Shown: piece by piece, positions 1 through 64,000 of the stretch
Layout: each line of letters starts with the position of its first letter
How positions within the stretch are numbered: the stretch's first letter is position 1
Assembly (NCBI GenBank): GCA_900317105.1
Contig: ONFP01000005.1
Span: 286-64,285 of the forward strand
Direction of reading: 5' to 3'
Length of the DNA stretch: 64,000 nt
Source of the DNA: an uncultured Succinatimonas sp.
Lineage (GTDB): Bacteria > Pseudomonadota > Gammaproteobacteria > Enterobacterales > Succinivibrionaceae
The notes under the pieces: generated by a model
What the model saw: the letters and a program-made list of their open reading frames with translations, nothing else
Told to the model about the DNA's origin: nothing
Databases searched by the model: none
Program-made: the position numbers and the translations under genes

Positions 1-13
1 TCCGATGTGTGCC

Positions 14-41
14 ATTATAAGGGATTATTTTTTTATGTCAA
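14..41 (-). promoter_or_regulatory. Consensus sigma70 promoter of stable-RNA type, firing leftward out of the window
   Basis: Minus strand reads TTGACA (41-36), 16 nt, TATAAT (19-14), then GGCACAC. There is an upstream A-tract. Same design as the tRNA-Pro promoters at 20.1 and 20.7 kb. Confidence 0.7.
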
Positions 42-275
42 CAAAATATTTCAATTTTTTTTGTCTTTTTTTATTTTTAACGTATTGTTATTAAACATTA
101 TTTGTATTTTTTAGCTTTATAAACGGCATAAAAATCAGCTGTGTATAATATGCTATTCTTTTACATGCAGATTAAAATATGTTTATTCTATTAGTCGACA
201 TACATAAACGTTTTTCCCTCTTTTTCTAGTCCCTGTTTTTTTCTTTTGGTACAATTCTTCTGTAAGGAGAATTCT

Positions 276-1856
276 ATGCCACATTTCAATGATGAGTCTT
301 TACTTGACAGTTATGATCAAAGACCATCTACATCAAACGTTTCTTTAAGCGATTCCTACTCAGAAGACAGACCTTCTGATGGTTCCTGGAGTGTTTCTGA
401 GTTTCTAAAACAGACCGATTCCTTTTTTAAAACCTTAGGTCCCTTTGTTATATACGGAGAGATTTCTGAGATAAAAAACTACAATCACATTTACTTTAAG
501 CTCAAGGATTCCACTGACGGGGCTACTCTAGACTGTGTTATGTGGCAAAGCTACAGTCATAGACTTAATTTTGAGCCTAAATCAGGAGATAAGGTCGAAC
601 TAAGCGGAAATATCAGTCTTTTTACCAAAAACGGTCAGTTTAAATTTATAGCTCATTCCATGAGAAAACTTGGAATTGGTTCGATTATGGAGAAATTAAA
701 TGAGCTTAAAAGAAAACTGGATTCTCAGGGGTATTTTTCAAGACAGAAAAAGACTATTCCTCAGTTTGTGAATACAGTCGGAATAGTTACATCTGCGGAC
801 GGAAGAGCAGTTGGAGATATTATCAAGACCATTGAACATAGAAATCCTCTGATTAACATTATTATCTATCCATCTCTGGTTCAGGGGGCAAATGCACCTC
901 AGTCTCTGATAAGTGCTCTAAATCTTGCTATTGAACATAATAAATGCGATGTAATCATTATCGGCCGAGGAGGAGGCTCATTTGAAGATCTTCTGGCTTT
1001 TTTTGATGAGGAGCTGGTAAAGGCTGTTGCAGACTGTCCAATTCCTATTATCTCTGCAGTTGGCCATGAGGCGGATTATGCCTTTACCGATTTTGCCGCT
1101 GATATGAGAGCGGCAACTCCTACCAGAGCTGCTGAATTTGTTTCATCTGTTCTGAAATCTGATCTTTATTATGCGGTTGAACAGTATGTAAAAAGACTTA
1201 CAGACGCAATCTACAGAATATATGATTATGAGAGTATGAATCTTGATCATCTGTGCAGCAGACTTAAGAACTCTTCTCCTGAACTATATGTTGAGAATAT
1301 CTCAAAACAGGTTGATCTTCTTGTTAACAGAATGGAAGGATCTTGTTTAGACAGATTAACGGACTATGAACGTCGCTTAAATACTCTAAAAAACCGTATT
1401 TCAGTTTTTGAGCCTTTATTTTATATCGAGCAGGAAGTATCAAAGGTAAAAAACTGTATGTTCAGACTTAATTCTGCGCTTGATCGGGATTTAACTCTAG
1501 TTAGTGATCGTCTGAATTATGAGAACAGACTGTTTTCTTTGAACAATTTGATTGATAAGAGACTAGGAGCTTTAAATGATCGACTAAAGTCTCTTGTTAA
1601 CAGGGCAAATCAGTCAAATACTGATGACAACCTTAACAATCTGAATCAGAACTTTATAAGAACGATTACAAAGCTGTCTTCTTTAAATCCTCTGTACATT
1701 CTAAACAGGGGATACTCAATAACTTTTGATGAAAATGAGCATGTGGTTAACACTGCGTCTTTAAAAAAAGGCGATGTTATTACTACAATGCTTTGTGACG
1801 GCAGAGTAAAATCAGAGGTAATTGATATTCAGAAAAAAGAAAAGGACTCTCAATAA
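276..1856 (+). CDS. xseA: Exodeoxyribonuclease VII large subunit
   Basis: OB-fold N-terminus (GEISEIK..HIYFKLKD) and catalytic-domain motifs GRGGGSFEDL and SAVGHEAD. ATG at 276 follows RBS AAGGAGA; the ORF track starts at 246. Confidence 0.95.
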   Translation: MPHFNDESLLDSYDQRPSTSNVSLSDSYSEDRPSDGSWSVSEFLKQTDSFFKTLGPFVIYGEISEIKNYNHIYFKLKDSTDGATLDCVMWQSYSHRLNFEPKSGDKVELSGNISLFTKNGQFKFIAHSMRKLGIGSIMEKLNELKRKLDSQGYFSRQKKTIPQFVNTVGIVTSADGRAVGDIIKTIEHRNPLINIIIYPSLVQGANAPQSLISALNLAIEHNKCDVIIIGRGGGSFEDLLAFFDEELVKAVADCPIPIISAVGHEADYAFTDFAADMRAATPTRAAEFVSSVLKSDLYYAVEQYVKRLTDAIYRIYDYESMNLDHLCSRLKNSSPELYVENISKQVDLLVNRMEGSCLDRLTDYERRLNTLKNRISVFEPLFYIEQEVSKVKNCMFRLNSALDRDLTLVSDRLNYENRLFSLNNLIDKRLGALNDRLKSLVNRANQSNTDDNLNNLNQNFIRTITKLSSLNPLYILNRGYSITFDENEHVVNTASLKKGDVITTMLCDGRVKSEVIDIQKKEKDSQ

Positions 1857-2663
1857 ATGAGTTTATTTGTTAAATTTTTCCTGCTGTTGAGCCTCTGTAT
1901 TTCAGGAGTTCAGGCCAGTACACTTCCTCCAAAGCAGGATAGGCCTGATTCAAAGGATATCATTTTTGATACCTCTACTTATGAAGATGTAATTGATATG
2001 TCTTATACCACATCAACATTCCATCTTCCTGCTCTTTGCAAGGATGCTGCATATGCTAAAAGCTGCAGTTTCTTTGAAAATTATTATGTAAGTAAATTTG
2101 AGCACGATTATATTGGCTACATCACTGATAACCTGAATTTTGATGATGAAAGCGACGATTTGTTTATCCAGAGAGACATTGCCTATCAGGACGTAACCTT
2201 TGATTTTCGTGTGATAAAAGAACTAGGTTTTATGTGTGCAATTGTGCTTGTAAAACAGGAGTTTTTAGATCAGAAAGCAACTCTGACTGATGTATATAAC
2301 TTTAATCTTGAGACTAAGAAGTTTGTTCATTTTGAGGATCTGTTTGAAGATCCTTCTCTTGCAGCTATGACCTGCTCCAATCTTGTATTCGATAAATTCA
2401 AGGAATACGGTTATAAGAACCTTTATCTGATTAAAGCTCAAATAGAAGTCGATCCAAGAAATTTTGTCCTGCTGCCAGACGGTATTGAATTTATCTTTAC
2501 GAAGGGAACAGTTGCTCCTAACGAAGTAAACTCAAGACTGTTTATCTCTGTAGATGACCTAATTACAGCTAGACCAAAGAAAGAATGGTTCCCATCTATG
2601 AAAGGTGAGGTTTTAGGCAGAAAACACGTATCTCACGGTATCAAATCCAAGCTTTTGAATTAA
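1857..2663 (+). CDS. Exported DUF3298 / RsiV-PdaC-like protein
   Basis: Signal peptide (..SGVQA). Motifs YNFNLETKKFVHFEDLF and NFVLLPDGIEFIF..VAP resemble the DUF3298 family. Confidence 0.5.
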   Translation: MSLFVKFFLLLSLCISGVQASTLPPKQDRPDSKDIIFDTSTYEDVIDMSYTTSTFHLPALCKDAAYAKSCSFFENYYVSKFEHDYIGYITDNLNFDDESDDLFIQRDIAYQDVTFDFRVIKELGFMCAIVLVKQEFLDQKATLTDVYNFNLETKKFVHFEDLFEDPSLAAMTCSNLVFDKFKEYGYKNLYLIKAQIEVDPRNFVLLPDGIEFIFTKGTVAPNEVNSRLFISVDDLITARPKKEWFPSMKGEVLGRKHVSHGIKSKLLN

Positions 2664-2803
2664 TTCCCTCATTGCATATTAGCCTTTTGTTTTTATACAA
2701 AAAATAATCCTAATCGAAAAAAAACAAAGTTTTTTGATTTTTTCGATTATCTAATGAAAACTGAGCTTCTATTGTAGGATTTTGTATATAGAAAACGGAG
2801 TAC

Positions 2804-2844
2804 AAAAAAATGGCTAGAGCATTTAGCTTTAGCCATCTTTTTTT
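2804..2844. terminator. Bidirectional intrinsic terminator
   Basis: Stem TGGCTAGAGC/GCTTTAGCCA with A-tract before and T-tract after, between convergent genes. Confidence 0.75.
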
Positions 2845-2861
2845 AGTTTAAACTCTGCTTT

Positions 2862-4145
2862 CTATGCTTCTTCAGGAAGCTTACCCTGCATTGTCTTGTT
2901 TACAATGTTTGCAACACATGAGTCAGACCATACATTCAGTGAGGTCTCAATCATATCAATTACAGCGTAAACCGGCAGAATGATTCCCATCAGAGTTACA
3001 GGAATGTTCATTGAAGAGACCAGTGACAGGGTTAGGAAATAGCATCCCATTGGTACACCTGCATTGCCAACTGCGGCAAAGGTAGCGATGAATACCCAGG
3101 CAAGCATGGTATCAAATCCAATTTCAATACCGGCATTCTGCATCAGATAAACAGAGGTTATCAGAATGAAGGCAGCACAGCCGTTCATATTAATGGTTGT
3201 GCAGATTGGCAGAACAAATCTTGAAACTCTTCTGTCTACATGCAGATTATCTTCAGCTGATGCCATGGTAACAGGCAGTGTACCTGCAGATGATTTGGAG
3301 AATAGCGCAACTGCAAGTGCAGGCAGCATTCCACGGGCAATCTTGATAGGATTAAGTCCTTTGATCAGAAGTATCAATGGCAGAATTACAAACATCTGAA
3401 TCAGGTTTGAGCTGATAACAACTCCAAAGTAGGTTGCAAGACCGCCTAAGATTATTCCTGCCTCAAGCTGAGTAACCAGCTGAGCAGTGAAAGCCATGAT
3501 GCCTAATGGCAGAATATTGATCAGCCAGTGGATCAGGATGAATAACAGTTCCTGAAATCCAGAGATTACAGAAATCAGAGCCTCCTTGTTTTTGCTCTCC
3601 TTCATTGTGGCAATTCCAAGACCAAAAGCCGCTGCAACCAGCAGAATTGAAAGTACATTACCGGCAACAAATGGCTGCAGAAGATTATTTGGAATAATGT
3701 TCTGGATGTGCTCTAGATATGACAGTGATTCATACTTGGTTACCACATCAGCAGCACTGGATGATAATGCTGCTGGTACGTTTGCAGGCTTTATAACCGC
3801 AAACAGCACAGCTCCTAAAAGGGCTGCCAGGATTGTAGTCAACAGTGTATAAAAGATGGTATGAGCAAATATGGAGCCACCTTTAGAATTCTTTGAAAGA
3901 TTTGCTAAAGTTGAGATCAGTGATACAGCAATAATTGGCACTGCAATAAAGCTGAACAGTCTTGTAAATACTGTTGCAATAAAGTCCATTACTGCATTTA
4001 TGTCTGTATTACCTGCAAAACCGATTAAGGATCCAACAATCAGTGCTCCTATGTATAAGGTTGCTGTGATTGCTCTGCCTTTTCCGCTAACTTTAGATAG
4101 GGCAGTAGCGGCTGCCGCATGAATTCTAGATGTTCTGAAAAGCAT
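2862..4145 (-). CDS. Dicarboxylate/amino acid:cation symporter (DAACS family)
   Basis: Multi-TM protein with KSSAGTLP, TTINMNG and DMIETSLNVWSD motifs. Lies 3 bp downstream of cysK. Confidence 0.9.
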   Translation of the reverse strand: MLFRTSRIHAAAATALSKVSGKGRAITATLYIGALIVGSLIGFAGNTDINAVMDFIATVFTRLFSFIAVPIIAVSLISTLANLSKNSKGGSIFAHTIFYTLLTTILAALLGAVLFAVIKPANVPAALSSSAADVVTKYESLSYLEHIQNIIPNNLLQPFVAGNVLSILLVAAAFGLGIATMKESKNKEALISVISGFQELLFILIHWLINILPLGIMAFTAQLVTQLEAGIILGGLATYFGVVISSNLIQMFVILPLILLIKGLNPIKIARGMLPALAVALFSKSSAGTLPVTMASAEDNLHVDRRVSRFVLPICTTINMNGCAAFILITSVYLMQNAGIEIGFDTMLAWVFIATFAAVGNAGVPMGCYFLTLSLVSSMNIPVTLMGIILPVYAVIDMIETSLNVWSDSCVANIVNKTMQGKLPEEA

Positions 4146-4148
4146 AGT

Positions 4149-5081
4149 TTAGTCCTGGTGATATAGAGCTGTTGATAGATATCTGTCGCCACTATCAGGA
4201 AGAATAACCACAATCAGCTTGTTTGCGTTTTCTTCCTTCTGTGCCAGCTTAATAGCTGCACTGATGGCTGCACCTGAGGATATACCAATGAAAAGACCTT
4301 CTGTCTGAGCAAGAATTCTACCGTTATCAAAGGCTTCATCATCAGTAATGTCTATTACTTCATCTACGACGGTTTTATCGTAGATCTTAGGAATAAAGCC
4401 TGCAGAAATACCCTGAATCTTATGTGGTCCGGCATTTCCTCCGTTTAACACTGGAGAAGAAGCTGCTTCTACACCATAGACCTTAATGGTGCTGTTTTTC
4501 TCTTTCAGGAATTTACCTGTGCCGCTTACCGTACCGCCAGAACCTACAGATGCAACAAATATGTCTACTTTACCGTCAGTATCATTCCAGATTTCAGGAC
4601 CAGTTGTCTCATAATGGGCCTTAACATTAGCCTCGTTTTCAAACTGCTGAGGAATAAAGGTATTGTCAGAGGCTGCTGCAAGTTCAGTTGCCTTTTCAAT
4701 CGCTCCTTTCATTCCCTTTGATCCTTCGGTTAGAACCAGTTTTGCACCGTAGGCTCTCAGAATATTACGTCTTTCAACTGACATGGTTTCAGGTAGAACC
4801 AGTGTAACATCCAGTCCAAGATTTGCACATACCAGTGCCAGACCGATACCTGTATTGCCTGATGTTGGTTCATAGATCTTTGTATCTTTGTTGATCTTGC
4901 CAGATGCCAGAGCTTCTTTAATCATGTAAAGTGCAGCTCTGTCCTTAACTGATCCTGATGGATTTAAGGCTTCAAATTTTGCAAAGATTCTGCCTTTAAG
5001 ATTGAATTTCTTCTGCAGGTTGGACAGTTCAACCAGAGGAGTATTGCCAATTAGCTCAATGGCGGACTTGTAATACTTCAT
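4149..5081 (-). CDS. cysK: Cysteine synthase A
   Basis: IGNTPLV, NPSGSVKDR (PLP lysine), EPTSGNTGIGLA, GPHKIQG, ILPDSGDRYLST. ATG at 5081 follows AAGGAAGG. Confidence 0.95.
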   Translation of the reverse strand: MKYYKSAIELIGNTPLVELSNLQKKFNLKGRIFAKFEALNPSGSVKDRAALYMIKEALASGKINKDTKIYEPTSGNTGIGLALVCANLGLDVTLVLPETMSVERRNILRAYGAKLVLTEGSKGMKGAIEKATELAAASDNTFIPQQFENEANVKAHYETTGPEIWNDTDGKVDIFVASVGSGGTVSGTGKFLKEKNSTIKVYGVEAASSPVLNGGNAGPHKIQGISAGFIPKIYDKTVVDEVIDITDDEAFDNGRILAQTEGLFIGISSGAAISAAIKLAQKEENANKLIVVILPDSGDRYLSTALYHQD

Positions 5082-5401
5082 GTTACCTTCCTTGTTAAAT
5101 CTATTCATTTATTTAATATGTAACCATATTGAGTAACATATTCAAATAGGGAATTTTTTTTACATTAATGTTTGCACTATAAAAGAGCAGAATACAGATA
5201 AATATCTTTGTAAATCAATAAGAAAAATATATCTTGGAAGAGAGCAATTTTATAAAAAAATAAATGTTTGCTTTTGGATCATATTCTTTGTAAAAAAACG
5301 TAACATAAAAGTAAAATTGGATATAATACAAATAATTACGTATGTTAAAATTTTTTTACAGTTAAGATTTCGGTGTTTAATCAGGTAGATAAAGAATACT
5401 C

Positions 5402-6322
5402 ATGCAAGATAACAACTGCTTTCCTTTGAACATGATTGAAAGGATCACGTCACATCCTGAAAATTATCGTTTACTGGAAAAAATTCCTCTGACTATAACA
5501 GGTGTAGATACTCATTTCCCTGTAGTTCTCAATGAGCCTCATCCAAATGAAAAGGTTTATTCTGTTGTCTTTTTAGATACAGAAACCACCGGTATGGATC
5601 CTGTTAAGAATAAAATCATTGAGCTGGGGATGGTTAAAGCTACTTTTTCCTTAGACAGAAAACTACTTTTGACTGTCGACAGATATTATGATGAGTTTGA
5701 GGACCCAAACGAGCCTATTCCTCCAGAAATCACAGAACTTACCCATATCACAGATGATATGGTTGCAGGCCATCACTTTGATGATGAAATGGTGGCTAGA
5801 TTTCTTACAGGAAGACCTCTTGTGGTTGCTCATAATGCTGCTTTTGACAGACCTTTCTTTGAAAAACGTTTCAAGTCTTTAACGACTCTGTCCTGGGCCT
5901 GTTCTCTTAAGGAGATCCCTTGGAAAAAACTTGGTTACTCAAGTGCCAAACTTGAATTTCTGAATATGGTTTTAGGGTATTTCTATGATGCACACAGAGC
6001 CTATGTGGATTGTCTTGCTCTTTTATGGATTATGTACAAGGTTCCTGCAGCATTCAGTGAGCTGGTAACTTCTGCCTTAAGCTGCAGCTATCGTGTGATC
6101 ATTAGAGGAAACACCTTCAAATTCAAGGATAACCTAAAGGAGAAAGGCTTCAGGTTTGATGGCGGTACGGCCAAGACCTGGTCCCGTTACTATCAGGATG
6201 AAGATGAGGCGTCCCGCGTAAAGCAGATTATCGAGGATACCTATAAAGACGGTTCAGTGGATTTTGATATCAGAATCGTCGAATATAAAGCCAAGACTCG
6301 ATACAAATTAGAAAATAACTGA
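5402..6322 (+). CDS. DEDDh 3'-5' exonuclease (DnaQ/epsilon-like)
   Basis: Intact ExoI DTETTG, ExoII HNAAFD and ExoIII HRAYVD. Confidence 0.9.
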   Translation: MQDNNCFPLNMIERITSHPENYRLLEKIPLTITGVDTHFPVVLNEPHPNEKVYSVVFLDTETTGMDPVKNKIIELGMVKATFSLDRKLLLTVDRYYDEFEDPNEPIPPEITELTHITDDMVAGHHFDDEMVARFLTGRPLVVAHNAAFDRPFFEKRFKSLTTLSWACSLKEIPWKKLGYSSAKLEFLNMVLGYFYDAHRAYVDCLALLWIMYKVPAAFSELVTSALSCSYRVIIRGNTFKFKDNLKEKGFRFDGGTAKTWSRYYQDEDEASRVKQIIEDTYKDGSVDFDIRIVEYKAKTRYKLENN

Positions 6323-6342
6323 TGTTCAATTAAGGAGTATAT

Positions 6343-6783
6343 ATGAAAGACATTGTTTCAACCGGTAAGTCCTTTTTCAAGGAATTCAGAGAGTTCGCTG
6401 TAAAGGGAAATGTCATGGATATGGCAATCGGTGTGGTAATAGGTACTGCATTCGGTAAGATTGTTTCTTCACTGGTTGCTGATATTATCATGCCTCTGGT
6501 TGGTCTTTTTGTTGGAAATATTGATCTTAAGGATCTGTCTGTAACCTTGCAGGATAAAACAGAAACTTCATCTGAAATTGTTTTAACCTACGGTGTTTTT
6601 TTACAGAATGTTCTTGATTTCCTGATCGTAGCCTTTGCAATCTTCCTGACCATTAAGGTGATCATCAACCTTAAGAATCGCATCATCAAGGAAGAGGAAA
6701 CTCCTGCTGAAGCTCCAGCAGATCCTGCTGATGTGCAGTTACTACGTGAAATCAGAGACCTTCTGAAAGACCAGAACAAATAA
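6343..6783 (+). CDS. mscL: Large-conductance mechanosensitive channel
   Basis: [45 protein letters not shown]. Confidence 0.97.
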
Positions 6784-6792
6784 TCTTAAAAA

Positions 6793-6816
6793 CCAGAGGA
6801 TTTTCTGATCCTCTGG
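6793..6816 (+). terminator. Probable terminator after mscL
   Basis: Stem CCAGAGGA/TCCTCTGG with a pyrimidine-rich tail. Confidence 0.55.
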
Positions 6817-6934
6817 CTCCTTTCTTTAAATTGTCGAATAATTTTTTTCAATTTACCGTTCTTTCACTGAAATATTTTTGTAATAGGAATATAGTTAGTT
6901 ACAGGTTTTAATTTGTGTTAAGGATAGAGAATAA

Positions 6935-7618
6935 GTGATTACCAGAGATCAGTTCCTAGGTCTGGACGACAGCAAGCTTGTAAATTTCAAGGATGATCCG
7001 AAAAGAATGCTTGTCCTGTTAGGAGACAGAGATGCGGTAAAGGCTTTAGGGCCTTTATTCTCGGATGCTTATGATAATGGCTTTGAGATTAAAATTGCCT
7101 CTGCTTACAGAAGCTTTTATAAACAGTTTAAGATTTTTGATGACAAGTTTAACGGTAAACGACCTGTTTTAGACGAAAACGAAGAGCCAATGGATATATC
7201 TTCTCTGTCTGCAGAACAGAAGGTATTGGAAATTGTAAGATTTTCCGCAATTCCAGGCTTTTCCCGTCATCATTTTGGTACTGATTTTGACATTTATGCC
7301 TCAAACCTTCTGCCAGAGGGAAAACAGCTTGAACTTACTGCAAGAGAATATCAGAAGGGCAATTATTTCTACAAGTTTGATATTTATCTTAAGAATGCTC
7401 TGAATAAATTTGGTTTTGTGAGACCTTATACAGGAAAGAATTCAATGGGCTTTGAACCATGGCATATATCTTTTGAAAAGAGAGCCTGTGAATATCTGAA
7501 CGTGTTCAAACTAGAAGATGCAGTAGAGTATCTTTCTTCATTTAATGAACCCTGGGTACCGTATGCAGTAGAGTATGCAAAGACCCATTATAAAGACCTC
7601 ATAGGAGCTAAAAAATGA
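6935..7618 (+). CDS. M15-family D-Ala-D-Ala carboxypeptidase (VanY-like)
   Basis: SAYRSF..Q, PGFSRHHFGTDFDI and EPWHI zinc-peptidase motifs. Confidence 0.85.
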   Translation: MITRDQFLGLDDSKLVNFKDDPKRMLVLLGDRDAVKALGPLFSDAYDNGFEIKIASAYRSFYKQFKIFDDKFNGKRPVLDENEEPMDISSLSAEQKVLEIVRFSAIPGFSRHHFGTDFDIYASNLLPEGKQLELTAREYQKGNYFYKFDIYLKNALNKFGFVRPYTGKNSMGFEPWHISFEKRACEYLNVFKLEDAVEYLSSFNEPWVPYAVEYAKTHYKDLIGAKK

Positions 7619-8547
7619 CCCAAGATGTTTTAAATACTGTAATTATTGGTTCTGGGCCAGCCGGTTGGACTGCAGCTATTTATGCCTGTCGTTCAGGACT
7701 TTCTCCTGTTCTTGTAAGTGGTCCTGAACCTGGCGGACAGCTAACCACAACCCCTGAAATCGGAAACTGGCCAGGAAGAAAGGATGCACCTGATGGTTTT
7801 TCTCTTATGCAGTCTCTGCAGGAACATGCTGTATCTCTTGGTACAAAAATGCTATCAGATACTGTTGTAAAGGTTGATTTTAGTGGGGATATTAAAGAGT
7901 TAACCTTATCCTCAGGCGAAGTTCTAAAAAGTAAAACCGTGATAATTGCTACTGGCGCCAAAGCTAAGTATCTGGGAATTCCAAGTGAGGAAAACTATAA
8001 AGGCAGGGGAATTTCTGCCTGTGCTACCTGTGACGGTTTCTTCTTCCGAAATAAGGTTGTGGCAGTTGTTGGCGGTGGTTCTGCAGCTTTTGTTGAGGCT
8101 CTTTATCTTACCAATATGTGCAAAAAGGTTTATCTCATCCACAGGCGGGAAGGATTCAGATCTGAAAAGGTTATGGTTGATAAACTACGCTCTATGGTTG
8201 ATTCTGGCAAGGTTGAGTTTATCCTCAATGCTCAGATTACTGAGTTTAAGGGAGATGGCTCGAAGCTTACCGGAGTAGAACTGGATGTAAAGGGTGAGAA
8301 GAAAGATCTGGCTTTAGACGGTGTGTTTGTTGCAATTGGTCATGCTCCTGCAACTTCTGTTTTCGAAGGTCAGATTGAACTTGAGGAAGGTTATATCAAG
8401 ACTGGTTTCGGTACTGCAACCTCAACTTCTGCAAAAGGTGTTTTTGCTGCTGGTGACTGTACTGACAGAGTTTACAGACAGGCAATAACTTCTGCAGGTG
8501 AAGGCTGTAAGGCCGCGCTAGATGCTGAAAAATATCTATTAGGATAA
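7615..8547 (+). CDS. trxB: Thioredoxin reductase
   Basis: IIGSGPAG, redox motif CATCDG, VVGGG, VFAAGD. Confidence 0.97.
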   Translation: MTQDVLNTVIIGSGPAGWTAAIYACRSGLSPVLVSGPEPGGQLTTTPEIGNWPGRKDAPDGFSLMQSLQEHAVSLGTKMLSDTVVKVDFSGDIKELTLSSGEVLKSKTVIIATGAKAKYLGIPSEENYKGRGISACATCDGFFFRNKVVAVVGGGSAAFVEALYLTNMCKKVYLIHRREGFRSEKVMVDKLRSMVDSGKVEFILNAQITEFKGDGSKLTGVELDVKGEKKDLALDGVFVAIGHAPATSVFEGQIELEEGYIKTGFGTATSTSAKGVFAAGDCTDRVYRQAITSAGEGCKAALDAEKYLLG

Positions 8548-8550
8548 TAT

Positions 8551-9393
8551 ATGTTACAGGATATCGGGGATCATCTTTTTAAGAATGAGTTTTCTTTAAA
8601 AAGAGCCCCTAAAGATACAGATTTTGTTCTTGCCTTTAAAGACAGAGATGTTTATGTTAAGGGGGATGGAAAGAACACTCCTTTAAAGTTTCCTAGAGCT
8701 TATTCTTTTCCTAAGGACAAGCTTATTTATCTTTTCTCTATAGATGAGAATGCCTATTTTCTTTTCAACGATTCCTGTTCCTCTCTTAGTATTGAGGGCT
8801 TTGAATGGCATAAGAATACAGTTCTTCGTTCTGATAATCCACGTATAGAGTGTTTTGCCGGTTTTACTGCTTATCATCTTTACAACTGGTACATGAACAA
8901 TCGTTACTGTGGCAGATGTGGAGCTCTTACCACTCATTCAAAATCAGAGCGAGCCCTGTGTTGTCCGAATTGCGGAAATATTATCTATCCTAAGATTGCT
9001 CCTGCTGTAATTGTTGGAATTACTGATGGCGATAAAATCGTGGTTACCAGATATAAGGACAGACCTTATAGAGGTGTAGCTTTAATTGCCGGTTTCTGTG
9101 AGATTGGTGAGACTCCTGAGCAGACTGCACATAGAGAGGCAATGGAAGAGGTTGGTCTTAAGATTAAGGATTTAACTTACTGCGGTTCACAGCCTTGGGG
9201 GTTGGATAGCAATATTCTATTTGGCTTTATGGCGAAGGTCGATGGTGATACTGCGATTACTCGTGATGAAGGTGAGCTTGCGGAAGCTTTCTGGATCAGC
9301 AGAGAGAATATTGATGAGATTCAATCTACCATATCATTAACCAAAACCATGATTAGCAATTTTAAAAAATATGGTTTTGCTCTGAAGAAATAA
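8551..9393 (+). CDS. nudC: NADH pyrophosphatase
   Basis: Zn ribbon CGRCG..CPNCG, Nudix box GFCEIGETPEQTAHREAMEEVG, and SQPW. Confidence 0.93.
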   Translation: MLQDIGDHLFKNEFSLKRAPKDTDFVLAFKDRDVYVKGDGKNTPLKFPRAYSFPKDKLIYLFSIDENAYFLFNDSCSSLSIEGFEWHKNTVLRSDNPRIECFAGFTAYHLYNWYMNNRYCGRCGALTTHSKSERALCCPNCGNIIYPKIAPAVIVGITDGDKIVVTRYKDRPYRGVALIAGFCEIGETPEQTAHREAMEEVGLKIKDLTYCGSQPWGLDSNILFGFMAKVDGDTAITRDEGELAEAFWISRENIDEIQSTISLTKTMISNFKKYGFALKK

Positions 9394-9445
9394 AATGATT
9401 TCAGAAAATTAGTTCTGCTTTGGAGTAAGGCTTTAAATAAAAAAT

Positions 9446-9471
9446 AAAGCATAGGTCTGACCTATGCTTTT
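9446..9471. terminator. Bidirectional terminator
   Basis: AAAGCATAGGT-CTG-ACCTATGCTTT between convergent genes. Confidence 0.8.
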
Positions 9472-9482
9472 GGTGTAATATT

Positions 9483-10130
9483 CTAATCGTCTTCGGTTGG
9501 GTACTGCAGGAACAGTTTTCTTTCAAGACGCAGAAACTTGTAGGCTGTTTTACTTTCTTCTTCAACCTTCAGAGCATCAAATCTTCCGTATCTTACATCG
9601 GTCAGAAGCTTGATATCTGACTCTGTTAAATCTTTTAATGCCGCTGTGTACTGTCCTAGGAACTGATTTGCCAGAAGTTCATCCCAAGGATATACAGTAG
9701 AGATTGATCTTAGAATAAACATGGATAAGGTATCCAGGCAGATCAGACATTTCTTCTGCAGTAACTGTAGAAAATCCTTTGCAAGTTCTCTGTTTTCGGC
9801 GATGTTATAGAAATCCAGTGAAGGTCCGACTGCACCGTCTGTATAGGCAATTGATGCCTTTGACTGATCATCATGTATACGAATGAATTCAGGTTTGATT
9901 TCTGCCTGCTCTGAGTTCTTGAGAATAAGCTCCTTCATTTTTTCTGAACAGAGGATAAGAGGCTTTTTATTCATCATGGATAGAATGTCGGTAACATTAT
10001 CCATGCCGTTTGCCTCCTCACTATCTGGTACATATACACATAAGGTTGCAAATACTTCCTTCTCTGGAGGTCTAATAACCTTGTGTGCATCTGGAGGACA
10101 CTCTGGATGGTAGCGCTCTGGCATTGACAT
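9483..10130 (-). CDS. Hypothetical protein (215 aa)
   Basis: Long ORF with RBS AGGAG and a downstream terminator. No family recognised. Confidence 0.75.
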   Translation of the reverse strand: MSMPERYHPECPPDAHKVIRPPEKEVFATLCVYVPDSEEANGMDNVTDILSMMNKKPLILCSEKMKELILKNSEQAEIKPEFIRIHDDQSKASIAYTDGAVGPSLDFYNIAENRELAKDFLQLLQKKCLICLDTLSMFILRSISTVYPWDELLANQFLGQYTAALKDLTESDIKLLTDVRYGRFDALKVEEESKTAYKFLRLERKLFLQYPTEDD

Positions 10131-10385
10131 TTTCTGTATATCTCCTAATTTGTAATCGTATATCCTTGAAATTTTACCAAATTAATTGGTGTAGATTTTA
10201 ATCTTTGTATATTTAAATTTTCACAGCGCAAATTTTTTTCAAAGTTTTGTGTGGTAGAGTAACGGAGTGTATAAAAAATTGTTGAATTAGCTCTATTTTA
10301 TGTATTTTTCAATTCACAAATTCTATAATCTCAATTAAAATACAGTATTGCATTACATTTTAATAACTATAAAAAGGAGTTTCTT

Positions 10386-11069
10386 GTGGAAACCCAGGAA
10401 AACGCACTACAGCAGCCTGTAGAAAATGCTAACGAATCAGTCGTAGAGAAGAATACAGAGTCTGGTTCTCATTTTGAACATGTAAAAGAGTCATTGGAGC
10501 TTCTATATAAGTCTTTTCCAAAGGCATTTGTAAAGGAAGGTGACTGCAAGCCTTTAAAGATTGGTATCTTTGATGAACTTAAAGAAAGAATTTCCGGTAT
10601 TGAAGGTCTTTCTGTATCAAAGGTGCGTGCAGCGCTACGCCTATATACTTCACGTCTTAAGTACCTTTATTCTGTAAAGGAAGGTGCTGCAAGAATTGAT
10701 CTTGACGGTAACGAATGCGGTGATACCGTTAATGCTGAGCATGCTCAGTATGCTTCTGAAAAAATTAAGGAAATCAATCAGAAGCGCAAAGCCACAAAGC
10801 CTGCTAAGAAACAGAATTCACCAAAGAAGTTCTTCAAGAAGAATGGTCCTAAGGGAACTAAGAAAACATTTAAGGTTGAAGGTGATAAGGCCACAGCAGA
10901 GTCTTTAAAGAACGGAACTGAAGTTATTGTTTTAAGCTCTGAACAGCATTTTGTAAAGGGCGTTGTAGCTCAGGATGCAGTTAAGGATACTGTTTACGTT
11001 ACCCTGAAATCAGGTCTTACCGTAAATCTTCCATTAGATAGGGTATTACTTCCAAAAAAGGCAAAGTAA
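10386..11069 (+). CDS. proQ: RNA chaperone ProQ
   Basis: FinO domain (FPKAF..PLKIGIF..RAALRLYT..YL..RIDLDG), Lys-rich linker, C-terminal domain. Directly upstream of prc. Confidence 0.93.
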   Translation: METQENALQQPVENANESVVEKNTESGSHFEHVKESLELLYKSFPKAFVKEGDCKPLKIGIFDELKERISGIEGLSVSKVRAALRLYTSRLKYLYSVKEGAARIDLDGNECGDTVNAEHAQYASEKIKEINQKRKATKPAKKQNSPKKFFKKNGPKGTKKTFKVEGDKATAESLKNGTEVIVLSSEQHFVKGVVAQDAVKDTVYVTLKSGLTVNLPLDRVLLPKKAK

Positions 11070-11083
11070 GGCACTAACTTAAA

Positions 11084-13135
11084 GTGAATAAATTAGCAAA
11101 AATAGCACTGGCCTGTATGTTTGCCGGTGGTTTAGGTGTCTGTGAAGCAAAGCTTACCATTCCAACAGCAGATCAGATGCCGGTTCTATTGCCAGAACCA
11201 AGGCATGATACAGCCTGCTCAAGAATCTACAATTTCTTTACCAGAGCTCACTATAAGATTGTCAATGTGGATGACAAGTTTGCAACCAATGTGATTGACA
11301 GACTTATGTCATATCTGGATTATACTCATTCCTTGTATACTCAGGGTGAAGTAGATCTTATCTATGCTAATACCAAGGGTATAATAAACAGTCTGGATAA
11401 ATGCTATCTGAATTATCCATATGATCTTTATAATAAAAATATAAAAAAGCGTTACGAGAAATACAGCTATTTAATTGGTCTTTTAGATTCTCCTCTTGAT
11501 CTTAAAAAGGATGATTCTATTGAACTTGACCGAACCAAGGCTCCGTATGCCGCTACAGAAGAGGAACTTAAGAATCTGTGGCTTAAGGAGCTTAAGAATG
11601 AATACGAAATACAGCTGTTAAACGGCAAAACTCCTAAAGAAGCAACAAAACGTATTAGAAATCGTTACATAGCTTCTATGAGAAGATTATCTCAGATAAC
11701 CTCAGAGGATGTTTTCTCTGTATTTGAGAATGCCTTTGCCACAGCAATTGATCCTCACACCAATTACTTCGGACCTGTAGAGTCAGAGAATTTTAATGAT
11801 GATATGAATCTGTCCCTAGAGGGTATTGGTGCGGTTTTATCTCAGGAAGATGAATATACTGTTATTGAGTCGATTCTTCCTGGTTCTCCTGCAGAAAAGT
11901 CTAAGCAGTTAAAGCCAAAAGACAAGATTATCGGTGTTAAGCAGAAGAACGGTAAATTCGAGGATATTATCGGCTGGAGACTTACTGAAGTTGTAAAACA
12001 GATTAAAGGAAAGAAAGGCACTAAGGTTACTCTGGAAATAGAAAGAGGAGAAGGTGCAGCAACTAAGACCTTTAATGTTGATATTGTAAGAGACAAGATT
12101 AGACTTCAGGATAAGGAAGCTAAGTCTAAGGTTTACAATTCATACAGCGGCAAGAAAGTCGGTGTAATTACTATTTCTAGTTTCTACACAGATCTTCATC
12201 TGAATGTTAAACGAGAAATTGACAAGCTTAAAGCTCAGCATGTAGATTCTATTATTATCGATCTGAGAAACAATGGCGGTGGTTTGCTACCAGAGGCAGT
12301 ATATACCACAGGTCAGTTTATCAAGTCAGGCCCAGTTGTTCTTGTTCGAGATGTAAACTCAAATGAGGTTCCATACGAGGATGATGATCAGAATATTGAT
12401 TACGATGGACCTCTGGTTGTTCTGATTAATCGTCTATCAGCATCAAGCTCCGAAATTATGGCTGCAGCTCTTCAGGATTATGGAAGAGCTCTGATTGTAG
12501 GAGATACCTCATACGGAAAGGGCACAGTTCAGCAGAGTCGACCTCTGACCAGACTTTATGATCTAAGTGGCTCTGATCTTGGTTCTATTCACTATACAAT
12601 TGCCAAGTTCTATAGAATCAACGGTGGTTCAACACAGCTTCGCGGTGTAACTCCGGATATAGTTCTCCCAACTATGATTGATGTAACTGAACTTGGAGAA
12701 AAGAATGAGCCAAATGCTCTGAAGTGGGACAAGATTTCAAAGGCTGATTATACCCGTTACTCTGATCCTGACAGATTTGTTGACAGATTAACAGAACAAT
12801 ATAAGTCAAGAATCGAGAAAGATCCTGTATTCAATGTAATCAAATCCGAGAGGGAACGTTATTTCAAGCTTAAGGAAGGAAAGGTTATTACCGTAAACTT
12901 CGATAAGCGCAAGAAGCTCTTTGATGAAGATGAGAAAACTGCTCTTAAGAATACAAATATCAGACTCAAGGCTATGGGAAAAGATCCTGTTAAATCTGTA
13001 AAGGATCTTCCAACAGATTTTGAATATGATGATCCGATTCTTCTTGAGACGGTTAACATCGCTTCAGACTATGCTGACATGATTACGAAAAAATCTGATG
13101 TCCATAGTATTGTGGCGCGTAAGGATGCAGAATAA
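11084..13135 (+). CDS. prc: Tail-specific protease
   Basis: DPHTNYF, LEGIGAVL, PDZ domain, DLRNNGGG, SASSSEI, GKGTVQ. Confidence 0.96.
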   Translation: MNKLAKIALACMFAGGLGVCEAKLTIPTADQMPVLLPEPRHDTACSRIYNFFTRAHYKIVNVDDKFATNVIDRLMSYLDYTHSLYTQGEVDLIYANTKGIINSLDKCYLNYPYDLYNKNIKKRYEKYSYLIGLLDSPLDLKKDDSIELDRTKAPYAATEEELKNLWLKELKNEYEIQLLNGKTPKEATKRIRNRYIASMRRLSQITSEDVFSVFENAFATAIDPHTNYFGPVESENFNDDMNLSLEGIGAVLSQEDEYTVIESILPGSPAEKSKQLKPKDKIIGVKQKNGKFEDIIGWRLTEVVKQIKGKKGTKVTLEIERGEGAATKTFNVDIVRDKIRLQDKEAKSKVYNSYSGKKVGVITISSFYTDLHLNVKREIDKLKAQHVDSIIIDLRNNGGGLLPEAVYTTGQFIKSGPVVLVRDVNSNEVPYEDDDQNIDYDGPLVVLINRLSASSSEIMAAALQDYGRALIVGDTSYGKGTVQQSRPLTRLYDLSGSDLGSIHYTIAKFYRINGGSTQLRGVTPDIVLPTMIDVTELGEKNEPNALKWDKISKADYTRYSDPDRFVDRLTEQYKSRIEKDPVFNVIKSERERYFKLKEGKVITVNFDKRKKLFDEDEKTALKNTNIRLKAMGKDPVKSVKDLPTDFEYDDPILLETVNIASDYADMITKKSDVHSIVARKDAE

Positions 13136-13144
13136 ATAATAAAT

Positions 13145-13170
13145 AAAGCCCAGCTGAATGTTGGGCTTTT
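13145..13170 (+). terminator. Terminator after proQ-prc
   Basis: AAAGCCCAGC/GTTGGGCTTT followed by T. Confidence 0.65.
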
Positions 13171-13191
13171 CCATATTTTAAAAGGTGATTT

Positions 13192-15828
13192 ATGACAGCA
13201 GAAAAGCGTAATACCTACAAGGCACAGAAAAGAACAGATTACAAAGCTCCTAATTTTACAGCAACAGATATTGATCTTACTTTTACACTTGATGACACGA
13301 AAACCATTGTCAAGAACGTAACCAGATTTAAAAGATTAACATCTGATGCTAAAGCTCCTTTGATCTTAAATGGAGAAGAGCTTAAGTTAAACTATCTGAA
13401 GGTAGATGGTATTAACTATAAGTTTAAAGAGACAAAAAATGGTGTGGAGATACCTTCTGTTCCAGATGAATTCACAGTTGAACTGGAGAATGAAATTAAT
13501 CCATCTGCCAATTCTTCCTTAATGGGCTTATATAAGTCAAACGGAACTTTCTGTACGCAGTGTGAGCCAGAAGGCTTCCGCAGGATCACTTATTCACTTG
13601 ACAGATCTGATGTTCTTGCAAAATATCGTGTAACCATTATCGGTCCTGAATATGGCTGCGGAGTCCTACTTTCAAACGGAAATCTGATTGAAAGGGGAAC
13701 TAAAAAGAACCGTCCTTATGCAATCTGGGAAGATCCATTCCCAAAGCCAAGCTATCTGTTTGCTCTTGTTGCTGGTACCTTTGATATCGTGTCTGACACT
13801 TTCACCACAATGTCTGGTAGAAAGGTTGCTCTTGAACTATACGTAGATAGAGGAGCGTACGAACGTGGTCTTTGGGCTATGCAGTCTATCAAGGATTCCA
13901 TGAAGTGGGATGAGGACCGCTGGGGGCTTGAGTTTGATCTGGATAATTTCAAGGTGGTTGCTGTTGATTTCTTCAATTTCGGTGCCATGGAGAACAAAGG
14001 TCTTAATGTGTTCAACTCTGTTTATGTAATGGTTGATCCTACCTGTGCAACTGATACCGCTTTCTACAATGTTCAAAGTGTAATAGGGCATGAATATTTC
14101 CATAACTATACTGGTGATAGAGTTACTCTAAGAGACTGGTTCCAGCTTTCACTGAAGGAAAGTCTGACAGTTTTCCGTGATCAGGAATTTTCATCAGATG
14201 TTGCTAATCGAGCATTAACCAGACTGCATGCAATTAATGTAATCCGCGGACCTCAGTTTGCTGAAGATGCCTCTCCAATGGCTCATCCAGTAAGACCAGA
14301 AGAGGTTATGGAGATGAATAATTTCTATACAGTAACCATTTACGATAAGGGCGCTGAAATTATCCGCATGATCCATACCCTGATTGGCGAGAGCAGATTT
14401 AAAAAGGCTCTTAATGACTATCTGCATAAGTATGATGGACAGGCGGTAACCATTGAGGATTTCCTTTGCTGTTTTGAAGAAAGCGCAGGAGTTGATCTGT
14501 CTCAGTTCAGAAGATGGTACACTCAAGCTGGTACTCCTCACGTAAAGGCTTCCTGGACTTATGATGAAGAGAATAAGAATCTGGTACTGAAGCTTTCTCA
14601 ACATACTAATCCAACTCGTGATCAGCAGGTTAAAGAGCCTTTTTATATGCCAATCAGAATGAGCTTCTTAGACAAGGAAGGTCATGATGTTCATCCGGCA
14701 GAGCTTTCATCAGACGGCTATATAATTCTGAATGAGAATGAGCAGGAATACCGTTTCACTCTGGATAGGGATACTTTACCTGTTATTCTTCGTGATTTCT
14801 CTGCACCAGTTAAGCTTGATGCTCCATATACAATGGAACAGCTGCAGCATATGTTGTCTTTCTGTGATGATGCTTTTATCAAGGTTGACTGTGCAACTAC
14901 TATGCAGAACCGTTATATTCATGACAATCTTGAGAGTGCTGCTGCTCAGAGTGTTTTAAAAGAGCCTGCTGAACTGATTGCTTCCTACAAGGCTATTTTA
15001 GATAGTGTTGATTCTCAAAGTGATCTGATTCTGATAAATGAGACTCTAAAGATTCAGAGTATTGCTAATCTGATGGAAACATTTGATAAAATCAACATTG
15101 ATGCAATTAAATATGCACATGATGCTCTTGAAACAAAGGTTGCAGTTTCACTTGTTAATGAGTTTGTTGAGCTTTATGGAAAAATCAGAGCTTCAAGCGC
15201 AAACTACAGCGTTGCAGACATGGGAAGAAGAGCCATCAACAACTCCGCTTTACATATGATTGCCGTAGCTAAATGTGCAATGGATAAGAAGAAAGAGGCT
15301 TCAGATATTGTTCTGAATCATTATAACAGCTCAAAGAACATGACTGATAAGCTTCAAGCCATGACAGATGCTGTTCATCTTGATCTCGAGTGTAAAACAG
15401 AGATTCTGAAGTCTTTTGAAAAAGACTGGTCAAAGGATGCTTTAGTATTTGATAATTTCTTCAGAGTTCAGGCAACAGTTCCTAACAAGAGTGCAATCGA
15501 TAATGTTAAGAAACTTCTGTCACATCCTAGCTATGACGGTAGAAATCCTAACAGAGTAAGAGCTCTGGCTGGTGCGTTGGCTTTATCTAATCCTGTGGCT
15601 TTAAACGATATTTCAGGTGAAGGTTATGATCTTCTGTGCAAGCAGATTAGTGTTTTAAACGATATTAATCCTAGTGTTGCAGCTCGTATTCTGACTCCGC
15701 TGTTAAGCTTCAGAAGACTTGATGAAAAACGTCAGGGAATGATTTTAAATAACCTTAATTCTCTGATGCAGATGCCTAAGTTGTCACGTTCTATTTATGA
15801 GAAAGTAAGCACTGCCTTAAAGGAGTAG
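13192..15828 (+). CDS. pepN: Aminopeptidase N
   Basis: GAMENKGLN, HEYFH..E (M1 zinc motif), NPNRVRAL. Confidence 0.97.
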   Translation: MTAEKRNTYKAQKRTDYKAPNFTATDIDLTFTLDDTKTIVKNVTRFKRLTSDAKAPLILNGEELKLNYLKVDGINYKFKETKNGVEIPSVPDEFTVELENEINPSANSSLMGLYKSNGTFCTQCEPEGFRRITYSLDRSDVLAKYRVTIIGPEYGCGVLLSNGNLIERGTKKNRPYAIWEDPFPKPSYLFALVAGTFDIVSDTFTTMSGRKVALELYVDRGAYERGLWAMQSIKDSMKWDEDRWGLEFDLDNFKVVAVDFFNFGAMENKGLNVFNSVYVMVDPTCATDTAFYNVQSVIGHEYFHNYTGDRVTLRDWFQLSLKESLTVFRDQEFSSDVANRALTRLHAINVIRGPQFAEDASPMAHPVRPEEVMEMNNFYTVTIYDKGAEIIRMIHTLIGESRFKKALNDYLHKYDGQAVTIEDFLCCFEESAGVDLSQFRRWYTQAGTPHVKASWTYDEENKNLVLKLSQHTNPTRDQQVKEPFYMPIRMSFLDKEGHDVHPAELSSDGYIILNENEQEYRFTLDRDTLPVILRDFSAPVKLDAPYTMEQLQHMLSFCDDAFIKVDCATTMQNRYIHDNLESAAAQSVLKEPAELIASYKAILDSVDSQSDLILINETLKIQSIANLMETFDKINIDAIKYAHDALETKVAVSLVNEFVELYGKIRASSANYSVADMGRRAINNSALHMIAVAKCAMDKKKEASDIVLNHYNSSKNMTDKLQAMTDAVHLDLECKTEILKSFEKDWSKDALVFDNFFRVQATVPNKSAIDNVKKLLSHPSYDGRNPNRVRALAGALALSNPVALNDISGEGYDLLCKQISVLNDINPSVAARILTPLLSFRRLDEKRQGMILNNLNSLMQMPKLSRSIYEKVSTALKE

Positions 15829-15832
15829 AGCT

Positions 15833-16063
15833 ATGTTTGGAGAAAATCGCTATCGTTTCTCTCTATCCATGAGTAAACAGACTTTGCTATCACTTTACAA
15901 AGGTGCCTTTCAGAGGGTTAGAGTCCGTACTTTTGAGGGGCTGGTAATCGATATTGATGCCAATCATCTTAAGAAATTTACAACCGAGGACGGTATTCAC
16001 GGCATTTTTGAATTGGTTACCACCAGCTCAAACAAGTTTGTTAAGCTGATTCAGATCGAATAA
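15833..16063 (+). CDS. DUF2835-family small protein
   Basis: Pattern YRFSLSMS..LYKG..VRV..GL..A..L..F..GIHG.FEL..NKFVKL. Position after pepN matches Vibrio/Aeromonas synteny as I recall it. Confidence 0.7.
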   Translation: MFGENRYRFSLSMSKQTLLSLYKGAFQRVRVRTFEGLVIDIDANHLKKFTTEDGIHGIFELVTTSSNKFVKLIQIE

Positions 16064-16076
16064 TTAAGGAATTTTT

Positions 16077-17108
16077 ATGCAGTTTATTCCATACAGTCTC
16101 TATCCGACTTTGGTCCGTCCATTTCTGTTTATGCTCGAGCCTGAGACTGCTCATGATTTAATTATAAAAGGAGCTAAGGCCTGTTCTAGTAAGACACTGC
16201 TACCTTTATTTTCTCAGAATATCGAGTTTCGTCCTGTCAAGGCAATGGGACTAGAGTTTAAAAATCCTTTAGGACTTGCCGCCGGTCTTGATAAAAATGC
16301 CGAGGCTGTGGATTTCTTTGGAGCCTTAGGCTTTGGTCATATTGAGGTTGGAACAGTCACTCCTAAGGCTCAGGACGGTAATCCAAAGCCAAGAATGTTC
16401 AGAATCCCAAGTGCTCAGGGCATAATCAACCGTATGGGCTTTAACAATAAGGGCGTTGATAATCTTGTAGAGAACCTAAAAAAACGCACCTATGAGGGTA
16501 TCTTAGGTATCAGTATAGGTAAGAACGAGACAACTCCCCTTGATAATGCTGTTGATGATTATCTTTTCTGTCTTCGTAAGGTTTATCCTTTTGCAGATTA
16601 CATTGCTGTTAATGTTTCCTGTCCAAATACCCCAGGACTTACAAAGCTTCAGGCTAAAGAGCCTCTCTACAATCTGTTAAAGCCAATCAAGGCAGAGCAG
16701 AAAAATATAAGTGCAACTTCTGGGCGATATGTTCCTTTGGTAGTCAAGTTTTCTCCTGATTTATCTGATGAGGCTTTAGAGAATCTTTGCTCTGTTTGTC
16801 TTGATCTTGAGATTGATGGTTTAACCTGTACCAACACAACTACAAGACGAGATATTATCAGTGGCATGGAGCATGCTCAGGAATGGGGAGGTCTTTCCGG
16901 AGAACCTCTGAGAAATATAAGTTCAGAGACTCTAAAAAGAGCAGCTAAAATCATTGATAAGAAGATCCCTATTATCGGAGTAGGTGGTATCTCAAATGCA
17001 GTCAATGCAAGAGAGCGTTTAAGCGATGGGGCAACATTGATTCAGATATATTCTTCTCTGATTTATAGAGGTCCTGCTGTTATTAAAAATATCGTTAATA
17101 ACATTTAA
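16077..17108 (+). CDS. pyrD: Dihydroorotate dehydrogenase (quinone), class 2
   Basis: GLAAGLDK, EVGTVTP, NRMGFNN, NVSCPNTPG, GGLSG. Confidence 0.97.
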   Translation: MQFIPYSLYPTLVRPFLFMLEPETAHDLIIKGAKACSSKTLLPLFSQNIEFRPVKAMGLEFKNPLGLAAGLDKNAEAVDFFGALGFGHIEVGTVTPKAQDGNPKPRMFRIPSAQGIINRMGFNNKGVDNLVENLKKRTYEGILGISIGKNETTPLDNAVDDYLFCLRKVYPFADYIAVNVSCPNTPGLTKLQAKEPLYNLLKPIKAEQKNISATSGRYVPLVVKFSPDLSDEALENLCSVCLDLEIDGLTCTNTTTRRDIISGMEHAQEWGGLSGEPLRNISSETLKRAAKIIDKKIPIIGVGGISNAVNARERLSDGATLIQIYSSLIYRGPAVIKNIVNNI

Positions 17109-17709
17109 TTATCTCAACATTGAGATTCTCTTCTGACCCTGCCTTTTATTTTTGTGCAGGGTTATTTGATCTCTTCTCAAAAAAATAGTTTTCCCATAGT
17201 CATAACACTCTCTTTTGTATCTTTATTTATATTTTCAAAAATAAGAGGAACGTGGGCAGCCTTATACGTATTGTTATATGTTCTGAATAATTTTGAAAAC
17301 AATATAAATAGGAAAGGGGAGAGATGTGAAAAAAGAAGTAATTATTTAAGCCAATCTAATTTTACCAATCTATACTAAAACTATTATCTGTCTGTTAATC
17401 TAATTCTAAGAAAAATAATTATCAAATAAATAATCTAAATGATAAAAAAATAATCTAAATTTAATTTATATAAAGTAAAAAAATAAGACTAATATAATTT
17501 TATTCAAGTAATATTGTCTCAAAAGAAAAAAAATAATAAAAAATAGTTGACATTTACAAATAAAAATAGCTAAAAAGTGTGATGCACAGATCAGTTATTA
17601 ACAAATAAAAGAATTTTTATTTTTCATTTAGTTTATTTTCTTCAGTTTATAAGCTAAAATGAAAATGAATTACAAATTACAAAAAACTGAATAAGGACAG
17701 CAAAAACAG

Positions 17710-18273
17710 ATGGTTATTAGCCCTCAGAATGATTGTACATGGACTTATCACGATGGTAAGTTAAGTATTAATCTGACAACAGATGAAGGTAAGTCCTATC
17801 TTTTCAAGACTAGGTATAACATCGAAGATTTGTTTGTTCGTCCAGACAGTAACAGTCAGTTCTGTATAGAAGATGCAAATTTATTGACTGACTACCAAGA
17901 TGGTTTGTATGAAATTTTAAAGAATGAAAGTTTTGCCCTTGATCTTGGACTTAATGCAGTAGCCTGTGAGAAGTTTACAAGACCAGCAGCTCCAACCAGC
18001 AGGTACTTTTTAGCTCTTGACCGTCCTGCTTTTGAGTTTGCAAGGGGAGATGTTGTAATACTTTATTCAAAAGCCGGTACAGCAGGATATTGCCTGGTTC
18101 TTGAGGAAAGAGATGCTGACGGTATGGTTAGACTGATGCTTCTTTCAGAGGAGCTGATCTTAGACAAGGAACAGAATAGAGGATATCAGATTGGAATGAT
18201 GATCAGAGTTTGTCCAGAGTGCATTGGTGATATTTATACTGGAACAAATGATCGTCGTGTTAGATACGCTTAA
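17710..18273 (+). CDS. zapC: Cell division protein ZapC-like
   Basis: W.Y..L..FKT..F.IEDA..L..A..F.RP..S..F pattern, right size, and position immediately after pyrD. Confidence 0.7.
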   Translation: MVISPQNDCTWTYHDGKLSINLTTDEGKSYLFKTRYNIEDLFVRPDSNSQFCIEDANLLTDYQDGLYEILKNESFALDLGLNAVACEKFTRPAAPTSRYFLALDRPAFEFARGDVVILYSKAGTAGYCLVLEERDADGMVRLMLLSEELILDKEQNRGYQIGMMIRVCPECIGDIYTGTNDRRVRYA

Positions 18274-18326
18274 AGAATTTTTCTCCTAATTTGCTGTAGT
18301 TCTTAACGTTAGTTAAGACCATTCTC

Positions 18327-18364
18327 TCCCTCAGGGACGCTCCATCCTTGAGGGATTTTTTTTT
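18327..18364 (+). terminator. zapC terminator
   Basis: TCCCTCAGGGA/TCCTTGAGGGA followed by 9 T. Confidence 0.85.
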
Positions 18365-18796
18365 GATCCTATTCCTGTTAGAGTCTCTCAGATATTGATC
18401 CTGTGTTAGATTATCTTTGATCTTATATTCTGATCAAAGCTTATTCCTATAGGGTAATGAGAGTATATATTCAGTATTATGTTCGATAAGACATCGATTG
18501 CAGCCTAGATTGATTATGTGGGGTTAAAGTTCTAATGATTTTATAACGGAATTTTTTATTTTCTTTGATCCTGTCTCTTTAATATAAATTGGTCAAAAGA
18601 GGTTTGATTGATCTATCTTGTGTTTCCGCAAAAAAAAGAAATGGAATTATCTAGGCTTTTAAATTAGCACCGATAGCTACCAGTTCTTTTGAAGTGAATG
18701 CTTTCTTCTTTATGAAGAAGTAAGTTATCTGAATGTGCTTCTGATATCAATGTAAAATGAAAGGGGAGATCTGTGAAGGCAAATGAGGTTATAACA

Positions 18797-18892
18797 GACC
18801 TAAAAAGACCAGAGGCTACATGTTTTATGTAGCCTCTGGTCTTTCTTTGCTGTAGTAGTTTCCTACCATTCTCAGTCCAGTTTTACTGAACT
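18797..18892 (-). ncRNA. Candidate three-hairpin small RNA ending in an 18-bp terminator
   Basis: Minus strand: AGUUCAG-UAAAA-CUGGACU, UGGUAG-GAAA-CUACUA, then a perfect 18-bp stem (18804-18844) and UU. G-U pairs work only on the minus strand. No clear promoter found. Confidence 0.45.
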
Positions 18893-19756
18893 TTTTTTAT
18901 TTAAAATCTGTCGAATACTGATTCTATTTTTTTGAAAAAATCTGATAGTTGATCCTGTTTTGCTGTAATAAATAAGCAAATTCCAAAAGTTATTATTAAC
19001 TGATCTTTCTGTATTATCTTCTGACAAACTAAGTATACATTATTTAAGTTTTCTTTATAACCTAAAAGTGTGAATAACTATATATTTTTAGATAAAAAAG
19101 TTACTTGTAATTGTTTGAACTTAACAGCGGTAAATATAGCTTTAATCATTGTAAACGTAAATTCTGAAAATTCTAAAATAAAAAAATGAGAAAAGTGGTA
19201 AATAAACTTTGAAATTACATCGAATTATGAAAGTAAAATGACTTTATGAAAATGTGGTAATTGTTAAAATATATTTGTATCTAACTTATCTTGTAAATGT
19301 ATATAACATTCTGAAATATAAATAAAATCTCTATATATTATGCGATTTCATAACCATGATTTAGGTATATATTATTATTAAATAAATTGATATATTTCAT
19401 AAAATAAAACAATGTAATTAAATTTACAAAAATGAAAATATTGAAAAGAAATTTAATTACATAAATATGGTCGTTAAACCGGTTTGTGAAAATCTTATGT
19501 ATTATGCCCAAGATTTATGTTTAAGATAGAGTAACGTAAAATAATATAATACATTACAAATGTAATATAGGTTTATACATTATCAATATGCTATTTACTA
19601 TAAAAACAAGTAATAATATATTTACTTATAAATTATAAAATGTAATATATATTGAATGCTTTGAAATAATGTTAATTAGATTTAATAGATCCTAACGAGA
19701 ATGCTCTAGAATCGATTTCTTTTGAGTTTTGGTAGTAATGTATATATAAATCTTTT

Positions 19757-20049
19757 GGAGTTAATACTGGAGTATATTTGATTATTTTTTGAGTGTTTAT
19801 TTAAGTATATTTTTTTGTTTTATGTTTTGCTTTCAGGGATGGGAATTCTCTCCCCTACCGTTCTGTTCAGAGGAGCTAATCTGTCTTTTGGGGATTGTTT
19901 TATCTTTTGATCGGATAAATTATGTTGGAGACATTTTAGAGTGGATCTTTTTTAATTAGAATATCTAAGGAATAGACTTTGGAAACAAGTGTAAACGGAG
20001 TTAATTAGCTAATTAATTTATTGCGAAGTCTTATTTGAGCTACTTAGGA
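19757..20049 (+). ncRNA. Candidate GGA-repeat (CsrB/RsmZ-like) RNA
   Basis: 13 GGA triplets, several in small hairpin loops. Upstream TTGAGT-17-TATAAA (19722-19750). Confidence 0.35.
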
Positions 20050-20050
20050 G

Positions 20051-20127
<77 letters not shown>

Positions 20128-20137
20128 ACTGAGGCAC

Positions 20138-20166
20138 ATTATAGGGATGTCACCCTTAGGTGTCAA
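20138..20166 (-). promoter_or_regulatory. Perfect sigma70 promoter of tRNA-Pro copy 1
   Basis: TTGACA-17-TATAAT with an upstream A-tract, 10 nt before the tRNA. Confidence 0.9.
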
Positions 20167-20611
20167 CTCTTTTTTTTGTTTTAATTTAAATTGAATAATA
20201 TATAGTTCAACTGAATATCTTATCTGACTTTTGGTGCTTATATCTTCTTATTATTGTTTTATGTCTCTTTCTTTTGTTTAAGTCTATACACCATGTATAT
20301 ATGTAGTATGTTTTGTTTTGATTTTGGGCGAAAACATCACTTAACTTAACTTTGAATACATCTTGTCGAGATTTCTTGAATATAACCGGTGCATTAAAGT
20401 TTGCTTATCTTTTGTAACTGATTCTCTAAGCTAATATAAATGAACTATTTTCTGGCGTTTCTAGACTCAGCCTTAATGAATATATTGTATTAAAATTATC
20501 GCGGTCCACTGATAAGAGGAACAACAAGTACAAATAGAGCTATTTTCTGATCTTAGTTTTTTAATAAGGAGAAATATGAGAAGGAGAAATGAGTTAGTGT
20601 GGTTACTTGAA

Positions 20612-20688
<77 letters not shown>

Positions 20689-20698
20689 ACTGAGACAC

Positions 20699-20727
20699 AT
20701 TATAGGGATCCGCCTCCTTTGTGTCAA
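20699..20727 (-). promoter_or_regulatory. Perfect sigma70 promoter of tRNA-Pro copy 2
   Basis: TTGACA-17-TATAAT with an upstream A-tract. The spacer differs from copy 1. Confidence 0.9.
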
Positions 20728-21033
20728 CTTTTTTTTTATGAATTTTGTTTTAAATTTATCTTTGAATTCAATTAAATAGCATATATATCCCATTTAAGAC
20801 GTTCTGCTGTTTATTAAAAAAATAAAAAATAATCAATAGATCTTTTTTTACTTTTCCTACTTTTATTCTTTCTTTTTCTGAAAATTTGATTCATCTCTTA
20901 ATTTAGTATGAAATTTCTTCCTATATTTAATATACAGTCACCTAAAATCGTAAGTGATAAAAATTATCAAAAAGTAATTTTTTTTAACTAATTGTTTTAT
21001 CGAAAAATTGTTAAAAAGTTAAAAAAAAAATTT

Positions 21034-21075
21034 TGAGAAATTGATCACAATTGATTTTTTGTGATATAGTTCACG
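21034..21075. promoter_or_regulatory. Tandem CRP-like sites overlapping an extended -10 promoter
   Basis: TGAGA-N6-TCACA (21034-49) and TGTGA-N6-TCACG (21060-75), each 9/10 to TGTGA-N6-TCACA. TG-A-TATAGT at 21062-70, TTGATC at 21041-46. Confidence 0.6.
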
Positions 21076-21135
21076 TACTCCTTATGTTTGTTTGATTGTT
21101 GTCCCCTGATAAATTCTTATTCAGGGGATTTTTCT
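21076..21135 (+). ncRNA. Candidate ~60-nt trans-acting sRNA with anti-SD and GU-rich seed
   Basis: Promoter, then UACUCCUUAUGUUUGUUUGAUUGUUG, then terminator TCCCCTGA/TCAGGGGA with TTTTT. Confidence 0.55.
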
Positions 21136-21299
21136 TTCTGGCCTCTTATTTTATTTTCTCCTCTTAATCTCACTTTTATTGTTAACCTTTTGACTATATT
21201 GTGTCTTTTGCTAAACTACTCTTAGTTTTGATCGTGAATATATTTTGCATAAGTTTTCGGTAGGTATAATGCTGAAAAATTGTATGGAGTCATAAGGTT

Positions 21300-22127
21300 A
21301 TGCAAATTTCTAACATAAAGAACTTAAAGAAGATTTCTCTTGTTGCAGCTTTCGCTATTTCCTCTGCATTTGTATTCAATGGATGTGCTGCTGTAATGGT
21401 AGGCGGTGCTGCTGCAGGTGCTGGCGCCTATATTGGTTCTGATAGTCGCACTGTTGATAAACAGGTTGATGATCAGAAGATTTCAAAGAATGTATTAAGT
21501 ATTCTGAGAAATGATGCAACCAGATCTGACTATAAGGTTTTCCGTGTTGACTGTGTTGTCTTGAATGGTAATGTACTTCTTGTTGGTGAAACTCAGGATA
21601 GAGAATATCTTTCTGAATGTCTTGAAAAGATCAAGCATGTTAAGAATGTTAGAAGAATCTTTAACTGTGTAGAAAATATTCCTCCTGTATCTTCAGGTAC
21701 AGTTGCTTCTGATGCCTATATAACCTCCAAGGTTAAGAGTCTGCTGCTGTTTGGTTCAAAGATCAGTTCAGGCAGATTTAAGGTATATACAGAAAATTCT
21801 GTTGTATATATGATGGGTTATGTAACTCGCAATGAGGCTCAGAGAGCAATCAATCAGGCTCGTAAGGTTGACGGTGTAAAGAAGATTCATCCTATTTTTG
21901 ATTACATGGATGAGACAGGAACTCCTAATTCATCAGACGGTGCTCCTGTTGTTGGAGGAGAATCAGCAGGAACTTCATCTGCAGCCTCTCTGAGTTCATC
22001 AAACGAATATCCTCAAAGCTCATCTTCAATGGCTGCAGAGGTTCAGGGAAATGTTGATAATGGCGGAGCTGTGCTTGAAGAGGATGAGAATCTGTTAGCT
22101 CCAAGTGCTCCTGCTCAAGGCTTCTAA
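21300..22127 (+). CDS. Dual-BON-domain lipoprotein (DolP/YraP-like) with Ser-rich tail
   Basis: Lipobox (FNG-C), two BON repeats (VDD..I..V..LVGE; DAYITSKVKS..V..EN.VVY.MG). Confidence 0.85.
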   Translation: MQISNIKNLKKISLVAAFAISSAFVFNGCAAVMVGGAAAGAGAYIGSDSRTVDKQVDDQKISKNVLSILRNDATRSDYKVFRVDCVVLNGNVLLVGETQDREYLSECLEKIKHVKNVRRIFNCVENIPPVSSGTVASDAYITSKVKSLLLFGSKISSGRFKVYTENSVVYMMGYVTRNEAQRAINQARKVDGVKKIHPIFDYMDETGTPNSSDGAPVVGGESAGTSSAASLSSSNEYPQSSSSMAAEVQGNVDNGGAVLEEDENLLAPSAPAQGF

Positions 22128-22146
22128 GGAAGTATGTATTTGAATC

Positions 22147-23784
22147 ATGTCTTCTAAGAATTCAACTTTATTTTTTGTTGATGCCTACTCACCTAATGAA
22201 GGAGATAGTAATCTTGTTTTAGAGTATGGCATTCTTCGCTGGTCTGAAAACAAATCTGAAAGACCAGAGGTATATGTTCATACTTATCTTAAGCCTCAGG
22301 TAAACTATAACCGGATTCACTGGTCTGAGGCGTCAAAGATGAAGATCTCCCGAGATTTTATTGAAAGCAAGGGTGATCTTCCTGCTATTGAAGACATGAT
22401 TGATGCTGATTATCTTAAACGGAAGAATGTTGTATGTTTTGATGTTTCAGCAGAACCTTTTTCATCTCTAACCTGCAACAGTGAGCATGTTTTCTCTATT
22501 GTCGATGTGTTCGCTGATATTTACGCTGATGATGAGAAAGCCCAGTCCTGTGACACACTGGCAAAGATGTGCGATTATGTTGGACTGATTCCAGACGATA
22601 ACCGCAATACCAATTACACTCCACTGCTAAAGCGTCTTCATCAGATGGCTGCTCTATGGTCATTTCTTGAGGAGCTTCTCCTGAATCCTAAACGCCGTAA
22701 GTCAATTTCTGCCGGCGGTATCCAGCCAAGTTTTATCTGGCCTCTGCCTGAGTCCAAGGATGTCTGGTTTGAAAATGATCCTAAATCCTTTAATGATCTC
22801 TCTGACCGGGAAATTACAGATTTCTTCAGTTCAAATCTTGCCGATCGGCTTGACTGGTTTGAAATGAATATGTATGCCTGCGACTGGCTTTTTAACCGTC
22901 AGCAGCGACCTTTTGCAAGAGAACTCGCTGGACAGAGAGAACTTGCTGAGTTTATTTTTCAGAAGATCCTGTCATTTAGAATGCAGATTTGGATTCTGAT
23001 TTTTTATTCTCAGTTTTTCCATAAAAAAGAGGATTCTCTGACCATTGCAAAAAACAGAGGAGATTTCTCTGTTTTAAGACCAGCTGGTATAGAAAGTTTT
23101 ACCAATTTTATTATTGATAATCTTGATCTGTTTTTATCTGCAGATCAGAAAGCAAGTTTGATTGCCTCATTAATTAATCAGTCTCTTCACGAGAATGATT
23201 CTGTTCCTTTTGAGCATTATGATTATGATGCCTTAAGAAAGAAGGATCATCGTGCTCCTGAAGGCCCAAGACTGTATTTTACCAGTTCCCCTTCACACGG
23301 AAGTGCTGCAGAATGCTATAAGGAAATACGTGATGCTACCGGCAGAACAATTTATATGCGTTTTGAAATCAAGGGAAGAGGTAAAGAGAGGGCTACTCAT
23401 ATCGATACCGTTCTACACCATGTAAACGAGCTTATCAGAGAGGCCTCAAATCCATTTTCTGATATCTGGATGACTCCTGCATTAAAACTGTGGATTCAGT
23501 ACATTACAGGAATCAATTTTACTGATATAGTAAGACCTCAGAAAATGAATGATTCTGAACTTTTGAATTCTGCAAGAATCACTCTAAGAAAGATAATTGA
23601 AAGAGAAGCGAATCCTTATCTTCAGAAGCTTTATGCGAATCTGAATGACTGTGGAAAGCTTATCAAACAGGAAAACATCGATGTTCCTTCAAAAGGATTC
23701 AACTTCCAGGGAATATCTGTTGAGGTTATGATTGTTCCATCCTCAAAGATGGGCTTTATTAAGAGATTATTTTCTTTTGAATAA
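22147..23784 (+). CDS. Hypothetical protein with degenerate DnaQ-like N-terminal domain (545 aa)
   Basis: FVDAY..VLEYG..HTYLKP..I resembles a DEDDh fold, but the catalytic motifs are incomplete. Confidence 0.6.
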   Translation: MSSKNSTLFFVDAYSPNEGDSNLVLEYGILRWSENKSERPEVYVHTYLKPQVNYNRIHWSEASKMKISRDFIESKGDLPAIEDMIDADYLKRKNVVCFDVSAEPFSSLTCNSEHVFSIVDVFADIYADDEKAQSCDTLAKMCDYVGLIPDDNRNTNYTPLLKRLHQMAALWSFLEELLLNPKRRKSISAGGIQPSFIWPLPESKDVWFENDPKSFNDLSDREITDFFSSNLADRLDWFEMNMYACDWLFNRQQRPFARELAGQRELAEFIFQKILSFRMQIWILIFYSQFFHKKEDSLTIAKNRGDFSVLRPAGIESFTNFIIDNLDLFLSADQKASLIASLINQSLHENDSVPFEHYDYDALRKKDHRAPEGPRLYFTSSPSHGSAAECYKEIRDATGRTIYMRFEIKGRGKERATHIDTVLHHVNELIREASNPFSDIWMTPALKLWIQYITGINFTDIVRPQKMNDSELLNSARITLRKIIEREANPYLQKLYANLNDCGKLIKQENIDVPSKGFNFQGISVEVMIVPSSKMGFIKRLFSFE

Positions 23785-24595
23785 TATCAGATTATTTATC
23801 GCTGTATTTCTGTCTCTATTTTTGAGTTTTAGCTCATATGCTATGTCACCTGAAACATCAGCAGAGTCTATTGGTGAATACGCAAATGGATGTATCAAGG
23901 GTGCAGTGGAGCTTAAAGACGGCAAGAATTATCAGGTTCAGCGCTGGGGAAATTCCCGCAATTTTGGTCATCCTGAGCTAATTGACTATATCAACAAGTT
24001 AGTAGCTAAAGCAAAGAAAGCAGGTCTGCCGGATCTTCTTGTCGGTGATCTGTCTAGACCTTTGGGCGGCTCATTCGGTTCAGCATCAAATCATGGCTCT
24101 CATCAGATTGGTCTAGATGTTGATATTTCCTTTGATTTTTCCTCACCTCGCAAGAGCCAGTATGAACTTACCCATCCTGAGGATGTTTATATTGTTGATA
24201 CCAAGAACAGACCAACCAAGTTCTTTGATAACAACCGAGTTGCCTTGCTTTACATGGCGGCTCAGGATCCTCGTGTTGAAAGGATCTTTGTAGCTCCTGG
24301 CATTAAAAGAACTCTGTGTCAGATTTATGAAGGCCATGACAAATCCTGGCTACAGAAAATCAGACCCTGGTTCGGTCATAGAGGTCATATGCATGTAAGA
24401 CTCGGATGTCCTGTAGACAGTCCTGCATGTGTAAGGCAGGCAAAGGCACCTAGAGGAGATGGCTGTGGTGCAGAACTTGCCTCATGGTTTGTTCCACCTC
24501 CTCCTTCAACAAAACCGGCCAAGCCTAAGGTAAAACCTAAGAAGATTCCTCCTGCAAGGTGTCAGGCTATGTTTAAAGAGAATAACTATAATTAG
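23777..24595 (+). CDS. mepA: Penicillin-insensitive murein endopeptidase
   Basis: SIGEYANGCIKGA, FGHPEL, HGSHQIGLDVDI, RPWFGHRGHMHVRL. Probable TTG start at 23777 gives a signal peptide; the ORF track starts at 23732. Confidence 0.92.
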   Translation: MNNIRLFIAVFLSLFLSFSSYAMSPETSAESIGEYANGCIKGAVELKDGKNYQVQRWGNSRNFGHPELIDYINKLVAKAKKAGLPDLLVGDLSRPLGGSFGSASNHGSHQIGLDVDISFDFSSPRKSQYELTHPEDVYIVDTKNRPTKFFDNNRVALLYMAAQDPRVERIFVAPGIKRTLCQIYEGHDKSWLQKIRPWFGHRGHMHVRLGCPVDSPACVRQAKAPRGDGCGAELASWFVPPPPSTKPAKPKVKPKKIPPARCQAMFKENNYN

Positions 24596-24897
24596 TTCAT
24601 ATGGAGCGGATAATCTTCGCTCTATATTGAGGTCTTTTTTTCAATATATCTTTTAAAAAGCCAGAAATTGGATTCTATGCTCTTTGAGTCCTGATATGCC
24701 CTCATACATCAAGAAATCTGTTTCGCCTGTAAAATAATTCCTGTTTCTTCTCTAACATTCCTTTTTGGTGCCTATAGTTTGAGGTAATGAAGTTATCCAA
24801 AAGTCCTAAAACTGTGCAAAAGTAACATTATTTCTCTTTGCTAAAGAATATCTTGTAAACTCAACACTATATTTTACAGATGTATTTTGGAGTTTTA

Positions 24898-25902
24898 ATG
24901 TTAAGTGTTGCTGTTGTAGGCGCGAGTGGATATGCAGGTGCAGAATTATGCCGCATTTTCAGTGCACATAATGAGGTTTGTTTAAAACACCTGTATGTAT
25001 CAGAAAATTCACTTGATAAGAATAAGAAGATTTCAGATTTGTACGGTTCTTTAAGAGGTCGCTGTGATCTTGTTCTAGAGCCAATGAGTGATCCAAAGTC
25101 TTTAATTGGAGAGGTCGATGCCGTCTTTCTGGCAACTGACCACAAGGTAAGTCACGATGTAGCTCCTGTACTGACAGCATCAGGAATCGCTGTGTTTGAT
25201 TTATCTGGAGCCTTCAGAATTTCAGATCTTAATGTTTTTGCTGAAGCTTATGGTTTTGAACATGAGTATCCAGAGCTTTTGGCTTCCGCAGTTTATGCTC
25301 TGCCTGAGTTTGTTGATCTCAAGGCATTACGTGCCACTAAGATGATTTCTCTTCCTGGCTGTTATCCTACTGCTTCTCAGTTGGCGCTTCGTCCTCTGAT
25401 TGACTCCGGGCTTTTGGATCTGAACTATCGTCCATCAATCAATGCGGTGTCTGGCGTATCAGGAGCAGGAAGAAAAGCAAAACTCACCAATTCCTTCTGT
25501 GAGGTCAGCTTAAATGCCTATGGAGTGTTTACTCATCGTCATCAACCTGAAATAGCAGAACACCTTGGAACTGAGGTTATATTCACTCCTCATTTGGGTG
25601 ATTTTAAACGCGGTATTCATGCAACAATAAATGCAAAACTCAAGGACAATGTAACCGCCGAGCAGGTTAAGAAGGCTTTCGCTGTATATGACAACAAGCC
25701 TCTTGTAAGAGTAAAGGAAGGTATGCCAAAACTTATGGATGTTCAGTATCTTCCATACTGTGATATTGGTTATGCCATGAAAGATGGCTATATTGTAGTA
25801 TGTTCATGTATAGACAACCTGTTAAAAGGGGCTTCAGCTCAGGCCGTGCAAGTTTTCAATCTATACTATGGATTTGATGAGCTAAAGGGACTCTTTGGTT
25901 AA
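24898..25902 (+). CDS. argC: N-acetyl-gamma-glutamyl-phosphate reductase
   Basis: VVGASGYAG, DLSGAFR, PGCYPT, SGVSGAG, DNLLKGASAQA. ATG at 24898 follows GGAG. Confidence 0.96.
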   Translation: MLSVAVVGASGYAGAELCRIFSAHNEVCLKHLYVSENSLDKNKKISDLYGSLRGRCDLVLEPMSDPKSLIGEVDAVFLATDHKVSHDVAPVLTASGIAVFDLSGAFRISDLNVFAEAYGFEHEYPELLASAVYALPEFVDLKALRATKMISLPGCYPTASQLALRPLIDSGLLDLNYRPSINAVSGVSGAGRKAKLTNSFCEVSLNAYGVFTHRHQPEIAEHLGTEVIFTPHLGDFKRGIHATINAKLKDNVTAEQVKKAFAVYDNKPLVRVKEGMPKLMDVQYLPYCDIGYAMKDGYIVVCSCIDNLLKGASAQAVQVFNLYYGFDELKGLFG

Positions 25903-25965
25903 TCTGAAGAGATTTTAGTGGTATTTTTGGTAGATCATAAAAGATCTTCAGTTGAGTATCGTGTA

Positions 25966-26727
25966 ATGACTGAAAATACTGTTGTTATAAAGCTAAGTGG
26001 CAAGGCTCTGGATGGACAGAAAGAGCTGGGCGAGCTTTTTGCAGCTGCTCACTCTTCACGTGTAGTGATTGTCCATGGTGGCGGTGTTGAGGTTGATTCC
26101 CTGTTTAAAGATCTGAATCTTAAGGTAGAAAAGAAGAATGGTCTTAGAGTCAGCCCAAAGGAACATATGCCATTTATCAGTGCCGCCCTTTGCGGAATGT
26201 GTAATAAGAAGCTACAGGCTTTAGCTGTAAAGAATGGTCTCAAAGCGATCGGTATGATAGCAAGTGACGGCAATTCTTTAGGTGTAGAGCAGCTTTCTGC
26301 CGATCTTGGTATGGTCGGAAAAGTTTCCCCTGTATCTGCTGATTACATAAATATGCTTCTGGACGGTGGCTATACACCTGTAATCGCATCTGTTGCATTC
26401 GATTCTGAAGGACAGATGTATAACGTCAATGCAGATGATGTAGCCTCAGCTATCGGACTTCTACTGTCTGCTCCTGTCTATTTTATTTCTGATGTGCCTG
26501 GGGTTCTGGATAAGGAAGGCAAGCTTATACCTTCATTAAATGAAGCGCAGCTGGAAAGCCTTATTGCAGATGGTACCATCAGTGGCGGTATGCAGGTAAA
26601 GGTAAAGAGTGCTGTTGAAACAGCCAGATTCATCGGTAAGCCTGTTTATATCGCATCCTTTAAAGATCCTTTACTAAAAGAGATCGTATCTTCACGGCAT
26701 CGGCTTGGAACTGCTATTGAACTCTAA
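25966..26727 (+). CDS. argB: Acetylglutamate kinase
   Basis: VIKLSG, VHGGG, NVNAD, SDVPGV, GGMQVKV. Confidence 0.94.
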   Translation: MTENTVVIKLSGKALDGQKELGELFAAAHSSRVVIVHGGGVEVDSLFKDLNLKVEKKNGLRVSPKEHMPFISAALCGMCNKKLQALAVKNGLKAIGMIASDGNSLGVEQLSADLGMVGKVSPVSADYINMLLDGGYTPVIASVAFDSEGQMYNVNADDVASAIGLLLSAPVYFISDVPGVLDKEGKLIPSLNEAQLESLIADGTISGGMQVKVKSAVETARFIGKPVYIASFKDPLLKEIVSSRHRLGTAIEL

Positions 26728-26776
26728 TGAGAGTTATGGAATTTCAGGTTTAATTTTTTTTCGTGGAGAATAATAT

Positions 26777-27433
26777 ATGCCACCTATCACTCAGGAATCA
26801 TCCTTCTACATACTGGATGAATTAAAGAACAATACCTTGGAAGAGATTTACGATAAGATTGCAGATCTTCGTGCTGAGCACAAGATCAGCGATGAAGAGC
26901 TTATTGCAATTAAAGATTCTCTTGTTAATCTCAATCAGATTTTCCTAAAACAGGAACATGCAAGTTTTACTGTAAGACAGGCAACACTGGCTGATGTAGA
27001 TGCCCTGATGGATATGATTGAATACTGGGCTAAACAGGGACAGAATCTGCCTCGTAAGCGTAACGACATAATTAGAGGCATTCAGACCTTTGCTGTTTGT
27101 GTTAAAGACTCTCAGGTTATGGGCTGCGCCTGTCTTTATGTGTATGATTCTGGTCTTGCGGAAATCCGTTCTTTAGGTGTTTCTCCTGTGGTTCAGAGAC
27201 AGGGACAGGGCAGAGCTATTGTTAATTATCTTTTAAAGAGAGCTGCAAAGATGTTTATCAAGAGAGTCTTTGTTTTAACACGCTCTCCTGAATTTTTCTC
27301 AAAGGTTGGTTTCCAGAAAACTGTAATTGAAGCTTTGCCTGAGAAGATTCTAAAAGATTGTGAAAACTGCCCTAAACGTGCCACCTGTGATGAAGTTGCA
27401 TACATTTACGATGTTAATAAGGAGAATGCATAA
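26777..27433 (+). CDS. argA: Short GNAT-type N-acetylglutamate synthase (like the Arg(A) module of Vibrio/Moritella ArgH(A))
   Basis: YWA.G.NLPR.R, CA.LYVYDSGLAEIRSLG, VFVLTR.PEFF, LPEKILKDC..CP....CDEVA. Located within the arg cluster. Confidence 0.8.
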   Translation: MPPITQESSFYILDELKNNTLEEIYDKIADLRAEHKISDEELIAIKDSLVNLNQIFLKQEHASFTVRQATLADVDALMDMIEYWAKQGQNLPRKRNDIIRGIQTFAVCVKDSQVMGCACLYVYDSGLAEIRSLGVSPVVQRQGQGRAIVNYLLKRAAKMFIKRVFVLTRSPEFFSKVGFQKTVIEALPEKILKDCENCPKRATCDEVAYIYDVNKENA

Positions 27434-28638
27434 TGAAGATTACAAGAAAGACCTTTGATGAGGTAATGTTCCCTTGCTACAACCCTATGAACATGGTTAT
27501 CAAGAAGGCTCATGGGGCATACATCTATGATAACAAGGGCAATAAATACACTGATCTTACCTCTGGAATTGCAGTTAATCTTCTTGGTCATACTCCTAAA
27601 GGTGTAGTCGATGTTATCAAAAAGGCCTCTGCCAACCTGATTCATGTAAGTAATATCTTCTGCAATGAATATACTCTGACCTTAGCTTCAAAACTTGTAA
27701 AGAAAACCGGTTATGAGAAGGTATTCTTTGTAAATTCTGGTGCAGAATCAAATGAGACTGCCCTAAAGCTGGCCCGTAGAGTTGCATTTGATCTCTATGG
27801 CGAGGATAAGAATGAGATTATCTCCTTTAACAACAGCTTTCATGGCAGAACTTTCTTCTCGGTAACAGTTGGTGGTCAGGAGAGTTATTCTGACGGTTTC
27901 GGTCCAAAGCCTGCAGCTATTACTCATATTCCCTACAATGATACCAAGACCTTTGAGAATACTATCTCTGATAAGACCTGTGCTGTGATCCTGGAGCCTA
28001 TTCAGGGAGAAGGCGGTATTATCACTGCAGATAATGATTTCTTAATTAAGGTTAGAGAGCTTTGTGACAAATATAATGCAGCGCTGATCTTCGATGAGGT
28101 TCAGACTGGTGTTGCAAGATGCGGAACTCTGTATGCCTATGAGCAGACTCCTGTAAAGCCTGATATTCTGACTTCAGCCAAGGGCCTGGCTTCAGGTCTT
28201 CCTATAGGTGCAGTTTTAACCTACGATAAGTTTGCTTCTCACTTTGTTCCAGGAACCCATGGTTCAACCTTTGGCGGTAATCCTCTGGCATGTGCCGTTG
28301 GTGCATATATTATCGACAAGGTAAGTGAAAAGTCATTCCTTAATAAGGTAAATAAGACTCATGATTATATTGTTGAGAAAGTCTCCAAACTTAATGAGAA
28401 GTATCATGTATTCAAGGAAGTAAGAGGTAAGGGCTTATTATTAGGTCTGGTACTAGATGATCAGTATGCAGGTAAATCATCAGAACTTCAGAAACTCTGC
28501 TTTAAACACAAGCTGTTAACACTTACTGCTCATGCCGATGTTCTTCGCCTCGCTCCTGCTCTGAATATCAGTCATAAGGTTGTAGATGAAGCTATTTCTT
28601 TACTGGATAAGGCTGTAAAGGACTTTGTTGCGGAATAA
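27433..28638 (+). CDS. argD: Acetylornithine aminotransferase
   Basis: NSGAESNE, FHGRT, DEVQTG, TSAKGL, HGSTFGGNPLA. Confidence 0.94.
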   Translation: MKITRKTFDEVMFPCYNPMNMVIKKAHGAYIYDNKGNKYTDLTSGIAVNLLGHTPKGVVDVIKKASANLIHVSNIFCNEYTLTLASKLVKKTGYEKVFFVNSGAESNETALKLARRVAFDLYGEDKNEIISFNNSFHGRTFFSVTVGGQESYSDGFGPKPAAITHIPYNDTKTFENTISDKTCAVILEPIQGEGGIITADNDFLIKVRELCDKYNAALIFDEVQTGVARCGTLYAYEQTPVKPDILTSAKGLASGLPIGAVLTYDKFASHFVPGTHGSTFGGNPLACAVGAYIIDKVSEKSFLNKVNKTHDYIVEKVSKLNEKYHVFKEVRGKGLLLGLVLDDQYAGKSSELQKLCFKHKLLTLTAHADVLRLAPALNISHKVVDEAISLLDKAVKDFVAE

Positions 28639-28675
28639 TTTTTAATTACCGTTTTTTGAATTTTGTTTTTTCGTT

Positions 28676-28710
28676 AATCACCAGTAATGTTTTTTATTGG
28701 TGATTTTTTT
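28676..28710 (+). terminator. arg operon terminator
   Basis: AATCACCAGTAA/TTATTGGTGATT followed by T5. Confidence 0.8.
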
Positions 28711-28735
28711 CACGATTATTTTTGAGACCTTAACT

Positions 28736-29140
28736 ATGTCTGTTTCCTACAAAGATACTCATGATTTTACCAGCCAGGAGCTTGAAGAGCTTTTTTTGTC
28801 TGTAGAATGGTCTTCCGGTCATTTTCCTGACAAACTGGTTGTAGCCATGAGGAATTTCTCCACTGTCTTTTCTGCCTGGGATGGCGATAGGCTCGTTGGA
28901 ATGGTTTGTGCCATGGATGATGGAATTATGAATGCGTATGTGCATTATCTCCTGGTTAATCCTGCGTATCAGCAGCAGAAAATAGGCAGGACTCTAGTAT
29001 CCATGATCAAGGAAAAGTATAAGGACTACCTTCGAATTGCAGTCATTGCTTACAATGATGAACTGCATTTCTACAGTGATTGCGGGTTTGTAAAATCAAA
29101 AGATGCTTCTCCAATGTTTATCACATCTCTTTGGACTTAA
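28736..29140 (+). CDS. GNAT-family acetyltransferase
   Basis: LVGMVCAMDDG..AYVHYLLVNPAYQQQKIG (acetyl-CoA-binding motif A), FY..CGF. Confidence 0.85.
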   Translation: MSVSYKDTHDFTSQELEELFLSVEWSSGHFPDKLVVAMRNFSTVFSAWDGDRLVGMVCAMDDGIMNAYVHYLLVNPAYQQQKIGRTLVSMIKEKYKDYLRIAVIAYNDELHFYSDCGFVKSKDASPMFITSLWT

Positions 29141-29173
29141 TAATTTTTGATCTGAAAACGTGTGTAGGTATTC

Positions 29174-29222
29174 TTCCTCCAAATCTTAAAAAAAAATGAG
29201 ATTTGGCGGAAAAATAATTCTA
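29174..29222. repeat. 49-bp palindromic direct repeat, copy A (includes the ATPase stop codon)
   Basis: TTCCTCCAAATCTTAAAAAAAAATGAGATTTGGCGGAAAAATAATTCTA, identical to 30693-30741. Confidence 0.95.
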
Positions 29223-30650
29223 AGAGATAAATAAGTCATCCAAAACAATCTGATTCTGAATCAGACTACTGTATTGGTTTTTCTTAAGCCCGAAGGTTGT
29301 AATTATTACAAGTTGTATTGTCCCTTTGTAATTAGTGTCTCTCCTAAATGCTTCAACCTTGTTGCGTAGTTTTAAATCATAATCTTTGTCTATTGAGTAT
29401 TCTCCGGTTGAGAATTTGATTTCACAGAGATTAGTTACGTGGTCTCTTCTTGATATAAGAAGATCGATCTGCGCTCCTTGTATCTCTGTATCACCTCTTA
29501 CATACCATGAAGATTCTTCTGAAAGAACCCCTGAAATACCTAGCTTCTTCTTGATTGAAGTGACGTGATCTCGGCAGATTTGTTCAAATACAAGTCCTTC
29601 CCATGTTCTTTTAGCAGGATTATCAACTGCATTACTCCAATAATGCTCGTCTTTACCGTAATTGTCTTTTATGAATTTAAAGTAGAATGAGGTATAGTAA
29701 TCACATAGCTGGTACAGGGCATTTTTTTTCTTTTTATTAAAGAAGTTAGATATTCTGATAAATCCAGAGAGTTCAAGATTTTTAAGAATGACTGATAGTT
29801 CTCCTCCAGTTTGTCGACCCGTTGATTTAAGTAGTTCCTCTCTTGTTAATCCACCTTTTTTCTTACTTAAAGATTCAACAACTTTTATATAGCTGGCACT
29901 GTTTGTAAATAGAGTTCTGTATAGATGCTCAAATTCATCACTTAATTCTCCTCTATCTGTGAAGAACAATGCATCGACATTCTGTGATAGGGATAATTTA
30001 CTGTTCAGAAGGCTCAGATAGTATGGGATTCCTCCCATAATCATGTAGCATTGAACTATATCGTATCGAGACCATTCTATATTTTTTGACTGAAGGTATT
30101 CTTCAACCTCATTTAAGGAAAATGGTTTTAGGAACAGTTTACAGGTCTGACGATTAAATAAACCACCCTTATTATTTGCTATTTTTTCATCCATCCATGA
30201 GGTTGCAGAGCCGCAGACAATAAATATAAGATTTCTTCTTGTTGAAGCCCAGTCATTCCAGAACCACTCAAATGCTGCAAGAAAACTGGATTTTTGAGTG
30301 TCCAACCACGGCATTTCGTCAAAGAAAATAACCTGCTTTTCATTTGTGTCTAGCGTTTCAAGATAATCTCTCAGACTATTAAAAGCTTCAAACCAGTCCT
30401 TTGAATTCAGTTTATTAACTCCATTCTGTCGAGACAGAGAGGTATCAAAAATTTTGAGTTGAACCTCTTTCGGCTGACCGTAGGATCCTGTTATCTTAAA
30501 GGCAAATCTGTTTTCAAAATATTCATTGATAAGATAGGTTTTACCAACACGTCTTCTTCCGTAGACAATAACTAACTGAGCCTGATCTGCATTCATGCAT
30601 TCGTCAAGCCTTTCACATTCTTTTTTTCTTCCAATTATTTTTCTGTTCAT
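29220..30650 (-). CDS. AAA+ ATPase with winged helix and C-terminal DUF234 / PD-(D/E)xK-like domain (COG1672-like)
   Basis: Walker A GRRRVGKT, Walker B IFFDEMPW, GGIPYYL, C-terminal QIDLLI..NLCEIKF. Confidence 0.88.
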   Translation of the reverse strand: MNRKIIGRKKECERLDECMNADQAQLVIVYGRRRVGKTYLINEYFENRFAFKITGSYGQPKEVQLKIFDTSLSRQNGVNKLNSKDWFEAFNSLRDYLETLDTNEKQVIFFDEMPWLDTQKSSFLAAFEWFWNDWASTRRNLIFIVCGSATSWMDEKIANNKGGLFNRQTCKLFLKPFSLNEVEEYLQSKNIEWSRYDIVQCYMIMGGIPYYLSLLNSKLSLSQNVDALFFTDRGELSDEFEHLYRTLFTNSASYIKVVESLSKKKGGLTREELLKSTGRQTGGELSVILKNLELSGFIRISNFFNKKKKNALYQLCDYYTSFYFKFIKDNYGKDEHYWSNAVDNPAKRTWEGLVFEQICRDHVTSIKKKLGISGVLSEESSWYVRGDTEIQGAQIDLLISRRDHVTNLCEIKFSTGEYSIDKDYDLKLRNKVEAFRRDTNYKGTIQLVIITTFGLKKNQYSSLIQNQIVLDDLFIS

Positions 30651-30657
30651 ATGATTA

Positions 30658-30686
30658 AGCATAGCTTTAATAGCTTATGATTTCAA
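30658..30686 (-). promoter_or_regulatory. Promoter of the ATPase gene, probably leaderless
   Basis: TTGAAA-17-TATGCT, 7 nt before the ATG at 30650. No SD sequence. Confidence 0.55.
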
Positions 30687-30692
30687 TTATTA

Positions 30693-30741
30693 TTCCTCCA
30701 AATCTTAAAAAAAAATGAGATTTGGCGGAAAAATAATTCTA
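30693..30741. repeat. 49-bp palindromic direct repeat, copy B
   Basis: Identical to 29174-29222; 6 bp upstream of the -35 box. Confidence 0.95.
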
Positions 30742-30926
30742 TGTGATTAAAGAAAGAATGCAATCAACGCTATTATCATCTGCTGTGAAAGGTGGAATCT
30801 TGCTTTTTCACACAAAAAAAGAGAGGAGTCTTGAGAATAGCGAATTGAAGAATCTGGTAGGCAGTCTTAAGTGAAGTGTTGCTTATTTTTGTACTGCAAC
30901 CAGATTTTTTTTTGAGAATTATGCGG

Positions 30927-31697
30927 TTAATTGTTATGTGGTGCAAAGAAATCGATTATTTTCTGAATCGCAAAATCCATACGTTTGGGATCTGAAAAAC
31001 GGTGATCTGCCTTTTCAACCTCTACAAGTTCAATAATATTCTTTTCTGAAAATTCTTTTGCATTCTCAATTGGCACGCTGTCATCAAGTGTTCCGTGAAT
31101 CATTAGAATGCTTTCTGCATAATCAATGTAGTCAAAGGCTGCAATTTCATCATCAATTATCTTTAGAGATTCAAGGAATTCATTGCTGATCTTCATCTTG
31201 CGATCACGTCCTGCCAATACTTCTTTTCCTTTTGAAAGCTTTTTATGATCATCTTCAGAAATGGTTGAAGACATGATGTCGTACAGTTTAACTGAAGTAC
31301 TTCTCAGCGCTATTCTTTCAAAAGGATTGCCATGATCTTCTATGTACTTTAGGGTATTAAAACCACCAAAGCTTACTGAATAATTGTATAGAGCCTGTGC
31401 CTTTAAATGTTCTCGTGCGTAGTCAATAACCAGCTGCAGGTAGGTCTGACATTCACTTATAAGGAGTTTTTTTCTTGCATCCTGACCGTGACATGGCCAG
31501 TCAAAGGTAATTACACCAAATCCTTTATATTTTGTATCAATTCTTTCTGCGAATTTTTCGACGGATTTATTGTCCTTAAAGCCACCAAATCCGTGAGTTG
31601 CAATTACTACTTTATCAATTGAATGTATATCTTTGTCGTAGAATAATTTGCAGCGAACGCTGTAGCCCTTTTCGTTTATATCAAATAGCTTTTCCAT
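30927..31697 (-). CDS. Alpha/beta hydrolase
   Basis: THGFGG, FDWPCHG, nucleophile elbow SVSFGG, IHGTLDD, DH. ATG at 31697 follows AAGGA. Confidence 0.85.
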   Translation of the reverse strand: MEKLFDINEKGYSVRCKLFYDKDIHSIDKVVIATHGFGGFKDNKSVEKFAERIDTKYKGFGVITFDWPCHGQDARKKLLISECQTYLQLVIDYAREHLKAQALYNYSVSFGGFNTLKYIEDHGNPFERIALRSTSVKLYDIMSSTISEDDHKKLSKGKEVLAGRDRKMKISNEFLESLKIIDDEIAAFDYIDYAESILMIHGTLDDSVPIENAKEFSEKNIIELVEVEKADHRFSDPKRMDFAIQKIIDFFAPHNN

Positions 31698-31857
31698 ATT
31701 CGTCCTTAAAAAAATACATGAACGATTATATTGCAAATTCCTCAGAAATACATATACGAATGGTGGTTGAGGCAATTTGGAGCTTAAAGACAGAAATGGC
31801 CTCAAATCATATCAAATCATAGGATGTGAGGCCATTGATAATGCTTTACAGATTTTT

Positions 31858-33024
31858 CTATTCTTCTGTTATTGGTTTATGTGTCAGCAGCTGATATATG
31901 ACTCTGAGGTAGATTTCATGCAGCATATCAAGCTGTTTTACACTGACTCTTTCATTAACCTTATGGATTAAATCTGAGACTGGGCCAAATTCGACTGTCT
32001 GTGTCCCCAGTGGTCTTACAAATCTACCGTCTGAGGTTCCTCCTGATGTTCCCAGATCAGGGGTAACCTTGGTAACAGCTCTTATTGAATTATAAAGAGC
32101 GTCAATAAGCTCACCGTCTTTGGTTAGAAATGGCTTTCCTTCTTCACGGAATTCCATTTCACAGTCAATCTTAAGTTCCTCTGCAACCCCTCGGACGTGT
32201 TTTTCAATCAGAGATGGTGTCTGAGAGTCATTCCATCTGAAATTACAGCGAAGAGTACAGGACCCGGGAATAACGTTATCTGCTCCGGTTCCCGCTTTTA
32301 TATTTGATACCTGGAATGAGGTAGGAGGGAAGAATGGCGTTCCGTTGTCTATCGGATTATCCAGCATTCCCTGAATGAAACGTGATGCTTCAAACACCGC
32401 ATTTTTAGCATGCTGCTCTAAAGCAGCATGTCCCTGAATACCATGTACGGTGATTGTTGCATTCATATCACCTCTGCGTCCATTTTTAATGGAGTCGCCG
32501 AAGATCTTGTCGCATGAGCACTCACCGATAAGACAGTATGTCGGAATCATATGATGCTGTTTCATATAGTCAATTACGTATGGAGTTCCTCCAACAGCAT
32601 CTCCTTCCTCGTTTGAAGTCAGAAGCAGTCCTATTGTGCCGATATGACTCTGATTCTGTTTTACATATTCGCACATGGCAGTGATCATTGCTGCATCACC
32701 GCCTTTCATATCAGAACTGCCTCTGCCGTACAGATAAGGCTCTCCATCATAATCGAATATTTCACCACAGAAAGGTGGATGATCCCATTCTGCGGCATCT
32801 CCTGTTGGAACCACATCGGTGTGGCCCAGGAAAAGCAGGAAAGGGGAGCCCCGTCCGTGAGTCGCAAGAAGATTGGTTACACCTTTCTCTTCGATGGTAT
32901 AACAGGTGAAGCCCAATGGCTTTAGGATCTCCTTTATCAGATCCTGACACCCATTATCATCAGGTGTTACTGATTCAATTCTGATCAGCTTCTGTGCCAG
33001 CTCAACGGTACGGGATAGCTCCAT
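31858..33024 (-). CDS. dapE: DapE-like M20 amidohydrolase (divergent)
   Basis: GHTDVVP, GRG..DMKG, NEEG, KNGRRG, GGTSDGRF, IHKVNE. Several substitutions versus canonical DapE. Confidence 0.75.
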   Translation of the reverse strand: MELSRTVELAQKLIRIESVTPDDNGCQDLIKEILKPLGFTCYTIEEKGVTNLLATHGRGSPFLLFLGHTDVVPTGDAAEWDHPPFCGEIFDYDGEPYLYGRGSSDMKGGDAAMITAMCEYVKQNQSHIGTIGLLLTSNEEGDAVGGTPYVIDYMKQHHMIPTYCLIGECSCDKIFGDSIKNGRRGDMNATITVHGIQGHAALEQHAKNAVFEASRFIQGMLDNPIDNGTPFFPPTSFQVSNIKAGTGADNVIPGSCTLRCNFRWNDSQTPSLIEKHVRGVAEELKIDCEMEFREEGKPFLTKDGELIDALYNSIRAVTKVTPDLGTSGGTSDGRFVRPLGTQTVEFGPVSDLIHKVNERVSVKQLDMLHEIYLRVIYQLLTHKPITEE

Positions 33025-33033
33025 TTTTCTTCC

Positions 33034-34020
33034 TTACTGTTCTGTTGATGTCTGAAGCTGCTCGTTTGCTTCAGCCTTTTTCTTGTCATAGGTTGCAAAA
33101 ATATTAGCCAGGATGGTTCCTGAGATTGAGTGCCATACGCAGGATACTGCTGATGCAATGGCCGCCTCTGCAGAGGTTGGGAAGAACTTACCGCAAAGAC
33201 CAGTTGCAAGACCTGCATTCTGAACTCCAACCTCGATGGCGAGAGTTCTCTTCTTGGCTGTTGACATCTTGAAGGAACGGCCTGCAAAGAAACCTAGCAG
33301 ATAACCTAGAGCATTATGACAGAAAATGCACAGGAAGATTACAAGTCCTGACTCAAGGAATTTCTGTCCGTGGTAGGCAATTACGCCACCAACAATTAGT
33401 GCAAAACCGATTACAGCAACGCCAGGCATGATCTGACGAACCTTTTTGAAGAAGTCAAATTTGCCGAAAATGATGTTACACATAGAGCCGATGCCTACAG
33501 GAACAATAGTTACCATCAGCATAAACTGGAACATGCTCCAGCCGTCAATATCAATACGCTGACCTACCAGATAGTTAACTAGAAGAGGTGTTGCAACAGG
33601 AGCAACAATTGTTGATACGGTGGTCATGCCAACTGAGAATGCAACATCACCCTTACACAGGAAGGTCATAATATTTGAGGAAACACCACCAGGGCAGCAG
33701 CCAACAAGAACCAGACCTAAAGTTAAACCGTCAGAGAGATTGAAGGTGGTTGCAAGTGCAATTGCAATCAGAGGCATAATTGTAAACTGTGCAATTGTTC
33801 CAATCAGAATATCAAATGGTCTCTGGGCCAGAATTCTGTAATCCTGTCTGCCAAGAGTCATACCCATTGAGAGCATAATGATGCCAAGAATAATAATCTG
33901 GGTATTGCCTTTTACAAAAGTACATGAGGATGGTACAAAATAGGCGAACACACCTGTGCCGATTACGAACAGTGCTGTGTATTTAGCAAGTATTCTGCTA
34001 AGTGTTATTAGAAGTGACAT
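33034..34020 (-). CDS. Bile acid:sodium symporter family transporter
   Basis: MLSMGMTL, AQFTIMP, GCCPGGVSSN, EVGVQNAGLA. Confidence 0.9.
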   Translation of the reverse strand: MSLLITLSRILAKYTALFVIGTGVFAYFVPSSCTFVKGNTQIIILGIIMLSMGMTLGRQDYRILAQRPFDILIGTIAQFTIMPLIAIALATTFNLSDGLTLGLVLVGCCPGGVSSNIMTFLCKGDVAFSVGMTTVSTIVAPVATPLLVNYLVGQRIDIDGWSMFQFMLMVTIVPVGIGSMCNIIFGKFDFFKKVRQIMPGVAVIGFALIVGGVIAYHGQKFLESGLVIFLCIFCHNALGYLLGFFAGRSFKMSTAKKRTLAIEVGVQNAGLATGLCGKFFPTSAEAAIASAVSCVWHSISGTILANIFATYDKKKAEANEQLQTSTEQ

Positions 34021-34348
34021 TTTTTTTCCTAAAGTTAGTTTGTCGTTGTCCAAGTGTTTTTTTACACTAACTTCATATTCTACGTATCGAAATTTAAAAG
34101 CAATAAGCCCCACTTTTTTTGAATAAAATGCATTAAAACGGAGCAAATTAAAGGTATTGAATGATCTATTTTGGAAATACTATCAGATAATATGTTTTAT
34201 TTTGGTGCTTTTTCAGAAAAAATAGAATAGTGATAGTAGTTTCATTTTTTGATCTTTTGAGAGAATTTGTTCTTAAGATAAGGATAATTGTTGCGGGTTG
34301 TGTGTTATTCTTAGAGTATGTGTATATATTTGTTAGAGATTATCCGAT

Positions 34349-35434
34349 TTGATTACAAAAGAACAATTTTTAAATTACTGCTCCTATCCTATTAAGGCCT
34401 TATCCTCTAAAAATTTTTATTTTGATGTTTTATTCAGAATGAAAGGCTTTGGGCTTTTATATCTTCTGGCTTTATGTGTAATTCTTACTATTCCTGCTAG
34501 TGTAAAGATCAATCGTGTTCTCGAGATTTTTCGCGGTATTGAGCTTCCTAGAATAGTTGCTATGATTCCTCCTAGCTATGTTGCTCAGGACGGCTCTTTC
34601 AGACCTCTTTCCGAGGATAATAGCTACAAGGAAATTTTTACCACCGATGGTACTCTTGCTGTTGTCTACAATGTAAAGGATCAGCCTTTATCAGAAAATG
34701 CCCAGAAGGCGATTGTAGAGCTTAACTCAAAGACTATTTCTGTAAAAGCACCAACCCAGAAAACAGTAGTAAAGTATACTGATCTTGTAACCACCGGTAC
34801 AAATTTTGACCCGCTTGAAACCTCAAACGTTGTAGATGCCATATTTGGTCTGGCAGTACCTTTTGTCTTTGTATTTCTTTTATGCTGGTTTTTCTGCATT
34901 CTTGTGTTTAATTCACTCGTAATGGCTGTTTTATCAAAGTTTCTTTTTGTTTTTGTTGGAAAAATAAAGACGTCATTCGGCAATACCCTAAGACTATGCT
35001 CATTTGCCAATACTATAGTAGGCATACTGTTATTAGTAGAACTCATTCTGAATGTTAAGCTTCCATTCAATCTGATCATGCTTCTGCCTATGGTGTACAT
35101 GATTCTTTTTGTTAGGAACTTCAGGTCTGAACTTGAAAAGAATGGTGTGGAAGAGTTTGTCAGAAAATACACACCTCAGGGGACAACAATCAAAAATTAT
35201 GATAGCGAGTCCACACAGACATCACGAAGAGACATTTCCGACTTTACAGATGGACTTGATTCAACTACAAATAAAGGTAGGACCACTGTAGAAGATTCTA
35301 TTGAAAATCATTCTGATACAGAACAGAGGCAGGAGGAGAAAAACTCAGAGACCTCTGAAGGTTCTACTAATGCCAAGACCAACTCTAAGTCTTCGGATAA
35401 TTCTGGTGATGGACCTGGATATTTTGCTCCATAA
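34349..35434 (+). CDS. Membrane protein, DUF1189-like, with acidic low-complexity tail
   Basis: One N-terminal TM, a periplasmic domain, about 4 C-terminal TMs. The family call is tentative. Confidence 0.55.
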   Translation: MITKEQFLNYCSYPIKALSSKNFYFDVLFRMKGFGLLYLLALCVILTIPASVKINRVLEIFRGIELPRIVAMIPPSYVAQDGSFRPLSEDNSYKEIFTTDGTLAVVYNVKDQPLSENAQKAIVELNSKTISVKAPTQKTVVKYTDLVTTGTNFDPLETSNVVDAIFGLAVPFVFVFLLCWFFCILVFNSLVMAVLSKFLFVFVGKIKTSFGNTLRLCSFANTIVGILLLVELILNVKLPFNLIMLLPMVYMILFVRNFRSELEKNGVEEFVRKYTPQGTTIKNYDSESTQTSRRDISDFTDGLDSTTNKGRTTVEDSIENHSDTEQRQEEKNSETSEGSTNAKTNSKSSDNSGDGPGYFAP

Positions 35435-35443
35435 GGATTTTAT

Positions 35444-35839
35444 ATGCGAAAGGTTTTACTTTCTTTGGCTTCTGTTTTATGTGCGTTTTATGCCAATGCG
35501 CTTGAGATTACGATAGAGAATCAGACTGATGCTACAGTGGTGATGGCCTTTTCATATCTTGATAACAAGGAAAACGACTGGGTCGTTGATGGCTGGTATA
35601 ACGTTATGCCAAAGCAGAAGGCAAAGGTTGAGCTGGACAGCAAGAACGATATCTACTATCTTTATTCCGAGTTTTCCAATGGCAAGAAACTTGAGGGTGG
35701 AAAAGGAGCTGTTGATCTGAAGGTTAAGGATCGTTCATTTTTCTATAAGCAGAAACAGATCCCTGATGATGTAGACAGAAAGGTAAGTTTTCTGCGTGCA
35801 AGAGGCAATGACGGTCACGCTCTAATCCGAATTAAGTAA
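35444..35839 (+). CDS. DUF1036-like exported protein
   Basis: Signal peptide, then IEN.T...V.MA.SY....W...GWY.V.P..IYYLYSE. Confidence 0.65.
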   Translation: MRKVLLSLASVLCAFYANALEITIENQTDATVVMAFSYLDNKENDWVVDGWYNVMPKQKAKVELDSKNDIYYLYSEFSNGKKLEGGKGAVDLKVKDRSFFYKQKQIPDDVDRKVSFLRARGNDGHALIRIK

Positions 35840-35859
35840 TTTCAAGAATATCATGAATG

Positions 35860-35885
35860 AAAAAGGACCTGGTAAGGTCCTTTTT
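35860..35885. terminator. Bidirectional terminator
   Basis: AAAAAGGACC-TGGTAA-GGTCCTTTTT. Confidence 0.85.
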
Positions 35886-35896
35886 AAATCATAAAA

Positions 35897-36877
35897 CTAG
35901 TCTTTTTCTCCAAGCTTCAGCCAGAGTTTTGCAAGTTCCAGGTTGTCCTCAAAGGTCTGAGCTCCGCCTGTAAAGCCTGATTTGTGGATAAAGGTCATAT
36001 TCTTAAGTCCGGTTGCTTTATCAAGCTCGCTATCGTTAAGCCCACGCCAGGAGGCTGGTGCGGATAGTCTGTTTTTAAAGCGCTGTGCCTTTGATTGAGG
36101 TAGAGACTGTACTCTCCATCTCTGGTTCCTGTCAGGATAAACAGCAATCAGACAGTCTTTGAAGATCTCCGGATTGTTTAGGACTGCACTGGTCCAAGGC
36201 AGTCTCTCATGCATAATCAGGATTTCTCCTCCTGCATAAGCCTCTATAACCTTGGCCACACCACTTTCAGTGTGCAGTGCGTTGATCGATGCATTAAGGA
36301 GTATGGTCTTTAGCATCTTTACAGTCTGGTTAAATGATTTGTCCTGATCACTTCCAACTTTGTTAGGCAGATTCATCATAGCAACAATGAATGGAATATC
36401 AGCTGTAGCCTGATAAAGTACATTTAATTTGTTGACTATATTTCTTTCGCTTTCTGTTTTCGGATCTGCTATCTGATCGACGTAGCCTGTCAGCTGACCA
36501 TTGTCATTTAAATCAATCATTGTCATGATGTCTTCATCTATTCTGATAAAGGCATTGTCGATAACTTTTGCTGAAGGGCGGAATTCAAGCTCCTGCTGGG
36601 CTACTTTTTTAAGGTAATCGTGTCCGAATTTATCCCACATCAGACCTGCGGTGGCATATTTGACACCATTGCTTCTGCACAGTTTAAAATCCTTAGAATG
36701 GTGGTCAAAATGTTTATCGTCATTGATATTAGATACATCAATAACAATATCTGCCTTTTCAAGCTCAGATGGGTCACGTGATCTTATGATTGAGGAAGTC
36801 TCAAAAAGATATGTAAGAATGGCGCATGCAGTAGTTTCATCTGCATGGAAGGTTCCGTCATGGGTAGCTATTATCAT
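35897..36877 (-). CDS. MYG1-family (UPF0160) hydrolase
   Basis: IATHDGTFHADE, FDHH, ATAGL.W, P..WRGL, FIHKSGF. Confidence 0.9.
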   Translation of the reverse strand: MIIATHDGTFHADETTACAILTYLFETSSIIRSRDPSELEKADIVIDVSNINDDKHFDHHSKDFKLCRSNGVKYATAGLMWDKFGHDYLKKVAQQELEFRPSAKVIDNAFIRIDEDIMTMIDLNDNGQLTGYVDQIADPKTESERNIVNKLNVLYQATADIPFIVAMMNLPNKVGSDQDKSFNQTVKMLKTILLNASINALHTESGVAKVIEAYAGGEILIMHERLPWTSAVLNNPEIFKDCLIAVYPDRNQRWRVQSLPQSKAQRFKNRLSAPASWRGLNDSELDKATGLKNMTFIHKSGFTGGAQTFEDNLELAKLWLKLGEKD

Positions 36878-36975
36878 TTCAACTCCTTAGCTGCGAAAAA
36901 TTCTATCACAAAAAAGGATGACAAATCGGTAAAAATTGCTATTATGGGCGCACTGTTCACTATTTATATCGAATT

Positions 36976-37953
36976 ATGTTAAAAGATAGCAAAGTTTATT
37001 TGGCTCCCCTTGAGGGACTCGCTGATGGTCCAATGCGCGAGGTTTTATGTGCTCATGGTGGTTATGATCTGTGTTTCTCTGAATTTATTCGTATTACAGA
37101 TCTGTGTGTTTCTGAGAAAACTCTGATACGTGAGATTCCTGAGTTTTTAAATGACTGCAAGACTCCTGACGGTACAGATCTGCGCGTGCAGTTTCTTGGC
37201 GATAACCCTAAAACTTTAGCTCTGTCTGCCGTTAAAGCTCATAAACTTGGAGCAAAATCCATCGATATCAATTTCGGCTGTCCTTCAAGATTTGTTCATC
37301 ACTCTGGCGCTATGCTCTTAAAGGAGCCTGAACTGATGCATGAGATTATGTGTACTGTTCGTGAGGCTCTTCCTCCAGAATGTGAACTGTCTGCAAAGGT
37401 CAGACTTGGTTTTGCGGATAAGTCAGAAGCTCCTGAGGTGATTAAATCTGTTGCAGTGGATGGTGTTAAGGAAATTACAGTTCACTGCAGAACAAGAAAG
37501 GATTTGTACAAGGAAGAAGCTTTAGACTGGGCCTCCTTACGTAATCTTCACGAATTAGCTCCTAATGCAACTCTGATTGCAAATGGAAATATCAATTCTC
37601 TTGAGGATGCTATAAAGTGTAAGGATATTACTCTTTGTAATGATTTTATGTGTGGAAGAGGGGCTTTTGCTATTCCTAATCTTGGACATGTAATTAAGGA
37701 TGGTGCAGAGCCATTCTCAATTGTTGATATTCTTAAAACTGATGTTGAGGTTATCGAGGTATTTGCCAAGTCAAGACCAACAGAAAAGATGGTTATGGAT
37801 AGAGCCAAGCAGTTTTTAGGTTATGCAAGAGTTCACAGAAGAAAATTAAATCCATTTTTTAAAGTTTTCTGCAAGTGCGTAACTGTAAACGATGGACTAA
37901 AATTATTATATGACGAGATAAAACGTGAGGAGCTAAATTCTAATGATAACTAA
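36976..37953 (+). CDS. dusC: tRNA-dihydrouridine synthase, DusC-like
   Basis: LAPLEG, SEFIRI, DINFGCPS, SAKVRLG, VHCRT, ANGNI, GRGA. Confidence 0.8.
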   Translation: MLKDSKVYLAPLEGLADGPMREVLCAHGGYDLCFSEFIRITDLCVSEKTLIREIPEFLNDCKTPDGTDLRVQFLGDNPKTLALSAVKAHKLGAKSIDINFGCPSRFVHHSGAMLLKEPELMHEIMCTVREALPPECELSAKVRLGFADKSEAPEVIKSVAVDGVKEITVHCRTRKDLYKEEALDWASLRNLHELAPNATLIANGNINSLEDAIKCKDITLCNDFMCGRGAFAIPNLGHVIKDGAEPFSIVDILKTDVEVIEVFAKSRPTEKMVMDRAKQFLGYARVHRRKLNPFFKVFCKCVTVNDGLKLLYDEIKREELNSNDN

Positions 37954-38428
37954 ATCTAAACTCGTTTTGTTTTCTGCCATTCTTTTAGGCAGTGCTGCTT
38001 ATGCTGATACACAGATGGCTTATTTCCCTCCTGTGCCTGAATCATGGAATGTTAAGGTAGAAGGAACCTCAATTGAGTATTCTTCACCTGTTAATAAGAA
38101 AACCCAGCCCCAACCTAAAACCAAGATTCGTTTTCAGTACACCAAGACTACTCAGGACAAGGATGCAACTACCCTTGCTGAAGAGTATGCAAAGGATAAT
38201 GAATGTGGTGCTCCAAGAGAACAGGGGAAGGCTTTCTTTACTATTTCATGCCCAAATATAGCAAGAAATGCTGTTATTGTCGGTGAACCTAACAATATGT
38301 ATTTTATTGAACTGTCCGGAGAAGTAACTGCAGAGGCCAAGAATCTCATCAATACTTATGTAACTTCAATTGTTAACGGAAAGAGGACTTTTGAAGACAG
38401 AGAGATTGGAGAAAAGATATCTCGATAA
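37943..38428 (+). CDS. Hypothetical exported protein
   Basis: Signal peptide ending AYA and a Cys pair. Overlaps the dusC stop codon. Confidence 0.75.
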   Translation: MITKSKLVLFSAILLGSAAYADTQMAYFPPVPESWNVKVEGTSIEYSSPVNKKTQPQPKTKIRFQYTKTTQDKDATTLAEEYAKDNECGAPREQGKAFFTISCPNIARNAVIVGEPNNMYFIELSGEVTAEAKNLINTYVTSIVNGKRTFEDREIGEKISR

Positions 38429-38452
38429 TTTTTTGAGAGTTTCTTTTTTTAT

Positions 38453-38494
38453 AAAGGCCTGGCGGTTCATACTGAAATCCTCCAGGTCTTTTTT
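38453..38494. terminator. Terminator between convergent genes
   Basis: AAAGGCCTGG/CCAGGTCTTT followed by T. Confidence 0.6.
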
Positions 38495-39527
38495 ATTGCT
38501 TACCAGAGGTGCTGTTATTTTTTTGTGGAAAAAACAGGCTTGAAAGAATTCCAAATGTTAAAGCCACTCCGATCACAATCAATGAGGTGTATACGTCAAT
38601 ATCAATACCTACTCCGAAAAGATGCAGAGATGCGGCTGCAGCAAGTTTGAATGAAACAAAGAACAGCAGAAAGATAACCGCTTTTTCCAGATGCACAAGG
38701 GCGTTTTTCAATGCATCAAGAATAAAGAACATTGAACGTAGTCCAAGCATTGCAAAGATCATACATGAGTAAACTATGAACGGATCCTTTGAAACAGCGA
38801 TAATTGCGGGAACAGAATCGAAGGCAAACATGACATCAGATGTTTCAACAATTGCAAGACAAAGAAACAAAGGCGTTGCGTAGAACAAGCCTTTTCTTTT
38901 TAACACAATGTCTCTGTTCTCTTCTTTTTTCAGCTCTTCTTCAACATGTTCTTTTGAGATAAAGAAATTGTGTCCGTAGAGTTTTGGATAAAGTGGAAGG
39001 AACAGCTTTACAAATCTAAATGCGGGATGTGCCGAGAAATCTGATATTTCAGAACCATCCTTTTTCTTTAGCATCAAAACTGCAGTGATGGCAACTATAA
39101 TTGCGAATACAATTTCCACGTACGGTCCAAGAGCAAACAGGCTTGTACCTATCAGTACGAAAATCAGCCTGAATACAACCGCTCCAATAACGCCCCAATA
39201 CAATACTCGGTGAGTATAGCCTGATTTGATTCCAAACCAGGAGAATATGGCCATGATAGCGAACAGATTATCTACTGATAGTGCCATTTCAAAGGCGTAA
39301 CCTGCAAAATACAGTGAAGCCGCCTCAGCAGAGAAATGGAAGTAAAGGAAGATACCAAAAGCTACACCTATAGCAATCCAGAATAATGTCCATAAAGCTG
39401 CAGCCTTAATTAAAATCGGTTTGTCTGCTCTGTGAGCAAAAAGATCAATAATCAGACCTGAAATTGCCAGAAATGTGAAGATTATAATTGTTTCAGTTTC
39501 AAATCCAATGTGAACAGAATTCTGCAT
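38493..39527 (-). CDS. TerC/Alx-family membrane protein
   Basis: EMALSVDNLF, HRVLYWG..GA.VFR, DVMFAFDSVPA. Confidence 0.9.
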   Translation of the reverse strand: MQNSVHIGFETETIIIFTFLAISGLIIDLFAHRADKPILIKAAALWTLFWIAIGVAFGIFLYFHFSAEAASLYFAGYAFEMALSVDNLFAIMAIFSWFGIKSGYTHRVLYWGVIGAVVFRLIFVLIGTSLFALGPYVEIVFAIIVAITAVLMLKKKDGSEISDFSAHPAFRFVKLFLPLYPKLYGHNFFISKEHVEEELKKEENRDIVLKRKGLFYATPLFLCLAIVETSDVMFAFDSVPAIIAVSKDPFIVYSCMIFAMLGLRSMFFILDALKNALVHLEKAVIFLLFFVSFKLAAAASLHLFGVGIDIDVYTSLIVIGVALTFGILSSLFFPQKNNSTSGKQ

Positions 39528-39542
39528 ATTTCTTCGTTACTC

Positions 39543-39578
39543 AAAAAAAATGGTATGTGTTTTTTTTCACATACCATT
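39543..39578 (-). terminator. his operon terminator
   Basis: AATGGTATGTG/CACATACCATT followed by a T-tract on the minus strand. Confidence 0.85.
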
Positions 39579-39605
39579 ATCTTCGTTTATCCTGGTAAAA
39601 CAAGA

Positions 39606-40010
39606 TTATTTAACAAAATTATAGTTCTGTAATGGATTTCCTGAGAGGTATCTTGAGGTGGCATCTGCAAGTGGTGAGGCATCAAAGCAGCTGGTGGTTC
39701 CTAAATGACAGGTTGGACCATCTGGTCTTGCCAGAACAAGCAGAGTGTCCTTGTCACAGTCACAGGTAATTGATCTCATATGCAGAAAATTACCAGACTC
39801 CTCTCCCTTAGTCCATAGCTTCTGTCTTGCTCTTGAGTAGAATGTTACATAATGGGTATCAATGGTTTTCTGGATAGATTCCTTGTTCATGTAGCCCATC
39901 ATTAAAACCTGACCAGTCTGGCAGTCCTGAACAATTGCAGGGATTAGACCATTATTCTTTTCAAAATCCAAATCGTCAATATTTTCAAAACCATGGAAAT
40001 ATCTAATCAC
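39606..40010 (-). CDS. hisI: Phosphoribosyl-AMP cyclohydrolase (HisI domain only, no HisE)
   Basis: [35 protein letters not shown]. The ORF ends 25 aa later. Confidence 0.92.
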
Positions 40011-40776
40011 GGATACAAACTCCTTTTCCTTTTAAATAATCCTTTAGTTCAGGAATATGAATTGTTCCCTTATGAAATACTGAAGCGGCAAGAGCTCCAT
40101 CTGTATTTGCAACTTCAAAGGCTTCATAGAAGTGTTCCATTGTGCCGGCACCACCGGATGCAATAAGAGGAACACTGCAGATTTCACGAACTTTTTTTAG
40201 CTGCTCTAAATCATAACCATTGCGCATACCATCCTGATTCATCATGTTCAGAACAATCTCACCTGCGCCTCTCTTCTGAACTTCTTTTACCCACTCAAGA
40301 GTTGTCCAGGCAGTAGTGGTTGTCTTACTAACATCTCCGGTATATTGTTTTACCTGATAGTTATTAAGGTCCTTATTATAGTATGTATCGATTCCTACAA
40401 CTACACACTGAACTCCGAACTTGTCAGCAAGTCTTGTAATCAGAGTAGGATCTGCAAGAGCAGGAGAGTTGATGGAAATCTTATCTGCACCATACTGCAG
40501 AATGGTTCTGGCATCCTCAACTGATTTGATTCCTCCTGCAACTGCAAAAGGAATGTTTATAACCTCTGCAACCTTTGCAACCCAGGATTTATCCACACGA
40601 CGGTTATCTGATGAGGCGGTAATATCGTAGAAAACCAGTTCATCCGCACCTTCATCTGCGTATCTCTTTGCAAGGTCAATAATTGATCCCATAACCTCAT
40701 GGTTTCGGAACTGTACGCCTTTAACAACTACTCCGTCTCGAACATCCAGGCAGGGAATTATGCGTTTTGCCAGCAT
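40003..40776 (-). CDS. hisF: Imidazole glycerol phosphate synthase, cyclase subunit
   Basis: [29 protein letters not shown]. Confidence 0.97.
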
Positions 40777-41492
40777 TTAATTGCCTCCTCAACAGTAAAT
40801 TTACCTTCTAAAAGAGAGCGGCCTAGAACGACTGATTTAGCTCCTGCTCTGGCAACATTTCTTATATCTTCAAGAGAGGAAATGCCTCCTGAGGCAATGA
40901 TGTCCAGATCTGGGTATTTTGCATATAAGGATGCATACAGGGAGTTGTTTGCCCCCTTCATCATTCCGTCTTTGCTGATGTCAGTTACCAGTACATGTTT
41001 GATATGATATGGTAGATAATGACGCAGAATCTGATCCAGTGTGGTATCAGAAGTTTTCAGCCAGCCGTGAGTTGCAACATAAGGAACATCGTCTGTAAGT
41101 CTTACATCCAGTGCAAGAGTAAAGTGTTCCGCGCCAAACAGCTTTAACCATCCTCTGACTAGATGTGGCTGTTTAACTGCAACTGAACCTACAACTACGC
41201 GTTCTACGCCAAGATCCAGAAGATTTCTGATATCAAATTCTGATCTTATACCGCCTCCCGTCTGAATTGGAACAGGGGAAGCTTTAACAATTTTGCTGAT
41301 TAGGGCTCTCTGTCTTAAAACAGGATCTTTGGCACCATCAAGATCAACAATATGAATAAGTTCGGCTCCCTGATTGGCTGCATCGTAAATTCTCTTTATA
41401 GGATCTACATCAAATATTGTTTTCTGAGCAAAATCGCCTTGTTTAAGACGAACGACGTGACCGCCGGATAAATCAAGTGCAGGGATAATCAA
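40758..41492 (-). CDS. hisA: ProFAR isomerase
   Basis: [36 protein letters not shown]. Confidence 0.96.
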
Positions 41493-41502
41493 TTTTTTGC
41501 TC

Positions 41503-42108
41503 CTAGAAATTCTTAATAAAGTTTGTCAGTAACTGTTCACCTGCTGCGGATGACTTTTCTGGGTGGAATTGAACTCCCATAAAGTTATCCTTTGCAATTG
41601 CTGAAGAAAATTCTGTTCCATAGGTGGTTTTACCAATGGTGTAATCTCCGGTCTGCATTGCAAATGAGTGATCAAAATAGAAAAATGCATCCTGTTTTAT
41701 ATCAGAAAACAGAGGATGATCTGTGTGATTAACTGTATTCCAACCCATATGAGGGAGTCTCAGACCGTCACATTTAAGTTTTACACACCTGGCCTTTACA
41801 ATATCAAGACATTCAATAACACTGTCCTGACCTAAAGGAACTTCCTCTGAATCTGTCGCCTGAATCTGCATTCCAAGACAGATTCCTAAAAGAGGTTTTT
41901 GGGTTTCAAGAATAAAGTCTCTGAGTTTATATTTGTTGATGCCGTCCATTACAGCGGCTGCAGTACCAACACCAGGTAGAACCAGTCTGTCTGCATTCTG
42001 TAGCTCAGAAATCTCAGATGAAACTATGGCTTCATATCCGATTCTTTTAAATGCCTGAACTACTGAATTTAGATTGGCAGATCCTGTGTCAATGATTGAA
42101 ATCTTCAT
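41503..42108 (-). CDS. hisH: IGP synthase glutamine amidotransferase subunit
   Basis: LPGVG, GICLGMQ, PHMGWN, QFHPEKS. Confidence 0.97.
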   Translation of the reverse strand: MKISIIDTGSANLNSVVQAFKRIGYEAIVSSEISELQNADRLVLPGVGTAAAVMDGINKYKLRDFILETQKPLLGICLGMQIQATDSEEVPLGQDSVIECLDIVKARCVKLKCDGLRLPHMGWNTVNHTDHPLFSDIKQDAFFYFDHSFAMQTGDYTIGKTTYGTEFSSAIAKDNFMGVQFHPEKSSAAGEQLLTNFIKNF

Positions 42109-42110
42109 GT

Positions 42111-43214
42111 TTAAAGTTTTCCTTTTGAAGATGGCAGTTCATTTCCTGATCTTGCAAGAGCAACTCTAAGTGCTCTACCGAAGGCTTTGAACAGTGCTTC
42201 TATCTGATGGTGAGCGTTGCCTTCGCTTACATACATGTGAAGGCTTAATCCCATGGCTACAGCCAGTGCGTGGAAGAAGTGAGGCACCATCTGGGCAGAC
42301 ATCTGACCAACCTTATCTCTTGTGAAATCTGCGCAGAAGTCAAATTTAACGTGAGGACGTCCTGAAATATCCAGTGCAACAGTGACATTATCCTCATCAA
42401 GACAGTCTGCAAATACTTTTGCATAGACTTCATCCATAGGCAGCACAAATCCGAATCTACCGATACCTCTTTTATCGCCTAAGGCCTTCAGTAAAGCTTC
42501 ACCTAAGGCTATACCGGTATCCTCTATGGTATGATGGTCGTCAACTTCCAGATCACCTTCAACTTTGGCATCAATGCTGATTCCACCATGAGTGGCAATC
42601 TGATCGAGCATATGGTCGAAGAAGCCGATTCCAGTGTCAAAGTGAGAGCGTCCGCTATGATCCAAATCAACAGTGATTTTAATCTTTGTTTCACGCGTAT
42701 TTCTTTCAACAGTTGCTACTCTTGGAAGAGAACAAAGCTCGTCTGCAATTTTGTCCCAGCCCATGTTTACAGGATCATACTTTATAGGTGTGATCCCCAT
42801 GTTCTGTCCCATCTTTACATCGGATTCTCTGTCTCCAATGAAATAGGATTTTGTTCGATCCCAAGAGGTGTCTTTTAGATAGTTCATTACAAGACCAAGC
42901 TCAGGTTTTCTGCAGCTGCAGTGATCTTCAGGCTTGTGAGGACAGATTAGCACCTGTTCAAAATCAATACCCTGACTCTCCAGGGTATTTAAAATAAGTT
43001 CATGAGCAGGAGTAAAGGTATTAAGAGGGAAAGACTCTGTTCCCAGTCCATCCTGATTTGACACCATAACAAAGGTATATCCTGCAGCCTGAAGCTTAAG
43101 CAGGGCTGGAATCACGTTTTTTTCAAACTTAACCTTAGATAGGGCATCAACCTGATAATCCTCTGGTTCGGTTACCAGGGTTCCGTCTCTGTCGATAAAA
43201 AGGTATTTTTTCAC
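42111..43214 (-). CDS. hisB: Bifunctional histidinol-phosphatase / IGP dehydratase
   Basis: HAD motif [34 protein letters not shown]. Confidence 0.97.
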
Positions 43215-43215
43215 A

Positions 43216-44289
43216 CTAAATCTCCAGACTCTTCAGGTAACGCATCAGCTCTTCAAGCTCGGCATCAGAACCAATGGAGATGCGGACACAGTTCTTTAAG
43301 CCAGGTTTTGTTTCAAAGGAACGTAGAATAACCCCCTTTTGAACCATTGCATCGAAAACCTTTGGCCCATCCCTGAATTCAACCAGAATGAAGTTGCCAA
43401 CAGACTCAAATGTCTTAACAACAAAAGGCAGAGTATTCAGAGCTTCTTTGAGTTTTAGTCTTCTTTCATTGCACTTGGCTACTCTGTCACGTGTCATTTC
43501 CACACCGTGATCAGACAGGGCCTGAACCGCAATCTGAGCCACAGGATCTGCAATTGGGTAAGGATCTATTACCTTTAGCATTGCCTTAATAATGTTTTCA
43601 TTGGCAATAGCAAAGCCACAGCGAATACCTGCCAGAGCAAATGCTTTTGAAAGAGTTCTTGTTACAATCAGATTCTCGTAATCTTTTACCATTGAGGTGT
43701 AATCGTCAGACTCAGATGCAAACTCAATGTAGGCTTCGTCCATTACAATCAGTGTATCTGGCAGTGCTTTTAGCAGTTTTTCAAGTTCTGACTTTTCAAA
43801 GATATTTCCTAATGGATTGGCAGGAGAGTCGATAAACACAGCTTTGATTTTGAATGAACTGCTGTTTACTGCATCAATCAGTGCCTGAGCCTTTAGAGAA
43901 AAATCAGCTTCTCTTTTTGCAGTTGCAACCAGTACGTTATTAGTATTAGCCGCAACTTCATACATACCATAGGTTGGCGGAGCAATAAGAATTCCCTCTG
44001 TACCAGCTTCGCAGAAGGTTCTGATTATAAGTCCTATAACTTCATCTGAACCTCTGGCTGCAAGTACCATTGATTTGTGAACACCTGCATAATCTGCATA
44101 TCTTTCTATTAAATCTTCAGGCTGACAGTCTGGATATCTGTTGAGAGTTGATGAATTTAAAAAGTAGCCTTCTGATTTAGGAGATTCGTTTGCATTGAGG
44201 AAGTTATGACCATGACCACCAATACGACGAGCTGATAAATATGGGACAAGCTTCTGTACGTGTTTGGTAATTATTTTTTCAAAGTTCAT
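43216..44289 (-). CDS. hisC: Histidinol-phosphate aminotransferase
   Basis: [29 protein letters not shown]. Confidence 0.96.
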
Positions 44290-44303
44290 ATCATTATCCT
44301 CAG

Positions 44304-45587
44304 TTAAATGTCTTTTACTCTTACAACTACTGCGTTTCTGTGGGCATCAAGTCCCTCTGCAGAAGCCATAGAGGTGACAGTTTTTGCGATTTCCTTTAAT
44401 CCTTCCTGTGAAGCTCTCTGAATGGTATAGCGTCGTCTGTAGTCATCAGTTCCTAATGCACTGAAGGTTTTTGCATAACCATAGGTTGGAAGGGTATGAT
44501 TTGTGCCTGATGCATAGTCTCCTAATGATTCAGGAGTATATGCTCCCACAAATATAGATCCTGCGTTTCTCAGTTTATCAATCAGCTCATCCGGATTATC
44601 AATCTGTAGAATCAGATGTTCTGGAGCATATCTGTTTGATAATTCTGCTGCCTCATCAAGAGTATCAACCACAAGGGCGGTACTCTTTGATAATGCTTTT
44701 TCAGCAATTTCTTTACGAGGTAGCTTTTCAAGCTGTTCCTCTACTTTAAGCATTACCTTCTGCGCAAACTCTTTGCTTAAAGCAATAAGAATTACCTGAG
44801 AGTCTGGACCATGTTCAGCCTGAGATAGCAGATCTGCGGCAATGTATTCAGGATTTGCGCTGTCAGATGCAATTACCAGAACTTCTGATGGACCTGCAGG
44901 CATATCAATTGAAGCTCCCAGAGCATCGTTAGAAACGAGTCTTTTTGCCATGGTAACAAACTGATTACCTGGGCCAAAGATTTTTAGCACTTTTGGTACA
45001 CTCTCTGTGCCGTATGCCATAGCAGCAATAGCCTGTGCGCCGCCAAGATTAAAGATTCTCTTTACTCCAGACTTGGAAGCTGCATATATGATTGCATCAG
45101 AGATAGGAGGTGGTGAACATAGAATTACCTCCGGACACTGAGCAATTTTTGCTGGCACAGCAAGCATTAGCGCTGTTGAAACCAATGGTGCGGAACCGCC
45201 GGGTACATACAGGCCCACAGAATCAATTGGGTGTGTATGTGTCTCACAAACAATACCAGGGAAGGTTTCAATCTTTATATGATGAGGTTTCTGCTCAGAG
45301 TGAAACTTAGCAATATTTTCATAGGCTGTATCAATTGCCTTTTTCAGGTCTGAATCAACTCTTTGACAGGCAGCTCTGATTTCCTCTGCTGTCCATTCAA
45401 TATGTTCTCCCTCGAATTTATCAAGGGTCTTTGAATACTCAAAAAGGGCGGTATCGCCCTCTTTGCGTATTCTGGAAATAATTGATGTTACAATTTCTCT
45501 GATCTTGTCAGATGAGGCCTGAGCTGGTCTCATCAGAGCTTCTGTCTGCTCCTTGGCGCTCAGGTCTTTCCAAATCTTAACTTCCAT
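44304..45587 (-). CDS. hisD: Histidinol dehydrogenase
   Basis: GLYVPGG, KIFGPGN, DMPAGPSE, SQAEH, APEHL, GDYASGTNH.LPT. Confidence 0.97.
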   Translation of the reverse strand: MEVKIWKDLSAKEQTEALMRPAQASSDKIREIVTSIISRIRKEGDTALFEYSKTLDKFEGEHIEWTAEEIRAACQRVDSDLKKAIDTAYENIAKFHSEQKPHHIKIETFPGIVCETHTHPIDSVGLYVPGGSAPLVSTALMLAVPAKIAQCPEVILCSPPPISDAIIYAASKSGVKRIFNLGGAQAIAAMAYGTESVPKVLKIFGPGNQFVTMAKRLVSNDALGASIDMPAGPSEVLVIASDSANPEYIAADLLSQAEHGPDSQVILIALSKEFAQKVMLKVEEQLEKLPRKEIAEKALSKSTALVVDTLDEAAELSNRYAPEHLILQIDNPDELIDKLRNAGSIFVGAYTPESLGDYASGTNHTLPTYGYAKTFSALGTDDYRRRYTIQRASQEGLKEIAKTVTSMASAEGLDAHRNAVVVRVKDI

Positions 45588-45599
45588 TTCTATCCCTTA

Positions 45600-46532
45600 C
45601 TAGCCAAGCATCTTCTCAATTGGAACAACCAGAATAGAGGTAGCTCCAAGAGCCTTTAACTGCTCTAGAGTTTCCCAGAATACCTTTTCTCTGGATACAG
45701 CGTGAAGCGCTACTCTGTCAGTGCTTCCTTCGAGCTCGATAATTGAAGGATTCTCTGCACCAGGAAGAATTGCTCTAATCTGCTCTAGCTTTGCTTTAGG
45801 CGCATTCATCATGATGTATCTGCTTTCAACTGCAGACATAACACCTTTGAATCGCTCTATGATAGTGTTGGCTATAGCCTGTTTCTCTGGGAATAAAGGC
45901 TGATCTCTTCCAATCAGCACTGCCTTTGAAGTGTAAATGGTTTCAACTTCCTTCAGACCATTTGACTGAAGGGTTGCTCCTGTACATACAAGATCACAGA
46001 TCGCATCAGCAAGTCCGGCACGAGGTGCTACCTCTACAGAACCTGTCAGAAGAACAGATCTGAAATTAACTCCTGCTTCCTTCATAACACGGCGGAGCAG
46101 GTGAGGGTATGTGGTTGCAATCTTTTTGCCCTCAAGATCTGCAAGACCATGCCATTCATCTTCTGTTGGAACAGCAATTGACAGTCTGCAGTCTCCAAAA
46201 TTCAGTTTCAGAACTTCATTGAAGCCTGTGTACATTCCGTCTAACTCACGTTGCATGGTGGTTTCTTCAAGAACATTCTGTCCTACAATACCCCAGTCAA
46301 CAACATGATCCATTACAAGACCAGGAATGTCGTCATCTCGTACTCGCAGAATGTCTATAGGCAGATTCTCAGCATGTGCAAGCAGATGATCTTTGTTAGA
46401 GGAAATCTTAATTCCACTGTCTTTGAATAACTTTAATGTTTCATCTGTTAGTCGCCCGGACTTCTGAATTGCAATACGCAGGCGCTTCTTTTCGCTGCCA
46501 TTATTTTCGCAACATGCTTTGCAAGTACTCAT
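45600..46532 (-). CDS. hisG: ATP phosphoribosyltransferase, long form
   Basis: [30 protein letters not shown]-terminal regulatory domain. Confidence 0.96.
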
Positions 46533-46569
46533 ATATATCTCTTTAAATTTAAATGAAAAACAATAAGAA

Positions 46570-46589
46570 AAAGTGAATTAAATCACTTT
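46570..46589. promoter_or_regulatory. Palindrome AAAGTGA-N6-TCACTTT upstream of hisG (CRP-like spacing)
   Basis: Perfect 7-bp arms, 38-57 bp before the hisG ATG. Confidence 0.4.
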
Positions 46590-46654
46590 GAACTCTAATA
46601 GTGTAACATAATTACAAATAAAGCAAATATATTGAAAGACTAAAGAAAGGGAGC

Positions 46655-46676
46655 TCCAAAACTGATCAGTTTTGGA
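46655..46676. terminator. Perfect 22-bp palindrome; probable terminator of the binding-protein gene, or an operator
   Basis: TCCAAAACTGATCAGTTTTGGA. Confidence 0.5.
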
Positions 46677-46712
46677 TCTCTGATTATTTTTTTGATCTGA
46701 TATTGAGAAATA

Positions 46713-47543
46713 TTATCTTAAGTTTTCGGCTGTGATTCTGTCTAAGGTTCCATCTGCCTTCCATTTCTTTATGAGCTTATCTATAAACTGTGAAAGATCG
46801 GAGCCTTTTGGAGTGACTATTCCATAAGATTGAGGAGCAAACTCCTCCTTTAGGATTTTTTTATTAACATCCTGATGAGTTAAAAGAACAATTTTGTCGT
46901 TACAGAATCCCTGAACTTCCTCTGAATCCATAGCATTGATTATTGATTCATCTGTATCATAGATGATGAAACTAATCTTATTGTTCCAGGTTTCTGCGCT
47001 GAAATTTTTCTCATCAAAACTGTTTTTTTCAATAATCCCCTTAGAGACCATGTATTTTACAAGCTCAAGAGGAGCAGTTGCGTTTTGAATTACACCAACT
47101 TTTTTTCCAACTAAATCCTTAATTGAATTTATGTTGTCATTTTTGTTTACCAACACAGAAATATTGGTAGAAAAATATGGTGAAGAAATATCATATTTCT
47201 GTTTTCTCTCATCTGTGATGGTGTAGGTACCGATCATGCAGTCTGCATAATCGATTTCTAACATGTTATCTCGATTTGTAGGTGTTGTTGTGATAAATGT
47301 AACCGCAACCTTGTCCCCAATTTCCTTTGCAATCATTTTTGCAATAGTTGGTTCCAGTCCAATATATTCTCCTGTTCTACTGTCCTGCATAGACAGAATT
47401 TCAAGATTATTGTTTACAGACACTCTAAGTTCTTCGTTATCCTTGATTCTTTGTAGTCTACTTTCATCTGCATAGGATGAACTGCATAAAGATAAAGCTA
47501 TAACACAAGCAGAAAGAGTTAAAGATAATTTTTTTAACTGCAT
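46713..47543 (-). CDS. Orphan amino-acid ABC substrate-binding protein (family 3, PEB1a-like)
   Basis: Signal peptide; L.RIK..L.V..G.E..IA; TYTITDERK..YD.S.PY; YGI. No permease or ATPase gene adjacent. Confidence 0.85.
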   Translation of the reverse strand: MQLKKLSLTLSACVIALSLCSSSYADESRLQRIKDNEELRVSVNNNLEILSMQDSRTGEYIGLEPTIAKMIAKEIGDKVAVTFITTTPTNRDNMLEIDYADCMIGTYTITDERKQKYDISSPYFSTNISVLVNKNDNINSIKDLVGKKVGVIQNATAPLELVKYMVSKGIIEKNSFDEKNFSAETWNNKISFIIYDTDESIINAMDSEEVQGFCNDKIVLLTHQDVNKKILKEEFAPQSYGIVTPKGSDLSQFIDKLIKKWKADGTLDRITAENLR

Positions 47544-47811
47544 ATTTTTGTCCACCAAACAGACTATACACTAGGTTAAGTGTATGTATATAAAAAACAA
47601 TCGTAAAATATATTTAACAGATTATGTGATGTAGTGCAATAGAATAATGGACAATTACCGAAAGGTTGAACAGACTGCAGGCTAAAACCTGTCTGTTAAA
47701 TTAAAGGCTATATAGAGAGGCAAGAAAATGTCCGTTGGTTCAGAACGTTAGCCTACCACAAGGATATTCGATAATAATACTGTGGTAGAACAAAGATGAA
47801 TCTATGTTTTC

Positions 47812-48357
47812 TTATTTATAGAAATCTGAATGGCTTTTGTTTCTTTTCTTAACAAAGATAGAAAGAAACAGTAACAGGGCAACCAGAGTAGATACTGAGA
47901 AAATAATGAGAATCCAGAATGGCATGCTCTGACCTAGAAATTCCCAGTTCAGCTTATCTGAACATATACCTACAGCTTTAAACATGAAAGGTGCAATTTG
48001 ATCTAATGGAAGAAAATCAGGAAATTCTGTTTTTAACTTACAGGTTGATCCGAAAAGAGAGGATGAATTGTATGCCTGATAATGTTCAAAGGTAACAATT
48101 AAACCTCCGATAGAAGAGGCCAGAAAAGCAGCAGAACAAAGAAATCTAACAACCAGAAAATTAGCAGCAATAGCTCCAATGAATCCAGCAACTATAAATC
48201 CAAGAAAATAAGCTCTTTCATATACGCAGTTTACGCATGGATCTAAGTGAAGATTATATTGAAAATATAAACCACAACCTTCAAAAGCAATGCCTGCCAC
48301 TAACAGTAAGAACCAAAAGAACCTAGAGGCGCAGATTAACTTAACTATCTGGAACAC
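47812..48357 (-). CDS. dsbB: Disulfide bond formation protein B
   Basis: PCVNCVYER (CxxC), second Cys pair, W.FLG.SMP.W. Follows nhaB as in enterobacteria. Confidence 0.92.
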   Translation of the reverse strand: MFQIVKLICASRFFWFLLLVAGIAFEGCGLYFQYNLHLDPCVNCVYERAYFLGFIVAGFIGAIAANFLVVRFLCSAAFLASSIGGLIVTFEHYQAYNSSSLFGSTCKLKTEFPDFLPLDQIAPFMFKAVGICSDKLNWEFLGQSMPFWILIIFSVSTLVALLLFLSIFVKKRNKSHSDFYK

Positions 48358-48505
48358 ATTAACTCCTAAATTGTGTGGAAATTATCCTTACCTGCCAATA
48401 ATATCACTTTCTACTACTTATAGATTAGAAGATCATTTTTTTATTACAAATTAAAGAGTTGTAAATTTCAACAAAAACTTGATACAGATTACAAATTTTG
48501 GATAG

Positions 48506-48541
48506 AAAAAACCCGTTATCAATCAGGTAATCAATAACGGG
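48506..48541 (-). terminator. nhaB terminator
   Basis: CCCGTTAT/ATAACGGG with T-tract on the minus strand. Confidence 0.7.
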
Positions 48542-48571
48542 CTCCATACTGAGTTAGTATGAGGAATTTAA

Positions 48572-50146
48572 TTATTTGCCTAGGATTAGTTCAACTGTAG
48601 GCATATGCAGTATTCCATTTGACACGAACCACTCTGATGCGATTGGCATTAGGAACCAGGTAGTTAAAAGACCTACAACAGTTAGAACAATAGTATAAGG
48701 GAGAGCCATATACATCATCTTAAAGTAAGGCAGTTTGATTAGTGCTGCAATTGGAGATGTAAGCAGGAACAGGAATGCAGCCTGTCCATTTGGTGTTGCA
48801 ACTGATGGCAGGTTGGTACCGGCGTTAATTGCAATGGCCAGCTCATCAAAGTGTTCTGGAGTGATAACTCCATCAACAAGAGCATCTCTTACCTGTTCAA
48901 TATAGATTGTTGCAACGAATACGTTATCTGATACGGAAGAGATAATTCCGTTTGCCATATAGAAGATTGGGATATGCAATTCTCTTGGTGCTGAGAATAC
49001 CCAGTCAATAATAGGAGTGAACAGTCCCTGCTCAGCAATAACAGTTACAACTGTGAAGAATACACATAATAAAGCACAGAATGGCATTGATTCTGTAAAT
49101 GCTTTACCGATAGGTCCTTCAGAGGTTACACCGCATAAAGAGGTAGCTAATACGATAACACTCAGACCGATTAGACCAACTGATGCTAAATGGAAGCCTA
49201 ATGCAAAGATCAGCCATACTACGCACAGACCCTGAATAACCAGATTCAGTTTATCGCGCTTGGTTAATTCTCTTGTCTGATCTTCATCTCTTTTTACCAT
49301 GATTTCGTAAATAGGCTGAGGCATTACATGACCGTATCCGAATAATTTGAATTTCTCAAGCATTACACATGTTAAAAGACCACAGGCTAAAACTGGTAGA
49401 GAAATTGAACACATACGGAATGCATAATCCATGAAGCTCCATTTGCAGACACTACCGATAATTAGGTTCTGAGGCTCACCAACAAGGGTACATACACCAC
49501 CTAATGTTGTACCTACAGCAGCGTGCATTAAAAGACTTCTCAGGAAAGCTCTGAATTCTGTCAGGTTCTGTTTATGTTCATCTGGAACAATATCGTCGTT
49601 GGTACTTACAAGAGCCAGTGCGTTATTATTGGTAATAGTCTTCATGTAAAGCTGGTACAGACCAACACAGGTGGAGATGATAATTGCAAGCACTGTTAAA
49701 GCATCAGCGAATGCAGATAAAAAAGCACTCATGAAACAGAACATGAATGCTAGTTTAATGTTTGATCTTACTTTTACCAGAAGCTTGGTGAAGAAGAATA
49801 GAAGGAAGTCACGAACGAAGTGAATACCTGCGACCATGAACATCAGAAGCATGATTACTTCTAGGTTTGCTTCAATTTCATGAGTAACGTTATGAACATC
49901 GCACATGCCGATAAAGCAGGCTTCAATGACCAGAAGACCGCCCGCTTCAAGAGGGTAGCAGTCAAGAGCCATTGCAAGTGTGAAAATAAATTCCAGCACT
50001 AAAAGCCAACCAGCCACAAACATTGAATAGTGTGCAACGATTGGATTTAATACCAAAAAAGCTATTATTACGTTTTTATACCAGGCAGGAGCATTACCTA
50101 AGAAGTTAAGCACTCCGGCCTTAGCATAGCTTATTGAAGTGTTCAT
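48572..50146 (-). CDS. nhaB: Na+/H+ antiporter NhaB
   Basis: NFLGNAPAWYK, EFIFTLAMAL.CYPL, SDNVFV, NLPSVATPNGQAAFLFLL. Confidence 0.96.
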   Translation of the reverse strand: MNTSISYAKAGVLNFLGNAPAWYKNVIIAFLVLNPIVAHYSMFVAGWLLVLEFIFTLAMALDCYPLEAGGLLVIEACFIGMCDVHNVTHEIEANLEVIMLLMFMVAGIHFVRDFLLFFFTKLLVKVRSNIKLAFMFCFMSAFLSAFADALTVLAIIISTCVGLYQLYMKTITNNNALALVSTNDDIVPDEHKQNLTEFRAFLRSLLMHAAVGTTLGGVCTLVGEPQNLIIGSVCKWSFMDYAFRMCSISLPVLACGLLTCVMLEKFKLFGYGHVMPQPIYEIMVKRDEDQTRELTKRDKLNLVIQGLCVVWLIFALGFHLASVGLIGLSVIVLATSLCGVTSEGPIGKAFTESMPFCALLCVFFTVVTVIAEQGLFTPIIDWVFSAPRELHIPIFYMANGIISSVSDNVFVATIYIEQVRDALVDGVITPEHFDELAIAINAGTNLPSVATPNGQAAFLFLLTSPIAALIKLPYFKMMYMALPYTIVLTVVGLLTTWFLMPIASEWFVSNGILHMPTVELILGK

Positions 50147-50418
50147 ATAGCCTCATGTTTTTCTAAATATGTATTTGATTGAATATAAAATCTTTCTGTA
50201 TCGTAAAAAATAACATTTCTTTAAGGAAAGTTTTATTGTTAGTTTTTTAAGAAACAATATAAAAGACCACCACGATTATATTACGAAAGCATTGATTTTT
50301 TAATAGGTTAAAAGGGCATTTGTCATGCATTTTGAAAATTAATTTAATTTTTTATTTTCTCTGTCCGTAGGAGATGTTTTTTTGCACAAAAAAAGTATGA
50401 CGGGTATTATCCTCTGAG

Positions 50419-50448
50419 AAAAACACATCGCCTAAAGGAAGGCGATGT
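50419..50448 (-). terminator. Terminator
   Basis: ACATCGCCT/AGGCGATGT followed by GTTTTT on the minus strand. Confidence 0.7.
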
Positions 50449-50458
50449 CAAAGAAAGA

Positions 50459-51232
50459 TTATTTGTTTAAATTGTTTTCTGCATCTTTGCCGCTTACAGA
50501 TCTTAGTGATAGTAAATTAAGTATGTAGTAGAGAATGTATAGGATATATATTCTTATAAAAAGATAAACATAAACAGGATCAAATGCTCCATCTTTTTTA
50601 AGAATTACAGACTCAAGATACATGATCTTGTAGTAAGCGAATCTGTTTTCAATAATCATTGCCAACACATAGAAAAGAACAAATATCAGTATGTAAAGGT
50701 GAAAATTTTTCATAAAAGCTTCTAATGTCAGCTTCAACTTACTGATGTTATTCAGCGGATCTATATGTTTTGCCGTACATATAAAGGAAAATGTTGCAAT
50801 TAGTACTGTTAGAACAAAAATGCAAATTGCACTTATACCAAAAAGGTAAGACATGTTTCTTGCGTACTCTATCTGTTCCGGAGTGGCAATTTGCAGTACC
50901 TGATTATTAAGCGCTTTCTCCTTATAAATCTCCAGATATAGTTCTGCTTTACTGGAAATGCATTTGTACATTACATACAGGAAGGAAAAATACACCAACT
51001 GCGTAATTAAAAATATTCTGATACTGAAGATTTCTCTGAATTTTTTTAATGTTGCGTAGTTCTGTTTTGAGAACTCCGTGTAGTACAGATTTGCTGCAAT
51101 GTTAGGAAAGAAAACAGCCAAAGGCAGTAGAAGAAGTCCTATTAGAGGATGTTTTACAGCATTGACAACAGCTGAAAAAATGCCGCCCACAGCGACAGCA
51201 TGTGGGCGGATAGATTTAATATTTTCTGTCAT
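50459..51232 (-). CDS. Hypothetical multi-pass membrane protein (~257 aa)
   Basis: About 5 hydrophobic segments. Likely ATG at 51232, 5 bp after the upstream stop; the longer ORF-track start overlaps the upstream gene. Confidence 0.7.
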   Translation of the reverse strand: MTENIKSIRPHAVAVGGIFSAVVNAVKHPLIGLLLLPLAVFFPNIAANLYYTEFSKQNYATLKKFREIFSIRIFLITQLVYFSFLYVMYKCISSKAELYLEIYKEKALNNQVLQIATPEQIEYARNMSYLFGISAICIFVLTVLIATFSFICTAKHIDPLNNISKLKLTLEAFMKNFHLYILIFVLFYVLAMIIENRFAYYKIMYLESVILKKDGAFDPVYVYLFIRIYILYILYYILNLLSLRSVSGKDAENNLNK

Positions 51233-51237
51233 ATTTT

Positions 51238-52977
51238 TTAGATGAAGGCAGAAGATACAATAATCAGCATTACCTGAGGAGATAGAATTCTCAGGAACAT
51301 AACAAATGGATATACAGTAGCGTAACCTATTGATGAAGCTTCGGCATCCTTGTACATACCATTTGCGTAAGCAAGTGCTGGAGGATCTGTATATGAACCT
51401 GCTAATACACCGCATAGAACCAGATAATTAACTTTGAATACTTTTGCTCCAACGAATCCGACAATCAGCAGAGGAATGATGGAAATCAGAGTAGCCCAGG
51501 CCATCCAGTGAAGACCTAGACCATTGGTTAAAGTCTCCCAGAATCCATTTGCACCGGCTCTTATACCAACAATTGTCAGGAATAGGGTAATACCGATTTC
51601 CTTGAATGCAGATAGAGCTGAAATAGGAAGTCTCCAGTGCATTACGTTTTTGGTCCAGAAATCACCAAATCTTGCAAGCATAATTGCACAAACCAGAGTT
51701 CCACCGATTACACCTAGCTTCATAGGAGCAGGGACACCTGGAATAGGAATTGGCACAGAACCTAGAAGCATACCCAGGAACAGACCGATGAAAATAGGCA
51801 TCATTGGTACGTGGTTCATGGTGGTTGATGAGTTACCTACAACTTTACCAGCCTTACGGATGTTCTCCATGGTACCAACAACATTGATTTCGTCACCTAA
51901 AGCCAGACGTAAATCAGGAGTTGGCATGAACTGAATACCAGATCTGAATACACGTGAAATTACTAAGCCGAACTGATTTTCAAGATCAAGTTCTGCAAGT
52001 GTTCTACCCATTACATGGTTGTTGGTAATAATCAGATGACGAACTGATATTGTTGAACCGTGAGTGGTTAAAACATCCTTTGTCTCAGTTCCGATTGCCT
52101 GTGAAGCCTTTTGAACATACTTGGCACCGCCGACCAGATGAACAATGTCACCCTTCTTTAAAATCAGATCTTTTGTTGGAACTGACAGCTCTCCATCTCT
52201 CTTGATACGTGAGCAGATTACAGTACCGTCTGAAACACATGGAATATCGCTAATGGTTTTTCCAAAGTAATCTGAGTTTTCAATTTCAACGTTTGAAACG
52301 ATTGGAGTGTCAACTCCACGACCTTTGCTTTCAGCGTAAGCGCTTCCTTCACCTTCGATGCTGATGTGGAAAATTGCTCTAATAAGGATCATGGTGATCA
52401 GAATGGAGCTAACACCGAATGGATATGCTACTGCGTAAGCCTGAGGAACAGTCTTGGTGTCAAAACCTAAAGCAAGTGCATCTCTTCCTGAAGCCTGAAT
52501 CTGGGCGGACAGATCATTAACCATGGCAATTGCAGCTGATAGAGCTGGTGTATTAGTGATACCACCTGAATACATACCAACCATAGCATCTGGAGTTACG
52601 ATACCGCAGTAGAATAATGTTAATGAAATTGCGCAACCAAGAACAATAATTGAAACTGCAAGGGTGATTAACTTCAGACCACTGCCTCTTAGGGCTGCAA
52701 AGAAGCTAGGACCAACCTGAATACCGATTGCATATACGAACAGCATCAATCCGAATTCCTGAAGGAAGTGAAGAATGGTTTCTTCAGAAGTTGCAGCTCC
52801 GGTTGCTGAAATTAAATCAAATCCGAAATAAGCGTGTGCCATATGACCGACAAAAATACCAGAGAACAGCACGCCACCAATTCCGACACCGACACCTTTA
52901 TATTTAAGCTGGCCAAGGGCTATACCTAAAACAGCGCCGACTGAAACGTAAATAATTAACAGGGCAAGAGATGACAT
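51238..52977 (-). CDS. YidE/YbjL (AspT-like) transporter with two TrkA-C domains
   Basis: EFGLMLFVYAIG..VGP.FF, G.ITNTPAL, YAVAYPFG, CG.LAGS.TDPPAL, YATVYP. Confidence 0.9.
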   Translation of the reverse strand: MSSLALLIIYVSVGAVLGIALGQLKYKGVGVGIGGVLFSGIFVGHMAHAYFGFDLISATGAATSEETILHFLQEFGLMLFVYAIGIQVGPSFFAALRGSGLKLITLAVSIIVLGCAISLTLFYCGIVTPDAMVGMYSGGITNTPALSAAIAMVNDLSAQIQASGRDALALGFDTKTVPQAYAVAYPFGVSSILITMILIRAIFHISIEGEGSAYAESKGRGVDTPIVSNVEIENSDYFGKTISDIPCVSDGTVICSRIKRDGELSVPTKDLILKKGDIVHLVGGAKYVQKASQAIGTETKDVLTTHGSTISVRHLIITNNHVMGRTLAELDLENQFGLVISRVFRSGIQFMPTPDLRLALGDEINVVGTMENIRKAGKVVGNSSTTMNHVPMMPIFIGLFLGMLLGSVPIPIPGVPAPMKLGVIGGTLVCAIMLARFGDFWTKNVMHWRLPISALSAFKEIGITLFLTIVGIRAGANGFWETLTNGLGLHWMAWATLISIIPLLIVGFVGAKVFKVNYLVLCGVLAGSYTDPPALAYANGMYKDAEASSIGYATVYPFVMFLRILSPQVMLIIVSSAFI

Positions 52978-53319
52978 TTATAAATCCTAATTGGATAAAC
53001 TGACATATTATCACTTTGCTTTAAAGTGAAGCTTCTTGTTTAACGGATCTTTCGATCCTGTTTCATGCGGACTAACTATCGTATATCTAACGGATTAGTT
53101 GGCACAAAACAACAAAGATACCTTTCGTAATCTCAATGTTTTTCTTTAATCTTCAAAAAAAAACAAGAAAAACATTGTAATTATGAGAGGTAAAATAAAA
53201 TTGACAATTATATTAGCCAATTTTATTCCGCGTGTATTGTATCACAGTAGATTTGAGAATTTTTAACCATTTCACATTTTTTCTGAAATGTATTTTTTTG
53301 GTTACTTTGGTAGGAATTT

Positions 53320-56300
53320 CTAGAGCAGATCTATTGATATGTAAATGCAGTTTTCCTCTGGAGCATAGTCCAATAGAGGCTCGTCAAAAACTTCATAGCT
53401 CCAGTCATTGATTTCTTCAATAGCCGCATCAGATGACATGAATTTAAGACTCATGCAGAGACCTTTGAATTCATTGATATCAATAACATCTGTTTCAAGA
53501 CTCTTGATTGCTTCAATAAGTTTTCTTGCATTCTCTGAAGAATAATTTCTCTCATTGTTTGTTTCATCAGAAATTTCAGTTTTGGGGTCTTCTGTAATTG
53601 GTTGAACTTCAGCTTCAAGTGTTCCTTCATCAATACGGATCTGATTTATTACATCCTGAATCTGGGCACTTTCCCTGAGTTTAGAATCGATCAGAGATGA
53701 ATCAAGATTCTTTGTATCAAATGTATTGGCCTTAAAGAAACTGTGTTCTGAACTTCTATAAAGAGAGGATTGCATTTCCTTGTGAACTGTATGCTTCTTA
53801 TCTGTATTTTCCTCATTATCAGATTTGATCTCCTTTACAGATGACTTTACATTCATCAGAGCAAAAATCAGGCTGAATTTCTCGGACAGATAATTCTTTA
53901 GAGGAGATGTTCTGATCTCGTCCATAACAATCTTTTTCAGATAGTTAATGCAGAGTTTAAAATTAGGATTGTTTTTCTGCTCTGCATAAAGATTACTGTA
54001 GTAATTCTTTTCAAAAGGTTTTGTTCCGTGCATCAGAAGTCTTAGATTATTGAAGAATTTGATGGCAAAAACATTCTGCTTCGGAGTCAGTTCCATATAT
54101 CTGGACAGTCTGATTTCAACTGTATTAACCGGTACCACGTAATTGAATATGATAAATGCCATCTGAGCTGCACAGAGTTTATCCATAAAGTCCTCTGTCA
54201 TCTCATCTGCAGGCAGTGATGTTGTAATAATCTTGTGCTGCTTTAGTTTTGCTCTGGCTTCCTTTGGCAGAGACATATCAATAGGCACAACCATAAGACC
54301 AAGCTTTGGCAGATGATCTTCAATACATTCTGTAGCTAGGAAAGAGTACTCAATTTTAAATATATCGCAAAGCTGAGAATATTTATTGAAGATAACCTCG
54401 TTAAGATTTCTCTTGATACTCTGTGCTTCAAGTCTTCCGAGTTCCCCTGTGATTAGTCTTGCCAGAGTATGATCTGATTGTGTCTTTACAGTTGAGAGAT
54501 ATCGGATGATATTGTCTGCAACAGAAAATTCCTGTCTGATTTCATCGAGAATTGAATCATCTGGCTGTTTTTCAAAGCCTGTAATAATATTTATAGAGTT
54601 ATCTCCACAGATTGGTGCCATCAAATTTGCAAATACAGGGTGATGAATCAGAGTCTGTAGATTCTTGTGAGCGTGAGTGTTCATCTGTCTTAATGATTCA
54701 TCAAATATCAGATAATTGTTGAAGTCTTTTTCCTGCTCACTGTACCTGGCGACGGAGGCTCTAATCTCATCAAGATTTAGGCCATTAAAAATTCTATTTA
54801 AAAAATCTTCACTGATGAATGGTCTGATTTTTCCGATTATTACTTTTATAAAATAATCTGTTGTACCCTTGAGATCATGTAGCCATTTGTATTTATTATC
54901 ATTGGTACTGCCGGTTGCAAGATGATATACGTAAAGCTCGAAAAGCTCCCGGTTTTCCGAATATAAATCAGCAATACTGTCTTTTCCTTTTGAACATAAA
55001 AGAGAGAATAGAGACAGTTTAGCAAGCTCAGGGTAATAAAACAGAGCAATAAGAATAGAGCTTTTATCTCTGATTTTATCGACAGCTCTATCTGTTGCTT
55101 CAAATAGTGCGAAGTAAAGTCCCCTTAAAAACAGCAGCTCTATTATCTGTGTACTCTGATATTCTTCATTAAGCTTATCAATCGCATCTTCCAGATCCTT
55201 ACTGTCGTACGAAATAAACAGTGGTTTTAGGATAAGCCTTATGTAGAAATTGAATAGAAGAATCTGAATAACGGTTTTCTCTTCTGAATTTATTCTGCTG
55301 TTCTTCTGAGAGCTTCCACTACTGTTTGTTATAAAGGATAAGAACTCCCCAAAATTTTCACATTTGTATGGCTCAAGTATTTTATCCTGAGTGTAGTAAA
55401 TGTTTGGAAAGACTATAGAGGTCTGTTTGTCTGCTGTAGTATAGATGAAATTGGCTGCCCTATGTTCAGAAAGGCTGATTTCCTGAAGACATAGAAATTC
55501 CTTTTGAGGAATAAGCTTTTCAATATGAGGGGTTACATGTGAACTTATATAGTTATAAAGATTCTTGACCAGCTCATTTTTTAAAACAGGGGAGCCTTCT
55601 GTAATTAAACTGCACAGAGAAACTTTTTCACTGTCATGAGCAACAAAGGAATTAATATAGTTGTAGCAGTTGTTCTTCAGATCAAGAAACATTCTTTCGA
55701 CAAAGCCGGCAGTAATTTCCTCTCTTACAAATTCAGAGTTTATCCTCTTTAATTGTTTTATCTGCAGATCATTTTTATCTGGTCTGTTAGCAACAAGCTG
55801 CCGGTACGCATTTTCAAGATCATTTATATAAGGATAATCAAGATTAAATGGTTCTTTGTATGTTGATGCTGCAGAAATTGCTGCCAGATACTGACTTACC
55901 TTGAGTTGGTTGTCCTTATCAAGAGGTTTAAAACAGAAAGCGGCATTCTTGTAATCACAGTGGCGGTTTCGGTATTCGCTTGAATAGGTATAACAGGTTC
56001 TGATATAGGCAAGTCCTTCTTTAGGAAGTTCCATCTTGCTTATAATGTTGTTAAGGGCTACTCTCTGATGAGGATCAAGCTTGGCTGAACTGACCACAAA
56101 AAGACCTTCAAAAACTCTCAGCATGATGTTGTAGTTTGAAAGCTTAACATTCATCATGTTGATATGTTTCAGGTCTTTGACTGTTGGTGTTTTTTTTGCT
56201 GCCACCAGCGCTTTAACTGCCGCACAGTCTTCATCGTTGTTAAGATCCGGCTTTGTTGTTATGAAAATCTTGTCATAGAATGACAGATCAACCGGAACGG

Positions 56301-56544
56301 AACAAGGAACCAGTTTTAGATTAATTCTTTCAAGATATGAGTTGATATCTATATATATCTGTTGAGCCGATTTATCGAATTCAGTATGGTTATATTCGAG
56401 TTTCAGAGTGCTGCAAAGCTCTGATAGCGACATGCAGATAAAACGGTGGGATGATGCCTCTGTATACAAGTCTCTTATTGTCTCTAAGAGATCTGAAGGC
56501 AGATCTCCGATTCTCTGTTTATAGTATGCAGCATCTTTTTTCAT
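53320..56544 (-). CDS. 1074-aa protein with a C-terminal TerB-C domain and duplicated TerB-like module (Shango SngA-like)
   Basis: C-terminus LDSSLI..KLRES..IQDVI.. and EF..LC..L.FM..AAIEEINDW.YE.FDEPLLD. Internal repeat at about aa 43 and aa 725. Confidence 0.6.
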   Translation of the reverse strand: MKKDAAYYKQRIGDLPSDLLETIRDLYTEASSHRFICMSLSELCSTLKLEYNHTEFDKSAQQIYIDINSYLERINLKLVPCSVPVDLSFYDKIFITTKPDLNNDEDCAAVKALVAAKKTPTVKDLKHINMMNVKLSNYNIMLRVFEGLFVVSSAKLDPHQRVALNNIISKMELPKEGLAYIRTCYTYSSEYRNRHCDYKNAAFCFKPLDKDNQLKVSQYLAAISAASTYKEPFNLDYPYINDLENAYRQLVANRPDKNDLQIKQLKRINSEFVREEITAGFVERMFLDLKNNCYNYINSFVAHDSEKVSLCSLITEGSPVLKNELVKNLYNYISSHVTPHIEKLIPQKEFLCLQEISLSEHRAANFIYTTADKQTSIVFPNIYYTQDKILEPYKCENFGEFLSFITNSSGSSQKNSRINSEEKTVIQILLFNFYIRLILKPLFISYDSKDLEDAIDKLNEEYQSTQIIELLFLRGLYFALFEATDRAVDKIRDKSSILIALFYYPELAKLSLFSLLCSKGKDSIADLYSENRELFELYVYHLATGSTNDNKYKWLHDLKGTTDYFIKVIIGKIRPFISEDFLNRIFNGLNLDEIRASVARYSEQEKDFNNYLIFDESLRQMNTHAHKNLQTLIHHPVFANLMAPICGDNSINIITGFEKQPDDSILDEIRQEFSVADNIIRYLSTVKTQSDHTLARLITGELGRLEAQSIKRNLNEVIFNKYSQLCDIFKIEYSFLATECIEDHLPKLGLMVVPIDMSLPKEARAKLKQHKIITTSLPADEMTEDFMDKLCAAQMAFIIFNYVVPVNTVEIRLSRYMELTPKQNVFAIKFFNNLRLLMHGTKPFEKNYYSNLYAEQKNNPNFKLCINYLKKIVMDEIRTSPLKNYLSEKFSLIFALMNVKSSVKEIKSDNEENTDKKHTVHKEMQSSLYRSSEHSFFKANTFDTKNLDSSLIDSKLRESAQIQDVINQIRIDEGTLEAEVQPITEDPKTEISDETNNERNYSSENARKLIEAIKSLETDVIDINEFKGLCMSLKFMSSDAAIEEINDWSYEVFDEPLLDYAPEENCIYISIDLL

Positions 56545-56609
56545 TACGAACGAAATCTATCCTTTATTATTTGCACAAAGAGGTCAGCTTCATAAGTTTA
56601 CCACTTAAT

Positions 56610-57674
56610 TTAGGAAGTGAGGCAGGCCGGGTCAAATTTATATACTCCATTGATAAAATCAATGAGTTCCCTGGATGCTGCGTTTTTCTGCTTTTTACAG
56701 ATGTTCAAAAGCTCTTTTTTTTGAGGGTCATTAAGACAGTCTATGCCCTCGTCATTTAATTTATCGAGATAATCTATCAGCTTTGAACTATCAGATTTAA
56801 AAAGATTTTTTATCTCTTTAAGTCTATGTTCCCTGATTTCTGTTTCAGATTTCTCCTGATAGCATAATGGCAGAGTGGAAAGAGAGATTTTGGTAAGATT
56901 TGCCTCCAGCATTGGATTTACTGCGTGGGATAGAACTACACCGTCAAGTTTTTCTCTGGAGCAAAATTCTCGGGTGTAGATTTTTTTGCTGATAAATTTG
57001 CCATCATTTACAGGATAGTTGTCCCAAATGGTAACTTTTCTTTTGAATCTTTTATTGATATTTTCTATGTCTTCTCTGGTAATTGATTTTGACAGGACCT
57101 TGTTTCCTGTCCAGAATATTTCAATGTCATGAGGCAGATTATCTGTTATCTGTTCAAAATAATCTGAAGGTCTTTCTCCGAATACCTTGTCTAGAATCGG
57201 ATCAAAACTGTAGTAGGTAGGACAGAAAATAAGTCTTTTTCCCGTTCCTTTTAGGCGATTGAAAATATCCTTTACAATCTGCTTTTGTTTTATTCCCTCA
57301 TCTTTTGTATAAAGTTTTATGTCATCAAATAGAATTGCAATGATATCGGCATTAAATTCGTTTATTGCTGTATCAATTTTCTTATATAAAAAGGGAATCT
57401 CTCTTTTAGGCTCTTCTGTTATTCCTAATGGAGAAATACCAATACCGAACTGCATACTATGAGCATGACAGAATAAAGCGAAATTCTTAAGCTTCGCTAT
57501 TTGCGTATCTGAGAATTCATCTTTCCATGCACGTCTTAATGAACGGTCATTTTTTGGAGCATAGATATAGTAGGAATAACCGTTTCTTGAGGCAAATGAA
57601 CATAGGGATTCACGCTGTCTTTTTGTATACAGTTTTCCGTAAAAACCTTCAATTATTCCCAATGTGGTTTCCAT
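56610..57674 (-). CDS. GH84 beta-N-acetylglucosaminidase (O-GlcNAcase/hyaluronidase-type catalytic domain)
   Basis: GIIEGFYG, YIYAPKND, catalytic LFDD, FCPTYY, FWTG, WDNYPVND. Confidence 0.9.
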   Translation of the reverse strand: METTLGIIEGFYGKLYTKRQRESLCSFASRNGYSYYIYAPKNDRSLRRAWKDEFSDTQIAKLKNFALFCHAHSMQFGIGISPLGITEEPKREIPFLYKKIDTAINEFNADIIAILFDDIKLYTKDEGIKQKQIVKDIFNRLKGTGKRLIFCPTYYSFDPILDKVFGERPSDYFEQITDNLPHDIEIFWTGNKVLSKSITREDIENINKRFKRKVTIWDNYPVNDGKFISKKIYTREFCSREKLDGVVLSHAVNPMLEANLTKISLSTLPLCYQEKSETEIREHRLKEIKNLFKSDSSKLIDYLDKLNDEGIDCLNDPQKKELLNICKKQKNAASRELIDFINGVYKFDPACLTS

Positions 57675-57781
57675 AATGACTCCTTAAATGTGTACTATTT
57701 GATCTTACACGTTTTTTCTAAGAAAAATACAGAGTCCGGCATATTTGTGTATAACCTTTTGACCGTTGCCACATTTGCACA

Positions 57782-57810
57782 TTGATTAGATGGCTTTTCG
57801 CTAGTATAAT
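57782..57810 (+). promoter_or_regulatory. tig promoter
   Basis: TTGATT-17-TATAAT. Confidence 0.7.
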
Positions 57811-57900
57811 ATCGTGGTTTATGTAGACGCACGGCACAGTTATATACTCCGATGCGTCAATTTTGTATGTTAATTACTGCAACCTAAATAGAGGAAAAAA

Positions 57901-59220
57901 ATGCAGGTTTCAACCGAGAAAAAAGAAGGTGTACAGCATCTTCTAACTGTTACTGTGCCAGCAGAAGACGTAAAAAAGGCATATGACGCAAGTTTCCGCA
58001 AATACGCTAAGAACGCAAAGGTAGATGGTTTCCGTAAGGGCCACATTCCAACTAAAGTTCTAGAGAGCCAGTTCGGCGGACAGATTTATTCAGACGCTTA
58101 TGATTCACTAATCAATAAGACCATTGGTAAGGCTATTGAAGAGTCAAAGCTAGAGGTAGTTGGCTATCCACGTGTTGAAGTAAAGAAAGCTTCATTCAAG
58201 AATGATGAGGAGTTCGTTTACGAGGCAACTGTTGAAGTTAACCCAGAGCTAGAATTAAAGCCTTTTGAAGAGTTAAAGTTAAAGAACATCAAGGCTGAAG
58301 TTACCGATGCAGACGTAGAGAAGATGATCGAGAACCTACGTAAGCAGCAGGGTAAATGGCAGGTAAAGGATGATGCTGTAGTTGGTCAGGGTACCCGTGC
58401 ATCAATCGACTTCCTAGGCCGTTCAGAGGGTGTTGAGTTTGAAGGCGGTAAGGCTGAGAACTTCACTCTGACCGTTGGTGAGACTCAGATGATTCCTGGT
58501 TTTACCGAGCAGATCGAAGGCCACAAGGCTGGTGACAAGTTCACCATCCAGGTTAAGTTCCCAGAGGAATACCATGCTGAGAACCTAAAGGGTAAGGACG
58601 CTGAGTTCGATATTACTGTAAATTCAGTTTCAGAGCTTGTTCTTCCAGAGGTTAACGAGGATTTCGTAAAGATCTTCGGTGTTAAGGATGGTTCAATCGA
58701 TACCTTCAAGGCTGACCTGCGTAAGAATATGGATCGTGAATTATCACGTTCTGTTTATGTAAAGACCCGTCAGAACCTGTTTGATGCTCTGATTGCTCAG
58801 TATGGCGAGTTCGCTGTTCCTCAGGCATACATCGATGCAGAGGTTGAGCGTTTAGCAAAGAACTTTGAGATGCAGATGAAGGCTTATGGTATGACCAAGC
58901 TTCCTGCAAGCTTCAAGAAGGAAGAGATGTTCAAGGATGAGTCTGTTAAGGCTGCACGTCTTGGCATTATCGTTCGTAAGATCATTCTAGACTTAGGCTG
59001 CACCAAGCCATCAGACTCTTATGTTGATGCTCAGCTGAACCAGATTGCAGGTGCTTACGAGGATCCTGCAGAGGTAATCGCTCAGCTACGTAAGGATAAG
59101 ACTCAGTTTGAGAACATCCAGAATGCTGCTATTGAGGCAGAAGTTGTAGCTAAGGTAATGGAAAAAGCTGCTGACGGCGACGAGACTATGTCATTTGACG
59201 AACTAGTTCGTGCTCGTTAA
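57901..59220 (+). CDS. tig: Trigger factor
   Basis: GFRKGHIP ribosome-binding motif, FKBP domain (IDF.G..FEGG..QMIPGF). Confidence 0.97.
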   Translation: MQVSTEKKEGVQHLLTVTVPAEDVKKAYDASFRKYAKNAKVDGFRKGHIPTKVLESQFGGQIYSDAYDSLINKTIGKAIEESKLEVVGYPRVEVKKASFKNDEEFVYEATVEVNPELELKPFEELKLKNIKAEVTDADVEKMIENLRKQQGKWQVKDDAVVGQGTRASIDFLGRSEGVEFEGGKAENFTLTVGETQMIPGFTEQIEGHKAGDKFTIQVKFPEEYHAENLKGKDAEFDITVNSVSELVLPEVNEDFVKIFGVKDGSIDTFKADLRKNMDRELSRSVYVKTRQNLFDALIAQYGEFAVPQAYIDAEVERLAKNFEMQMKAYGMTKLPASFKKEEMFKDESVKAARLGIIVRKIILDLGCTKPSDSYVDAQLNQIAGAYEDPAEVIAQLRKDKTQFENIQNAAIEAEVVAKVMEKAADGDETMSFDELVRAR

Positions 59221-59254
59221 TTTACAACAATAACTATAAGGAGCTTTGCTGCTA

Positions 59255-59899
59255 ATGTTTAACTTTGAAGATCAGACAAGACTGGCATCATCTCTGGTGC
59301 CAATGGTTATTGAACAGACTGCAAGGGGAGAAAGATCCTTTGATATATATTCACGTCTGTTAAAAGACCGAGTGATATTTTTGACTGGTGAAGTTGAAGA
59401 TCACATGGCTGATCTGATTGTGGCACAGCTCCTGTTTTTAGAATCAGAAGATCCTGACAAGGATATCTATCTGTACATCAATTCTCCTGGTGGCGTAGTT
59501 ACAGCAGGCTTAGCTATATACGACACCATGCAGTACATCAAGCCAGATGTCTGCACTTTATGCATGGGACAGGCCTGTTCCATGGGATCATTCTTATTGG
59601 CCGGCGGAGCTGCAGGTAAAAGATTTGCTCTGCCAAATTCTAGAATTATGATTCACCAGCCTTTAGGTGGATTCAAGGGTCAGGCAACCGACATTATGAT
59701 TCATGCCCAGGAGACCCAGCGTATCAAGGATACCTTAAACGGTATTCTTTCAAAGCATACAGGCAAGAGTTTAGAGGAAGTTGTTCAGAACACTGAAAGA
59801 GACAACTTCATGACTTCTCAGGAAGCTTTGGATTTTGGTTTGATTGATAGAGTAATTACAAACCGTTCTGAAATTACTGCTTCAGATAAGGAAGATTAA
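59255..59899 (+). CDS. clpP: ATP-dependent Clp protease proteolytic subunit
   Basis: [32 protein letters not shown] at 59255 (alternative TTG at 59246) follows AAGGAG. Confidence 0.97.
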
Positions 59900-59901
59900 T
59901 C

Positions 59902-61167
59902 ATGTCTGATACCCCAAAAAGTACTTGTTTATTCTGTGGACAGGGCTCATCTGAAACCAGAACTCTGATTAAGGCTCACGGAACCTGCATCTGTTCAGAC
60001 TGTATTACCAAATGCTACAAGATGCTTGAGCAGCGTGGCATGTCAAAAGGTTCTAAGGGGAGTTCTGGAATTGATCTTGATAACATTCCTACTCCACGTG
60101 ATATTGCTAAACATCTTGATGAGTACGTAATTGGTCAGGATGATGCCAAGAAGGTTTTATCTGTAGCTGTTTATAATCATTACCAGAGACTGCGTCATGC
60201 AAACAATGACTCTGGTGTAGAACTTGGCAAGTCAAACATTCTTTTGGTTGGACCTACCGGTTCGGGTAAGACTTTACTTGTTCAGACCCTAGCCAAATTC
60301 CTTAATGTTCCTTTTGCTATTTCTGATGCTACCACCTTAACTGAGGCCGGTTATGTTGGCGAAGACGTAGAGAACGTGATTGTACGTCTGCTTCAGAATT
60401 GCGATTTTGACGTTGAAAAGGCTCAGAAGGGTATTATCTATATCGACGAGATCGATAAGATTGCCCGCAAGAGTGAAAATCCTTCAATTACCCGTGATGT
60501 TTCCGGTGAAGGTGTTCAGCAGGCTCTGTTAAAGCTTGTTGAAGGTACTGTTGCATCTGTTCCACCTAACGGTGGCAGAAAGCATCCTCAGGAAAAGAAC
60601 ATCGAAGTAGATACCTCTCAGATTCTGTTTATCTGTGGCGGTGCTTTTGATGGTCTTGAGAAGGTTGTTGAAAAGAGAGTATCTAAGAAATCTGGCATTG
60701 GTTTTGGTGCCGAGGTTCTTGGTGAGAATGAGAAGATGTCTCTTTCCGACAAGTACAAGAATGTTGAGCCTGATGATCTGGTTAAATTCGGTATTATTCC
60801 AGAGTTCGTCGGAAGAATGCCGGTTATCACCGCTTTATCTGAATTAAGCCGTGATGAACTGATTCGCGTTTTAAGAGAACCAAAGAATGCCATCATCAGA
60901 CAGTTCGAGGAAATGTTCAAGTTTGAGAATGTTAAGCTTGAGTTTACCGAAGAGGCTTTAAATGCAATTGCAGATACTGCAATTAAACGTCATACCGGTG
61001 CACGTGGACTGCGTTCTGTTGTTGAAGGCCTTCTGTTGAATACAATGTTCGATATTCCTTCAGTTAAGGATGTTGAAAGAGTTGTTGTAGACAAGAATAC
61101 TGTTGAAAAACAGGAAGAACCTATCGTAATCAAAAAGGACGATTTTGAAATCGCCTCTAATTCTTAA
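59902..61167 (+). CDS. clpX: ATP-dependent Clp protease ATPase subunit
   Basis: C4 zinc-binding N-domain, [16 protein letters not shown] loop, TGARGLR. Confidence 0.97.
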
Positions 61168-61172
61168 TATTT

Positions 61173-61194
61173 AAGACCTCCTTCTGGAGGTCTT
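61173..61194. terminator. clpPX terminator
   Basis: AAGACCTCC-TTCT-GGAGGTCTT. Confidence 0.75.
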
Positions 61195-61288
61195 CTATTA
61201 AGTTTCGCCTGTATTCCCAATGTCGGGATATTCAAAATATTGGCAGGGAATAGCTATTTTAAATCTCGGCCAATTATTCAACTTTTAC

Positions 61289-61669
61289 TTATTTGTTGTT
61301 TTTGCGAATTTCTCTAATTTCTTCTACAGATATTTTTGTTAGTTTGTTGATGGTTTCGTCATCTATACCATTTTCTATCATATTCATGATGATATTGTAA
61401 CGCTCCTCAGCTCTTCCTTTAACATAGCCTTCTGCATAACCTTCTGCATAACCTTCAGCAAAAGCTTTAATCCAATCTTCAGACTTGTCTTCTGCCCAAC
61501 TTTCGGCCCATCTTTTTGTCCAACATTCAGCCCAACTTTTCGCCCAACTTCTTATCCATTCTTTGTCTTTTCCGACTTCTAATCCCTCTGTGTAAAAATC
61601 GGTATAAGTTGTCTCATTATTAATTCTGTTGGACGGAGCTAAATTTGCTTTTATTAATGATTCCTGCAT
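61289..61669 (-). CDS. Stand-alone C-terminal module of the Rpn / PD-(D/E)xK transposase family (RpnS-like)
   Basis: Tetrad repeats (WAES/YAEG..KGRAEE) followed by NIIMNMIENG.D.E.I..LT.IS.EEI. No nuclease domain. Confidence 0.7.
   Translation of the reverse strand: MQESLIKANLAPSNRINNETTYTDFYTEGLEVGKDKEWIRSWAKSWAECWTKRWAESWAEDKSEDWIKAFAEGYAEGYAEGYVKGRAEERYNIIMNMIENGIDDETINKLTKISVEEIREIRKNNK
61428..61463 (+). repeat. 12-bp tandem repeat encoding (Y/F)AEG
   Basis: CCTTCTGCATAA twice plus a variant third copy. Confidence 0.85.
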
Positions 61670-61728
61670 ACCATTCTTCCTGTATAAAAAAATATATCTA
61701 ATTTACATGTGGATAAGTCAACTTTTGC

Positions 61729-61887
61729 TTAATTGTTAATTTTGCGAATTTCTTTAATTTCTTCTATAGATTTATCTGTAATGTTGCTAATGGCTTCGTC
61801 ATCAAATCCTTTATTTATCATATTTAGGATAATATTGCTTTCTCCCTTAGCAATTCCATCTCTGTAATATCCTTCGGTATCTGATTT
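61729..61887 (-). pseudogene. Second Rpn-tail paralog, 5' end cut by the IS
   Basis: Translates KSDTEGYYRDGIAKGESNIILNMINKGFDDEAISNITDKSIEEIKEIRKINN*, clearly similar to the end of 61289-61669. Confidence 0.7.
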
Positions 61888-62050
61888 TTGACCTACTCCC
61901 CATGCTGAATAGCCAGGAGATTCAATACCGCCCGTTAACTATTTTTTGCTAATGTTAACTAGGCCTCTATGGCTTCTCGTTGCTGACTGCTATTACAGTT
62001 CACTTGGCGAGCGATCTGGGCAAGTCCAGCCCTTCTTATATTTTTAGCTG
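61888..62050 (-). ncRNA. Putative omegaRNA (reRNA) scaffold
   Basis: Expected from family biology to overlap the tnpB 3' end and right-end hairpin. The 5' boundary is approximate. Confidence 0.4.
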
Positions 62051-63223
62051 CGTTCACATCTGCGTTTTCTGTGTGTCCACAGTGGATACATTTAAACTCA
62101 GCCTGAGTCTTTCGGTTCTCCTTATCAACATAGCCGCATACATGACAGGCTCTGCTGGTGTTCTTAGCAGGAATCTGCACGAAGATGCCTCCCTTAAGCT
62201 TAAGTTTGTACTCAAGCTGTTTAAAGAACATAGACCATGACTCTTTTAAAATCTCTCTGTTTAAGCCTGACTGCCAGGTTCTTCAATAGTTCCCTTAGCT
62301 GATTTGGTCATATTCTTAACCTTCAGGTCTTCTACACATATAATGTCGTGGTTTTTGACTAGACGTGTAGATTCTTTCTGAAGATAATCATATCTGACAT
62401 CAGTAAGTTTCTTATGAAGCTTAGAGAGTTTTATTCTGAGTTTAATGTATCTTTTTGAATCTTTTTTCTTTCTGCTTAATCTCCTCTGCAGTTTTTCTAT
62501 CTTTTCATAAACAGGATTCAGCCTGTCTTTTAATGACGGTATGTAGTTTTCATCTGATAAGGTGGCAAATCTGACCACTCCCATATCAATACCTACAGCT
62601 GTATTAAAATTAAGCTCCTGTATCAGAGGCTTTAATTCAAACTCTGTCTGAACAGAGATATACCAGTCTCCATGGTTCAGTGAAACTGTTACATTCTTTG
62701 GTTTACCGAAGATGTTTCTGGATTTACGGTACTTAACCCAGCCAAGCTTGGGTAGCCATATCTTCTTTCTGTCTTCATCAAGTTCAAAGCCCTGAGGAAA
62801 TCTGAAACTGTTATGAAGAGCCTTCTTTTTTAATTTTTGTAAACCGCCTTTTCCTTCGAAGAATCTATGATAGGCACTCATCAAATCCTGAGCTTTCTGC
62901 TGTAAAGTCTGAGCAGGACATTCCTGTAAAAAAGGATATTCTTTCCTTAAATCAGGAAGCAGATAGTTTAATCCGGTAATACATTTATAGCACAAAGGTC
63001 TGAAACTAAGCTTCTTGGCTTCATCTCTATTTAAAGCTTCACCATTACTCTGTCTGGAATCTATTTCTTCAAGATATTCTCTGAAGTCTTCCCTGCATTT
63101 GAAGAGTAAATGGTTATATACAAATCTGGTACAACCTGCTGTCCTGCTGAAAAAACGACGCTGTTCTCCATTAGGCTCAAGCTTAAATTTAAAAGCAAGT
63201 TTTGCTAGATTTGTATCTGTCAT
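61959..63223 (-). pseudogene. tnpB: TnpB, frameshifted near 62265
   Basis: RuvC I GIDMG, RuvC II VEDL, zinc finger TSRACHVCG..FKCIHCG, RuvC III NADVNAA. After ..EEPG the reading continues SGLNREIL in another frame. Confidence 0.9.
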
Positions 63224-63419
63224 ATATATATTTATTATTTTTAAACATTATTAAACAATATATATATTATAGCATACTTTTTAGCTGCCTTACATCCCCA
63301 TTGTTAAAACAAGGGGGCTTCCGGCGGCAAAGATAAATCAAAGTGATTTACAGTAAATATCTTTTATCCTGTTCAGGATTCTGTTTTGGTAACGAATTGA
63401 TTCTGTTTTCCTATACGAA

Positions 63420-63929
63420 TCAGTGACAAATAAGGTTATCCCACGGAAATTCATCAAATACAATTGATATTTTATTATATTCTTTCATGAAAGCAGACAG
63501 GTCACCTCGTTCTTTTATGAAGTTAAAAGCATCATCATATTCAATGTCAAAGTAATCTTTTACGTTATCAATAAGACATTCTAATTTCCAATGCTTGAAA
63601 TTATCGTAAAACAGGTCCCCTATGTTATCCGCTATTGTATAACACCTGTCAGAATAAAACTCTTCAGGATCTAAAAATTCCCTTGCCTCATATTCGTCAC
63701 AATCTTCTTTATCCATTATTTCTTCAATCTTCTCTCTCGGAAACTCAGGCTCTGTTGTCCATGAACAAGAGATTTTATCTGATGTTATAAATGCACCTAT
63801 TGCAGCAAAATAACTCTCTCCAGAAATATATCCATGAGCCATAAAAGAGCAACATGCCGCTATTTTTTCTTTTGCACAAAACTCTTTTATTATCTTAAAA
63901 ATTGTTTTTTTAAGATAGTTTTCTGACAT
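63420..63929 (-). CDS. Hypothetical acidic protein (169 aa; frame is open to the window edge)
   Basis: ATG follows GGAGAAGG. No family recognised. Confidence 0.7.
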   Translation of the reverse strand: MSENYLKKTIFKIIKEFCAKEKIAACCSFMAHGYISGESYFAAIGAFITSDKISCSWTTEPEFPREKIEEIMDKEDCDEYEAREFLDPEEFYSDRCYTIADNIGDLFYDNFKHWKLECLIDNVKDYFDIEYDDAFNFIKERGDLSAFMKEYNKISIVFDEFPWDNLICH

Positions 63930-64000
63930 TACGAAGCCTTCTCCATCTAAAAAGTCAGCATTACGTGTAATGTCAAATGAAAGGATTCCTTTTTTTTGTT

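Follow-up and report, generated by a model that had tools for sequence, protein, structure and literature searches.

Spot 42 (spf) occurs in Enterobacteriaceae and Vibrionaceae, and Beisel and Storz are said to have placed it, in 2011, within a CRP-sRNA feed-forward logic. It is repressed by CRP and silences the uptake of secondary carbon sources, and it is a base-pairing sRNA that also encodes a small protein (PMC8916003). GcvB carries a GU-rich seed that acts against CA-rich enhancers that precede the SD in transporter mRNAs (PMC4474525), and a look-alike of this seed is found in DapZ, an sRNA that comes from an mRNA 3' end (PMC9438474). CyaR is activated by CRP and presents an anti-SD seed (CCUCCUUA-like) in a hairpin loop. 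A decoy, chb, titrates the sRNA ChiX. SroC and AgvB sponge GcvB (PMC4474525; bioRxiv 10.1101/2021.04.25.441314), and in Caulobacter the sibling RNAs SisA-D are sponged by CrfA (PMC12559287).

The locus described here, predicted to encode a small RNA named sRNA-A, lies in a 64,000-nt window (the whole stretch of DNA that was analysed) of a 2.79-Mb genome with a G+C content of 39.8%, the closest relatives of which are S. dextrinosolvens strains. The window corresponds to contig C80, and its source is a Succinivibrio belonging to the dextrinosolvens group. Members of the Succinivibrionaceae are abundant succinate producers in the rumen and gut, including the guts of low-methane ruminants and non-industrial human guts. 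The titles and abstracts found by pairing Succinivibrio with sRNA hold no account of post-transcriptional control in this family, and sRNA-A, which was previously uncatalogued, would be its first well-supported sRNA as far as the literature found extends. It comes with a predicted cAMP-CRP input, a 19-nt seed, a short list of candidate carbon-uptake targets and a likely antagonist, named RNA-B.

No Rfam 15 family reached its gathering threshold over sRNA-A, and only tRNAs passed in the region. The best non-tRNA match, to RsaE, fell short of its threshold (30.7 versus 79 bits) and extends across the promoter, and it was rejected. The Spot 42 model (RF00021) gave no match up to E = 10 in positions 20980-21200 and none genome-wide, and the models for GcvB (RF00022) and CyaR (RF00112) matched neither the sRNA-A region nor any other part of the genome. 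As none of these three models finds a match in the genome, sRNA-A may fill their niche, which would represent convergent evolution of catabolite-linked riboregulation.

sRNA-A resembles Spot 42 in being a small Hfq-type RNA, with CRP-like boxes from whose placement repression would be predicted, and with targets, predicted for sRNA-A, in the uptake and catabolism of secondary carbon sources. However, the two share no sequence or structure homology, and sRNA-A is half the size, has one 5'-terminal seed where Spot 42 has three internal ones, and lacks an SpfP-like ORF. The Spot 42 gene lies between polA and engB (yihA), whereas sRNA-A is found between tRNA-Pro and a BON gene, with the same synteny in other genera. 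With GcvB, sRNA-A shares a GU-rich single-stranded seed directed at CA-rich transporter enhancers (in silico for sRNA-A, 29-39% versus 1.8%). However, GcvB is about 200 nt long and has a divergent gcvA as a neighbour, whereas sRNA-A is about 57 nt without a gcvA neighbour, its seed is continuous with an anti-SD block that forms the extreme 5' end, and its sequence gives no link to amino-acid metabolism. The likeness to CyaR lies in the anti-SD seed, in a CRP link (predicted for sRNA-A) and in the form of a short Hfq-type sRNA, but the boxes at the sRNA-A promoter cover its core elements (-35 and -10), which points to repression rather than activation, and the seed is at the 5' end rather than in a loop. 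With its own promoter, a conserved single-stranded seed and a Rho-independent terminator with a U tail, sRNA-A has the anatomy of an Hfq-type sRNA. Judged by these comparisons, it is a new sRNA family of a known kind, which is predicted to pair like a fusion of CyaR and GcvB and is a member of neither, nor of Spot 42.

Anatomy and distribution of sRNA-A

A sequence-only reading of the window had proposed a complete sRNA gene of ~60 nt, promoter and terminator included, and all of the sequence features that it listed were found at its coordinates (Table 1). The promoter scan gave an 18-nt spacer between the -35 and -10 elements, and the predicted start, A21077, is 7 nt past the -10 hexamer. From A21077, the 5' end of sRNA-A reads ACUCCUUAUGUUUGUUUGAUUGUUG, and these 25 nt are predicted to be unfolded. 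Five of the 9 bp in the terminator stem are G-C, and the stem is followed by UUUUUCUUU. The energy of the hairpin is -15.7 kcal/mol (z = -3.6), and equally good folds were obtained in 1 of 200 shuffles. Upstream of sRNA-A, the first features encountered are a pair of tRNA-Pro genes, both on the reverse strand. On the forward strand, the closest preceding ORF that reaches 120 aa ends at 18273, about 2.8 kb away, which leaves the sRNA-A hairpin without a nearby gene to terminate.

Table 1. Features of the sRNA-A locus (positions in the window) and of sibling modules on other contigs (contig:positions)
Feature	Position	Strand	Basis
tRNA-Pro(UGG), upstream neighbour on the opposite strand	20612..20688	-	tRNA search
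Whole unit (promoter, unstructured 5' end and terminator; no coding gene)	21034-21136	+	Sequence, promoter scan, fold
CRP-like box 1 TGAGAAATTGATCACA, centre -35.5, overlapping the -35 element	21034..21049	+	9/10 core positions of TGTGA-N6-TCACA
-35 hexamer TTGATC, inside the conserved TGATCACA; includes GATC	21041..21046	+	Promoter scan; alignment
CRP-like box 2 TGTGATATAGTTCACG, centre -9.5; the -10 hexamer is its 6-bp spacer	21060..21075	+	9/10 core positions of TGTGA-N6-TCACA
Extended -10 element TGaTATAGT	21062..21070	+	Promoter scan
Predicted transcript sRNA-A, about 57-60 nt	21077..21136	+	Covariance-model match, 75.6 bits, E = 1e-14
Conserved seed, nt 1-19, ACUCCUUAUGUUUGUUUGA; anti-SD part and GU-rich part	21077..21095	+	Conservation; complement enriched at start regions
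Single-stranded linker UUGUU joining seed and terminator; variable	21096..21100	+	Alignment, per-sequence folding
Terminator hairpin, 9 bp, 11-nt loop (21101-21109 with 21121-21129)	21101..21129	+	Fold; covariation
U-rich tail UUUUUCUUUC; predicted to signal termination and, likely, to bind Hfq at the 3' end	21129..21138	+	Sequence; T-tract in all orthologues
BON-domain lipoprotein gene, syntenic downstream neighbour (context only)	21300..22127	+	Pfam BON
Sibling module 5 nt past a flagellin stop codon; also in three related genomes	C140:1828-1878		Covariance model
Sibling module about 185 nt past a small gene	C15:517-567		Covariance model
Sibling module about 80 nt past a prophage lysozyme gene	C108:7961-8018		Covariance model

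BLAST searches matched sRNA-A in 22 of 24, and then in 40 of 43, genomes of the genus. Between species, only the island from promoter to terminator was conserved, the flanking spacer having diverged, and the identity of the neighbouring BON protein drops to 37-68% across relatives. A covariance model, built from 46 distinct sequences representing at least 8 genera, found matches in 60 of 98 Succinivibrionaceae genomes (9 of 17 genera), including 41 of 43 in the genus Succinivibrio, and none among 144 genomes that sample 30 further families of the order. In an exact 19-mer scan of 185,579 species, full seed-plus-terminator units were confined to records named as Succinivibrionaceae or Aeromonadales, or to bins that are apparently mislabelled. 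The remaining exact 19-mer matches were single and on the reverse strand; in unrelated taxa, several could be interpreted as sites within an mRNA leader (5' UTR). The names attached to exact-pattern matches were Succinivibrio, Succinatimonas, Anaerobiospirillum, Avisuccinivibrio and Succinivibrionaceae. Across the genomes searched, sRNA-A is specific to the family Succinivibrionaceae. Two stand-alone copies are present in some genera, and tandem copies also occur.

Among the 46 distinct sequences, which are 51-69 nt long with the 8-nt tail counted in, 18 of the 19 seed columns are invariant and C2 is conserved in at least 90%. In every promoter examined among 52 seed-plus-terminator units, a -10-like hexamer (TATAGT, TATAAT, TATATT, TATTAT, TAATAT or CATAAT) ends exactly 6 nt ahead of ACUCC. 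This fixed gap indicates that the start is also fixed, with the seed at the extreme 5' end of the transcript.

RNAalifold predicted no structure from a MAFFT alignment, in which the loop lengths differ and the stems were misaligned, and the structure of sRNA-A was instead derived from per-sequence folding together with a model-guided alignment. When folded singly, all copies consist of 23-28 unpaired nt, then a hairpin with 5-13 contiguous pairs, then a U-tract. In the model-guided alignment, 7 of the 8 modelled pairs have changed on both sides. The covariation score of the stem was 0.405, compared with 0.158 when shuffled (0 of 500 shuffles reached the real score) and at most 0.149 with the pairing partners slid. 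The self-contained gene that had been proposed is thus backed in silico by conservation, by the fixed spacing from -10 to +1 and by a covarying hairpin, and sRNA-A is very probably a real sRNA gene. Among what would count against it, the reading had also named a hairpin that serves only to terminate read-through together with a seed that is not conserved; the hairpin has no nearby gene to terminate, and the seed is conserved.

CRP-like boxes at the promoter

Among the proteins encoded by the genome are a CRP equivalog, at 371 bits (cut-off 266), the recognition helix of which (RETVGRILKM) is identical to that of E. coli CRP, and a class I adenylate cyclase, CyaA. Two Hfq genes are also encoded. 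CRP cores with no more than one mismatch number 77 genome-wide. As 55 of these 77 are intergenic, and intergenic DNA makes up 22% of the genome, the E. coli-type CRP motif is evidently in use here. Box 1 is one among 68 one-mismatch cores in the genome, and two CRP cores sit 26 bp apart on the sRNA-A promoter. An FNR reading of box 1 (TTGAT-N4-ATCAA) was dropped as a poor match.

The overlap of CRP-like boxes with the promoter had been noted before, and the boxes are not peculiar to this genome. A core with no more than one mismatch, centred exactly at -9.5, was found in 20 of 43 distinct orthologous promoters, 6 of them perfect, and the lineages that have it are Succinivibrio and genera g19 and g22. 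The half-sites of this box are kept while the spacer, which holds the -10 hexamer, varies (TATAGT, TATACT, TATTCT, TATTAT or TATAAT). A site with up to two mismatches at -34.5 to -36.5 was found in 21 of the 43 promoters. In Anaerobiospirillum and g21, the promoters lack CRP boxes and instead have TTGACA or TTGCAA, a 17-nt spacer and TATAAT, thus CRP control is lineage-specific at best. Both core promoter elements are embedded in CRP-type sites, one in each, and this placement predicts that cAMP-CRP shuts the sRNA-A promoter off. Repression of sRNA-A by cAMP-CRP, predicted from the box positions, is on balance favoured for Succinivibrio, and would not be universal in the family.

Complementarity to translation-initiation regions

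The clpP leader and the mscL RBS had been put forward as targets of the seed. The seed was folded against 2349 crude translation-start regions of the genome, and the clpP leader, at -16.6 kcal/mol, ranked 135 of 2349. Shuffled seeds keeping the anti-SD part performed equally well there, the ACAACAAT half of the site is altered even in strains in which ClpP is 98-100% identical, and scores across the genus are only -8 to -18 kcal/mol. The match at mscL is a generic 8-nt SD match, one of five such sites (TAAGGAGU-type) in the window. The gene, the CRP boxes and the type of seed proposed in the sequence-only reading were retained, and clpP and mscL were set aside as targets. Overall, 22 start regions reached -20 kcal/mol or lower with the real seed, compared with 16 ±4 for shuffles keeping the anti-SD part. 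As such shuffled seeds yield as many strong matches, duplex-energy ranks alone do not constitute evidence of targeting.

The positions of seed-complementary sequences were considered relative to start-codon zones, defined as -40 to +3 from crude gene calls and making up 1.8% of the sequence. The genome contains 212 occurrences of seed-complementary 10-mers, and 51 of these (24%) are in start-codon zones, an enrichment of ~13-fold. The same 10-mers used as controls gave 4.7% on the wrong strand and 4.2% when read backwards. CA-rich 10-mers without the SD part (UCAAACAAAC to ACAAACAUAA) were in start-codon zones in 29-39% of cases. As the 10-mers complementary to nt 16-25 were found there in 0 of 12 and 0 of 16 cases, the enriched part coincides with nt 1-19. 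The proposal that the seed combines an anti-SD part with a GU-rich part is thus backed in silico, its complement being enriched at CA-rich translation-initiation regions. The gene calls are crude, and the enrichment could partly reflect a general CA-rich enhancer that sRNA-A matches.

The motif was borne by 21 genes, mostly for transporters. Their products include CstA, a GntP permease, a CitMHS transporter, an amino-acid permease, a four-carbon-acid sugar kinase and binding proteins of two types, two TRAP DctP and two Peripla_BP_4 (sugar-binding). In the cstA leaders, an ACAAACA...UAAGGAGU arrangement is kept in the Succinivibrio lineages examined. The predicted duplexes with these leaders are -16.8 to -21 kcal/mol within Succinivibrio, and one species has a perfect 25-bp duplex of -34.2 kcal/mol; only 64 of the 2349 start regions of this genome reach -18 kcal/mol. 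In other genera, the cstA leaders give -7 to -17 kcal/mol, and complementarity stops at the genus boundary. The leader of the sugar-acid kinase gene gives -23 to -29 kcal/mol, in the dextrinosolvens group only. When the cstA, sugar-acid kinase and BON leaders were compared across genera, no target common to all genera was found. The evidence from motif positions and leaders makes it quite likely that sRNA-A acts by pairing at ribosome-binding sites.

sRNA-A would accordingly be read as an independent gene for a trans-acting base-pairing sRNA, transcribed from A21077 by a sigma-70 promoter. It appears to be a minimal module of ~25 unstructured nt and a Rho-independent terminator, the latter probably also serving as the Hfq-binding end. 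Nucleotides 1-19 would mimic the 3' tail of 16S rRNA (ACUCCUUA), running on into the GU-rich stretch, and would pair with the SD and with the CA-rich enhancer just upstream of it, blocking binding of the 30S ribosome. The silenced mRNAs would mostly be for carbon-source uptake and catabolism, with cstA a predicted target genus-wide and the mRNAs for TRAP and ABC binding proteins, the GntP permease and the sugar-acid kinase predicted in this strain. Under a Spot 42-like logic, sRNA-A would be made when cAMP is low, silencing the uptake of secondary nutrients, and would be off when cAMP is high. The explanation as a whole, in which a CRP-repressed trans-acting sRNA-A silences uptake mRNAs and is opposed by the sponge RNA-B, is considered reasonably likely on the features of the sequence.

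A complementary RNA, sibling seeds and rival explanations

A perfect 21-nt complement of the seed was found at C156:39707-39731 and C134:4279-4303, on contigs other than that of sRNA-A. This locus, RNA-B, is outside any leader and forms its own small unit, convergent to prmC. Behind a TATAAT promoter, its 5' part varies and leads into a single-stranded core, UCAAACAAACAUAAGGA, with U or A as the next base. A covarying hairpin completes the 3' part; its sequence depends on the lineage, and a T-tract is present on the RNA-B strand only. The predicted length of RNA-B is 58-80 nt. RNA-B was confirmed by inspection in 14 Succinivibrio genomes. With the stringency applied, roughly one third of this genus has it, and so far it has been found in no other. 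It has no Rfam match, and a small ORF was considered and rejected, as no ORF is conserved when lineages are compared. In every lineage, an FNR-type box (TTGNN-N4-ATCAA, with 1-3 mismatches) starts 35-36 nt upstream of the RNA-B -10 element, giving a centre near -41.

The predicted duplex between RNA-B and sRNA-A has 19-24 contiguous bp and an energy of -26.6 to -35.4 kcal/mol, and the SD-like part of RNA-B is weakened, to AAGGAU or AAGGAA. The extended seed complementarity that marks a sponge was thus found for RNA-B, in silico, in the 14 genomes. By displaying a perfect copy of the target site, 19-24 nt long, RNA-B would probably act as a sponge opposing sRNA-A, and a dedicated role of this kind is somewhat more plausible than any other for it.

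RNA-B resembles the CrfA, AgvB, SroC and chb circuits, of which CrfA, SroC and AgvB are the nearest demonstrated cases, in being a separate RNA with an extended copy of the target site, and in the presence of siblings that share one seed. The link to carbon status predicted for the RNA-B/sRNA-A pair also recalls CrfA. However, RNA-B, known here from sequence alone, differs from the known sponges: it has a free-standing chromosomal gene, is 58-80 nt long, matches its partner perfectly over 19-24 nt and is unrelated to them in sequence, and its promoter has an FNR-type box and is not of the carbon-starvation type. A stand-alone sRNA with a perfect decoy and 3' UTR siblings would add to the sponge circuits described, such as that in Caulobacter (PMC12559287).

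The covariance model also matched seed-plus-terminator modules without a suitably placed promoter. Three such sibling modules are in this genome (Table 1), and in the genome of a relative another is found 8 nt past a hydrolase gene. S. dextrinosolvens DSM 3072 has sRNA-A, RNA-B and the flagellin sibling. None of the sibling copies has an Rfam match. As seed copies embedded in mRNA 3' ends, these modules resemble sRNAs derived from mRNA 3' ends, for example DapZ. RNA-B, the seed copies in 3' UTRs and the distribution across the family had all gone unnoticed in the sequence-only reading.

The roles of the two RNAs could be reversed or symmetrical, with RNA-B the effector, for example by sequestering a protein or ribosomes or by binding to GU-rich sites, and sRNA-A and its siblings the antagonists, or the two RNAs could annihilate each other and have few mRNA targets. 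The duplex between them far exceeds every conserved mRNA match in length, no mRNA target spanning the family was found, and the FNR-type box gives the RNA-B promoter a regulated appearance in every lineage, all of which would fit such an arrangement. However, sRNA-A is present in 9 genera and RNA-B has so far been seen in one, and as sRNA-A is far more widespread, its invariance is not explained by RNA-B. The strong enrichment of the seed complement at translation starts also speaks against reversed roles, and a weakened SD is what would be expected of a decoy, making this arrangement unlikely. A further alternative is that the module acts in cis on the BON-lipoprotein operon, as its 5' leader or attenuator, with a regulated hairpin and a 5' end that senses some factor. 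The BON gene and orf545 directly follow sRNA-A in the same orientation, and this order is conserved in most genera. However, the gap between sRNA-A and the BON gene ranges from ~220 to ~2900 nt, the unstructured 5' end permits no alternative anti-terminator pairing in the fold, and a cross-genome comparison of the BON start region revealed no conserved complementarity to the seed. The same module is also found behind flagellin, hydrolase and prophage lysozyme genes and in tandem copies, and a separate -10-like TATAAT is present between the sRNA-A terminator and the BON gene, leaving a cis-acting role improbable.

The conserved block ends at A19, which is the last base of the UGA in a mini-ORF, AUG UUU GUU UGA (Met-Phe-Val), and Spot 42 offers the precedent of a base-pairing sRNA that encodes a small protein (PMC8916003), thus the mini-ORF or its translation could be the selected feature of a dual-function or coding RNA. 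This ORF has no SD, however, and its AUG is only 7 nt from the 5' end without being terminal, its stop is not kept in the sibling copies, and a product of three residues is implausible. The conservation is better accounted for by the enrichment at start regions, and selection for the mini-ORF is considered very improbable. That promoter-like and terminator-like sequences simply combined by chance in an AT-rich spacer, with no functional gene, would agree with the frequency of promoter-like sites in the region, which is no higher than in shuffles (7 found versus 7.6 expected from the promoter scan). However, a 19-nt block that is essentially invariant amid diverging flanks and neighbouring proteins, together with the fixed register from -10 to +1, the compensatory changes in the stem and the family-wide distribution, is hardly compatible with chance, which conservation effectively refutes.

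If sRNA-A and its sponge RNA-B are extended to a two-RNA switch, a CRP-repressed sRNA-A would be countered by a decoy RNA-B activated through the FNR-type box, and seed copies set free from the 3' ends of flagellin and other mRNAs, one of them in a prophage, would join the regulon. This more elaborate circuit is put forward tentatively and is, for the present, rather doubtful. Were it to hold, two global signals would be merged at the RNA level, and motility, and possibly phage expression, would be coupled to them. A fragment of a regulator with an FNR-type E--SR recognition helix is encoded on contig C198.

Possible target sites of the sRNA-A seed

In the source genome, G000, a Metallophos phosphoesterase gene carries, around its start codon, a sequence complementary to the seed (invariant nt 1-19) of the predicted small RNA sRNA-A, and the pairing between AAACAUAAGG and the seed was calculated at -15.7 kcal/mol. 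Judging from its N-terminus, this phosphoesterase may be the cAMP phosphodiesterase CpdA, in which case pairing with the seed could give feedback on cAMP. Whole leaders matching the seed perfectly over 20-25 nt, those of cstA in G094 and of a gene for a large lipoprotein in S. dextrinosolvens DSM 3072, were found in single species, suggesting that target sites of sRNA-A are quickly gained and lost.

Coordinates of possible target sites, RNA genes, seed copies and neighbouring features (genome:contig:position, or position in the window; G000 is the source genome, G020 and G094 are Succinivibrionaceae relatives)
Feature	Position	Strand	Remarks
Metallophos phosphoesterase start region	G000:C166:49655	+	contains AAACAUAAGG, complementary to seed
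cstA leader	G094:C8:9749-9780		perfect seed match; loci L058, L220
Large lipoprotein gene leader	G020:C88:31131		perfect seed match; locus L111; S. dextrinosolvens DSM 3072
RNA-B, copy 1	G000:C156:39680-39790	+	outside window; convergent to prmC
RNA-B, copy 2	G000:C134:4230-4330	-	outside window; convergent to prmC
Regulator fragment	G000:C198:8-274		FNR-type E--SR recognition helix; at contig end
Flagellin sibling module	G000:C140:1828-1878	+	seed plus terminator
Copy in prophage-like block	G000:C108:7961-8018	-	seed plus terminator; ~80 nt downstream of lysozyme gene
Copy after small gene	G000:C15:517-567	+	seed plus terminator; ~185 nt after the gene
Conserved TGATCA, sRNA-A -35 element	window 21042-21047		contains GATC
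Mini-ORF in seed	window 21084-21095		AUG UUU GUU UGA
tRNA-Pro(UGG) units	window 20048-20176 and 20609-20737	-	duplicated

RNA-B and its promoter

RNA-B, the proposed sponge of sRNA-A, is encoded by a separate unit that has both a TATAAT promoter and a terminator, and was found in at least 14 Succinivibrio genomes. In G000, RNA-B is perfectly complementary to the sRNA-A seed over 21 nt. An FNR-type box (TTGNN-N4-ATCAA), starting 35-36 nt before the -10 hexamer and centred near -41, was present in every RNA-B lineage (promoters compared at loci L022, L117, L124, L128, L129, L168 and L170), and G000 also contains a fragment of a regulator with an FNR-type recognition helix.

The region containing prmC and RNA-B is represented by two diverged copies in the G000 assembly, for which contamination was estimated at 2.29%. 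The stretches compared show no difference between the C134 copy and its counterpart in the relative G011, so the C134 copy may have arisen from a strain mixture rather than a true duplication.

Copies of the seed and the sRNA-A locus

The module of seed and terminator behind the flagellin gene starts 2-6 nt past the stop codon in G000 and in the relatives G084, G020 and G011 (loci L237, L242 and L244), and may be a 3' UTR-derived sibling sRNA. The block around the C108 copy is prophage-like, with ORFs that on visual inspection resemble holin, VRR-NUC and lysozyme, and the product of the small gene preceding the C15 copy weakly resembles a type III secretion needle protein, at a score below the Pfam cut-off.

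In some genera, two stand-alone sRNA-A genes lie close together (L131, G060:C78; L132, G059:C161; L241, G063:C4), at spacings of 1.3 kb, 570 nt and ~0.5 kb, the last pair being on opposite strands. Each copy in both same-strand pairs has its own promoter.

In the window, a mini-ORF lies inside the seed, and the final A of its UGA stop is also the last base of the invariant block of sRNA-A. This stop is not kept in the sibling seed copies. The GATC in the -35 element is a possible site of Dam methylation. The tRNA-Pro(UGG) units, each of 129 nt, are 91% identical and 561 nt apart, both copies lying behind a perfect promoter (TTGACA, 17-nt spacer, TATAAT).

What the first reader, a model, noticed from the sequence alone, without database searches (positions are those of the whole stretch)
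29174..30741. One-gene cassette: AAA+ ATPase/nuclease gene bounded by identical 49-bp palindromic direct repeats
Seen: two exact 49-bp copies 1519 bp apart, each an imperfect inverted repeat (TTCC-T-CCAAATCT..A9..AGATTTGG-C-GGAA). One copy ends exactly on the gene's TAG; the other lies 6 bp upstream of a TTGAAA-17-TATGCT promoter that would give a leaderless mRNA. Recombination between them would release a 1519-bp circle with promoter, gene and one site. No integrase or transposase is present. Inference: a minimal mobile or amplifiable cassette, reminiscent of attC or pdif modules but with a different site. The encoded ATPase-wHTH-PD-(D/E)xK protein may bind the palindrome (autoregulation, self-mobilisation or defence). 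The hairpin may also act as a terminator. This is the best candidate in the window for an undescribed system.
Basis: partly seen in the sequence, partly recalled or inferred. Interest (0 to 1): 0.78.

Follow-up and report, generated by a model that had tools for sequence, protein, structure and literature searches.

The report
Palindrome-bounded defence-candidate ATPase gene cassette
A single gene for an ATPase-nuclease (an untested candidate anti-virus gene, PDC-S27) sits in a rumen Succinivibrio genome between two identical copies of its own palindromic DNA site; related strains carry either the same unit elsewhere or just one palindrome at the same spot, so it is a small gene cassette that comes and goes.

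Summary
Two exact 49-nt copies lie at 29174-29222 and 30693-30741, 1519 nt apart, and occur nowhere else in the 2.79-Mb assembly. They bracket one gene (PADLOC PDC-S27, E 3e-201: Orc1/Cdc6-like AAA+ ATPase, winged helix, PD-(D/E)xK nuclease). The host is Succinivibrio.

Evidence that it is a cassette:
- A 98%-identical genome has the same cassette at the same locus.
- Two more distant lineages (about 91% and 86%) have the same locus with one palindrome and no gene. An 82% relative has no palindrome.
- Another species carries the whole palindrome-to-palindrome unit (78% identity) between unrelated genes.

Family-wide, across about 77 homologues from several phyla, the module has sharp ends. It starts with an inverted repeat CyAAAT-N16/17-ATTTrG abutting the -35 box of a leaderless promoter, and it ends at the stop codon. 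In 13 of 77 loci it ends with a second palindrome. The first residue of the winged-helix recognition helix covaries with one half-site base.

Best reading: the palindromes are the protein's own binding sites. As direct repeats they let promoter plus gene be lost, and perhaps regained, as a 1519-bp unit. How it inserts is unknown. I found no published description of this architecture.

The parts
29174..29222 (.). 3'-side copy of the 49-nt direct repeat. The palindrome proper is 29174-29211, with core CCAAAT-N16-ATTTGG. The copy begins on the gene strand with the stop codon TAG (29222-29220). The extended 63-nt repeat is 29169-29231.
29220..30650 (-). PDC-S27 gene: Orc1/Cdc6-like AAA+ ATPase (ATPase_2), winged helix and DUF234 PD-(D/E)xK nuclease. 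It is 476 aa from the second ATG at 30650, or 480 aa if read from 30662. In 476-aa numbering: Walker A G31-K37-T38, Walker B D111-E112, nuclease E356/D396/E410-x-K412, recognition helix 282-294.
30658..30686 (-). Sigma-70-type promoter TTGAAA-17-TATGCT. The -10 box ends 7 nt before the ATG at 30650, which implies a leaderless mRNA. The same layout holds in the G018 orthologue and across the family.
30693..30741 (.). 5'-side copy of the 49-nt direct repeat. The palindrome proper is 30693-30730. It ends 6 nt before the -35 box. The extended repeat is 30688-30750.
30742..30926 (.). 185-nt spacer between the hydrolase stop codon and the cassette. It is present in the palindrome-bearing lineages (G041, G011 and, partly, L143) but absent from the palindrome-free relative G020. 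Its origin is unknown, and no remnant of an ATPase gene was found in it.

Best explanation
The stretch 29174-30741 is one compact, horizontally spreading PDC-S27 gene module inserted between the arginine-biosynthesis/GNAT genes and a hydrolase gene of a Succinivibrio chromosome. The module consists of a palindromic site, a sigma-70 promoter whose -35 box abuts that site and whose -10 box lies 7 nt before the ATG (leaderless mRNA), one ORF (AAA+ ATPase, winged helix, PD-(D/E)xK nuclease), and a second copy of the palindromic site that starts with the stop codon.

Inferred: the palindrome (CCAAAT-N16-ATTTGG inside longer arms) is the cognate binding site of the encoded protein's winged helix. 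The upstream copy serves autoregulation or insulation of the promoter.

Shown by comparison: the two copies are direct repeats, and the promoter-plus-gene segment is present or absent as a precise 1519-bp unit that leaves exactly one palindrome. The whole palindrome-to-palindrome unit has also been placed at another locus in another species.

Inferred: loss occurs by recombination between the two 49-nt repeats (RecA-type, replication slippage, or promoted by the protein), which would release a 1519-bp circle. A solo palindrome could serve as a landing pad for re-entry. The enzyme that first inserts the unit is not identified. The cellular role of the protein (anti-phage defence is the catalogue's guess) is untested.
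For: Identity of the gene:
- PADLOC PDLC04984 (PDC-S27) E 3e-201 over the full length; Pfam ATPase_2 plus weak HTH_34 and DUF234.
- AF2 model pLDDT 89.7; best PDB folds are 2QEN, ORC/Cdc6 and STAND.
- Walker A, Walker B and the E...D...ExK nuclease residues are invariant in 65 homologues.

Presence and absence:
- G041 (flanks 98% identical) has the cassette at the same locus.
- G011 (S. dextrinosolvens ACV-10, flanks 90-92%) and metagenome contig L143 (85-87%) have left flank, one palindrome, right flank.
- G020 (82%) has neither gene nor palindrome.

Second locus:
- In G018 (Succinivibrio sp. RGIG9224) a 78%-identical unit with both palindromes lies between the Fe-ADH and class-3 FBPase genes.
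- Homology with the window starts and stops at the outer edges of the repeats, and the outer flanks are unrelated.
- In G000, G003 and G020 those two genes are adjacent with no palindrome.
- The palindrome is found in the genus only in these genomes.

Family level:
- Homologues of 43-82% identity occur in Treponema, Lachnospiraceae, Bacteroidales and others.
- Homology between modules in different contexts ends 70-100 nt before the ATG in 15/22 pairs. It ends within -20..+6 nt of the stop in 15/22 pairs (14 by the printed bins plus one pair at -34/-7, counted on its second sequence), or at +18..+50 where a downstream palindrome exists.
- An inverted motif with 17-nt (45 times) or 16-nt (5 times) spacing, out of 56 upstream hits, versus a flat distribution in 436 kb of control DNA. 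It is present upstream in 46/77 loci and downstream in 13/77.
- Upstream palindromes of at least 12 bp: 38/74 versus 12/331 control ORFs.
- In several members the palindrome arms straddle the -10 box, or a half-site lies in the promoter.

Covariation:
- The first residue of the recognition helix is N in 65/78 proteins, whose half-sites are mostly CTAAA.
- The 12 proteins with G or S at that position (three separate clades) have C before the A-run (CCAAA; one is CCATAA). Two of them (L058, L093) were predicted first and then checked.

Second independent occupied/empty pair with a solo palindrome, in Lachnospiraceae.
Against: - No recombination product was observed directly.
- Parsimony on four lineages cannot say whether the solo palindromes are deletion scars or pre-existing landing sites. 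Gain then insertion needs 2 events; gain then two losses needs 3.
- Binding of the protein to the palindrome is inferred, not shown. The covariation has an exception clade (L064/L067: N with CCAAA) and rests on about three independent changes.
- A pal x pal integration model needs a resident palindrome at both Succinivibrio loci, yet solo palindromes are otherwise absent from these genomes. One loop base differs between the upstream and downstream copies in the same way in G018 and G041, which fits transfer of the unit with both copies rather than re-creation at each site.
- In other family members the flanking repeats include host sequence (L080: 5' end of the neighbouring 810-aa gene; L118: an adjacent hairpin). 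The duplication mechanism may therefore not be palindrome-specific.
Confidence: 0.6

Rival explanations
1. Autonomous single-gene mobile element. The ATPase-winged-helix-nuclease protein is its own mobilisation enzyme. It binds the palindromic ends (a direct repeat of a palindrome is also an inverted repeat), cuts at their outer edges, and moves or copies the 1.5-kb unit. A staggered cut on both sides of a single palindrome followed by fill-in would give a linear unit with identical palindromes at both ends.
For: - The module has sharp, reproducible ends across phyla, and no recombinase gene travels with it.
- The G018 and G000 units share homology exactly from outer edge to outer edge, at sites that otherwise lack palindromes.
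- The copies are identical within each genome but differ between genomes.
- The same upstream-versus-downstream loop difference is found in G018 and G041.
- The nuclease and ATPase residues are invariant.
- Identical solo palindromes occur at extra loci in Lachnospiraceae and Bacteroidales contigs.
- There is a closed 1519-nt assembly cycle.
Against: - There is one module per genome here, and no near-identical multicopy spread.
- No target-site duplication is visible outside the repeats.
- Most family members have only the upstream palindrome.
- No PD-(D/E)xK/AAA+ protein of this architecture is known to transpose DNA.
- Flanking repeats made of host sequence in other members do not fit end-specific cutting.
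Confidence: 0.15
2. Passive cassette moved by a host site-specific recombinase acting in trans on the palindrome, working like integron attC x attC or Xer/pdif recombination.
For: - The anatomy resembles a cassette bounded by two recombination sites, with a one-site empty allele.
- The inverted arms around a central spacer look superficially like a recombinase core site.
- The genome has 15 tyrosine-recombinase matches elsewhere.
Against: - The repeat contains neither GTT nor AAC, so the attC R boxes (RYYYAAC / GTTRRRY) are absent (read directly).
- The cassette has its own promoter.
- There is no integrase on the contig.
- The 16-17-nt spacing and the sequence do not fit the 11-6-11 dif layout.
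- The site co-varies with the cassette's own protein across phyla with different host recombinases. That points to the cassette protein, not a host enzyme, as the reader of the site.
Confidence: 0.08
3. [quoted passage not shown] A circle or fragment carrying the gene integrated by homology at a resident copy of the sequence, as described for restriction-modification genes. The repeats are a by-product.
For: - The anatomy is the same as the RM cases of Furuta et al. 2010 (PMC2853133): 46-47-bp repeats, one copy at the empty locus, a repeat unique in the genome, and no mobility gene.
- Other family members have long flanking repeats of host sequence: L080 102-128 nt of a host gene's 5' end, L078 about 250 nt, L133/L091 95-155 nt.
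- In L118 the about 75-nt repeat includes a neighbouring hairpin. The empty allele looks like a hybrid of the left part of the upstream copy and the right part of the downstream copy.
- 49 nt of identity is enough for RecA-type exchange (general knowledge).
Against: - The duplicated sequence here is the family's own cis element, not arbitrary target DNA.
- Two independent Succinivibrio loci duplicate the same 49-53 nt.
- The first arrival of a palindrome at a palindrome-free site (the G020-type site) is not explained.
Confidence: 0.12
4. The hairpins are merely duplicated transcription terminators or insulators with no role in movement and no protein binding.
For: - The hairpin is stable on both strands.
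- Copy 1 lies between two convergent genes, and copy 2 lies downstream of the hydrolase gene.
- Some family members' downstream palindromes are followed by T-runs.
- Bacteroidales solo copies sit after stop codons with a U-rich tail.
Against: - There is no T-tract after the stem on either strand here, and the terminator scan does not call it.
- The spacing between the AAAT/ATTT cores is fixed at 16-17 nt while stem length and loop sequence vary. That is a protein-site property, not a hairpin property.
- The palindrome abuts or straddles promoter elements.
- It does not explain the precise presence/absence unit or the second locus.
Confidence: 0.05

Closest known systems
PADLOC phage-defence candidate PDC-S27 (Pfam ATPase_2 PF01637 + DUF234 PF03008; COG1672)
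   Same: The protein is a full-length member (E 3e-201). It is a single-gene system with an ATPase fused to a PD-(D/E)xK nuclease, it is abundant in rumen genomes and archaea, and horizontal transfer among rumen bacteria has been noted (PMC12988326, PMC13356809, PMC3424549).
   Different: The catalogue and the surveys describe only the protein. They do not mention the palindromic sites, the leaderless promoter, the sharp module ends or the presence/absence polymorphism. Defence activity has not been tested: PDCs are among '145 untested candidates' (bioRxiv 10.1101/2024.01.29.577857).
Insertion with long target duplication of restriction-modification genes (Nobusato et al. 2000 as cited in, and Furuta et al. 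2010, PMC2853133)
   Same: A nuclease-encoding unit is flanked by direct repeats of more than 30 bp (46-47 bp in several cases). The empty allele has one copy, the repeat is unique in the genome, and there are no mobility genes. The mechanism is unknown there too.
   Different: Here the repeated sequence is a palindromic element that travels with the gene family and probably binds its product. The same repeat flanks the unit at two unrelated loci.
Integron gene cassettes and attC sites (including integrase-less attC clusters)
   Same: Compact one-gene units are bounded by imperfect palindromes. A circular intermediate carrying one site is plausible. Cassettes often carry defence genes (my own knowledge).
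   Different: There are no attC R-box motifs, no integron integrase and no attI. The cassette brings its own promoter. The site lies at the 5' end of the module and co-varies with the cassette's protein.
pdif modules / Xer-exploiting elements
   Same: Small gene modules without a recombinase are bounded by short palindromic sites.
   Different: The site has no 11-6-11 dif architecture or sequence. The copies are direct repeats of one palindrome. The site is not the chromosomal dif.
REP elements and their RAYT genes
   Same: A single-copy gene is flanked by its cognate extragenic palindromes. Solo palindromes lie after genes in some genomes (Bacteroidales and Lachnospiraceae contigs).
   Different: The protein is not an HUH/Y1 transposase. 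In this genome the palindrome is not dispersed (two copies only).
Archaeal Orc1/Cdc6 with inverted origin-recognition boxes beside its own gene (e.g. PDB 2QBY)
   Same: The fold is AAA+ plus winged helix. Inverted binding sites flank an A/T-rich spacer right next to the gene that encodes the binder.
   Different: An extra PD-(D/E)xK nuclease domain is present. The 16-17-nt spacer is far too short for a typical unwinding element. There is no evidence of replication.

Membership tests
PDC-S27 (PADLOC) | Full-length match to the PADLOC PDC-S27 profile | tested here: met
   PDLC04984 E 3.1e-201, residues 5-478 on profile positions 1-473 of 474
PDC-S27 (PADLOC) | AAA+ ATPase (ATPase_2) fused to a PD-(D/E)xK (DUF234) domain with intact motifs | tested here: met
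   Pfam PF01637 E 5.8e-17; DUF234 is weak (E 0.0075, below the cut-off). Walker A, Walker B and E356/D396/E410-x-K412 are invariant in 65 homologues. The fold matches 2QEN, ORC and Cdc6.
PDC-S27 (PADLOC) | Protects against phage | not testable with these tools
   The literature lists it as an untested candidate.
Integron cassette / attC | R''/R' core boxes RYYYAAC ... GTTRRRY at the ends of the site | tested here: not met
   The 63-nt repeat contains no GTT and no AAC on either strand (read).
Integron cassette / attC | Integron integrase and attI nearby; cassette usually promoterless | tested here: not met
   There is no PF00589 match on contig C80. The cassette has its own promoter.
pdif / Xer module | 28-bp dif-like site: two 11-bp arms around a 6-bp spacer | tested here: not met
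   The arms are 13 nt or longer around a 12-nt centre, and the cores are spaced 16 nt apart. The comparison with the dif consensus is from memory only.
Insertion with long target duplication (RM genes) | Unit flanked by direct repeats of more than 30 bp, empty allele with one copy, no mobility gene, repeat unique in the genome | tested here: met
Insertion with long target duplication (RM genes) | The repeated sequence is resident target DNA that pre-dates the insert | tested here: inconclusive
   Solo palindromes occur in two outgroup lineages. However, the palindrome is the family's own element and also flanks the unit at a second locus. The 82% relative lacks it.
REP / RAYT | HUH (Y1) transposase gene flanked by REPs that are dispersed many times in the genome | tested here: not met
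   The protein is AAA+/PD-(D/E)xK. The palindrome has two copies in the genome.
Intrinsic (Rho-independent) terminator | G+C-rich stem, short loop, followed by a U-tract | tested here: not met
   The terminator scan does not call it. The loop is 8-12 nt, and the tails are GAAUAC / AAAAAU.
Operator of an autoregulated gene | Inverted repeat of fixed geometry at a fixed place relative to the promoter, conserved with the gene | tested here: met
   Spacing is 16-17 nt in 50 of 56 upstream hits against flat controls. The site end lies 40-49 nt before the ATG in 30 cases. The arms straddle the -10 box in some members.
Operator of an autoregulated gene | Bound by the gene's own product, with an effect on transcription | not testable with these tools
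   There is only indirect support: covariation between the recognition helix and the half-site.

The most novel reading that the evidence does not exclude
PDC-S27 modules are a previously unrecognised class of autonomous single-gene elements. An Orc1/Cdc6-like ATPase with a winged helix and a PD-(D/E)xK nuclease recognises its own palindrome (two inverted boxes around an A/T spacer) and cuts at its edges. It thereby excises, inserts, or even briefly replicates the 1.5-kb palindrome-promoter-gene circle. Solo palindromes would be its footprints or landing pads. One of the most abundant 'candidate defence genes' of bacteria and archaea would then be, at least in part, a selfish mobile element of a new mechanistic type.
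Probability: 0.15. Interest if true: 0.9.

Novelty: new variant of a known kind. Interest (0 to 1): 0.68.

Why it matters
PDC-S27 is among the ten most frequent predicted defence systems in prokaryote surveys and is abundant in the rumen, yet nothing is known about how it works or spreads.

This locus and its relatives show that the gene is not a loose ORF. It is a defined 1.5-kb module with a cognate palindromic DNA site, a promoter and leaderless start that need no host-specific signals, and razor-sharp ends. It is gained and lost precisely.

That gives concrete handles:
- a predicted DNA ligand (CyAAAT-N16/17-ATTTrG);
- a predicted specificity residue (the first residue of the recognition helix);
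- a testable rearrangement (a 1519-bp excision between 49-nt repeats) in a culturable organism (S. dextrinosolvens isolates carry both the filled and the one-palindrome alleles).

It also links this family to the long-standing, mechanistically unexplained 'insertion with long target duplication' of restriction-modification genes.

Tried and rejected
- **Assembly artefact:** rejected. The same structure is found in a complete genome, an isolate assembly and 8 metagenome contigs.
- **Known RNA:** no Rfam match at E <= 1 in 28600-31100.
- **Canonical terminator:** not called.
- **attC or dif site:** the motifs are absent (read directly from the sequence).
- **Dispersed REP-like element in this genome:** only two copies. 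The Bacteroidales genome G060, which shares the half-site, also has it only at its ATPase gene.
- **Remnant of an older ATPase gene in the 185-nt spacer or in the G018 flanks:** tblastn found nothing below E 0.02.
- **Homology between the outer flanks of the G018 and G000 cassettes:** none.
- **Solved-structure sequence search:** no hit. The fold search was needed.
- **NCBIfam:** no family.
- **Plasmid and phage vehicles:** homologues of <= 47% identity lie on large plasmids and a few phage-labelled records, with no close relative. The 4.4-kb 'phage' record MT839760 is a Bacteroidetes chromosomal fragment and is not circular.
- **Empty site for the Dysgonamonadaceae module L129:** not found among 40 relatives.
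- **Literature searches** for PDC-S27, DUF234 + palindrome, and COG1672 found no description of the repeats.
Full report
**1. The observation**

The window holds two exact copies of a 49-mer at 29174-29222 and 30693-30741, 1519 nt apart. None is expected by chance. Similarity extends to 63 nt at 94%.

Each copy contains the imperfect palindrome TTCC-T-CCAAATCT ... AGATTTGG-C-GGAA around an A9 centre. It folds at about -19 to -21 kcal/mol on either strand.

Between the copies lies one minus-strand ORF (29220-30662). Its TAG forms the last three bases of copy 1. Copy 2 ends 6 nt before the -35 box of TTGAAA-17-TATGCT. The -10 box contains the first ATG, and the second ATG (30650) follows it by 7 nt. 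The PADLOC profile starts at that methionine. The orthologue in another species has TTGACA-18-TATGCT-7-ATG. A 476-aa product from a leaderless mRNA is therefore likely.

The 49-mer occurs nowhere else in the 2.79-Mb assembly.

**2. The gene**

- The protein matches PADLOC's phage-defence candidate PDC-S27 over its full length (E 3e-201).
- It matches Pfam ATPase_2, with weak winged-helix and DUF234 signals.
- An AlphaFold model built on 65 homologues is confident (pLDDT 89.7).
- Its closest solved folds are the Pyrococcus ATPase_2 protein 2QEN, followed by ORC/Cdc6 (including the Orc1/Cdc6-origin DNA complex 2QBY) and STAND NTPases.
- Walker A, Walker B and the nuclease residues E356, D396 and E410-x-K412 are invariant in the family.
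- The neighbours are housekeeping genes: argC-, argB- and argD-like genes and two GNAT genes on the left; an alpha/beta hydrolase and an M20 peptidase on the right.
- No tyrosine recombinase lies on the contig.

**3. Who has it**

The organism is a rumen Succinivibrio (record titles). Flank identity orders the relatives as ((window, G041 98%), G011 90-92%, L143 85-87%), G020 82%.

| Genome | Identity of flanks | State of the locus |
|---|---|---|
| G041 (single-contig genome) | 98% | Cassette and both palindromes at the same locus |
| G011 (S. dextrinosolvens ACV-10) | 90-92% | Left flank, one palindrome, right flank; no gene |
| L143 (metagenome contig) | 85-87% | Left flank, one palindrome, right flank; no gene |
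| G020 | 82% | No palindrome; a different hairpin in a short spacer |

In the two solo alleles the junctions are exactly those expected from an exchange within the 49-mer.

A third species, G018 (Succinivibrio sp. RGIG9224), carries a 78%-identical copy of the whole unit with both palindromes between an Fe-alcohol dehydrogenase gene and a class-3 fructose-bisphosphatase gene. Homology to the window runs exactly from the outer edge of one repeat to the outer edge of the other. The outside flanks are unrelated. In the window's own genome, and in G003 and G020, those two genes are adjacent with a short, palindrome-free spacer.

Across 44 genomes of the genus the palindrome exists only in these four. 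The palindrome therefore travels with the gene, and the unit has occupied at least two chromosomal sites.

**4. The family**

Homologues of 43-82% identity were fetched from 80 genomes of Treponema, Lachnospiraceae, Erysipelotrichaceae, Bacteroidales, Ruminobacter and others. This patchy, cross-phylum distribution is typical of horizontal transfer (also noted in PMC3424549).

*Module ends.* I compared modules that sit in different contexts.
- Nucleotide homology ends 70-100 nt before the ATG in 15 of 22 pairs.
- It ends within -20 to +6 nt of the stop codon in 15 of 22 pairs (14 by the printed bins, plus one pair at -34/-7 counted on its second sequence). It ends at +18 to +50 nt in the five pairs that have a downstream palindrome.
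- The module is therefore palindrome, promoter, ORF and, optionally, a second palindrome, with almost nothing else.
- The -35 box abuts the palindrome, and the -10 box lies 6-7 nt before the ATG in the pairs inspected.

*The palindrome.*
- Palindromes of at least 12 bp lie upstream of 38 of 74 of these genes, against 12 of 331 control ORFs in the same loci.
- Their half-sites are related (TTCCGCCAAATCT, TTCCTCTAAAT, GGTCTAAAT, GTCGAAAT and so on).
- The inverted core motif has a fixed spacing: 17 nt (45 times) or 16 nt (5 times) out of 56 upstream hits. The spacing distribution is flat in 436 kb of control DNA.
- 46 of 77 loci have such a site upstream, and 13 of 77 have one just after the stop codon.
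- Fixed core spacing with variable stem length and loop sequence is what a protein-binding site shows, not an RNA hairpin.
- In several members a second palindrome straddles the -10 box, or a half-site sits inside the promoter. That is the classic geometry of autorepression.

**5. Who reads the palindrome**

In the model the winged helix has its recognition helix at residues 282-294. Its first residue is Asn in 65 of 78 aligned proteins, and these mostly have CTAAA-type half-sites.

The 12 proteins with Gly or Ser at that position fall in three separate clades. One is a basal Bacteroidetes-type clade. One is the Succinivibrionaceae clade that contains the window. The third is the single Lachnospiraceae protein L093. 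All 12 have C before the A-run (CCAAA; one is CCATAA). A thirteenth non-Asn protein, L098 (Thr), has a different half-site (TTGAAAAGTC).

Two of the 12 (L058 and L093) were predicted from the protein first and then confirmed in the DNA. Bacteroidales proteins only 43% identical to the window's share both the GG motif and the identical half-site TTCCGCCAAATCT. One clade (L064/L067) is an exception.

This is indirect but specific support for the protein binding its own palindrome.

**6. How it most likely works**

*Shown:*
- The module and its ends.
- The precise 1519-bp presence/absence, with one palindrome left behind.
- A second locus.
- Family-wide conservation of site, spacing and promoter layout.

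*Inferred:*
- The protein binds the palindrome.
- The upstream copy regulates or insulates the leaderless promoter.
- The two direct copies are substrates for an exchange that removes promoter plus gene as a circle. A solo palindrome may allow re-entry.

*Limits:*
- Parsimony cannot decide whether the solo alleles are scars or landing pads.
- The enzyme of first insertion is unknown.

*A hint of a free or tandem form.* The exact protein is encoded on a Logan contig of 1549 nt whose first and last 30 nt are identical. That is a closed 1519-nt cycle at k = 31, and it is seen in two samples. The usual product is the 1530-nt linear unitig expected when chromosomal flanks branch off, seen in 11 samples. 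Tip-clipping at low coverage could also produce the cycle.

**7. Rivals**

- **Self-mobilising element.** This fits the sharp ends, the lack of any companion recombinase, the copies that are identical within a genome but differ between genomes, a shared upstream/downstream loop difference in G018 and G041, and solo palindromes at extra loci in other phyla. Against it, there is one copy per genome and no precedent for this enzyme type.
- **Host recombinase acting in trans.** This is disfavoured because the site tracks the cassette's protein across phyla and lacks attC or dif features.
- **Palindrome-independent 'long target duplication' or Campbell-type integration.** This is a serious partial rival. 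Other members are flanked by duplicated host sequence (L080, L078, L133/L091). In L118 the about 75-nt repeat includes a neighbouring hairpin, and the empty allele looks like a hybrid of the two copies.
- **Terminator duplication.** This fails on the missing U-tract and on the fixed core spacing.

**8. Comparison with what is known**

The protein is a member of PDC-S27, a catalogued but untested defence candidate.

The anatomy matches the 'insertion with long target duplication' described for restriction-modification genes: 46-47-bp repeats, one copy at the empty site, a repeat unique in the genome, and no mobility genes (PMC2853133). The difference is that here the repeat is the family's own cis element.

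It works somewhat like an integron cassette or pdif module, but it fails their defining tests. It also echoes REP/RAYT pairs and Orc1/Cdc6 beside its origin boxes, without being either.

In the searchable literature I found no description of the palindromes, the module ends or the polymorphism. Earlier AI notes of this scan reported the same architecture in other genomes. I treated them as leads. The family-wide pattern here was derived independently, before or apart from them.

**9. Verdict**

I classify this as a new variant of a known kind: a defence-type gene cassette with flanking direct repeats. Its notable feature is a protein-cognate palindrome that defines the module's ends. Interest is 0.68. 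The boldest reading still open, an autonomous element of a new mechanistic type, has a probability of about 0.15.

Noticed in passing
L188 (Logan contig SRR32943883_170722) and L189 (SRR12711467_166034): The exact window protein is encoded on a 1549-nt contig whose ends overlap by 30 nt. That is a closed 1519-nt cycle at k = 31, seen in 2 samples. In 11 samples the contig is the 1530-nt linear unitig expected from the repeat. The cycle could reflect free circles, tandem copies or graph clipping.
   Followed up: partly
L013 1440-1470 (G020, palindrome-free allele of the same locus): The resident hairpin of the palindrome-free relative (TTCCTCCAGCGCCCAAATCGTGGCTGGAGGAG on the window's plus strand) shares TTCCTCCA and CCAAATC with the cassette palindrome. 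This may be chance, microhomology used at insertion, or a decayed site.
   Followed up: no
L150 (reverse complement) about 401-445 and 1017-1060; also L138, L147: In Bacteroidales-like rumen contigs, solo copies of the same half-site palindrome (TTTTCCGCCAAATCT...AGATTTGGCGGA) plus about 40 nt of shared flank lie after unrelated genes. Two of them bracket a small 178-aa signal-peptide ORF, so a non-ATPase gene sits between palindrome-bearing repeats.
   Followed up: partly
L141, L142, L149, L136/L144 upstream of the ATPase genes: Bacteroidales homologues (42-44% identity) carry two full palindromes in tandem (period about 52 nt) plus a third half-site next to a TAnnTTTG-type promoter box. This is an operator array with the same half-site as the Succinivibrio cassette.
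   Followed up: partly
L080 3601-3728 and 5584-5711; L078 3698-3947 and 5554-5802; L133/L091 about 3736-3890 and 5471-5641: Other family members are flanked by long direct repeats (95-250 nt) that are not palindromes. In L080 the repeat is the 5' end of the downstream 810-aa host gene, which is a long target duplication.
   Followed up: partly
L177 (G063 C137), L178 and L179 (G078 C30, C48), L176 (G078 C163): The 33-nt palindrome of the Lachnospiraceae module L118, identical including its loop, occurs as solo copies at other loci. One of these genomes shows no closely related ATPase gene at the DNA level.
   Followed up: partly
own genome contig C73:39108-40361: There is a second, very distant ATPase_2-type paralogue (23% identity to the window protein). 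Its surroundings were not examined.
   Followed up: no
window 30742-30926: The 185-nt spacer beside the cassette contains a hairpin (TGTGAAA...TTTCACA) with the T-run before the stem and the A-run after it. It is therefore 'backwards' for a terminator on either strand, like the cassette palindrome.
   Followed up: no
phage record MN180249.1 11274-12743: A Wolbachia phage WO record encodes a 40%-identical full-length homologue, so some family members ride on phages.
   Followed up: no
L004 3071-3871 (G018): Beyond the cassette, the G018 Fe-ADH/FBPase spacer holds about 800 nt of extra DNA with a 131-139-aa ORF that lacks any Pfam hit and is absent from other Succinivibrio genomes. That site has taken up more than the cassette.
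   Followed up: no
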